A stretch of DNA of 32,000 bases from Thermodesulfobacteriota bacterium. Lineage in GTDB: Bacteria; Desulfobacterota; WTBG01; JAGOGO01. Of this stretch, positions 1 through 32,000 are shown in pieces (positions within the stretch are counted from its first letter, which is position 1; every line of letters starts with the position of its first letter). The translations under genes were made by a program, and so were the position numbers. The notes below the pieces were generated by a model. That model was not told the origin of the DNA, searched no databases, and saw only the letters and a program-made list of their open reading frames with translations. The DNA lies in NCBI GenBank assembly GCA_026625185.1, contig CP113000.1:2175622-2207621 (forward strand), read 5' to 3'.

Positions 1-244
1 TAATCGGCAAACCAGGCTCAAGTTCTTTTATAATTGCAACGGCTACATCCCAGGCCATGTCTTTCACGTCTACGTCAAAGACCAAAACGGAAATATGTTC
101 TTTTTGAATGGTGCGAATAGATTCTAAGGCTTGGTCGGTTGTATTCGTGATCAACCCATCCTTTCGTAAGATCAAGTAGATTTTTTTCGCTAGTTTTTTG
201 TCAGGCTCAACAATAAGAATTTTTTTTCTTTCCATTCCATCCAT
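1..244 (-). CDS. Response-regulator receiver (REC) domain protein, 5' part only; gene runs off the window start
   Basis: Not in the ORF track because there is no stop inside the window. My translation of the reverse complement of 1-244 is MDGMERKKILIVEPDKKLAKKIYLILRKDGLITNTTDQALESIRTIQKEHISVLVFDVDVKDMAWDVAVAIIKELEPGLPI. The layout is CheY-like: acidic pair in ILIVEPD and a candidate phospho-acceptor Asp in VLVFDVDV. Start is the ATG at 244 or 235. Confidence 0.55.
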   Translation of the reverse strand, partial: MDGMERKKILIVEPDKKLAKKIYLILRKDGLITNTTDQALESIRTIQKEHISVLVFDVDVKDMAWDVAVAIIKELEPGLPI

Positions 245-553
245 CACACGTGACGATTACTGGCAAATTTGAGGGTTGTAATTTTTTTCAGCTGGAGTTT
301 TTAATAAGAAGTAAACCAAAAATCATACCAACACCTAAGATAAGTATAAAAACTGGTGATGGAGAAATAAAGTTAATAGATTAAGTATGTTAAACGGAAA
401 AAAAGAAAAATAAAAAGAAGAAGGGATCACTATTTTATTTGGGATAAGGGTAAAATAGCCACACGAAATTGTAAGTATCAATTAATATATTGAAATAATT
501 GCAAATAATAAAAACAGGGAGAATAGTAACAATGGGGAAAAATTACCCAGGAT

Positions 554-1918
554 TTACCCTAATTCATATTTTTTTATTTTAGCATAGAGAGTCTTTCGGT
601 CAATACCGAGTAAGGATGCAGCATTTCCCTTATGGCCTTTGGTTTCGTTAAGCACCATCATGATGTGGTGTTTTTCTATCGCTTCGAGATGATAATCATT
701 CTGGGAGATAGGCAAAAATCTGGGAGTTCGTTTGGCTTTTATCCCGGGAAAGTTTCGGGGGAATAAGGTAGCTCCATCCTCCAAAATAAGTGCTCTTTCA
801 ATAGCGTTTTCCAGTTCGCGAGCATTACCCGGCCAGTCATAATACATCAAAAGCTGGATCGTCTCAGGTGCGACCTGAGTAACCGGAATCTTCCGTTTTT
901 TATTATACTTTTGCAAGAAATGGTTTACTAACAAAGGGATATCTTCTTTTCTTTCCCTTAACGGGGGAATATGGATGGGAAAAACATTGAGGCGATAATA
1001 AAGGTCCTCACGAAAAGTTTTTCGGGCAATGGCCTGTTTGAGGTCCTGATTGGTAGCAGCAATGATCCGGACATCTACTCTGAGGGTTTTTTCGCTTCCC
1101 ACGGGTTTCACTTCTTTCTCTTGTATCACCCGGAGTAGTTTCGCTTGGGTATCAAGGCTAAGATTTCCAATTTCATCAAAAAAAAATGTCCCGCCGTTTG
1201 CTAACTCAAAACTGCCATATTTGGTCTGAATCGCGCCGGTGAAAGAGCCTTTGACATGGCCGAAAAGTTCGCTTTCCAATAAAGTTTCAACGAGGGCGGA
1301 ACAGTCCACGGTGATGAATTCCTTGTCTTGCCTTAAACTATACGTATGGACTGCTCGAGCAATAAGTTCTTTACCGGTGCCGCTTTCACCGGTAACTAAG
1401 ACGGTACTGTCGGTGGGAGCAGTCCTCCGGACCAGTTCATAGATGTTCCTCATCACTTCACTCTGACCAACAATTACGTCCGCTTCATTTTTTGCTTTTA
1501 ATTGCCGGCGGAGTTGAAGATTTTCAGTTAGAAGGCTTTTTCTTTCTAATGCGCGGTTAATGGCTACCCGGAGGACATTAGGAGTAAAAGGCTTGGTGAT
1601 GTAATCATAAGCGCCCAGTTTTATTGCCTTTACGGCAGAATCAATTGAGGGGTACCCGGTTACGATTAAAATCGTTATTGCTGAATCCATTTCTTTGAGG
1701 CGTCTCAGCGTCTCAATGCCGCCGATGCCCGGCATTTTTATGTCGAGCAGGACAATATCGAAAGATTCACGGTCAAACTTTTCAATTGCTTCCTCTCCCG
1801 AAGAAGCAGTTTGGACTTCATACCCTTCTTTGGTTAAAATGCGGGAAAGGCTGTCCTGCATGATCTTTTCGTCATCAACAACCAGGACTTGAATAGTATC
1901 TTCTGAATTTTGTTTCAC
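554..1918 (-). CDS. Sigma-54-dependent response regulator (NtrC/AtoC class: REC + AAA+ + Fis-type HTH)
   Basis: 454-aa ORF. REC motifs VLVVDDE, LLDIKMPG and KPF. AAA+ Walker A GESGTGKE, sigma-54 contact loop GSFTGA (GAFTGA variant), Walker B FFFDEIG, RIIAATN and FREDLYYRLN. C-terminal HTH GNAASLLGIDRKTLYAKIKKY. Confidence 0.92.
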   Translation of the reverse strand: MKQNSEDTIQVLVVDDEKIMQDSLSRILTKEGYEVQTASSGEEAIEKFDRESFDIVLLDIKMPGIGGIETLRRLKEMDSAITILIVTGYPSIDSAVKAIKLGAYDYITKPFTPNVLRVAINRALERKSLLTENLQLRRQLKAKNEADVIVGQSEVMRNIYELVRRTAPTDSTVLVTGESGTGKELIARAVHTYSLRQDKEFITVDCSALVETLLESELFGHVKGSFTGAIQTKYGSFELANGGTFFFDEIGNLSLDTQAKLLRVIQEKEVKPVGSEKTLRVDVRIIAATNQDLKQAIARKTFREDLYYRLNVFPIHIPPLRERKEDIPLLVNHFLQKYNKKRKIPVTQVAPETIQLLMYYDWPGNARELENAIERALILEDGATLFPRNFPGIKAKRTPRFLPISQNDYHLEAIEKHHIMMVLNETKGHKGNAASLLGIDRKTLYAKIKKYELG

Positions 1919-1923
1919 AGCGC

Positions 1924-3837
1924 TTATTCCTGAAATTTTTCGAACGCAATGGGAAGGATTATTTTAAAGGTAGCTCCTTTTCCTGATGCGCTCTCAACCT
2001 CGATGGTGCCGTGGTGACTTTGAACAATCCCATATGAAGTGCTCAGACCAAGGCCCGTTCCTTTTCCAACATCCTTGGTAGTAAAGAAGGGTTCAAAAAT
2101 TTTCGATTGTATTGCCGGAGGTATTCCCAGGCCGGTATCTTTAAAAAAAATAGCAATTGAAGATCCATCCGGATTTACTTCGGTCGTGATGGTTAAGGTG
2201 CCGCCTTTTTCACTCATTGCTTCGGCAGCATTGACCATCATGTTCATAAGTACCTGTTTTATTGGATTGGGATCACCTTGAATGAGCGGAAGGTCAGGAC
2301 TTAGCTCTCTTAACGTCTTGATATTATGGAAAAGAGCCTGTTTTTCTAAGAAAAACAAAACATCATCAATCAGCTTGTTAATATCTACCGGTTCAAATTT
2401 TGATTCGGTCTGGCGAGCAAATTCTAATAAATTTTTTACAATATCTTTACAACGGGTTCCCTCCTCAACAATCCTTTTTAGATCCTGAACCCGGGGATCG
2501 TTTTGATCTGCAAAATCTTCCATAAGCAGACTGGCATAGATCAGAATGCCTCCCAAGGGGTTATTGATTTCATGGGCTACTCCGGCCGCCAAACTTCCCA
2601 GTGAAGCCATTTTTTCCGTTTGGATAAGGCGCATTTGGGTATCTTGCAATTCTTTTTCCATTTTAAGTTTCTCACGCAAATCAGTAAACAAGCCGAGGGA
2701 GGCAAGCTCCTTATCTCCCTCATAAATAATAGACGCCGAACAGCTCACCGGTACCTCAATCCCGTCTTTTCCATAAAAGTTGATTCGAAAATTTTCTAAT
2801 TTGCCACGACCGCCGTACTCATCGCTTCGCAATTTTCGCATAATATCTTTCGCTACCTCTATCGGGTAAAACTTCGTAATATGGAAATTTTCGATAACTT
2901 CTTCGGCGTTATAACCGGTTAATTTTTCGGCGGCCTTATTAAAAAAGATAACGTTTCCCCTGGTGTCGGCAGCGACAATACACTCTACCGAATTTTCGAG
3001 AAGATTGGAAAAAAAACGATTTTTTTCCTCCAGTTCCCGTTCCATTCTGATTCGATCAGAAATGTCAATGGTCAGACCCTGATAGCCGACCACCTTATCG
3101 TTTTCGTCCTTAATCACGTGAGAGGTTATTAAAACCGGAATATTTTCTCCGTTCTTTTTTTTCCAGATCACCTCATAATTTTTCACCATTCCGTCTCGCT
3201 CGATAATTTCCTGGTACTTTTCTCGGTCTTCGGGATTTAGATATAAATTCTTAATAATATCCATTTTGAGAAATTCTTCTTTACTGGTATAATTTAAAAT
3301 TTTCAACAAAGCAGCATTGCAATCGACAAATCTTCCATCCTTGCTACTAACAAAAGTTCCTTGATCGACGCGGTTAAATAGCTCATTGTATCTTTTCCCG
3401 GACTCTTGTAATTCTCTTATGAGATGCCACTCGACTGATATCTCGCGAAGATAAATCAAATATTTTTTCTCCCGTGAATGAGTTAAACAACTCGCTAAAC
3501 ACATTTCGGTAACGACGTTCGTAGAATTCGCGGTAATAAGCTCTAGGCCAGGGTATATCCTGGTAGAACAGGTATCGATTTTTTCTTGGAGAGTCTGAAA
3601 GATTTTTTGATTTTTCTCGTCCAAAAAGTCGGTAAAATTTTTACCTAATAGGGTGTTAACTTCGTAACCCATAAAATAGGCAATCATACGGTTAGCAAAC
3701 TGAATGCGGTTATAATCATCTAAAACCAAAATGCCGATATTGGCAATTTCCGCAATGGTTTTGAAAAGATTCGAAGCTTCTAAAAGATCAAGTTCAGAAA
3801 TTTTTGGAGATTTATGGGGGTTGGACATATGTTTCAT
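1924..3837 (-). CDS. Multi-PAS sensor histidine kinase (HisKA + HATPase_c)
   Basis: 637-aa ORF ending 5 nt upstream of the regulator at 1918. H-box AGVAHEINNPLGG, with the His codon CAT at 2572-2574 on the minus strand. N-box MNMMVNAAEAM, G-boxes KDTGLGI and GTGLGLS. PAS-like repeats lie upstream. Confidence 0.9.
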   Translation of the reverse strand: MKHMSNPHKSPKISELDLLEASNLFKTIAEIANIGILVLDDYNRIQFANRMIAYFMGYEVNTLLGKNFTDFLDEKNQKIFQTLQEKIDTCSTRIYPGLELITANSTNVVTEMCLASCLTHSREKKYLIYLREISVEWHLIRELQESGKRYNELFNRVDQGTFVSSKDGRFVDCNAALLKILNYTSKEEFLKMDIIKNLYLNPEDREKYQEIIERDGMVKNYEVIWKKKNGENIPVLITSHVIKDENDKVVGYQGLTIDISDRIRMERELEEKNRFFSNLLENSVECIVAADTRGNVIFFNKAAEKLTGYNAEEVIENFHITKFYPIEVAKDIMRKLRSDEYGGRGKLENFRINFYGKDGIEVPVSCSASIIYEGDKELASLGLFTDLREKLKMEKELQDTQMRLIQTEKMASLGSLAAGVAHEINNPLGGILIYASLLMEDFADQNDPRVQDLKRIVEEGTRCKDIVKNLLEFARQTESKFEPVDINKLIDDVLFFLEKQALFHNIKTLRELSPDLPLIQGDPNPIKQVLMNMMVNAAEAMSEKGGTLTITTEVNPDGSSIAIFFKDTGLGIPPAIQSKIFEPFFTTKDVGKGTGLGLSTSYGIVQSHHGTIEVESASGKGATFKIILPIAFEKFQE

Positions 3838-3873
3838 TCAAGGGTGAAAATTAATTATTTCCTTTATTTTTTA

Positions 3874-3902
3874 ACTATAAGCAAATTAAAGAAAAAATTC
3901 AA
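3874..3902 (-). promoter_or_regulatory. Putative sigma-70-type promoter for the kinase/regulator pair at 3837-554
   Basis: The minus strand reads TTGAAT (3902-3897), a 17-nt spacer, then TATAGT (3879-3874), about 35 nt upstream of the ATG at 3837. Pattern match only. Confidence 0.3.
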
Positions 3903-4011
3903 TTACTATCACAACCCATGAAAAAATTAAGATGTTCTAAGTAAAAAAAATTTTTATTTATACCGAAAAACTATTGACATTCGTTGGATAGTAAGGGTTA
4001 TTCCTGCAGAT

Positions 4012-4075
4012 GAGACTGTGTTGTAAGGCTGGTTTTGGTAGCCGCAAGCTTTAACTCGCGTTTTCTGCTTACTAC
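4012..4075 (-). repeat. Dispersed hairpin repeat, family A, copy 1 (core GCGAGTTAAAGCTTGCGGCTACCAAAACC...ACACAGTCTC)
   Basis: The reverse complement of 4012-4060 aligns with 17860-17906 and 31070-31130. Shared features are the stem-loop CGCGAG-TTAAAG-CTTGCG and the tail CTACCAAAAC..TTACAACACAGTCTC. Confidence 0.7.
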
Positions 4076-4321
4076 CATTTTTCAACCGCCCCATTTAATG
4101 CCATTTTTTTTGGAATTTTTTTGCCCCCCCTTTGGGATAAATTCCTACCCCCTTGGATTTTATCCTATAAAAATCAAGTAGATGCCCTATTGACAGGATT
4201 GGCGACTTTTGTTGTCCGCGAAAATAAAACCCCTCCTCATCCCTCCCTTTGCTAAAGGGGAGGAAGGTTTTTTAAAAAGCATCTCGGATCCAGCATCCAG
4301 AATCAAACCTTCAGCCGCCTC

Positions 4322-4680
4322 TCCTTCATCCTGAAACCCCAGGGCGCAAATGCAGACGTTCAGGTTATTCCCAACCAGGATGAGCTTCCCGTCAAAGTTA
4401 CTTACTTTACCGGCAATGATCCTGCCAAATGGCATACAAACATCCCAATTTATAAAGCAGTTGTCTATCAAGGCCTTTACCCGTGCATAGACTTAAAAGT
4501 CCACGGCACCAACCGGCAGATTGAATACGACTTTATCGTCCATCCCGGAGCGGATCCCAAAAATATAAGCCTTTCCAGGGAGGGATTGATGGTTTGGAAA
4601 CAGACGCGGAAGGAAACCTGATCATCAAGACTGCGCTTACCGACATCAAACACTTAAAGCCGATAATCGGTAGAATCAAC
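4322..4680 (+). pseudogene. Remnant of a large secreted beta-propeller (SBBP-type) / adhesin-like protein gene, frameshifted and truncated at both ends
   Basis: My translation from 4394 is KVTYFTGNDPAKWHTNIPIYKAVVYQGLYPCIDLKVHGTNRQIEYDFIVHPGADPKNISLSREG. After a frameshift near 4590 it continues ETDAEGNLIIKTALTDIKHLKPII. I recognise the pattern YFxGNDPxxWxTxIPxY...YPGIDLxxxGNxxQxEYDFxVxPGADPxxI as the conserved N-terminal module of such proteins; the family name is from memory. No start codon, and the remnant stops at the IS30 end. Confidence 0.5.
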
Positions 4681-5770
4681 TTCAAAGTGCACCATTTGAG
4701 AAAAGCATGCGACATGACAGGAATTCTGGTATGTTGAGAAGAACGACCAACTCGCAACCAGAAAGAGCCTGCCATGTCATATATACATTTAACAGAAAAC
4801 GAACGATATGTCATCAGCCATTTAAATGTGGCTGGATTTAGTAAACGAGAAATTGCCCGCCGGATAAACCGAGATCACAGCACGGTCAGTCGTGAACTTA
4901 AACGCAACGGGCCGGAATATGATTGCACTGTTTATTGGTATGACTGGACGCATCCGGTAGCTCTAAAACGACGGCATCAGGCCAGGCATTATCGTCGGGA
5001 GGGCAACGAGCGCCTTGTTGATTATGTAAAAACAAAACTGAATCTGCAATGGTCTCCAGAGGAGATAAGCGATTATATGCGGATTAATTATCCTGATGAT
5101 GAGACGATGCGAGTGTGCCATGAGACAATTTATCGCTGGATTTATAAGGATGCGAAGGTTAATGGCAAGCTTTATCTAAACCTGCGGCGGGGGAGGAAAA
5201 GGCGACGGCGCCAGAAACGGTATGGTTTGGGAAGGCGGTTTCTTGCCGGGCGCAAGAGAATTGCTCAACGACCTGAAATCGTGGAAGGGAGAAAACGATT
5301 TGGAGACTGGGAGGGCGATACGATCGAAGGCAAAAAAAGCAGTGGCTATATCGCGACGTTAGTCGAACGCAAGAGCCGCTACCTTTTGGCTGGCAAGCTG
5401 GAAAATAAGAAAGCTACGACATTGACAGATAAAAGCACTCAAATTTTCAGGCGCATTCCTGGAATAATGCGGCAAACTTTAACGGTAGATAATGGAACAG
5501 AGTTTGCCCAATTTAAAGAACTTGAGGAAAAAACCAAACTCAGTATTTACTTTGCCGATCCTTATGCTGCATGGCAGCGAGGAGCCAATGAAAACACCAA
5601 CGGATTACTGCGGCAGTATTTTCCGAAAGGAACTTACATGAGAAAAATTACCGAACGTGATATTTCTCGTGCTGTTAAAAGGCTTAATAATCGGCCAAGA
5701 AAATCTCTCAACTACCGGACACCCTATGAAGTGTTCTGGAATGCAGCTCGTGGTGCACTTGCAATTTGAA
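4681..5770 (+). mobile_element. IS30-family insertion sequence (about 1.09 kb)
   Basis: Single transposase ORF flanked by imperfect terminal inverted repeats: TTCAAAGTGCACCA at 4681-4694, and TGGTGCACTTGCAATTTGAA at 5751-5770 (reverse complement TTCAAATTGCAAGTGCACCA). The right repeat overlaps the stop codon, as is common in IS30 elements. Exact ends and target duplication are not resolved. Confidence 0.7.
4774..5769 (+). CDS. IS30-family DDE transposase
   Basis: 331 aa. N-terminal HTH HLTENERYVISHLNVAGFSKREIARRINRDHSTVSRELKRN. Catalytic region GDWEGDT ... LTVDNGTEF ... WQRGANENTNGLLRQYFPKG, which is a typical IS30 DD(E) signature. Confidence 0.93.
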   Translation: MSYIHLTENERYVISHLNVAGFSKREIARRINRDHSTVSRELKRNGPEYDCTVYWYDWTHPVALKRRHQARHYRREGNERLVDYVKTKLNLQWSPEEISDYMRINYPDDETMRVCHETIYRWIYKDAKVNGKLYLNLRRGRKRRRRQKRYGLGRRFLAGRKRIAQRPEIVEGRKRFGDWEGDTIEGKKSSGYIATLVERKSRYLLAGKLENKKATTLTDKSTQIFRRIPGIMRQTLTVDNGTEFAQFKELEEKTKLSIYFADPYAAWQRGANENTNGLLRQYFPKGTYMRKITERDISRAVKRLNNRPRKSLNYRTPYEVFWNAARGALAI

Positions 5771-5854
5771 TTCACCGCCCGTGCAAACTAAAATCACTTA
5801 ATCACCAAAAAACTGTTCTCTTCTTGGTTGTTAAGAAAATATAATCACTTTCGA

Positions 5855-7219
5855 TTACAGAGTAATTTTGTATCGCTTGATCTTAGCGATGAGTGACACT
5901 CTGGAGAGGCCGAGGATTTTGGATGCCATGGTGCGGTTTCCACCGGAGTGTTTAAGTATACGCTCGATGTGCTCTTTTTCTACTTGGACCATAGATTTGC
6001 ATTGGGTATCAACCAGAGAGTATTTCGCCTTTAACGTTGCTTCCAGGAAATATTGCGGCAGTGATCTTCTGGTCAATTCTTTGCCGGTTTCAAGAAGGAC
6101 TGCACTGTTAATGATATTTTCCAACTCTCGGACATTTCCGGGATAGTGATATCGCTGGAGCAATGTCAAAACATCTTCTGAAATGGTATTGATTTTTTTG
6201 TTGTGGGTAGCGGCATATTTTTTCAGAAAGTATTGTGCCAGGAAAACAATATCGCCTTCCCTTTTTCGAAGGGGTTCAACAAAAACCGAGGAAACATTGA
6301 GCCGGTAAAAAAGATCGGTTCGAAAATTTCCCTGCTGAATTTCTTCCTGCAAATCTTTGTTGGTGGCTGTAATAAGTCTTACATCCACCCGGCGGCTTTT
6401 CGTAGAACCGACCGGGAAAAATTCACCCTCCTGTAAAACGCGAAGCAACTTTACTTGAACGGAAAGGGAAAGATCTCCGATTTCATCCAGAAAAAGAGTA
6501 CCATGATCCGCTTTTTCCAAAATACCCGTTTTATCAGAAACCGCGCCGGTAAACGCCCCTTTGGTATGCCCGAAAAATTCAGAAGCAAAGAGCTCTGAGG
6601 CCAGAATGCTGGCATTGATAGCAACAAAAAGTTTATCTTTGCGCTTTGAAAGTTTATGAATCGCACGGGCAATAAGCTCTTTACCGGTGCCGGATTCTCC
6701 CCAAATAAGCACCGGGTTGTCGGTTGGTGATATTTTTTCAATATATTTTAATACTTTTTGCATTTGGGGAGAGGAGTTAATAATTTTGACAAATGGGTCG
6801 TCCTCTTCTGCTTCTTCAATATGGTTTCTTAGCTCTTCAACTTTCAACTTGAGGGTTCGTCGCTCAAGGGTTCGATCAATAGAGATAAGGAGTTTAGCCC
6901 GATCAAGGGGTTTGGTCAGATAATCATACGCCCCGAGTTTGATTGCTTTTACGGCAAGTTCAATATCTTCCACTCCGGAGAGAATAAGAATTTCCGGCGC
7001 ATCTGGTCTTTCTGATAGATAATGCAAAATATCTAATCCGGTAACTTCGGGCATATCCATGTCAAGTAAAATCAGCTCCGGCTGAAATTCTAAAATAGTT
7101 TCGAAAGCCTTTTTGCTCTCGCTCAGGCATTGCACCTCGAATTTACCCGCTTGCATCAAAAGGACTTCTAAATAATTGAGAATCGCCTGGTCATCGTCTA
7201 TGATTAATATTTTATGCAC
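5855..7219 (-). CDS. Sigma-54-dependent response regulator (NtrC class), paralog of 554-1918
   Basis: 454 aa, the same length as the other activator. REC motifs ILIIDDD, LLDMDMPE and KPL. GESGTGKE, canonical GAFTGA, LFLDEIGDL, RLITATN and FRTDLFYRLN. C-terminal HTH NRTMASKILGLSRVSLIAKIKRY. Confidence 0.92.
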   Translation of the reverse strand: MHKILIIDDDQAILNYLEVLLMQAGKFEVQCLSESKKAFETILEFQPELILLDMDMPEVTGLDILHYLSERPDAPEILILSGVEDIELAVKAIKLGAYDYLTKPLDRAKLLISIDRTLERRTLKLKVEELRNHIEEAEEDDPFVKIINSSPQMQKVLKYIEKISPTDNPVLIWGESGTGKELIARAIHKLSKRKDKLFVAINASILASELFASEFFGHTKGAFTGAVSDKTGILEKADHGTLFLDEIGDLSLSVQVKLLRVLQEGEFFPVGSTKSRRVDVRLITATNKDLQEEIQQGNFRTDLFYRLNVSSVFVEPLRKREGDIVFLAQYFLKKYAATHNKKINTISEDVLTLLQRYHYPGNVRELENIINSAVLLETGKELTRRSLPQYFLEATLKAKYSLVDTQCKSMVQVEKEHIERILKHSGGNRTMASKILGLSRVSLIAKIKRYKITL

Positions 7220-7269
7220 CGTTTAATTCCTGTTTTTTCATTAAAGAATTAATTTCAAAACTCATGATA

Positions 7270-9159
7270 TCACGCGTGAGTAATTGCGAGGGCGCTTTTT
7301 TTGCCGTTTTCCAAAGGCTGGTACGGTAATACTATTTTAAATTCACTTCCTTCACCGGGCCAGGTATCAACACTGATCGTTCCCCCATGTTCTTCAATAA
7401 TGCCGTAGGCAATAGAAAGTCCCAACCCCGTTCCTTGTCGGGCCTTCTTGGTGGTGAAGAAGGGATCAAAAATTCTTTTTTTCACATCGTTTGTCATCCC
7501 GGTTCCGTCATCCTTTATATACACATGAAGGGTGTTGTTATTATAAAGAAAAGTTTTAATATAAATATTACCCATTTCTCCATTATTTTGCTGTTCAATA
7601 GCGTGAGAAGCGTTAATGATGATATTCACCATCACCTGTTCCAGTTTCTGTACATTGCCCTTAATCGTAGGAATTTTTTCTGCTAAGTCAAGGTTAATGT
7701 TCGCCGTTCGTTTAACTTGATTGTGCACCAGCCGCAGGCTGCTTTCAATAACGAGATTAAAATCAACGTCTTCGTCCAGACGTCCTTCGTCGCGGCGGGC
7801 AAATTTTCTTAAGTCGGAAACGATGTTCATAATTCTATCCGCCCCGTTCTGCATATCGGAAAGAAGTATCGGAATAGTTTTTCTGAAATATTCGTAGGGT
7901 AACCGCGCTATTTTGAAGTCGGTATTTTTTTTCTTATGGTCGTCCAACATAGGAATAATGGTTTCCATCGCTTCGGAAATGATCCCGATGTTCCCTCGTA
8001 TGAAGGTATTGGGGTTGTTGATTTCATTGGCGATGCCGGAGACGAGTTGCCCGAGAGAGGCGAGCCGGTCTGACTGTATTAGCTGTTGCTCCATCTCTTT
8101 TACATTGGTGGTTTCTCGAACAATATGGATTAAACCCGTTACATTGCCTTTATTATCAAAAATCGGGTAACAGGAAACGAGATAAAATTTATTTTTCATT
8201 AAAGCTTCCAGTTGCGCTGGTTTCTTGGTTTCGCTAACCTTAAAGGCAATACACCCCTTGCAGGGTGTTGAATAATTCCAAAAAACCTCGTAACACTTTT
8301 TGCCGGCAATATCCATTTTTTTATTTACTATCTGAAGGTTGAAATCTCCGTCAGTCATATAGACAAGGTCAGTGATGGCACCAAACAGGGCTTGGAGACG
8401 CTTCGAGTTTTCTTCAAGCTGTTCGGCTATTTCTTTTCGTTCAAAAGCATTCGCCACCATATTGCCGGCTTCAACGAGCATCTCCAACTCTTCCGGAATA
8501 AATTCCCCCTGTTTTTTAATATAATATATCTCGATCGCTCCCCTTGGCTTTCCATTAATAATCATATCAGTGACGATTTTGTTGTCGAGATGTTGAGGCG
8601 GTAAAGGGAGAACGCAAAATTCTTGGTTGTCGAAGAGGATCCTCGACCGTGCGTGCTGCGGAAATGACATAGACTGATTCAAAATGGAGGTAATGCCGAT
8701 GAGTGTTTCTTCCCCGGCCCCGGCTTTGTTCAAGAGCTTGTCAATGTTGTATAAAGCCATAAGCTCTTTTACCCGCTTTCTTCTTTCGGTCGCTATTGTC
8801 CGAGCGGGCGAAACTTTTCGATCTCCAATACCTACATAGATTTGTTTGCCTTCTTTCGTTAAATTAAAAATGGTAAAATTCAGGCGAAGCGATCCGCCGT
8901 CTTTCTTTTTGAAGTAGACCCGTTTGAATAAAAACTCATTTCCTTCTTGGTGAGTTTGTTCAAAGGCCCATTTAAGACGGGGATAGTTCTTTTCAACAAG
9001 TACATCGTGCAAGGTTTTATTTTTCAGATCCTCCTGGTCGTAACCAAGAGCAGCGGCAGTGCTGGGTTTTATACAAATGATATTAAAGTCGAGATCCAAA
9101 ACAAAAAAGTCCACAAACGTTTTATCAAGGATCTCGAAACTTTGATTAAAAGCATTCAT
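7270..9159 (-). CDS. PAS/GAF-type sensor histidine-kinase homolog whose H-box has Asn in place of the phospho-accepting His
   Basis: 629 aa. The dimerisation/H-box region reads SGIANEINNPNTF, against AGVAHEINNPLGG in the paralog; the Asn codon AAT is at 8026-8028. The ATPase N-box (NIIINASHAI) and G-boxes (DDGTGM, GTGLGLS) are intact. A Cys-rich PAS segment is KKCYEVFWNYSTPCKGC. Confidence 0.85.
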   Translation of the reverse strand: MNAFNQSFEILDKTFVDFFVLDLDFNIICIKPSTAAALGYDQEDLKNKTLHDVLVEKNYPRLKWAFEQTHQEGNEFLFKRVYFKKKDGGSLRLNFTIFNLTKEGKQIYVGIGDRKVSPARTIATERRKRVKELMALYNIDKLLNKAGAGEETLIGITSILNQSMSFPQHARSRILFDNQEFCVLPLPPQHLDNKIVTDMIINGKPRGAIEIYYIKKQGEFIPEELEMLVEAGNMVANAFERKEIAEQLEENSKRLQALFGAITDLVYMTDGDFNLQIVNKKMDIAGKKCYEVFWNYSTPCKGCIAFKVSETKKPAQLEALMKNKFYLVSCYPIFDNKGNVTGLIHIVRETTNVKEMEQQLIQSDRLASLGQLVSGIANEINNPNTFIRGNIGIISEAMETIIPMLDDHKKKNTDFKIARLPYEYFRKTIPILLSDMQNGADRIMNIVSDLRKFARRDEGRLDEDVDFNLVIESSLRLVHNQVKRTANINLDLAEKIPTIKGNVQKLEQVMVNIIINASHAIEQQNNGEMGNIYIKTFLYNNNTLHVYIKDDGTGMTNDVKKRIFDPFFTTKKARQGTGLGLSIAYGIIEEHGGTISVDTWPGEGSEFKIVLPYQPLENGKKSALAITHA

Positions 9160-9185
9160 AGCAGAAATATTCAGATGTAATGCCG

Positions 9186-12100
9186 CTAAAGAGCTGCTGC
9201 TGAATTTTGATTATACCCTTTTGTCGAAGAAAGTAATTGATAGTGATTGATTTGATACATTTTATCAATGGAGGAAAAACATAATACCTCTCTTCGCATC
9301 GGTTTTTGACTTTGGGCACCCACGATAAAGTGTGCCTTTCGGTTTTCCGTTAAGAAACCAGTGGAAAAAAGCAGCCCCCCCCCGGTTGCGGTCTCGTTCC
9401 AGCAAAACGAGCCCCGCTCACCGATTTCCGTAATTCTTTTGTAGAGTGGATTCAATCCAGCGATCTCGCTACGAATCGTTTTAATTGACAGCCCTGGTTT
9501 CCCTGAAGCCTGAGCGTAAAGCGCGGAAAGAATTTCAACCCCGGTTTTTCCTGCCGGAGGATCAAAGACCCTTGTAAAACCCTGCACTCTCCGGTCTTGC
9601 GAAGTTACGCTGCCCTCAGATTCTGCATACGCTGATCCCGGAATGGTTGTATGGGCAAAATTAGTCGTCTCCGTTTGAAACATATCTACCACGACAACAT
9701 GCTCGGCCTGAGTCAGAAGCGCTGCATATTCTGTATTAATAGCAAAATCCTCGCCGAAAATCAAAAATCCTTTAATGGAGCCATTGAGCATTAAGTCTCT
9801 CAGCTCAGGGAACGATCTTGCTCCCCGGAGAGTGTTTTTCCTTGAAAGTTTGTTGTTTTCCTGCACCGCATAGGGTGTGGCGCCGAGGTCTCTATGCCCC
9901 TGATAGTTGCTGTGCTCATGAGTAAACATCAGGCCGTTATTATCCTTCCCGATTTTACCGGTCAAAACTAAGAGATTGGCGAGAGCCTGTAGGTCTCCGG
10001 GAGATTTTTCCAATAAAGAGCCCTCGTTGTAAACAAAGACCACGTTTTTATCCGGATCAGAGACCAGGTCGGCAAATCGTTGGATTTTGTATTTATCGAC
10101 CCCGGTTATTTCAGCTGCTCTTGAAATTGAAATCGAGAGTTGCTTCTTAAATTCAGAAAAGTTATCAGCACGTCTGGTTACCTCGGCAGCATCAAATCTT
10201 TCGTGTTTGATTATTTCCGAGATAGCGGCGTTAAGAAGCATAGTGTTGGTTCCCCGCCGAGTATCGAGCCACATGGCGGCAAATTTGTTTATCTCGAGTT
10301 CCATGGAGCTTATCGAAATAATTTCCGCGCCTTTGCGCGCCGCTCGTTTGATATCGAAACTCAGCACCGGGTTATCTTCCGTAACATTGGAATTGAGCAT
10401 TACGATTACATCGGCATCTTTTACCTGCCGGAGCGGCAACATTGAAGCTGTAATCCCAAACGCCTTATACAAGTCTCCGTTATCGTCAGGGCGGGTTAGA
10501 TCGTACAAGCTAGCTATATTGTTCGAGTTAAATACGTCACGGGCTAGTTTCTGCACCATAAAAACTTCTTCGTTGGTTGCCTTGGGAGAAACAAAAAAAC
10601 CGAGTGCTTCCGGCCCATACTTTTCGTAAACCGCTTTCAGTCCGTTAGCCGCATGGTTGATAGCATACTCAAGATTCGTGGCTTTTTGCTTGTTGCCGTC
10701 ACGCACCTTTGGCTCAGATAAACGGTTTTCTTTAATGATGTGCCGATGGCCGAAACGCCCTCGCATGCATAATTCGCCGGTTATATAGCGGGATTCTTTT
10801 TTTGCGGTCACATTCCAAAAATCATCATCTTTTTTATTGTAGACAATATTGCAGCCAATACCGCAATAGTTACAGACCGATTCGAGGTGCATTGGGTTCT
10901 GAGGCCACGGTCTTTCAAAAGGATGGTTGAAAGATATCGCCCCGGTTGGACATGTCTCAATACAATTTCCGCATGCAATACAGGTGGTGTCCTGAAGCGG
11001 TTTTTCCATGGAAGGGCGAACAACCATGTCATAGCCCCGGTTAATATAGCCCAAAGCAGACAGACCAAGAAGCATGTCACAGGTACGAACGCATTTTCCG
11101 CAGAGAATGCATTTATTGGGGTCGAGAAGAATATATGGGTGCCGATCATCAACCTTGAGTTTCTTCACCGTGCCCCCATACCTTTTTTGATTGACGTCAT
11201 ATTCCCCGGCCAACTTTTTTAGCTCGCAGGTAAAAAGATCGGAGCAGCCGCAAAAAAGACAGCGCGAAGTTTCGGTGGGCACAGCGCCGGGAGCGATACC
11301 TTTATCACCCTCATCAAAATTGTTCACGCGGATCTCCGCTTCAACTTGCTGCATAGAAGATCTATCTATCTTTGCAAAACTCTCAAAGTAGTTTTTGGGA
11401 ATTTCGCCCAGATTTGTTTTACTGCTCAGGAATTCCGCCGGCGCAGGAAGAATCTCGCCGCTTTGGATATAACGGTCAATAACCATCGCCGCTTTGCGCC
11501 CTGCGCCGATAGCATCAATGGCGGCCGCCGGACCGGAGACAACATCACCGCCGGCAAAAACCCCTTTTATAGTGGTCGCGAACGTTTTTTCATCGGCAAC
11601 GATGGTATCCCATTTTGTTGCTTTAAGGTCACCGAGAGCATTTCCTTTTATTCCGGTTAAATCGCTATCCTGTCCGATGGCCGCAATGATGGTATTACAA
11701 ATTACGTCATATTCCGAGCCCTCAACGGGAACGGGTCGGCGGCGTCCACTCGCATCAGGTTCGCCGAGTTCCATCTTTTGGCAGCGCAAAGATTTAACTC
11801 TTCCGTTTTCCGCGATCACCCCCAGCGGTGCCACTAAAAATTCAATTTCCACTCCTTCTGCCAGTGCATCTTCAATTTCCACTTCATCAGCAGGCATTTC
11901 GTGACGGGTTCGGCGGTAAAGGATCGAAACCTTTGATGCCTTGCAACGCAATGCTGTCCGGGCAGCATCGATTGCGGTATTACCGCCTCCCAAAACGACT
12001 ACGTGTCCTTTAAATTCCGGAGGACCTTGTTTTTTAACTCTTTCAAGAAAGTCTACCCCGCCGACAACACCTTCGGTTTCTTCTTTTTCTATTCCCATCT

Positions 12101-12983
12101 TTTTGGCTTTTGGAGCACCCAGCGCAACAAAAATTGAGTCAAAACCTTCTTTCTTTAAATCGTCCAGGGTGAAATCTTTACCCAGTCGGGTGTTGGTCTG
12201 GACCTCAATCCCATGATCTACGATGTACTGGATTTCTTTATCGAGCATATTTTGGGGGAGGCGATAGTCAGGAATTCCATATCTCAACATGCCTCCCAGC
12301 TTTGGGTGGGCATCGAATATTTTTATTTTGTAACCGCGCTTGGCTAAAAAATACCCGCAGGAAAGCCCTCCCGGACCTCCTCCGACAATTGCCACTTTAA
12401 AGCCGTTTTGTTGCGGAATGGTTGGTCTTTCAAGGTGGTCGGATTCAAGATCAGCGACATACCGCTTCACAAAATTGATTGCTACCGGAGAATCCACTTC
12501 TTTTCTTCGGCAGGCGGCCTCACAATACCGCACACAGATGCGTCCGCAAACAAGCGGTAAGGGATTTGTTTCCCGGATAAGTTCAAGTGCTTCCTTGTAT
12601 TTGCCGGCGTTTGCTAAAGCTAGGTAGCCCTGGGGGTTGACATCCGCGGGACATTTTTCGTAGCAGGGTCCCCGGCAGTCGGCAAAGTGGTTGGAAAGAA
12701 GTAATTCCAGAGCGTTTTTTCTGGCGTTATATATTTTTTCATTATTGGTCTTAATTATCATCCCGTCACGGGCCTCGGTGGTACACGACAGCAGAAGTTT
12801 GTCGATTCCTTCCACTTCAACCACACAAAGCAAACACGAACCATAAGGCTCAAGGCGCGGGTCGTAACAAAGCGTGGGAATTTCTATATTATTTTCCCGG
12901 GCCACCGTGAGGATTGTTTTTCCCGGTTCGCATATTATCTCTTTTTCATCTATAGCAAGTTTGATTTGATTTCTCTTTTCCAT
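9186..12983 (-). CDS. 1265-aa FeS-flavoprotein fusion: N-terminal [2Fe-2S] ferredoxin domain + GltD-like NAD(P)H/FAD module + NuoG/HydA-type 4Fe-4S region + molybdopterin-oxidoreductase-like domain lacking the Mo-ligand motif
   Basis: Residues 1-80 resemble NuoG/HydA-type [2Fe-2S] (CYDPRLEPYGSCLLCVVEV). The GltD N-terminal FeS region is CRGPCYEKCP...NPLPLVCGRICVRYCEAACRR, followed by Rossmann motifs VAIVGGGPGGLSCG and VVVLGGGNTAIDAA. Next come CLFCGCSDLFTCEL, CILCGKCVRTC and CIACGNCIETCP, then the Molybdop_Fe4S4-like CNYCGIGCN...GELCMRGRF. Where FdhA has xxC(U)H, the sequence reads NNIASLYDLTRPDD. Confidence 0.85.
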   Translation of the reverse strand: MEKRNQIKLAIDEKEIICEPGKTILTVARENNIEIPTLCYDPRLEPYGSCLLCVVEVEGIDKLLLSCTTEARDGMIIKTNNEKIYNARKNALELLLSNHFADCRGPCYEKCPADVNPQGYLALANAGKYKEALELIRETNPLPLVCGRICVRYCEAACRRKEVDSPVAINFVKRYVADLESDHLERPTIPQQNGFKVAIVGGGPGGLSCGYFLAKRGYKIKIFDAHPKLGGMLRYGIPDYRLPQNMLDKEIQYIVDHGIEVQTNTRLGKDFTLDDLKKEGFDSIFVALGAPKAKKMGIEKEETEGVVGGVDFLERVKKQGPPEFKGHVVVLGGGNTAIDAARTALRCKASKVSILYRRTRHEMPADEVEIEDALAEGVEIEFLVAPLGVIAENGRVKSLRCQKMELGEPDASGRRRPVPVEGSEYDVICNTIIAAIGQDSDLTGIKGNALGDLKATKWDTIVADEKTFATTIKGVFAGGDVVSGPAAAIDAIGAGRKAAMVIDRYIQSGEILPAPAEFLSSKTNLGEIPKNYFESFAKIDRSSMQQVEAEIRVNNFDEGDKGIAPGAVPTETSRCLFCGCSDLFTCELKKLAGEYDVNQKRYGGTVKKLKVDDRHPYILLDPNKCILCGKCVRTCDMLLGLSALGYINRGYDMVVRPSMEKPLQDTTCIACGNCIETCPTGAISFNHPFERPWPQNPMHLESVCNYCGIGCNIVYNKKDDDFWNVTAKKESRYITGELCMRGRFGHRHIIKENRLSEPKVRDGNKQKATNLEYAINHAANGLKAVYEKYGPEALGFFVSPKATNEEVFMVQKLARDVFNSNNIASLYDLTRPDDNGDLYKAFGITASMLPLRQVKDADVIVMLNSNVTEDNPVLSFDIKRAARKGAEIISISSMELEINKFAAMWLDTRRGTNTMLLNAAISEIIKHERFDAAEVTRRADNFSEFKKQLSISISRAAEITGVDKYKIQRFADLVSDPDKNVVFVYNEGSLLEKSPGDLQALANLLVLTGKIGKDNNGLMFTHEHSNYQGHRDLGATPYAVQENNKLSRKNTLRGARSFPELRDLMLNGSIKGFLIFGEDFAINTEYAALLTQAEHVVVVDMFQTETTNFAHTTIPGSAYAESEGSVTSQDRRVQGFTRVFDPPAGKTGVEILSALYAQASGKPGLSIKTIRSEIAGLNPLYKRITEIGERGSFCWNETATGGGLLFSTGFLTENRKAHFIVGAQSQKPMRREVLCFSSIDKMYQINHYQLLSSTKGYNQNSAAAL

Positions 12984-12997
12984 TTTATTCGTATCCT

Positions 12998-14767
12998 TTA
13001 CTCTTTATAGATTGCATCAAAATTACAGGTGGTAATACATTTTCCACATTTTATGCATTTATCCCGGTCAACCTTATGGGCTTTCTTTTTAACCCCGGTT
13101 ATTGCTCCTGCCGGACAATTACCGGCACAAAGAGTACAGCCGGTACATTTTGTTGCATCAACGAGGTACATTACCAAGGAAGAACAGCTATGCGCCGGGC
13201 ATCGTTTGTTTTTGATGTGCTCTTCGTATTCTTCGCGGAAATAATTCATCGTCGTCAGTGCCGGGTTTGGTGCCGTTTGTCCCAGTCCGCACTGGGCGGT
13301 AGCTTTTATCTGCTCGCCCAACTCCTTAAGCACATCGAGATCCTCGTCTTTTCCTTGGCCGGCGACAATGCGTTCAAGGATTTCCAGCATTCGAAGGGTT
13401 CCAATGCGACAACTGGTGCACTTGCCGCATGATTCTTTCTGGGTGAATTCTAAAAAAAACCGGGCCAGTTCCACCATACAGGTTGATTCGTCAACGACAA
13501 TCATCCCCCCTGAACCCATAATCGCCCCGGTTTTATTTATTTGTTGATAGTCTATCTGGGTATTGCCCAAAGCAGCGGGGATACAACCGCCCGAAGGCCC
13601 CCCCATTTGGACGCCCTTAAATTTTTTGTCATTAACAATTCCCCCGCAGATGTCGAAGATTATCTCGTTAATGGTGATACCCATAGGAACCTCGACCAGA
13701 CCACTGCGCTTTATTTTGCCGGCCATGGCAAAAACTTTGGTGCCTTTGCTGTCATCTGTTCCCATGGCGGCAAACTTTTCCGGTCCGTTCAAAATTATCC
13801 AGGGCAGATTGGCAAGGGTTTCAACGTTGTTGATATTTGTCGGCTTGCCCCATATTCCTTTGACTGCGGGATAAGGTGGGCGAATTCGCGGGGTTCCGCG
13901 ATGACCTTCGATCGAAGCAATGAGAGCAGTTTCTTCGCCGCAGACAAAAGCTCCCGCGCCCTCTTTTATTTTAAGGTGGAACGAAAAGTTAGTGCCGAAA
14001 ATATTATCGCCAAGGAAACCCCTTTTCGTGGCTTCCCCGATTGCGTTCACAAGTCTTACAATCGCTCGGGGATATTCGGCTCGGCAATAGATATATCCTT
14101 CAGAAGCTCCGATAGCGTAGCCGCAGATAAGCATTCCTTCGAGCACCGAATTCGGGTCGCCTTCGAGAACGCTCCGGTCCATAAATGCTCCCGGATCACC
14201 TTCGTCAGCGTTACAGACTACATATTTTATGTCGCTGGGCGATTGGGCGGCGAATTTCCATTTGACTCCGGTAAGAAAACCAGCTCCGCCGCGACCGCGA
14301 ATCCCCGAATCAGTGACCGCCTTTATCACCTCGTCCGGAGTCATGTTGGTTAGTACTTTTTTTATAGCCTGGTAGCCATCGCGGGCAAGATAATCGTCTA
14401 TGGACATCGGATCAATATGACCGCAGTTGCGAAGGACAATACGTTTTTGTTTGGCCAAAAAATTTTTTTCTGTTCCTTCTTGATAATCGAGAAGAGCAAG
14501 AAATTCGTCTACCGGCTTGTGCTGCAGGACATGCTCATTGAAGATGCGCTGGGCTTTTTCCTGGGTAACGTCACCATAAAGGAATTTACCCGCTCCATTC
14601 TTTACTTCCACCAGGACTTCCTTGTAACACATCCCCATACAACCGGTTTCCGCAAGCTTTATGTTTTTTAATCCTTTTTCAGCGATGAGGAGCTGAAATT
14701 CATTCAGCACCTTGTCCGCCCCCGCTGATATTCCACACGTTGCGGTTCCAATGGTAATTGTATACAC
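12998..14767 (-). CDS. NuoF/HydB-like NAD(H)-binding FMN/FeS subunit with N-terminal thioredoxin-like [2Fe-2S] and C-terminal 2x[4Fe-4S] extensions
   Basis: 589 aa. FMN/NADH motifs RGRGGAGFLTGVKW and CNADEGDPGAF. N3-type cluster motif ESCGKCTSCRIG. C-terminal CTGCTLCAGNCP and CIKCGKCITTC. Confidence 0.92.
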   Translation of the reverse strand: MYTITIGTATCGISAGADKVLNEFQLLIAEKGLKNIKLAETGCMGMCYKEVLVEVKNGAGKFLYGDVTQEKAQRIFNEHVLQHKPVDEFLALLDYQEGTEKNFLAKQKRIVLRNCGHIDPMSIDDYLARDGYQAIKKVLTNMTPDEVIKAVTDSGIRGRGGAGFLTGVKWKFAAQSPSDIKYVVCNADEGDPGAFMDRSVLEGDPNSVLEGMLICGYAIGASEGYIYCRAEYPRAIVRLVNAIGEATKRGFLGDNIFGTNFSFHLKIKEGAGAFVCGEETALIASIEGHRGTPRIRPPYPAVKGIWGKPTNINNVETLANLPWIILNGPEKFAAMGTDDSKGTKVFAMAGKIKRSGLVEVPMGITINEIIFDICGGIVNDKKFKGVQMGGPSGGCIPAALGNTQIDYQQINKTGAIMGSGGMIVVDESTCMVELARFFLEFTQKESCGKCTSCRIGTLRMLEILERIVAGQGKDEDLDVLKELGEQIKATAQCGLGQTAPNPALTTMNYFREEYEEHIKNKRCPAHSCSSLVMYLVDATKCTGCTLCAGNCPAGAITGVKKKAHKVDRDKCIKCGKCITTCNFDAIYKE

Positions 14768-14784
14768 TTCAGTATCCTCCGATT

Positions 14785-15309
14785 TTATTGACTTTTCGCT
14801 TCAGTTTTTTCTTGTTTTTGATATTTTCTGAGTGTTTTTCGCAGCTTTTGCGGCGTGAGCCTACCGTAGGTTTGATCATTAACCATAATCACCGGCGCCA
14901 GGCTACAACACCCGAGACAGGCGACCATTTCAAGGGTAAACAACCCATCTTCAGTAGTATCATTCCCCTCAAGCTGTAACTCATCTTCCACGATTTCTTT
15001 CAGGGTCTTTGCATTATTAACATGGCAGGCAGTGCCGTCACAGAGACGGATAAGATATTTGCCAAGGGGGCGAAGACGAAACTGTTTATAAAAAGTGATA
15101 ACACTGTAAATCTCGCTTTCCGGAATTCTGGTTACTCCGCTAATGTACTTGATAGTTGTCTCTGAGATATAACCGTACGTTTCTTGTGCGCTTTGTAAAA
15201 GCGGGATGAGCCTTCCCGGCTCATCCCGATAACGCCACAGTTCGGTGTTAAGTTTTGGAAAATTTATTGGTGTAATTTCTCGGGATTGTTCTACGATGTT
15301 CATAGTCAT
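14785..15309 (-). CDS. NuoE/HydC-like thioredoxin-fold [2Fe-2S] subunit
   Basis: 174 aa. Cysteine pattern LCDGTACHV ... VACLGCCSLAPV is typical of NuoE/HydC. Its stop lies 17 nt upstream of the NuoF-like start. Confidence 0.9.
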   Translation of the reverse strand: MTMNIVEQSREITPINFPKLNTELWRYRDEPGRLIPLLQSAQETYGYISETTIKYISGVTRIPESEIYSVITFYKQFRLRPLGKYLIRLCDGTACHVNNAKTLKEIVEDELQLEGNDTTEDGLFTLEMVACLGCCSLAPVIMVNDQTYGRLTPQKLRKTLRKYQKQEKTEAKSQ

Positions 15310-15348
15310 TCCTCTTTTGTGTGCAATTACAGATTTTTCTCTTCAGTT

Positions 15349-16362
15349 TTACATCTCAAACAGGTTCATTACGTTTAACGCTTTGGTTCTTACTATTCCA
15401 TCAATGGAGCCAATTTTTTCCCGAACCAACCTTTCCATTTCATTAAAGGTAGCGCTCTGAATGAGAAGGATAAGATCATATTTCCCTTTGGTGGTATCAC
15501 AAGAGACCACATTGTCCAAGAAATAGAGTTTCGGGTAGATCTCGTTGAAGCGGGATTTCTCCACCTCAATAAGCACATAGGCCGACAGAGAAGAGGGTAC
15601 CCGTTTCGGTTTGTTGCCCTGGGGAGAGAGGCTCTTCTGCTTTTCGTAATCATTGATGAAATCCTGAATGCCGGTTGCCAGTTTTGGTTTTGCAACCGTG
15701 CAGTAAACAACCTCTTCAATGTCGGCCAGAATTTTGATTTTTGTTTGAATAATATGGTCGAGCTCCGCCGGGGTGGCTGCGTTAAGGAGCAGGACAATAT
15801 CAAAAGAATTTCTAACCGCGTCGCAATAAAATACATTGTCCATGAAATATAATTTATTAAATACACCTAACAAATCTCGACCTTCTGTTACCTTAATCAG
15901 GGCGTAGGCGCTTACCGAAGTCTTAAGAGCTGGTTCGGCGATGGCTTGTGGAAAGTACACTTTGGGAGGGGCAACTTTTCCCAAAACATCGGCCAAGTCG
16001 TCCGCTAAAAAGGGTTTGGAAAGATAACCGTCGCCATGTCGGGCAGTAACTTCATCAGCAGTTACTTCGGTCCCATAGCCGGTAATGATTATGACCGGAA
16101 GGTTAGGGTACTTGCTTTTAATGACTTCAAGCAGTTTTAATCCATTGATATCCGGCAGAACCATGTCAGTGATTACGTAGCTGTAGGGTGCGCCCTTGTG
16201 GTAGCTTGATTCGATCTGAGCAAGAGCGGAAAGCCCGTCTTCAGCATCATCAATAGAAAAACCATGCTGGGTTAAACCGACATGCAGGTTACGTCTGATT
16301 CCCGCTTCGTCATCAACGATGAGTACTTTTTTTTCTTCTAAGTTCATATTTTTCATTTTCAT
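15349..16362 (-). CDS. Response-regulator receiver domain fused to two tandem Lrp/AsnC-type ligand-binding (RAM-like) domains; no DNA-binding domain seen
   Basis: 337 aa. REC motifs VLIVDDEAG, YVITDMVLPDINGL and YLSKPF. Two internally homologous ~80-aa segments follow: SVSAYALIKVTEGRDLLGVFNKLYFMDNVFYCDAVRNSFDIVLLLNAATPAELDHII... and SLSAYVLIEVEKSRFNEIYPKLYFLDNVVSCDTTKGKYDLILLIQSATFNEMERLV... Both match the AFVLIKV...V..v..vtG.yDlil.v pattern of AsnC_trans_reg domains. The likely start is one of the ATGs at 16362 or 16356. Confidence 0.75.
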   Translation of the reverse strand: MKMKNMNLEEKKVLIVDDEAGIRRNLHVGLTQHGFSIDDAEDGLSALAQIESSYHKGAPYSYVITDMVLPDINGLKLLEVIKSKYPNLPVIIITGYGTEVTADEVTARHGDGYLSKPFLADDLADVLGKVAPPKVYFPQAIAEPALKTSVSAYALIKVTEGRDLLGVFNKLYFMDNVFYCDAVRNSFDIVLLLNAATPAELDHIIQTKIKILADIEEVVYCTVAKPKLATGIQDFINDYEKQKSLSPQGNKPKRVPSSLSAYVLIEVEKSRFNEIYPKLYFLDNVVSCDTTKGKYDLILLIQSATFNEMERLVREKIGSIDGIVRTKALNVMNLFEM

Positions 16363-16440
16363 ACCTCCTTATATGATATTGGTTTTATTTCGTTTCTTAA
16401 AATTTATTTACATGCATGTTCTTTTCGTCCATACACTACA

Positions 16441-16456
16441 GCAAAGGATATGCCAA
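16441..16456 (-). promoter_or_regulatory. Sigma-54 (-24/-12) promoter for the operon starting at 16362
   Basis: The minus strand reads TTGGCATATCCTTTGCT, that is TGGCAT-N5-TTGC with exact GG-N10-GC spacing, against the consensus TGGCAC-N5-TTGCW. It lies about 80 nt upstream of the ATG, and the same operon ends with a sigma-54 activator. Confidence 0.6.
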
Positions 16457-16544
16457 TATTAAAAAAACTAATAATTATATAATTATTTTAAATAGTTATT
16501 GATAACAAGTGATAAAAAGCGGGCCCTTTAAAACCAGGTCTTTC

Positions 16545-16642
16545 TGTTAATAAATTTAACACTAAAAAGTATGACCATGAATTTATCTTATAGATCTCAG
16601 TAGTTTTGTGTATATTCCGGCTAAGTGTAAGTTTTATTAACA
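16545..16642. promoter_or_regulatory. Two TGT-N11-ACA palindromes, candidate enhancer (UAS) sites for a sigma-54 activator
   Basis: TGTTAATAAATTTAACA at 16545-16561 (perfect 6-bp arms) and TGTAAGTTTTATTAACA at 16626-16642, with centres 81 bp apart, about 90-190 bp upstream of the -24 element. The assignment is inference only. Confidence 0.3.
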
Positions 16643-16880
16643 AGCGGTCATCATAATCAAAAGAGACAAAAATATGTTTATGAAGGGTTTAAGATAATAT
16701 GGTTTTCAGACAGGACTCTTTAGATATTATTAATATTCTTTGTCGGTCATTTTTTTGAAAAACAACCTTGACAATTTAATCCTTATTGTATAGGAATAAT
16801 TCTTCAAAATTATAGATAGTTTTTTGAAGTCGAGTTCGTTTGAAAAGTGGTTTTGTGCTTCAGATTACAAGGATAAGGTT

Positions 16881-17495
16881 GTGCGGATATATTTGATCAG
16901 ACATGGGGAAATAGAATCAAACGTTAAAAAGATTTATGCGGGAACAAGTGAAGAGTCCCTGAATCCGAACGGAGAACGGCAGGTTGTTCTCCTTGTCTCT
17001 CGTTTAGAAGGAAAAGGCATTAGCCGAATATACACCAGCCCTTTAACCCGTGCGGTTGAGACCGCAAAAATTTTGAGTCAAAAATTAAAAATACCGGTGA
17101 TTGTTGAAAAAGAGCTTCGAGAAATCCTGCTTGGCCCTTTGGACGGGTTGTCGCATACCCAGGTTATAGCGCAGTACCCGAAGGTTTGGGAAATATGGAC
17201 CAAAACCCCTGCGGACCTAAGGCTGGAAGGTATGGAACCCCTTGAGTCCGTGCAACAAAGGATTCTTTCGGTTCTAAAAAAGTGGTCACTCAGTCATAGC
17301 GAGGAAACGATTGTTGCTGCCGTGACCCACCTGGCGGTGCTTCGGTGTTTACTTCTTTACTATCAAGGAAGGTCTTTAAACGACTACCGGCAAATAGAAA
17401 TTTTCAATGCGAATGCCTTTGCCTTTGACACGGAACTCCTGAGATCAGACCAAAAAGTGCATTTAAGACTGGTTGAAGAGATCCGCGATGTTTAG
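16881..17495 (+). CDS. Histidine phosphatase family protein (phosphoglycerate-mutase-like / CobC-like)
   Basis: RHG motif in IYLIRHGEIESN and the second catalytic His in VTHLAVLR. The ORF is open from a TTG at 16824. I prefer the GTG at 16881, which is preceded by AAGGA with 7-nt spacing. Confidence 0.8.
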   Translation: MRIYLIRHGEIESNVKKIYAGTSEESLNPNGERQVVLLVSRLEGKGISRIYTSPLTRAVETAKILSQKLKIPVIVEKELREILLGPLDGLSHTQVIAQYPKVWEIWTKTPADLRLEGMEPLESVQQRILSVLKKWSLSHSEETIVAAVTHLAVLRCLLLYYQGRSLNDYRQIEIFNANAFAFDTELLRSDQKVHLRLVEEIRDV

Positions 17496-17806
17496 TGCAG
17501 TTCACGATCTTTACCAAAATTTTGTGCTCGCCGTCGAATCATGCCATTAAGCTCTTTTCCTTTCAGACAGCGAGGGTTACCATTTTAAAACAAAAAGACG
17601 CGGAAACCGCGCCCCTGCTAATTCACTATTTTTTTCACACACCCGTCACTTTGTGACACCCATCTCAAGAGGGGAATTGCCCCCATGTCAGGGCATGCGG
17701 TGCTCTTGCAAGAATGCTGACAATTTGATAAAAAACCACATTAAAAAAAATACCCTCACCTTATTCCTCTGCCCGCCGAGGCTGGGTCACAATTCAAAAA
17801 CAGGGG

Positions 17807-17906
17807 TAGTCGCAGCCTTTAGACTGCGTGACATATTGAAATCACATATCCGAGAAGCGCAAGCTAAAGCTTGCGGCTACCAAAACCTGTATTACGACAC
17901 AGTCTC
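17807..17906 (+). repeat. Dispersed hairpin repeat, family A, copy 2 (two stem-loops plus conserved tail)
   Basis: Sequence is GTCGCAGCCTTTAGACTGCGTGAC ... GAGAAGCGCAAGCTAAAGCTTGCGGCTACCAAAACCTGTATTACGACACAGTCTC. It aligns with copies at 4012-4075 (minus strand) and 31028-31130. Confidence 0.75.
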
Positions 17907-17965
17907 GGCAACGAGAGGAAATGAATGAATTAAATAAAGGGGGGATAGGCGGTTTTGGAAAGTTG

Positions 17966-19132
17966 ATGATGATCAGTCCGGCAAAGATCTTAATTTATCT
18001 CATTGAATTAATTAATTCTTACGCCTCCATTTACTATTCCAATTTTCTCTTTTTCTACCTGCAGCGCACATTTGGCTTCGGTGAGAAGGAGAACCTGCTG
18101 ACGGCGGCCCTCTGCGGTTTTATATATATTATCGCAGCCTGGCAGGGTGGCAAACTGACGCAGCGCTATGGGGGCATCAGGATGCTTTACCTTGGCTGCT
18201 TCGGGGTCATTTTGTCCCTTGCCTTGGGCCTGGTATTCACTACCCCAACTGCGCAGGTCATGGTGTTTTGTTTGTGGACAGTGGCGATTTGTTTTATCTG
18301 GCCGGCCCTTGAAACGGTGATCAGTGACCGGGCAGGCGCGTCGCTGTCGAAGATGCTCTGCATCTATAATATCACCTGGGCTGCCGGTGGCGCAATAGCA
18401 TACTTCACGGCAGGTATCCTGATTGAAAAATTGGGCATGGCAAGCGTGTTCCGACTTCCCCTTGGGCTTACGGTTGTCGAGCTTGCCCTCCTGCCATTCG
18501 TCACCCAATGTCTGAAAAAAGAAAATGATCGTCAATGTCCTGATGAGACCATGACCTTACCGGTTAGTCCCGCAGACGCCAAACAATTCCTGTGGATGGC
18601 CCGGCTTGCCAACCCTTTTGCCTATGTGGCGATCAACACCGTCATTCCGCTGGTTCCCTACATAGCGGAAAAACTTCACCTTTCAACCGGCATGGCGGGC
18701 ATTGTCTGTTCCCTCTGGATGTTCGCCAGGCTGGCTGCTTTTGCGGCCTTTTGGCGATGGACGGGTTGGCATTATTGTTTTCCATGGTTGGCAGGGTCTT
18801 TTCTGCTGCTGATCGTCTGCTTTTTCGGATTTCTCATACCGCAATCGATCGGATTGCTTTTGCTCGCACAAGTCGGCTTCGGCCTGTCGATCGGTCTTAT
18901 CTATTCCTCATCCCTCTTCTATTCCATGAATGTGACAGAGAATCAGGGTGCAAACGCCGGCCTTCATGAGGCAATGATCGGGGCGGGCATGTTTATCGGT
19001 CCGGCCTTTGGCGCTGCCACTCTCTATCTCATTCCAGCCGCTATCGGCATCGGGTCCTGGTCTGTGGGCGGTTTGCTTTGCGCCGGATTTTTTGGTTTAC
19101 TCTTTGTGAGGCATTACCGGATAATGCCATAA
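17966..19132 (+). CDS. MFS-type transporter (about 12 predicted TM helices)
   Basis: Hydrophobic throughout with a central loop (KKENDRQCPDETMTLPVSPADAK) splitting it into two six-helix halves. The ORF is open from 17921, but the first 15 codons (NELNKGGIGGFGK) are encoded by an intergenic repeat, so I prefer the ATG at 17966. Confidence 0.8.
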   Translation: MMISPAKILIYLIELINSYASIYYSNFLFFYLQRTFGFGEKENLLTAALCGFIYIIAAWQGGKLTQRYGGIRMLYLGCFGVILSLALGLVFTTPTAQVMVFCLWTVAICFIWPALETVISDRAGASLSKMLCIYNITWAAGGAIAYFTAGILIEKLGMASVFRLPLGLTVVELALLPFVTQCLKKENDRQCPDETMTLPVSPADAKQFLWMARLANPFAYVAINTVIPLVPYIAEKLHLSTGMAGIVCSLWMFARLAAFAAFWRWTGWHYCFPWLAGSFLLLIVCFFGFLIPQSIGLLLLAQVGFGLSIGLIYSSSLFYSMNVTENQGANAGLHEAMIGAGMFIGPAFGAATLYLIPAAIGIGSWSVGGLLCAGFFGLLFVRHYRIMP

Positions 19133-19312
19133 TACAAGTCGCATTTTTTGGCTAACTTTGTTGGCTGCGTTTTCGGTTTCCTCGACCTATTATAAATACG
19201 CCTGCGGAGACTCCTCCTTGCCCTGGCCTTTCGATAGCTTCACAACATCTTAACCGCATACTCGGTTGTGATAACCTTCTGTTTTTTAAACTCTGAACGA
19301 GAAAGCAAGTAG

Positions 19313-19641
19313 GTTATGGCGGGGTTCAACCTGGTTCAACGATGGGCCGGGATTGCCTTTGGAAAGCATGGCATAAGAATTGTCTTAACCTTGGGATTCA
19401 TGGGGTTGGCCTTTACGGTGGAACTAAGCACAGTTCTGCAACAGACCTTCGGAAATACTTCTCCCCGGAGCATATAAAGCGGGCAACAATGCACTTCACA
19501 AACAAGGCGTTCGAAAGATATTTTCAGGTTCAAGCCGAGGATATTTGGACCATATACAATCAGTCAAAGGGTGGGAGTGAAAAGGGAGTGAAAAACATAT
19601 CCCTTAAAAAGGATAAAATTATTAAAATTACTAAGAAATAA
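19313..19641 (+). pseudogene. 3' remnant of a tyrosine-recombinase (phage-type integrase) gene, copy 1
   Basis: MGRDCLWKAWHKNCLNLGIHGVGLYGGTKHSSATDLRKYFSPEHIKRATMHFTNKAFERYFQV corresponds to the C-terminal catalytic segment (HxxR-box region, H/Y region ...ERY). The N-terminal two-thirds, including Arg-I, are missing. It ends 1 nt before the tRNA-Ser 3' repeat. Confidence 0.7.
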
Positions 19642-19642
19642 T

Positions 19643-19669
19643 AGCGGAGAGGGTGGGATTCGAACCCAC
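19643..19669 (-). repeat. 27-bp exact direct repeat of the tRNA-Ser(CGA) 3' end (att-type island boundary)
   Basis: AGCGGAGAGGGTGGGATTCGAACCCAC at 19643-19669 is identical to 27851-27877, which covers the T-arm, acceptor 3' strand, discriminator and 2 further nt of the intact tRNA. Identity stops at both edges. Confidence 0.9.
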
Positions 19670-19849
19670 ACTTCCTAACAAAAAACACTTTAAAAACAAT
19701 ATGAAAAAACAGACTGGCAAAAAATTGGCAAAGATTTGATAAAGTTTTTTTGGAAAAATTTAGCTACGGGAATGGTTCACTTTAAGTCTGTTTTGTCCTG
19801 TTTGAGTCTGTCTAGCATACAAAACCTATGCAGTGAAAGGACCTCAAGT

Positions 19850-19878
19850 TTGACAATCCGTATAACATGTGTTATTTT
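19850..19878 (+). promoter_or_regulatory. Putative sigma-70-type promoter upstream of the 79-aa ORF
   Basis: TTGACA (19850-19855), a 17-nt spacer, then TATTTT (19873-19878), about 70 nt upstream of the TTG start at 19948. Pattern match only. Confidence 0.3.
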
Positions 19879-19947
19879 AAATTATTAATTATTAATTAAC
19901 AAGGCGACTGACCACCCTCTAAAGCCTAAAAAACGAAGGAGAATAAA

Positions 19948-20187
19948 TTGGAAAAAAAACATGAACAAATTTTTAGAAAAATTTCATTGGGGGACTATCG
20001 GATGGTCTGGGAAAAAAATAGCGTCCAAATTTGGCTGGAAAAAACATATGAGGGAGAATTTGGCGGATATGACATCGCCCGATGGCATGAGGCCACCCAC
20101 CATTGGGCCAAACGTGGAGAAAAAATAGCCTCTTACGATGATGCTATGAATTTGGCAGAAATGTTATCACAAGAGAACACCCATTGA
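19948..20187 (+). CDS. Hypothetical small protein (79 aa)
   Basis: TTG start preceded by AGGAG with 6-nt spacing. No motif that I recognise. Confidence 0.5.
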   Translation: MEKKHEQIFRKISLGDYRMVWEKNSVQIWLEKTYEGEFGGYDIARWHEATHHWAKRGEKIASYDDAMNLAEMLSQENTH

Positions 20188-20316
20188 TAAAACCAACGAC
20201 GAAAAGACTATAAACACTATTTGTCTTTAAATAAAATAAAAACATAGAGCTTCCAGACATAAAAAGGAAGGGGTTGAAATGATTCCCAAGAAATGAATGG
20301 AATTAGCTTATAAAAG

Positions 20317-20337
20317 GGCCGGATTGCCGAAAAGGTG
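20317..20337 (+). repeat. Left arm of an imperfect inverted repeat flanking the ytxH-like gene
   Basis: GGCCGGATTGCCGAAAAGGTG at 20317-20337, against the reverse complement of 20804-20826, GGCCGGATTGCCAAAATAAGGTG. The first 12 nt are identical. Confidence 0.7.
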
Positions 20338-20480
20338 GTCCGGTCTATTCATTTGCTTTTTGAAAGGTCTGGATTTCAAGAAATGGGGAGATAACTTTGC
20401 TTAAACGGTGTTCCATATAAACAATAATAAAGTTTTTGTTCAACCCCGATAAAAGAAAAAACTTTAGAAAGGGGTGATTG

Positions 20481-20786
20481 ATGGATTCCAATCGTACGGA
20501 ATATAGTTTCGCAGCACTTGCCCTGGCTTTTGTCATCGGAGGACTTATTGGAGCAGGCTTAGGATTTCTTTTTACTCCCCGAACCGGAAGGGAGACACAA
20601 GAAAAAATAAAGGAGCGAGGAGAGGAATCAGGTAAAAAACTCCGGAAAGCGGTTGAGACCATTCGGGAGAAGGCTAAAGGATTGGCTGAAGCTGGAAAAG
20701 AAAAAATTTCTGCAGTCAAAATCAATTTCTGTGAACCATATTATAGGGCAAGAAATTGGTGGGTTGAGCGCTTTGGTTGTGCCTAA
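20481..20786 (+). CDS. YtxH-domain-like small membrane-anchored protein
   Basis: N-terminal TM helix then a charged helix: FAALALAFVIGGLIGAGLGFLFTPRTGRETQEKIKERGEE, which matches the YtxH pattern (G..G...G.LFAP.sGkEtR..l). A GGGG-rich SD lies upstream of the ATG at 20481. Confidence 0.7.
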   Translation: MDSNRTEYSFAALALAFVIGGLIGAGLGFLFTPRTGRETQEKIKERGEESGKKLRKAVETIREKAKGLAEAGKEKISAVKINFCEPYYRARNWWVERFGCA

Positions 20787-20803
20787 AAATAAAAAAGGCC
20801 CAT

Positions 20804-20826
20804 CACCTTATTTTGGCAATCCGGCC
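20804..20826 (-). repeat. Right arm of the inverted repeat flanking the ytxH-like gene
   Basis: See the left arm at 20317-20337. The arms bracket about 510 bp. Confidence 0.7.
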
Positions 20827-20937
20827 TATATTTTATCTCAAGGAAACATAAATCCTCTCTCCTCCAATTATATCCCTGGGTTTGCGTTTTAGATTCAGAG
20901 ATTAATTTTTGATTGCATACGGTAATAGTAAAAACCT

Positions 20938-21234
20938 TTACAGGTTAAGAAGTAACTTTTTCCCCCCCCTCTTTTCCTCAGGGATGATGGTCATTAGGTC
21001 ATTCGGGGTGCACTCGAAATAAAGACAAAGCTTCTCAATAATCTCAGTGTTAGGCTTGTAGTTACCTTTGCTATGAGCAATCTTAGAAAGTGTTACCCTT
21101 GAAAGTCCCGTCTTTTCCGCTATCTCAAAAAGCAAAATAGAACGCCTTTCCCTAAATTCCTTATCCTCAAGTAAACGTCTGAAGTGAAACTGAATCATGC
21201 GGTTATCTTTATACATATTAAAGATTTTTGTCAA
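20938..21234 (-). CDS. XRE/Cro-C1-family helix-turn-helix transcriptional regulator
   Basis: 98 aa. LLFEIAEKTGLSRVTLSKIAHSKGNYKPNTEIIEKLCLYFECTPNDLMTI is a typical HTH_XRE (YozG-like) pattern. It is divergent from the recombinase gene. Confidence 0.8.
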   Translation of the reverse strand: MTKIFNMYKDNRMIQFHFRRLLEDKEFRERRSILLFEIAEKTGLSRVTLSKIAHSKGNYKPNTEIIEKLCLYFECTPNDLMTIIPEEKRGGKKLLLNL

Positions 21235-21411
21235 TAGTTAAAAAAAATTCACCTATGGCAATAATTCTTTCTTTTTTTATTTGACAAACCTTTTTTATTG
21301 GGGTAATTATTTATTAACTGAAGTAAAAAATTTTTAACCTTAGTTTAGTTAAATGAAAACCCCACGTAATCAAAGAGAATATAAAATTTCCCTCCTTCTG
21401 GATGGTTTAAA

Positions 21412-21461
21412 GGCCTGTCTCAAGTTGACGTGTGGTTATCTTGAGCGGGCCTTTTCTTTTT
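21412..21461 (+). terminator. Intrinsic-terminator-like hairpin plus T-tract 18 nt upstream of the recombinase start (possible attenuator)
   Basis: GGCC-TGT-CTCAAG (21412-21424), a 15-nt loop, CTTGAG-CG-GGCC (21440-21451), then TTTTCTTTTT. Confidence 0.45.
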
Positions 21462-21478
21462 GAAGAAAGGGGGCCAGC

Positions 21479-22069
21479 ATGAAAGGCGCGCGTCATTTAT
21501 CAAGGGAAGAAATTCAAAGCCTCGCGCAATCGTTTTACGGGGAATATGAGGTTAGAAACCGGAGTCTTTTTCTTTTGGGGTTAAACATCGGGACACGGAT
21601 CAGCGAGCTACTGGCCTTGAATGTTGGTGACGTTTGGCAGTTTGGGAAGCCGGTTGCAATCCTTGAGCTAAAGAAAGCAATCACTAAGGGGAAGAAAACG
21701 AGACAGATTCCCTTGAATGAGCAGGCACAAAAAGTCATTACCGAGCTTATCGGGTGGAAAGAATCACAAGGTGAAGACCTCTATCCTAACGCTCCGCTTT
21801 TTACCTCAAGGAAAGGTAACAGAAGGTTATCCCGCTTTCAGGTTTACAGGATATTGAAGGACTCATTTCAATCAAGCGAATGTTCGGGAAGGGTTAGCAC
21901 TCACAGCTTGAGGAAGTCCTTCGCTAAGGCGCTGCTAATTTCCGGGAATAACTTAAGAGCGATTCAGGTTCTCTTAGGTCATACTTCCCTGGCAACCAAA
22001 GAAAAGTATTTGGCGGTTTCTCCTGATGAACTGAGTCAAGCGGTAAATTCTTTGAGCTTCGCAGCTTAA
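21479..22069 (+). CDS. Small (196-aa) tyrosine recombinase consisting of the catalytic domain only (FimB/FimE-size)
   Basis: The full catalytic set is visible: Arg-I in GTRISELLAL, Lys in KKTRQIPL, HxxR in STHSLRKSF, His in LLGHTSL and Tyr in KEKYLAV. No N-terminal core-binding domain. SD AAGGGGG lies upstream. Confidence 0.85.
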   Translation: MKGARHLSREEIQSLAQSFYGEYEVRNRSLFLLGLNIGTRISELLALNVGDVWQFGKPVAILELKKAITKGKKTRQIPLNEQAQKVITELIGWKESQGEDLYPNAPLFTSRKGNRRLSRFQVYRILKDSFQSSECSGRVSTHSLRKSFAKALLISGNNLRAIQVLLGHTSLATKEKYLAVSPDELSQAVNSLSFAA

Positions 22070-22353
22070 TGAAAGAGGTTGAGAGCGAGCTTCCTGGGGC
22101 TTTTCAGGCGGTCATTTTTTGGGATAGTTCACAAGAAAAAGGGCGTGTGCGTGGGTAAGCAAGGGGTTCTTTGAGATAAGGCTTTGTAGAGGAAATTGAA
22201 TGCAACAAAAGGGTTCTTTCGTTGCATTGGTATTAACCTTAGATAACAGAATCATAAATTCAAATTTTGGTTGTAAGGCCAAATTAGAAATTCACGAAAG
22301 AATTCAGAAAATAACAAACGATTGTGAGTCCTGGGTAATAAACTCATTAGACC

Positions 22354-22695
22354 GTGCGGAGAAAGAAGGTTTTTTCCCGGCATGGCAAAGGATGGGGTGG
22401 AATAACCCCTGGCTCGAAGATGGGGCGAGACTGTTTATGGAAGGCATGGCACAAGGCTTGTCTTAATCTCGGTATTAAGGGTGTTGACCTCTATGGTGGA
22501 ACTAAACACAGTTCAACTACTGATCTGCGGAAATACTTCTCACCAGAGCAAATCAAAAGGGCAACCATGCACCAGACTAACAAGGCTTTCGAAAGATATT
22601 TCCAAGTTCCGATTGATGATATTCGGGAAATATACCAAAACACGGCTGGCAAAGAATTGGCAAAGGATGAGGAACGTAATGTAATAGGAGAATAA
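22354..22695 (+). pseudogene. 3' remnant of a tyrosine-recombinase (integrase) gene, copy 2 (paralog of 19313-19641)
   Basis: MGRDCLWKAWHKACLNLGIKGVDLYGGTKHSSTTDLRKYFSPEQIKRATMHQTNKAFERYFQV. By my count 60 of 72 aligned residues are identical to copy 1. No Arg-I region is present, and the upstream ORF (22200-22466) is in another frame and not integrase-like. Confidence 0.7.
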
Positions 22696-22731
22696 CGGGA
22701 TTAGGCGGGATATGCCGGTAAATGCCGGGAT
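22696..22731 (+). repeat. Four direct CGGGAT-like repeats phased at 10 bp (iteron / arm-site-like)
   Basis: CGGGAT at 22696, CGGGAT at 22706, CCGGTA at 22715 and CCGGGAT at 22725, immediately after the integrase-remnant stop codon. Confidence 0.6.
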
Positions 22732-22753
22732 AATAAGAAGTTAGATGAAATTT

Positions 22754-22840
22754 GGAGAAATTTTTGTCGCCACACTGTTACCCCGCCAACCCCTTTTTTC
22801 TGTAATGAAATCGGCGACAATTTTTAAGAGAAATTTTTTG
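22754..22840. repeat. Inverted repeat TTGTCGCC / GGCGACAA with A/T-rich GAGAAATTTTT flanks
   Basis: TTGTCGCC at 22764-22771 and GGCGACAA at 22813-22820, 41 bp apart. Flanks are GGAGAAATTTT on the left and TTTTTAAGAGAAATTTTTT on the right. The interval contains CACTGTTAC. Confidence 0.55.
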
Positions 22841-22886
22841 CACGTAGTTTGAGATAATACTCATAAAATAAATTTTAAACGGAGTG

Positions 22887-22946
22887 TGTAAACTGCGGGC
22901 GTTCAGCGTGACAGGTCGCTCGTCAGACCACAGCCGTTGGTTATGC
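22887..22946 (-). repeat. GC-rich imperfect hairpin after the last cassette ORF; possible heterologous attC-like site (weak)
   Basis: The minus strand reads GCATAAC-CAACGGCTGTGGTCTGACGAGCG-ACCTGTCA-CGCTGAACGCCCGCA-GTTTACA (60 nt). The ends loosely resemble RYYYAAC and GTTRRRY, but pairing is poor and it is unrelated in sequence to the other five repeats. Confidence 0.3.
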
Positions 22947-22960
22947 AATACTGATAGTTT

Positions 22961-23305
22961 TTAAAATTTTACAACTATCCATCCGACGATTAACACGATG
23001 ATCCAACCACATGAAATGGCAAAAAGGAAATTTTTCCATCTTTCTCCGAAGTAATTTTTTGTGGCCCTAACTACCCATGTCCAATTAAAACAGATATGAA
23101 AGACCAGGAGAATTAGAAGTAAAAGTGACAAATAGAGATGGATATCGCCCCACTGATGTCGCTGTAGCCCAAGAAAATACTTCTGAAATCCATACCCTCT
23201 TCCCCTCGGAATTACAAATCCTAAGAAAAGTCCTATAACCGAAAGGGAACACATATCAACAAAAAGAGCGACATTAACCACGAACTTCAACGTATTCTTT
23301 TTCAA
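22961..23305 (-). CDS. DUF4405-like small integral membrane protein (cassette 6)
   Basis: 114 aa with 3-4 TM segments. The pattern ...GLQRHQWGDIHLYLSLLLLILLVFHICFNWTWV matches my memory of DUF4405 (conserved H..W.diH ... lH...nW.W). TTG start with SD GAGGGAA. Confidence 0.6.
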   Translation of the reverse strand: MKKNTLKFVVNVALFVDMCSLSVIGLFLGFVIPRGRGYGFQKYFLGLQRHQWGDIHLYLSLLLLILLVFHICFNWTWVVRATKNYFGERWKNFLFAISCGWIIVLIVGWIVVKF

Positions 23306-23322
23306 GTCATTCCCTCTTCATC

Positions 23323-23436
23323 GCATATCAGTGTTTATATTGATCCGTAAAAAAATCTAAATACGTTACCTAATTTATATAAAAATCGGCATAAGACCCC
23401 GTTGTTAAGAATTTTGTAATTTTAGGGATGTCTCTC
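23323..23436 (-). repeat. attC-like cassette-junction repeat, family member d (R'-like end degenerate)
   Basis: The minus strand reads GAGACATCCCTAAAATTACAAAATTC-TTAACAACGGGGTCTTATGCC...TTTACGGATCAATATAAACACT-GATATGC. About 85% of positions match member c by eye. The stop codon of the 78-aa ORF lies inside the conserved left arm. Confidence 0.65.
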
Positions 23437-23658
23437 ACTTTTTCCCCTGGTTCGAAGGATGACGCCAGTCTGCTCAATCTGGTACTCGCCCTTCTTCAGC
23501 CGATTTATGGTCAATCCGTCTGAAGTCCGAAGCTCCTTTAGCCCTTCAACGACGGTTTTTGGATTCTCGCCAGTTTCAATGAAGTCGGTGTAGACGTAGA
23601 CGGTGTACCGACGGCCGTCGTCACCAACCGCTAAGAATCTGCCAGTTTGTCTCTTCAT
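23422..23658 (-). CDS. Hypothetical small protein, 78 aa (cassette 5)
   Basis: ATG preceded by AAAGGAAAA. No recognisable motif. The ORF runs into the downstream repeat arm. Confidence 0.5.
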   Translation of the reverse strand: MKRQTGRFLAVGDDGRRYTVYVYTDFIETGENPKTVVEGLKELRTSDGLTINRLKKGEYQIEQTGVILRTRGKSERHP

Positions 23659-23675
23659 TAATTTTCCTTTAAACC

Positions 23676-23792
23676 GCCAAACAGTGGTTATATTGATCCG
23701 TAAAAAAACCTAAATACGTTACTCAATCTATAAAAAAAATCGGCGGCATAAGGCGCCGTTGTTAAGAATTTTAGGATTTTAAGGACGTCCGG
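23676..23792 (-). repeat. attC-like cassette-junction repeat, family member c
   Basis: The minus strand reads GGACGTCCTTAAAATCCTAAAATTC-TTAACAACGGCGCCTTATGCCGCCGATTTTTTTTATAGATTGAGTAACGTATTTAGGTTTTTTTACGGATCAATATAACCACT-GTTTGGC. Confidence 0.65.
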
Positions 23793-23823
23793 TTTTCTAC
23801 CCATAAGCGCTTAATAGGCCGAC

Positions 23824-24375
23824 CTACTTGAAGCTTTGAAAACTTAAGCCGAGGTCACGCACCAAAATTTTGCCATCTCGGAGGTCTTGTTTCGGGATTT
23901 TAATTTCGATGCGCACAGCACTATTGACGGTAACAACTGCGCGGCCCTCAAGCACATGGGCATCCTTGGGCATCGGAAAAAATTCGATCTGGACAAATTC
24001 GGCATTGCGCAGATCCAAGACCGGTCGGCCAACTGCAGGATCGGTCGCATCCATTTCGAATACACCCCGAAACAGTGCCCGCTCGTTACCCTGTTGTTTA
24101 CCGAGACACTGAGCCGCGCTGGTAGTTAACAGCGCAGAGGCGCCTTTGCCGAACGCAAGGTAACCGCCGCGATCCATGTAGAAGTTGTCGTACGGAGTAT
24201 CGGTCTTGATGAACACCTCGACAGTTGCTGAAGCACTGCGGACGGGTGCTCGAAAAGGCGCAACGGCCTCGGCGAGGTTGCCGAAGTACCAAGTTCCCAC
24301 ACTCCCAGCCAAGACGAGCGCCGTCCCTAAGAACACGACCACATACGAAGCAGTACGCCAGAACAGAGGATCCAT
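23824..24375 (-). CDS. Hypothetical membrane-anchored protein (cassette 4), visibly GC-rich relative to its neighbours
   Basis: The ORF is open to 24393. The ATG at 24375 has the better SD (GAAAGGGAAAAAC). There is an N-terminal TM helix (ASYVVVFLGTALVLAGSVGTWYF) followed by a beta-rich region. No family recognised. Confidence 0.55.
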   Translation of the reverse strand: MDPLFWRTASYVVVFLGTALVLAGSVGTWYFGNLAEAVAPFRAPVRSASATVEVFIKTDTPYDNFYMDRGGYLAFGKGASALLTTSAAQCLGKQQGNERALFRGVFEMDATDPAVGRPVLDLRNAEFVQIEFFPMPKDAHVLEGRAVVTVNSAVRIEIKIPKQDLRDGKILVRDLGLSFQSFK

Positions 24376-24405
24376 GTTTTTCCCTTTCAACATGTGTAAT
24401 GATCG

Positions 24406-24477
24406 GCCTAACAGTGTTTATATTGAGCCGTATAAGACCCCGTTGTTAAGAATTTTATAATTTTAGGGGATGTCCCC
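24406..24477 (-). repeat. attC-like cassette-junction repeat, family member b (short form, central part absent)
   Basis: The minus strand reads GGGGACATCCCCTAAAATTATAAAATTC-TTAACAACGGGGTCTTATACGGCTCAATATAAACACT-GTTAGGC. R'-like GTTAGGC fits GTTRRRY exactly. TCTTAAC pairs with it at 5 Watson-Crick positions plus 1 G-T. GTCTTATA pairs with TATAAAC leaving one bulged C. Confidence 0.65.
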
Positions 24478-24509
24478 TTCCCCCCCAATTTAATCATCAA
24501 TATCTTTCG

Positions 24510-25769
24510 TTAATGAATAAAAGAAAATTGTTTTTCGTAGAACTCTCTCGCAATAGCCTGTTTTTCTGCTACATAGGCAAGAACTTCGTTATAATTCTCA
24601 AAAAGAAGATTAACTACTCTGGTATCTAAAAGACGACGGTCTGAAAATTGTTTCATAATTTGAATAAGCTCCTCTTTGGACATACCTTTTCTATACGGTC
24701 GGTCCTCAGCCAGTGCGGTAAATATATCTGCGACCATCATTATTCGTGCTCCGGTAGTTAACTCGGCTGCTGTGCAATGAAAGGGATATCCGGACCCGTC
24801 AAGTTTTTCATGGTGGTAGGCAGCCCATTCTGCAACCTGCTTAAGTCCCCCAATGGTATTAATCACATGATAAGTATAGTACGGGTGTGATTTCATAACA
24901 GCCATCTCTTCTTTTGTAAGTTTTTCGGGTTTTTTCAGAATGCTGTTGGGTATTGCCAACTTGCCTATATCATGCAAATTGCCTGTAACCTCCATAAGCC
25001 CTACTTCTGCGTCCGTAAATCCAAAAATTCTTGCCAACATAGACGCTGCCGCAGCAACACCTGAAGAATGAGTTGAAGTAAAACGGGAGCGGAAATCAAT
25101 TATATTTCGAAACAGCTCAGATATTATAGCAATATTCGAAAAATCAATTTCTCTTTTTGAGAAAGGGCCTTCATTAAGTAAAATTGAATACAGCCGTGGG
25201 GAAACCAGATCCAGCCAAAATTCTTCACTATTAGATATTTGGGTAAAAAGATCCACAACCTGAGGATGTAGTGAAGAGCCGGACAAGGATTTTATTTTTG
25301 AAACAATATCTTCGTGTTGATGAAGAATGTACTGATCCCGCTTTATTGCACGTTCGAGATAATCGGCAAGAAATAACAACTGTGAAGCTAAAACAATAGG
25401 AGTTTCAATTGATTCTTCCCAGTATTGCCACTCTTTGTGGTGGAAACTGATGATTTTTGACAAGTCCCTTAGCCAAGGTATGTTATTGAGTAGCAGTTCA
25501 CCCCGAATGCAATGATCTTCGAGATTTTCGATTTCGAAATTCCTAAGGGAGATTTTTTCTTCCAATGACAAAGCTCCGATATCATGAAGAAGTGCTGCTA
25601 TAAAAATTTTTTCCAATCTTTCATGTGATATTTTTGCAGCTTTTCCCATTTCCCACACAACAAATGCTGTCCTTTGCTGATGTTGGATTATTGACGGACT
25701 GGCCAAATCCATAGCATCAGAGAGTGAAAGAACAAGATTACCTAAATTCACTGCGGTTTGACGTTGCAT
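24510..25769 (-). CDS. HD-GYP-domain phosphohydrolase with an additional N-terminal degenerate HD domain (cassette 3)
   Basis: 419 aa. The C-terminal domain has NLHDIGKLAIP ... YHHEKLDGSGYPF ... MMVADIFTALAEDRPYRKG, the HD-GYP signature. The N-terminal half has LLHDIGAL ... ISFHHKEW without GYP. Confidence 0.85.
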   Translation of the reverse strand: MQRQTAVNLGNLVLSLSDAMDLASPSIIQHQQRTAFVVWEMGKAAKISHERLEKIFIAALLHDIGALSLEEKISLRNFEIENLEDHCIRGELLLNNIPWLRDLSKIISFHHKEWQYWEESIETPIVLASQLLFLADYLERAIKRDQYILHQHEDIVSKIKSLSGSSLHPQVVDLFTQISNSEEFWLDLVSPRLYSILLNEGPFSKREIDFSNIAIISELFRNIIDFRSRFTSTHSSGVAAAASMLARIFGFTDAEVGLMEVTGNLHDIGKLAIPNSILKKPEKLTKEEMAVMKSHPYYTYHVINTIGGLKQVAEWAAYHHEKLDGSGYPFHCTAAELTTGARIMMVADIFTALAEDRPYRKGMSKEELIQIMKQFSDRRLLDTRVVNLLFENYNEVLAYVAEKQAIAREFYEKQFSFIH

Positions 25770-25794
25770 GTCATTCTCCCGAAAAAATTCTTCC

Positions 25795-25907
25795 AGCTAA
25801 CGGTGTTTATATTGATCTATATAAAAACCTAAATGCTTTACTCAATCTTTATAAAAATCAGTATAAGGCGCGGTTGTTAAGAATTTTATAATTTTAGGGA
25901 CGCCCCC
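25795..25907 (-). repeat. attC-like cassette-junction repeat, family member a
   Basis: The minus strand reads GGGGGCGTCCCTAAAATTATAAAATTC-TTAACAACCGCGCCTTATACTGATTTTTATAAAGATTGAGTAAAGCATTTAGGTTTTTATATAGATCAATATAAACACC-GTTAGCT. The inner arms TGATTTTTATAAAG and TTTATATAGATCA are largely self-complementary. Confidence 0.65.
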
Positions 25908-26003
25908 TGACCGCCCCGGAAGCGGAAGCTGGAGGCAGTCAGCTCCAGGACGAGGTTAACTGGTCCGCCGGACATGGCACGCCGTTGCCCCAAAAGGGGA
26001 CAC

Positions 26004-26957
26004 TCACGACGGATTAATAATGCTCATGGACGCTGTATTCCATTTCGTGTTCATTCCGGTGCCGGCTGAGGAGACGTTCGACTCCTCAACCTCAAGCCAT
26101 AGACTGGCGAACACCGGCGGTGGCCCTGCGGGTAGTTCAATGAATGTGTCATCCAATTGAAGACCGACGTTTGTCAATAATACGTGCAATGGCAGTATTG
26201 TCTTGCGAACATGGTCCCGTATGTGTGAATATTCCGTCGGCGTCAGATATTTTAGGTAATTGAGTCTTGTGATCTGGAGTAGCTCAACAGCGATCTTACA
26301 AGGAACCCATACATCGGCAACCGTGATCTTTAACCCTGGAGGGCTGAGATCCATACGCGTGCCTTCCGGATGCTCAGAAGACAACAGCCGCCGCAGACCA
26401 TCATTGATATGCTGTTCGAACTCTATTGTCGTTCGGCCACCATCCGTCGTGAGAGGGGTAGACGTCTTGAGTTGTATAAAAATCTCGCGGCCCCGATTTT
26501 TTTCGACGAGTACCTCGTTTGTTATTATATCCAGCACTGCAACAAAATTATTCATCTTTCGCGTGTAGATCAAAGGAATCTGGACCTCGGCTTTCCACCG
26601 ATCAGATCGGATATCCTCAATGGTAAGAAGCTCGATACCCTTAGCCAAAGCGTACCTGTGATTCGTTTTGGCGAACCCGGAAGTGCAAAGCAGGAATCCT
26701 TTTGCCGCCCTTACATCCTGCATGACCGCTGAAAATTCGCCTAATACATTGATGTCTGCACGAGATGCCCAATCCCTACATTGGACAACGTAGAGAAGCT
26801 CCGCATCTCCGATTTGCAAGCGCACCGAGACGTCGATCTCACGTTCGAGTCCGCTCTCGTGACCCCAAATCCTGTCGTTCTTAGTCACGCCTGCATCGAC
26901 GAAGAAGCCCTTCAACTTCTCGTAAACAAACTGTTCGTATTCCGCACCTGCCTTCAT
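26004..26957 (-). CDS. Mrr-like restriction-endonuclease (PD-(D/E)xK) N-terminal domain protein with an unknown ~190-aa C-terminal region (cassette 2), GC-rich
   Basis: 317 aa. GAEYEQFVYEKLKGFF...ESGLEREIDVSV...LLYVVQCRDW...INVLGEFSAVMQDVRAAKGFLLCTSGFAKTNHRYALAKGIELLTIEDI follows the Mrr_cat pattern (E/D...D, then xQCK-like). The C-terminal half has no motif I recognise. Confidence 0.7.
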   Translation of the reverse strand: MKAGAEYEQFVYEKLKGFFVDAGVTKNDRIWGHESGLEREIDVSVRLQIGDAELLYVVQCRDWASRADINVLGEFSAVMQDVRAAKGFLLCTSGFAKTNHRYALAKGIELLTIEDIRSDRWKAEVQIPLIYTRKMNNFVAVLDIITNEVLVEKNRGREIFIQLKTSTPLTTDGGRTTIEFEQHINDGLRRLLSSEHPEGTRMDLSPPGLKITVADVWVPCKIAVELLQITRLNYLKYLTPTEYSHIRDHVRKTILPLHVLLTNVGLQLDDTFIELPAGPPPVFASLWLEVEESNVSSAGTGMNTKWNTASMSIINPS

Positions 26958-26991
26958 GCAAAGTCCTTTACCTATGCGTCATGTACTGAAC

Positions 26992-27131
26992 CAGCCAACA
27001 ATGTTCATATTGATTTGTATAACGCCCTTGATGTAAGCCCCTTTTGCAAAGCAAAAAAAGGCCCGTTACCTTTTTTGCTGGCAATCAGGCCAATTTTTTA
27101 AACGGAATTATTGACCCTCATCCTTGTTAAT
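26992..27131 (-). repeat. attC-like cassette-junction repeat, divergent family member e (contains a strong internal hairpin)
   Basis: The minus-strand right end AAATCAATATGAACATTGTTGGCTGG matches member a (AGATCAATATAAACACCGTTAGCTGG) at 21 of 26 positions. The left end AAAGAATTAACAAGG resembles AAAATTCTTAACAACG. Confidence 0.5.
27049..27078 (-). terminator. Stem-loop AGCAAAAAAAGG / CCTTTTTTGCT, possible terminator after the CI-like gene
   Basis: 11-12-bp stem with a 7-nt loop (27061-27067). The U-rich stretch is provided by the stem itself. It lies inside repeat e. Confidence 0.35.
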
Positions 27132-27162
27132 TCTTTAAATAACTAACTATAAATTAAATAAA

Positions 27163-27753
27163 TCACCCGGCCTTCTTTTCGGTAGAGCGGCCAGTCTCCT
27201 CTGCTGGAGTATCGCCTTGAATATTCCCACCCTCCCTTTGTACCCCCGCCTCTAATTCAGATATTCTTTTTTCCAAGGAATTAATTTTATTATTCAATTC
27301 CTGGTTTTTTTCGATGGCCCGCCCAAAACTGTCCAGGACGGCAACAACTGTTTGGATAAACGTCGGATCGCGGCTGTCAAATATCTTATCTAATTGCCTT
27401 ATTGTCTGTCTATACGGGGCATCCACTCCATAGTTTGCCGACTGATCACCCGTTATTTTAGCCTTCAGCTCCACCGGCTGGCGTTGCTCCGGCCCGCAAA
27501 CCTCAGGAAATTTTTCGCGCGCGCCTTCAAAAGGCTCACCAGAGCCGTGTATAAGCCAGGTAGGATTAAAGTCACAATTATTTGCAAGTGCATCAATTAC
27601 ATTTCCTTTAATGTGCCCACCTAAATTTTTTGCGTATTTAGCTAAAGTATCTTTATTTGTCCCCAATTTTTTCGCTAAAACAGGCCAGCTTAGGTTGTAT
27701 TTCCCTTTATAATAATTAATAGTCCAGGCAACTCTCTCATTTAAACTGGTCAT
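27163..27753 (-). CDS. Phage CI-repressor-like HTH protein with a C-terminal coiled-coil (first ORF after the tRNA)
   Basis: 196 aa. LSWPVLAKKLGTNKDTLAKYAKN...NVIDALANNCDFNPTWLIHGSGEPF matches the Phage_CI_repr N-terminal domain pattern (...n.nWLl.G.G). The C-terminus has the heptad-like NQELNNKINSLEKRISELEAG. Confidence 0.7.
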   Translation of the reverse strand: MTSLNERVAWTINYYKGKYNLSWPVLAKKLGTNKDTLAKYAKNLGGHIKGNVIDALANNCDFNPTWLIHGSGEPFEGAREKFPEVCGPEQRQPVELKAKITGDQSANYGVDAPYRQTIRQLDKIFDSRDPTFIQTVVAVLDSFGRAIEKNQELNNKINSLEKRISELEAGVQREGGNIQGDTPAEETGRSTEKKAG

Positions 27754-27852
27754 TTTTTACCTTTTTTTGGTTGTCGGTTCGGTCTTATAACTACCAAAGG
27801 ATTTTGGCCACTTGAAAGAAGCAAACTTATTGAAATTAAAAGATGAAACAAG

Positions 27853-27942
27853 CGGAGAGGGTGGGATTCGAACCCACGTGCCCCGGTTAAGGGACAAGCC
27901 GATTTCGAGTCGGCCCCGTTACAACCACTTCGGTACCTCTCC
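27853..27942 (-). tRNA. tRNA-Ser (anticodon CGA), class II with long variable arm; CCA not encoded
   Basis: The minus strand reads GGAGAGG-TA-CCGAAGTGGTTGTAACGGG-G-CCGACTCGAAATCGG-CTTGTCCCTTAACCGGGGCAC-GTGGGTTCGAATCCCAC-CCTCTCC-G. The anticodon loop is CUCGAAA. Folded by hand. Confidence 0.9.
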
Positions 27943-28052
27943 GGAATATCTACCCCGTGTAAAAGCCTTCTAACGGGGTTTTCCTCGATTGATTAAGTAA
28001 CCACCCGGTAGTAAACAAGAAAAAATTTTATTCTGGTTTCTGCCTTCCGGAT

Positions 28053-28526
28053 TCAAACGTTTTTTCCCTTGGTTTTTCTTTTTTCATGAAAAAAACGTTG
28101 AATTATTGCTCCGCACTCAGCTTTCAAAACTCCGGAAGTGACTTTCAGCTGATGGTTGAGCCTGGCATCATTGCCGACCTGATAGAGCGTTACCAGGCCT
28201 CCCCCTTTGGGGTCTGAAACTCCAAAAATTACCTCTTCTACCCGGGCATGTATAAAGGCCCCCGCGCACATAACGCATGGCTCTATGGTCACATAAATCC
28301 GGGTATTATTCAATCGGTAATTTTTTAAAACTTCTGCTGCTTCCCGCAAGGCGATGATTTCAGCATGTGCAGAAGGGTCATTTCGTTTAATTGTTTCATT
28401 GTGGGATTTACTCAGAACCTCTCCCCGGCTTGACGTCACGACTGCGCCAACCGGGACTTCACCCATTTCATAGGCTTTATGGGCTTCGGTTAAGGCTATT
28501 TTCATATAGAATTCCTGAGAATGCAT
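28053..28526 (-). CDS. tadA: tRNA-specific adenosine deaminase
   Basis: 157 aa. CDA zinc motifs HAEIIALREA and PCVMCAGA, plus N-terminal FYMKIALTEAHKAYEMGEVPVGAVV, typical of TadA. Confidence 0.9.
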   Translation of the reverse strand: MHSQEFYMKIALTEAHKAYEMGEVPVGAVVTSSRGEVLSKSHNETIKRNDPSAHAEIIALREAAEVLKNYRLNNTRIYVTIEPCVMCAGAFIHARVEEVIFGVSDPKGGGLVTLYQVGNDARLNHQLKVTSGVLKAECGAIIQRFFHEKRKTKGKNV

Positions 28527-28555
28527 AGGGCTCGATAACCAATACTTGGCGGATT

Positions 28556-28664
28556 CGTAAAAAGTTCATCTGCTGCGTTCTGCTGCATCCTCAGTCATTG
28601 CGACGTACAAGTAAGTACGCCTCATTTCCTCGGATTTGCACGCCTTGCATCTGAAGCTTTTTAC
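28556..28664. repeat. ~109-bp imperfect palindromic intergenic element (family C); possible terminator of the ATPase gene
   Basis: The outer arms CGTAAAAAGTTCATCTGC and GCATCTGAAGCTTTTTAC are near reverse complements, with the centre GCGACGTACAAGTAAGTACGCC. A partial relative lies at about 19163-19215 (GCTGCGTTTTCGG..CCTCGACC..AAATACGCCTGCGG). Confidence 0.55.
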
Positions 28665-28705
28665 TTTGCCGTGGAATTTTAGATTTTTTGCAACCTCATT
28701 AAAAC

Positions 28706-30523
28706 TTAACTGATCAGATCCTCTCCCACGCCGGTTACACGAAGGACTTCAGAAACGGTGGTTTCTCCATTGAGCATTTTTCGGATCGCGCCTTCGTGGA
28801 GCGTGATCATTCCGTCTTTCAGCGCTTCGGTTTTAATTTGACGGTTTTCCGTTTTATGGCTGATGAGGTTTCGGATGCGGTCGTTCATTTCCATTACCTC
28901 AAAAATTCCGGTTCGGCCGTGGTAGCCGGTCCACCGGCATTTATCGCAGCCTTCACCAATTTGGATATTTTTTCGTGAGTCCGCGGGAATGATTAATCCC
29001 AAAATTCCCTGCTCTTCGGCGGAGAGATCATACGGCTTGGCACAGTAAGGGCAAACCCGCCGAACCAGCCGCTGAGCGATTATCCCTATTATGGTAGAAT
29101 TGATAAGGAAGGTAGGAGCGCCCAAATCAAGAAGACGGGTGATCGAACTGGGAGCATCATTGGTATGGAGCGTGCTCAACACCAGATGACCGGTGAGCGC
29201 CGCTTGAATGGCATTTTCTAAGGTTTCGTAGTCTCGAATTTCTCCCACCATAATAATATCCGGATCCTGCCTCAAGATCGTGCGAATGGCAGCGGCAAAA
29301 GTAAAGTCAATCTGAGGCTGGACGCCGATCTGGTTAAATTCCTCGTAAATCATCTCAATCGGGTCTTCGATGGTTATAATATTGATGTCCGGAGAAGAAA
29401 GTTTTCTCAGCGCCGAGTAAAGGGTAGTGGTTTTTCCGCTTCCGGTTGGGCCGGTTACCAGGATGATGCCGTGAGGTTCCTGGATAAAAGATTCAAAGAG
29501 CTGTAATTCGCGCGGGAAAAAACCAAGATTAGATAAATCCTGAATTAAGATATCAGGATCAAAAATTCTGATCACCGCCTTTTCTCCAAAGGCCACGGGT
29601 AGCATGGAGACGCGAAGTTCCACCTCTCGTCCCTTAAAGTCAGTTTTTATGCGCCCATCCTGGGGGCGGCGTTTTTCCGCGATATTCATCCGGGAAAGCA
29701 TTTTAATGCGGGATACCACCGCGTTGTGTACTACTTTGGGCATGGTGTGAACGTTATGAAGCACGCCGTCAATCCGAAATCTCGTCAGGCTGAAATCTCT
29801 TTTGGGTTCGAGGTGGATATCGCTCGCTCGCTGATCAAAGGCATAACTCAGAAGATAATCCACGGCATTGACCACATGTTTATCCGTTGCTTCAATTTCT
29901 TTGGTGGTTTTAAGTTTGACGTATTGTTCAAGGTTTCCGAGGTCAATCTGAGGGGCTAATTCCTGAGCCGCGGCGTAAATCGAGTAGCGAAATCCATAAA
30001 ATTCGTTGATGATTTTGATAAGATCGGTACGGGGGGTAATGCACGGAACGATTTCATATTTGGTGTAGCGCCGGAGATCTTCGAGTACTTCATGATCGAG
30101 AGGATTTGCCATTGCCACATGCAACTGATTGCTTTCTACCGCGAGACCGAGCACCAAGTGTCTTTTGGCGAATGCCTTGGGAAGCAATCTGACAATCGCT
30201 GTGGAATCAAGTTCGAGAGGATTAATTTTTTTGTAAGGAATACCAAACCGTTTTGCCAACACTTTGGTGATAAACTCCTCGGTAAGGATTTCCCCAGTTT
30301 TATCAGTTTTAAAGTTAAAAGACGCTATAACTTCTACCGGCGGAACTTCATAACCATAATCTCCGCGGCTCTTGTGATGGGATAACTCCCTTTTCTTCAG
30401 TTGAATCAGTTTTTCCCGCTCTTCCGCAGCCCGCTCTCGGATTTTCATGATCTGCGCTTCGGTTAAAAAGCCCTCATCACCTAAAACCTTACAGACGGTG
30501 TCGATGCTTAATGTTTTATTCAT
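28706..30523 (-). CDS. GspE/PilB-family secretion/pilus-assembly ATPase
   Basis: 605 aa. Walker A GPTGSGKTTTLYS, Asp/His boxes (IMVGEIRD, TGHLVLSTLHTN) and a tetracysteine CPYC...CDKC. N-terminal T2SSE_N-like region. Confidence 0.9.
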   Translation of the reverse strand: MNKTLSIDTVCKVLGDEGFLTEAQIMKIRERAAEEREKLIQLKKRELSHHKSRGDYGYEVPPVEVIASFNFKTDKTGEILTEEFITKVLAKRFGIPYKKINPLELDSTAIVRLLPKAFAKRHLVLGLAVESNQLHVAMANPLDHEVLEDLRRYTKYEIVPCITPRTDLIKIINEFYGFRYSIYAAAQELAPQIDLGNLEQYVKLKTTKEIEATDKHVVNAVDYLLSYAFDQRASDIHLEPKRDFSLTRFRIDGVLHNVHTMPKVVHNAVVSRIKMLSRMNIAEKRRPQDGRIKTDFKGREVELRVSMLPVAFGEKAVIRIFDPDILIQDLSNLGFFPRELQLFESFIQEPHGIILVTGPTGSGKTTTLYSALRKLSSPDINIITIEDPIEMIYEEFNQIGVQPQIDFTFAAAIRTILRQDPDIIMVGEIRDYETLENAIQAALTGHLVLSTLHTNDAPSSITRLLDLGAPTFLINSTIIGIIAQRLVRRVCPYCAKPYDLSAEEQGILGLIIPADSRKNIQIGEGCDKCRWTGYHGRTGIFEVMEMNDRIRNLISHKTENRQIKTEALKDGMITLHEGAIRKMLNGETTVSEVLRVTGVGEDLIS

Positions 30524-30698
30524 AATTTTTAAAAAATTATTTTGGGTATAGTGTTCGTGATAAGTTAAAATACTCTTATCCGTATCCTCTTCGTTATCCA
30601 GTGGAAGGCTGGGTAAAATTAGGTAACCACTTTACCAGGTATTGAGTTTTTTTGCAACGCTCTATAAAATTTTTATAATAAGTTAATAGAATTGATGG

Positions 30699-30941
30699 GT
30701 TCCTAAAAAGACGAAGATGTCACTCAGAGCCTGTCGAATGGTGAACCTAACTAATTGATATTAATACGAACGCATTTGGTTTTTTGACATGATACCCCCT
30801 CACCCCTCCCTCTCCCCGCTGGGGAGAGTGTGAGAGTGAGGGGAGAAAATATCGGGTGTAATAAGTTTTAAAGCGTTTGTATTAGTTATGCTTCGACAAG
30901 CTCAGCGTGACAAAAACTGCGAATTTTGACTTTTTAGGAAC
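30699..30941. repeat. ~243-bp MITE-like element with long terminal inverted repeats and a nested central palindrome
   Basis: The left end is GTTCCTAAAAAGACGAAGATGTCACTCAGAGCCTGTCGAA...TAACTAAT. The reverse complement of the right end is GTTCCTAAAAAGTCAAAATTCGCAGTTTTTGTCACGCTGAGCTTGTCGAA...TAACTAAT. The centre, 30795-30845, is CCCCCTCACCCCTCCCTCTCCCCGCTGGGGAGAGTGTGAGAGTGAGGGGA. Confidence 0.65.
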
Positions 30942-31027
30942 TTATCAAATTTTAGAATTAAATTTTTTTTAGGCCGGTTTTATCCTCATAATAAAGATAC
31001 TGGATCGGAATCACAAAAAAAGAGATA

Positions 31028-31130
31028 GCCGCAGCCCTTAGGCTGGGTAACATAATGAAAATATAACCGAGAAGTGCAAGCAAAGGCTTGCGGTTGCCAA
31101 AATTTGTATTACAATTTGAATTACAACACC
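31028..31130 (+). repeat. Dispersed hairpin repeat, family A, copy 3
   Basis: Sequence is GCCGCAGCCCTTAGGCTGGGTAAC ... GAGAAGTGCAAGCAAAGGCTTGCGGTTGCCAAAATTTGTATTACAA...TTACAACACC. It aligns with 17807-17906. Confidence 0.7.
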
Positions 31131-31163
31131 GCCTTAAGGAAAAGAATTTAAGGATCCGTTCAT

Positions 31164-31988
31164 ATGATTATTAGTGCAAGTCGAAGGACCGATATTCCTG
31201 CTTTCTATACCCCTTGGTTCATGGAGCGAATACGCGCAGGAAATGCTCTGGTGAAAAATCCCTTTAATCCTTCCCGGGCAAAAACAGTCAGTTTGCAGCC
31301 GGAGGCAATCGATGCCCTTGTATTTTGGACCAGAAATGCCGAACCGCTGATGAAGCATTTAGAAGCGCTGGATGACCGGGGGTACAACTATATTTTTCTT
31401 TATACGATAACCGGCTACGGACCTCCTCTCGAAAAAAAATCTCCTCCTTTAATAAAAGCCTTAGAAACTTTTAGAAAGCTGAGTCAAAAAATTGGACCGG
31501 AAAAAATTATCTGGCGTTTCGATCCTATTATTTATATGCCAGGCAAGGGAGAGGAGTGGATTTCCTCTTGTTTCAATAACATTGCGTGCGCTCTCAGAAA
31601 TGAAACTCAGCGAGTGATAGTAAGTTTTCTTGATTTTTATCCCAAAGTGGTAAAAAGGCTCAAGGCCGTGGAAAAGGAAAGCGGACTCGAGGTCATGGAT
31701 CTTACTAATCAGGACACTGTTATCGGGAAAATTGCCGCTAAGCTGGCTGAGTTAGCCAAAACAAATAGTATGGAGATAGTCAGTTGTGCGGAGAAGAAAG
31801 AACTTGCCGGTTTTGGCATTCAGTCGGGAAGTTGTATTGATGGGAAAATGCTCAACCGTCTCTTTGGAACAAATATCGCTATCGAAAAAGATAAAAGCCA
31901 AAGACCTCAATGTCGATGCACCACCAGTCAGGATATCGGTGAGTACCGCACATGTCGTCATGAGTGCCTGTATTGTTACACGCTATGA
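31164..31988 (+). CDS. DUF1848-family protein (Cys-rich C-terminus)
   Basis: 274 aa. The N-terminus MIISASRRTDIPAFYTPWFMERIRAGNALVKNPFNP and the C-terminal CRCTTSQDIGEYRTCRHECLYCY match my memory of DUF1848 proteins. Function unknown. Confidence 0.7.
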   Translation: MIISASRRTDIPAFYTPWFMERIRAGNALVKNPFNPSRAKTVSLQPEAIDALVFWTRNAEPLMKHLEALDDRGYNYIFLYTITGYGPPLEKKSPPLIKALETFRKLSQKIGPEKIIWRFDPIIYMPGKGEEWISSCFNNIACALRNETQRVIVSFLDFYPKVVKRLKAVEKESGLEVMDLTNQDTVIGKIAAKLAELAKTNSMEIVSCAEKKELAGFGIQSGSCIDGKMLNRLFGTNIAIEKDKSQRPQCRCTTSQDIGEYRTCRHECLYCYTL

Positions 31989-32000
31989 TGATGAAGTGAT

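Follow-up and report, generated by a model that had tools for sequence, protein, structure and literature searches.

What separates, and may move, the small unrelated genes that stand in a row in a 32,000-nt stretch of DNA from a Thermodesulfobacteriota bacterium (this whole stretch is called the window here)? On the minus strand between positions 22961 and 27753, six co-oriented ORFs are parted by four close copies of a repeat and a fifth, divergent one (Table 1). The junction repeat is 75-120 bp long and was interpreted in a first-pass annotation, made from the letters alone, as an attC-like palindrome in an integron-type cassette array. Re-location of copies c1-c5 bore out the minus-strand positions given there, and the layout agrees with the proposed order of stop codon, repeat, Shine-Dalgarno sequence and next start codon. 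The repeat is far more frequent than chance would give: TTCTTAACAAC is matched 5 times with at most one mismatch (0.81 expected), and TCAATATAAACAC 9 times with at most two (1.07 expected), counts reached by none of 100 shuffles. Pfam searches recovered the domains suggested earlier for three ORFs (Mrr_cat, HD/HD_5 and DUF4405) and gave no match for two others. The uneven GC content that had been remarked on is also present, with cassettes at 0.37-0.535 against 0.433 for the window, and a copy of the 3' end of the flanking tRNA-Ser gene lies at 19644-19669.

Table 1. Features of the cassette array and its flanks, in window coordinates.
Feature	Position	Strand	Description or evidence
tRNA-Ser(CGA)	27852..27942	-	flanks array head; sequence
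Head gene	27163..27753	-	196 aa, HTH-like N-terminus, no Pfam match
c5, head junction element	26992..27131	-	right arm 26993-27027 conserved, left part divergent
Cassette ORF, Mrr_cat-domain nuclease-like	26004..26957	-	317 aa; Pfam PF04471, E 1e-8
c4, long form	25794..25913	-	42-nt insert, between Mrr-like and HD genes; nhmmer
Cassette ORF, HD/HD_5 domain protein	24510..25769	-	419 aa; Pfam PF13487, E 2e-46
c3, short form	24404..24490	-	75 nt, commonest form in family; nhmmer E 6e-24
Cassette ORF hyp189	23824..24393	-	hypothetical, 189 aa (183 aa from second ATG)
c2, long form	23674..23800	-	upstream of hyp78; nhmmer and alignment
Cassette ORF hyp78	23422..23658	-	78 aa; identical protein on six contigs
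c1, long form	23322..23445	-	between hyp78 and DUF4405; nhmmer and alignment
Box AAAATTCTTAAC in c1	23404..23415	-	inferred crossover interval; alignment of hyp78 contigs
Boxes equivalent to that of c1	23761-23772, 24445-24456, 25876-25887	-	
Last array ORF, DUF4405 protein	22961..23305	-	114 aa, TTG start; Pfam PF14358, E 2e-15
Conserved non-coding array tail	22668..22878	-	blastn and alignment

Outside the array, the other 27 kb of the window hold no family copy by profile search. The absence of the repeat claimed for that region stands, except for one lone left-box-like sequence, TTATATTTTCTTAACAAC, at 5827-5844. The 32 kb examined on two other contigs from this organism gave no copy, and the strict repeat pattern occurs on only 3 contigs per MAG. 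At least 120 pattern matches were obtained; 64 copies are two-armed, 52 of them in the short form. A family profile (nhmmer) collects 104 elements in 60 metagenome and MAG loci. Elements mostly share the strand of the ORF upstream (57 same, 11 opposite) and of the ORF downstream (63 same, 12 opposite), and the units between repeats usually hold one ORF and mostly span 0.2-1.4 kb (median about 0.6 kb). What these units carry is accessory or resembles defence functions (Mrr, HNH, an RM pair, YhcG, DUF2971). A generic REP/BIME or MITE was considered and rejected, with five copies lying within 4.2 kb, an orientation that follows the genes, and clustering instead of dispersal; on this point the earlier opinion was the same.

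Among arrays of the family the head module and the tail are conserved, and contigs from other samples terminate within repeats. The head gene is constant across samples and has few homologues. Its junction element, c5, which was aligned against L114 and other array heads, matches the family profile with its right half alone (27027-26993, E 6e-5, nhmmer), and its left part forms a terminator-like hairpin followed by seven U (RNA fold -19.8 kcal/mol, z -1.9). In c1 the right box is degenerate (GATATGC) and the left arm contains the hyp78 stop codon. The tail, with three CGGGAT motifs and an 8-bp inverted repeat, TTGTCGCC..GGCGACAA, recurs after different last cassettes in L117, L037 and L038. 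The GC-rich hairpin that had been placed 3' of the last ORF folds no better than shuffled sequence (z 0.31).

Gain, loss and reassortment of cassettes are directly visible. The identical hyp78 protein is found on six contigs, where two upstream and two downstream neighbours occur in every one of the four possible pairings: hyp189-hyp78-DUF4405 (the window, L155 and L157), 73aa-hyp78-DUF4405 (L156), 73aa-hyp78-120aa (L154) and hyp189-hyp78-120aa (L158). A cassette has been gained or lost between L059, which reads C19-C5, and L083, which reads C19-X-C5 with an X of 753 nt. The units, which look promoterless, reassort at the repeats between near-identical strains, as expected from the cassette-array reading; neither a circular cassette nor an empty site was observed among these sequences.

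The position of the break was read from the same alignments. In c1, the sequence up to the box AAAATTCTTAAC is common to four hyp78 contigs and everything beyond it differs. These contigs agree as far as ATTACAAAATTCTTAAC, sharing even a rare C variant that lies 12 nt from the box end, and part at the very next base (AACGGGGTC versus CCCGGCGCC). The junction had been predicted at G/TT of the R' box, but the break maps between AAAATTCTTAA and the C that follows, in what had been named the R'' box (TTCTTAAC). It follows that the palindromic body moves together with the ORF downstream of it: at c1, the upstream ORF hyp78 keeps just the AT-rich left arm, and the body differs according to which ORF comes next. 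Likewise, four near-identical pairs (L059/L077, L006/L109, L032/L100 and L053/L059) share the whole body, rare variants included, and the downstream gene, and have unrelated upstream genes. Other comparisons are less tidy. The two alleles of the body before hyp78, c2 and a second one that lies behind another upstream gene in L154 and L156, differ within the 42-nt insert; the bodies of a gene found in four contexts ("geneC") differ; between L059 and L083 the difference begins already within the left arm; and L059 and L077 are separated by five transitions in 10 nt between flanks that are 99% identical. Since breaks are not uniform across comparisons, gene conversion or homologous exchange between repeats also occurs.

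These data bear on one rival explanation, a true integron cassette cluster without a neighboring integrase, or CALIN (Cury et al. 2016, PMC4889954), with atypical attC sites, an IntI encoded elsewhere in the genome, and all ORFs inverted relative to attC polarity. A CALIN is called where at least two attC sites lie within 4 kb and an integron integrase is absent nearby. In gene sense the boxes read TCTTAAC...GTTAGGC and in antisense GCCTAAC...GTTAAGA, off the outer-box pattern RYYYAAC...GTTRRRY only in the first and only in the last base, respectively, so that the required outer boxes are present; AAC/GTT pairing is retained in 42-50 of 52 copies, and GTT of the other box in 42 of 52. The observed break, TTAA/C in gene sense, coincides with the GTT box on the opposite strand, where it is the G/TT of GTTAAGA. 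The inner palindrome is imperfect and has a single bulged base, and the unit sizes, the cargo and the high similarity among junction elements recall sedentary integrons.

Against this, the geometry differs from that of real attC sites. Spacers of the element are 6 and 3 nt (1 and 6 in an alternative register), compared with 5 and 5-6 nt in all 12 reference attCs, which were taken from class 1 integrons and have R'' and L'' 5 nt apart with an extra base at position 4. If polarity is taken from the break, the bulge lies on the arm beside the crossover box, and a further 25 nt outside the boxes are nearly invariant. A stable single-strand hairpin of the attC type was likewise rejected: the core of the element has folding energies of -1.1 to -3.1 kcal/mol (z 0 to -1.5) and whole copies give z -1.6 to +1.6, whereas the bottom strands of four real attCs reach -14 to -20.5 kcal/mol (z -2.1 to -5.2). 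Among the proposed pairs there is no excess of compensatory change, with 83% of cells paired, covariation measures reached by 398-447 of 500 shuffles, and a single pair changed on both sides; the repeat alignment contains no mutual-information signal. Moreover, in real aac(6')-Ib cassettes the attC body is constant and stays with the upstream ORF, and the sequence after G/TT varies, an arrangement that is reversed here. Systematic inversion of ORFs is, in addition, not known for integrons.

A covariance-model search had been put forward as a check on the attC assignment. A home-made model (R1), built from the 12 real attCs with their variable terminal structure trimmed, scores real attCs at 33-62 bits, two of them from outside the training set, and reported none of the window copies on either strand (E<=10, filters off), a result that for this model speaks provisionally against the assignment. 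The break, spacers, fold, covariation and home-made model all count against attC identity and against the R''/R' labels. The clustering and the lack of an integrase nearby agree with a CALIN, and the home-made model speaks against its sites being attC. As for the enzyme, tblastn with IntI1 across the window and some 130 loci found no adjacent IntI, in line with what had been noted before for the window, save for a match to a nearby 196-aa tyrosine recombinase that scores 57 bits with the integron-integrase model (cut-off 265). This recombinase was rejected as the array enzyme; it belongs to a separate element, of which intact copies exist without repeats. Inside the array no IntI, serine recombinase or transposase was detected. 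Altogether, a true CALIN is considered unlikely.

It could also be hypothesized that the repeat is a portable promoter or 5' leader, or a REP-like sequence, copied before many genes, with mosaicism produced by homologous recombination or conversion and no dedicated recombinase. The element is always followed directly by a start codon, its body goes together with the gene behind it, and no element follows the last ORF. Its sequence is conserved and its structure is not, and conservation of primary sequence without compensation suits a protein-binding or promoter-like double-stranded DNA element and a recombination site equally well. By inspection, ttAACaa-N16-TCAAT resembles an ECF-sigma promoter, with the most variable 6 nt in the spacer; yet no copy matches a sigma-70-type promoter, and the long form would separate the putative -35 and -10 by 42 nt. 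Most breaks fall exactly at the longest invariant run (25 nt), and the clustered transitions between L059 and L077 point to conversion. However, at hyp78 the break lies within 12 identical nt, a length too short for ordinary homologous (RecA-type) recombination, all four neighbor combinations occur among 100%-identical cassettes, and copies are clustered in short arrays of small accessory ORFs, whose head and tail modules are conserved, instead of being spread over the genome. This explanation is likewise considered unlikely.

A third possibility is that the units derive from a single-strand transposon of the IS200/IS605 type (HUH/Y1), carrying passengers and inserting 3' of a TTAAC target, the body hairpin being the left end. 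Every unit begins right after TTAAC and finishes with TTAAC, all have a single orientation, and a small imperfect bulged hairpin lies a few nt inside the left end. The stability of that hairpin is negligible, though, the window has no Y1 transposase, and the ends are unlike by inspection (an AT-rich body on the left, GGGACGTCC on the right). Tandem arrays are not known from the IS200/IS605 family, and this origin appears very improbable.

The locus is most likely part of a lineage-specific, integron-like cassette system with a non-canonical site and a recombinase encoded elsewhere. To the more specific proposal, a short array of mobile gene cassettes bounded by a lineage-specific junction element that acts as a site-specific recombination site, we give about an even chance. 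In gene sense, a unit would start with C, followed by the imperfect palindromic body AACGGnGyCTTATAC-GGATCAA-TATAAACAyTGTTrGGC, with or without the 42-nt insert; a Shine-Dalgarno sequence and the ORF would come next, then a purine-rich stretch with GGGACGTCC, and finally ATAAAATTATAAAATTCTTAA. Exchange may take place in or at the invariant box, between AAAATTCTTAA and C, so that a cassette would bear the body before its ORF and the AT-rich arm behind it, and a circularised cassette would regenerate the full element. The recombinase would be supplied from outside the array, where none is encoded, and could be an integron-type enzyme of divergent sequence or another site-specific recombinase acting in trans. 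The repeat family with its clustering and orientation, the gain, loss and reassortment of cassettes and the place of the break are seen in the sequences themselves, whereas the enzyme, circular intermediates and any effect of the body on how the downstream ORF is expressed are inferred.

Sedentary chromosomal integron arrays and CALINs are among the closest known systems. In them, too, small co-oriented units, mostly with a single ORF each and of unrelated accessory function, are separated by a family of similar imperfect palindromes with AAC/GTT-type outer boxes; cassettes are gained, lost and reshuffled at these repeats when close strains are compared, and no integrase adjoins the array. Unlike in integrons and CALINs, the break here falls in the box farther from the next ORF and the palindrome goes with the downstream ORF; spacers and bulge position are non-canonical, the fold is negligible and about 25 extra nt are invariant; the home-made attC model gives no match, and IntI is found in no related locus. 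The pdif (XerC/XerD) modules of Acinetobacter plasmids are likewise discrete gene modules with short recombination sites and a recombinase encoded elsewhere. Their sites are 28-bp XerC-6-XerD sequences in alternating orientation; the present elements differ in being 75-120 bp long, in direct orientation throughout and, by inspection, without dif-like arms. Correia/NEMIS and BOX elements and "mobile promoters" resemble the family in having short and long forms that differ by an internal segment and in being intergenic, near start codons and conserved in primary sequence. They are, however, scattered over whole genomes in either orientation and do not bound reshuffled cassettes, whereas the elements described here are clustered, co-oriented with the genes, and mark junction-precise exchanges.

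The six co-oriented minus-strand ORFs and the repeats between them, as described in the first-pass annotation, were confirmed: copies c1-c4 are closely related, and c5, at the head of the array, is a fifth copy (table). The two conserved arms of the repeat number 5 and 9 in the window, against 0.8 and 1.1 in shuffles, and none of 100 shuffles equalled either count. Neighbouring genes do differ in GC (ORFs 0.37 to 0.535; window 0.433), and the region is tRNA-bounded as proposed, with tRNA-Ser(CGA) (27852-27942) beside the array and its 3' end duplicated at 19644-19669. The 'GC-rich hairpin' reported 3' of the last ORF has a fold no more stable than those of shuffles. Rfam gave nothing at the gathering score in the window and nothing at E<=1 across 22600-27300, tRNA excepted. 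Sigma-70 promoter and terminator scans returned counts at the shuffle expectation, with no promoter-like match within any repeat and just two terminator-like matches there, both weak and both in c2. The ORF for hyp78, a 78-aa hypothetical protein, runs through the purine-rich/GGGACATCCC part of c1 (23422-23445), and its stop codon is the TAA of the conserved ...CCCTAAAATT; the AT-rich arm supplies a TAA in two of three frames.

Features of the array, its surroundings and related loci (window positions unless a locus is named; L-numbers are fetched metagenome or MAG loci)
Feature	Position	Strand	Basis or remark
196-aa tyrosine recombinase, Xer-like	21479-22069		catalytic domain only
DUF4405 ORF	23305-22961	minus	Pfam
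Repeat copy c1	~23322-23445	minus	
hyp78 ORF	23658-23422	minus	Pfam search, no match
Repeat copy c2	23674-23800	minus	
hyp189 ORF	24393-23824	minus	Pfam search, no match
Repeat copy c3	24404-24490	minus	
HD/HD_5 ORF	25769-24510	minus	Pfam
Repeat copy c4	25794-25913	minus	
Mrr_cat ORF	26957-26004	minus	Pfam
Repeat copy c5	26992-27131	minus	right arm alone significant
~80-nt head module	27040-27110; also L005, L007, L036, L059, L114		
Head ORF, HTH-like	27753-27163	minus	Pfam search, no match
Second repeat family	L013 about 3330-3420		
Second repeat family	L015 about 60-190		
Second repeat family	L082 about 4925-5060		

The left-arm pattern matches six sites, spread over two 'uncultured delta proteobacterium' MAGs, and at least 120 metagenome contigs. 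Among the matches listed, both arms are present in 64 copies; 52 of these have the short spacing of c3 (right arm 13-15 nt past the left), about eight carry the 42-nt insert of c1, c2 and c4, and the short copy is the usual form in the family. In gene sense the consensus reads purine-rich stretch, GGGACGTCC-ATAAAATTATAAAATTCTTAACAAC-GGnGyC-TTATACGGATCAATATAAACAyTGTTrGGC, and because copies outside the search-pattern selection are conserved in the same way, this conservation is not an ascertainment artefact. A profile search recovered 104 elements at 60 loci, with units of mostly 0.2-1.4 kb between repeats, and the strand of the element is that of the flanking ORF by 57:11 upstream and 63:12 downstream. 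The repeat had been described as confined to the array, which holds for full copies: none was found in the other 27 kb of the window or in 32 kb of two more contigs of the same organism, so the family is clustered, unlike dispersed REPs. It does not hold for a lone left-box-like sequence, TTATATTTTCTTAACAAC (5827-5844), located just past a 454-aa minus-strand ORF (5855-7219) and about 50 nt from the end of an IS30-family insertion sequence on its downstream side (4774-5776; HTH_38 and rve, 331 aa). Contig L154 ends in a sequence with 100% identity to the end of this insertion sequence (GGTGAATTCAAATTGCAAG...). The 55 nt that L154 shares with window 5722-5776 were rejected as a second array locus, being the end of a multicopy IS30-family element. 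Viral contigs scanned for the repeat gave chance matches only, and a literature search with its sequence returned nothing relevant. A second repeat family, in which three GGGAGTTACGGGACG units precede TACATGAAAATATGAAT...GGGACATTGTCCAATATTGTCAC, sits inside junction elements at three independent loci, as if targeting them.

Cassette movement is seen most directly around hyp78. Six contigs from different samples carry a gene for the identical protein, and all combinations of hyp189 (a 189-aa hypothetical ORF) or a 73-aa ORF upstream with DUF4405 or a 120-aa ORF downstream are found; in L154 it belongs to another array (methyltransferase and specificity subunit, 227 aa, HNH, 73 aa, hyp78, 120 aa). 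Similarly, L083 and L059 have cassettes C19 and C5 in common, with one additional 753-nt unit and one repeat between them in L083. Assemblers break contigs at variable junctions, and several contigs from other samples terminate exactly within repeats. The head-proximal Mrr, HD and hyp189 cassettes are constant across samples, and evidence on whether arrays grow at the head or the tail is in conflict.

In the alignment of junctions 3' of hyp78 (A8), four contigs are identical through ...CCCTAAAATTACAAAATTCTTAAC, a rare left-arm C included, and diverge at the very next base (AACGGGGTC... vs CCCGGCGCC...). On the 5' side (A9), two junction types are unlike up to ...TAAAAT(CC/TA)T and have common sequence from AAAATTCTTAAC on, including the right arm with its rare AACC variant, but differ within the 42-nt insert. 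Four other near-identical pairs have in common the entire body (the imperfect palindromic right part of the repeat), its unique variants (e.g. TTCTA) and the downstream gene, and their upstream genes are unrelated. Together, these comparisons place the exchange either within the box AAAATTCTTAA/C or right at it, where the slash marks the break. On these alignments the cassette unit is the body, then the ORF, then the left arm. Reshuffling at G/TT had been predicted in the first-pass annotation; the swapping itself is borne out (hyp78, L059/L083), but the break lies at AAAATTCTTAA/C, in what was there called R''.

We put at about an even chance that this is a lineage-specific cassette array in which the junction element is a site-specific recombination site, and in which an enzyme whose gene lies outside the array would cut this site within the AAAATTCTTAA/C box. 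Rather unlikely is a portable repeat, carrying a promoter or leader, whose copies are reshuffled through homologous recombination. Two observations speak against homologous recombination on its own, namely the break at hyp78, confined to a 12-nt window, and the reassortment of identical cassettes in all four combinations. The element might additionally act in expression, given that it is conserved at the sequence level and lies just 5' of every start codon. Some comparisons depart from a single break point and indicate that conversion between copies also occurs: bodies next to one gene (geneC) differ among L037, L041, L059 and L077, L059 and L083 are already unlike within the left arm, and the 99%-identical flanks of L059 29-107 and L077 1381-1459 enclose a variable spacer in which 10 nt hold five G:C<->A:T transitions (GGGATTTTATA vs GGGGCCTTGCA), pointing to local hypermutation or gene conversion there. 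A double-stranded core site at which crossover would take place within the 8-bp CGGATCAA spacer is disfavoured, since unique variants left of the spacer (TTCTA, L006/L109; ACAG, L059/L077) go with the downstream gene, and inspection revealed no likeness to dif/Xer-like arms.

The proposed attC identity of the repeats was compared with 12 real attCs from plasmid-borne class 1 integrons. All 12 follow the layout R''-5 nt-L'' (one extra base) ... L'-5/6 nt-R', whereas the spacers of the element are 6 and 3 nt; read in the polarity that the break implies, the element has its bulge in the arm adjoining the crossover box. A covariance model (R1) built from the 12 sites, which is weak for sites with very long central parts, scored real attCs on the source plasmids at 33-62 bits, two non-training sites among them; on the window (filters off, both strands, E<=10) it gave five weak matches, none at repeats. 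As single strands, element cores fold at -1.1 to -3.1 kcal/mol (z 0 to -1.5), compared with -14 to -20.5 kcal/mol (z -2.1 to -5.2) for four real attC bottom strands, and whole copies fold no better than shuffles. The proposed R/L pairs are formable in 83% of cells, and compensatory variation at them was never seen among family copies. Beyond the boxes, a stretch of about 25 nt (ATAAAATTATAAAATTC) hardly varies, which attC function leaves unexplained. No integron integrase was detected by IntI1 tblastn in the window and about 130 loci. A CALIN of an atypical kind, dependent on IntI and with its ORFs inverted, is unlikely; counted in favour of integron-like chemistry is the antisense strand, which reads GCCTAAC...GTTAAGA, with the mapped break at the G/TT of the last box. 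An IS200/IS605-type passenger element is very improbable.

Arrays of the family have conserved ends. The head consists of a terminator-like module, AGGCCAAATTGCC...GGTGATAGGCCTTTTTT, then a right-arm-only or full element; this ~80-nt module (...GGGTCAATGATT...AGGCCAAATTGCC...GGTGATAGGCCTTTTTTG) is a hairpin then a U-run, and it stands before the first element of arrays whose preceding genes are unrelated. The tail (window 22668-22878) recurs in L117, L037 and L038 behind last cassettes that differ, and far-side genes vary. Candidate partners at these ends were rejected. HTH196, the 196-aa head gene, is no general partner: it has only 8 homologues, and its single long context (a Syntrophales MAG) is not an array. 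The 441-aa ORF adjoining the tail in L037 is no integrase but a glycerate-kinase-type housekeeping gene. The 196-aa tyrosine recombinase, found again 1.2 kb from the tail in L117, was rejected as the array enzyme because it heads a separate ~9 kb integrative element, intact copies of which (L133-L135) have neither repeats nor tail sequence.

In the window, a divergent HTH_26 gene and this recombinase (20938-22069) head a deleted copy of the ~9 kb element; an intact paralogue is present on contig JARDUI010000621.1 of the same MAG (GCA_029216075.1, Thermodesulfobacteriota; window on contig JARDUI010000335.1), and the intact relatives encode Adhesin_E, SNase and an NrS1-1-like primase-polymerase. 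Two 228-nt segments (19330-19557 and 22408-22635; 77% identical) code for the C-terminal portions of two ORFs, 99 and 113 aa long, that show tyrosine-recombinase-like motifs. The first is broken by the tRNA-Ser 3' fragment, and L135 has two copies of the segment, either side of the primase-polymerase element. With the tRNA-Ser fragment, these segments look like a putative attachment hot spot with tandem element accretion.

To our knowledge, integrons are the sole well-understood system assembling promoterless gene-cassette arrays, and present integron-site detection relies on the canonical attC fold. At the population level the array is integron-like, with gain, loss and reassortment at repeats, yet its sites violate attC structural rules and no IntI lies nearby. 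If IntI-type enzymes act here, they take far wider sites and cassette orientations than assumed, and attC-model surveys under-count cassettes; if they do not, anaerobic sediment bacteria possess an independent cassette system, the second of its kind. Judging by the cargo, which comprises nucleases, restriction-modification genes and small unknown proteins, the arrays may serve as a reservoir of accessory and defence functions. A more specific proposal, which we advance only tentatively, is a new class of IntI-independent cassette-recombination platform in Thermodesulfobacteriota, with dedicated head and tail modules and a ~75-bp AT-rich, sequence-conserved site that would be cut at AAAATTCTTAA/C, upstream of the ORF, and might also be an expression signal.

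In real integrons, exemplified by aac(6')-Ib on fetched plasmids, the attC body is constant and the sequence past G/TT varies with the next cassette; here the order is reversed, and the body goes with the downstream ORF. The array works like an integron array, yet most tests of attC membership were negative. It is best compared with integron-like cassette arrays and CALINs, as a variant of them, an independent non-IntI cassette system being the less probable description.
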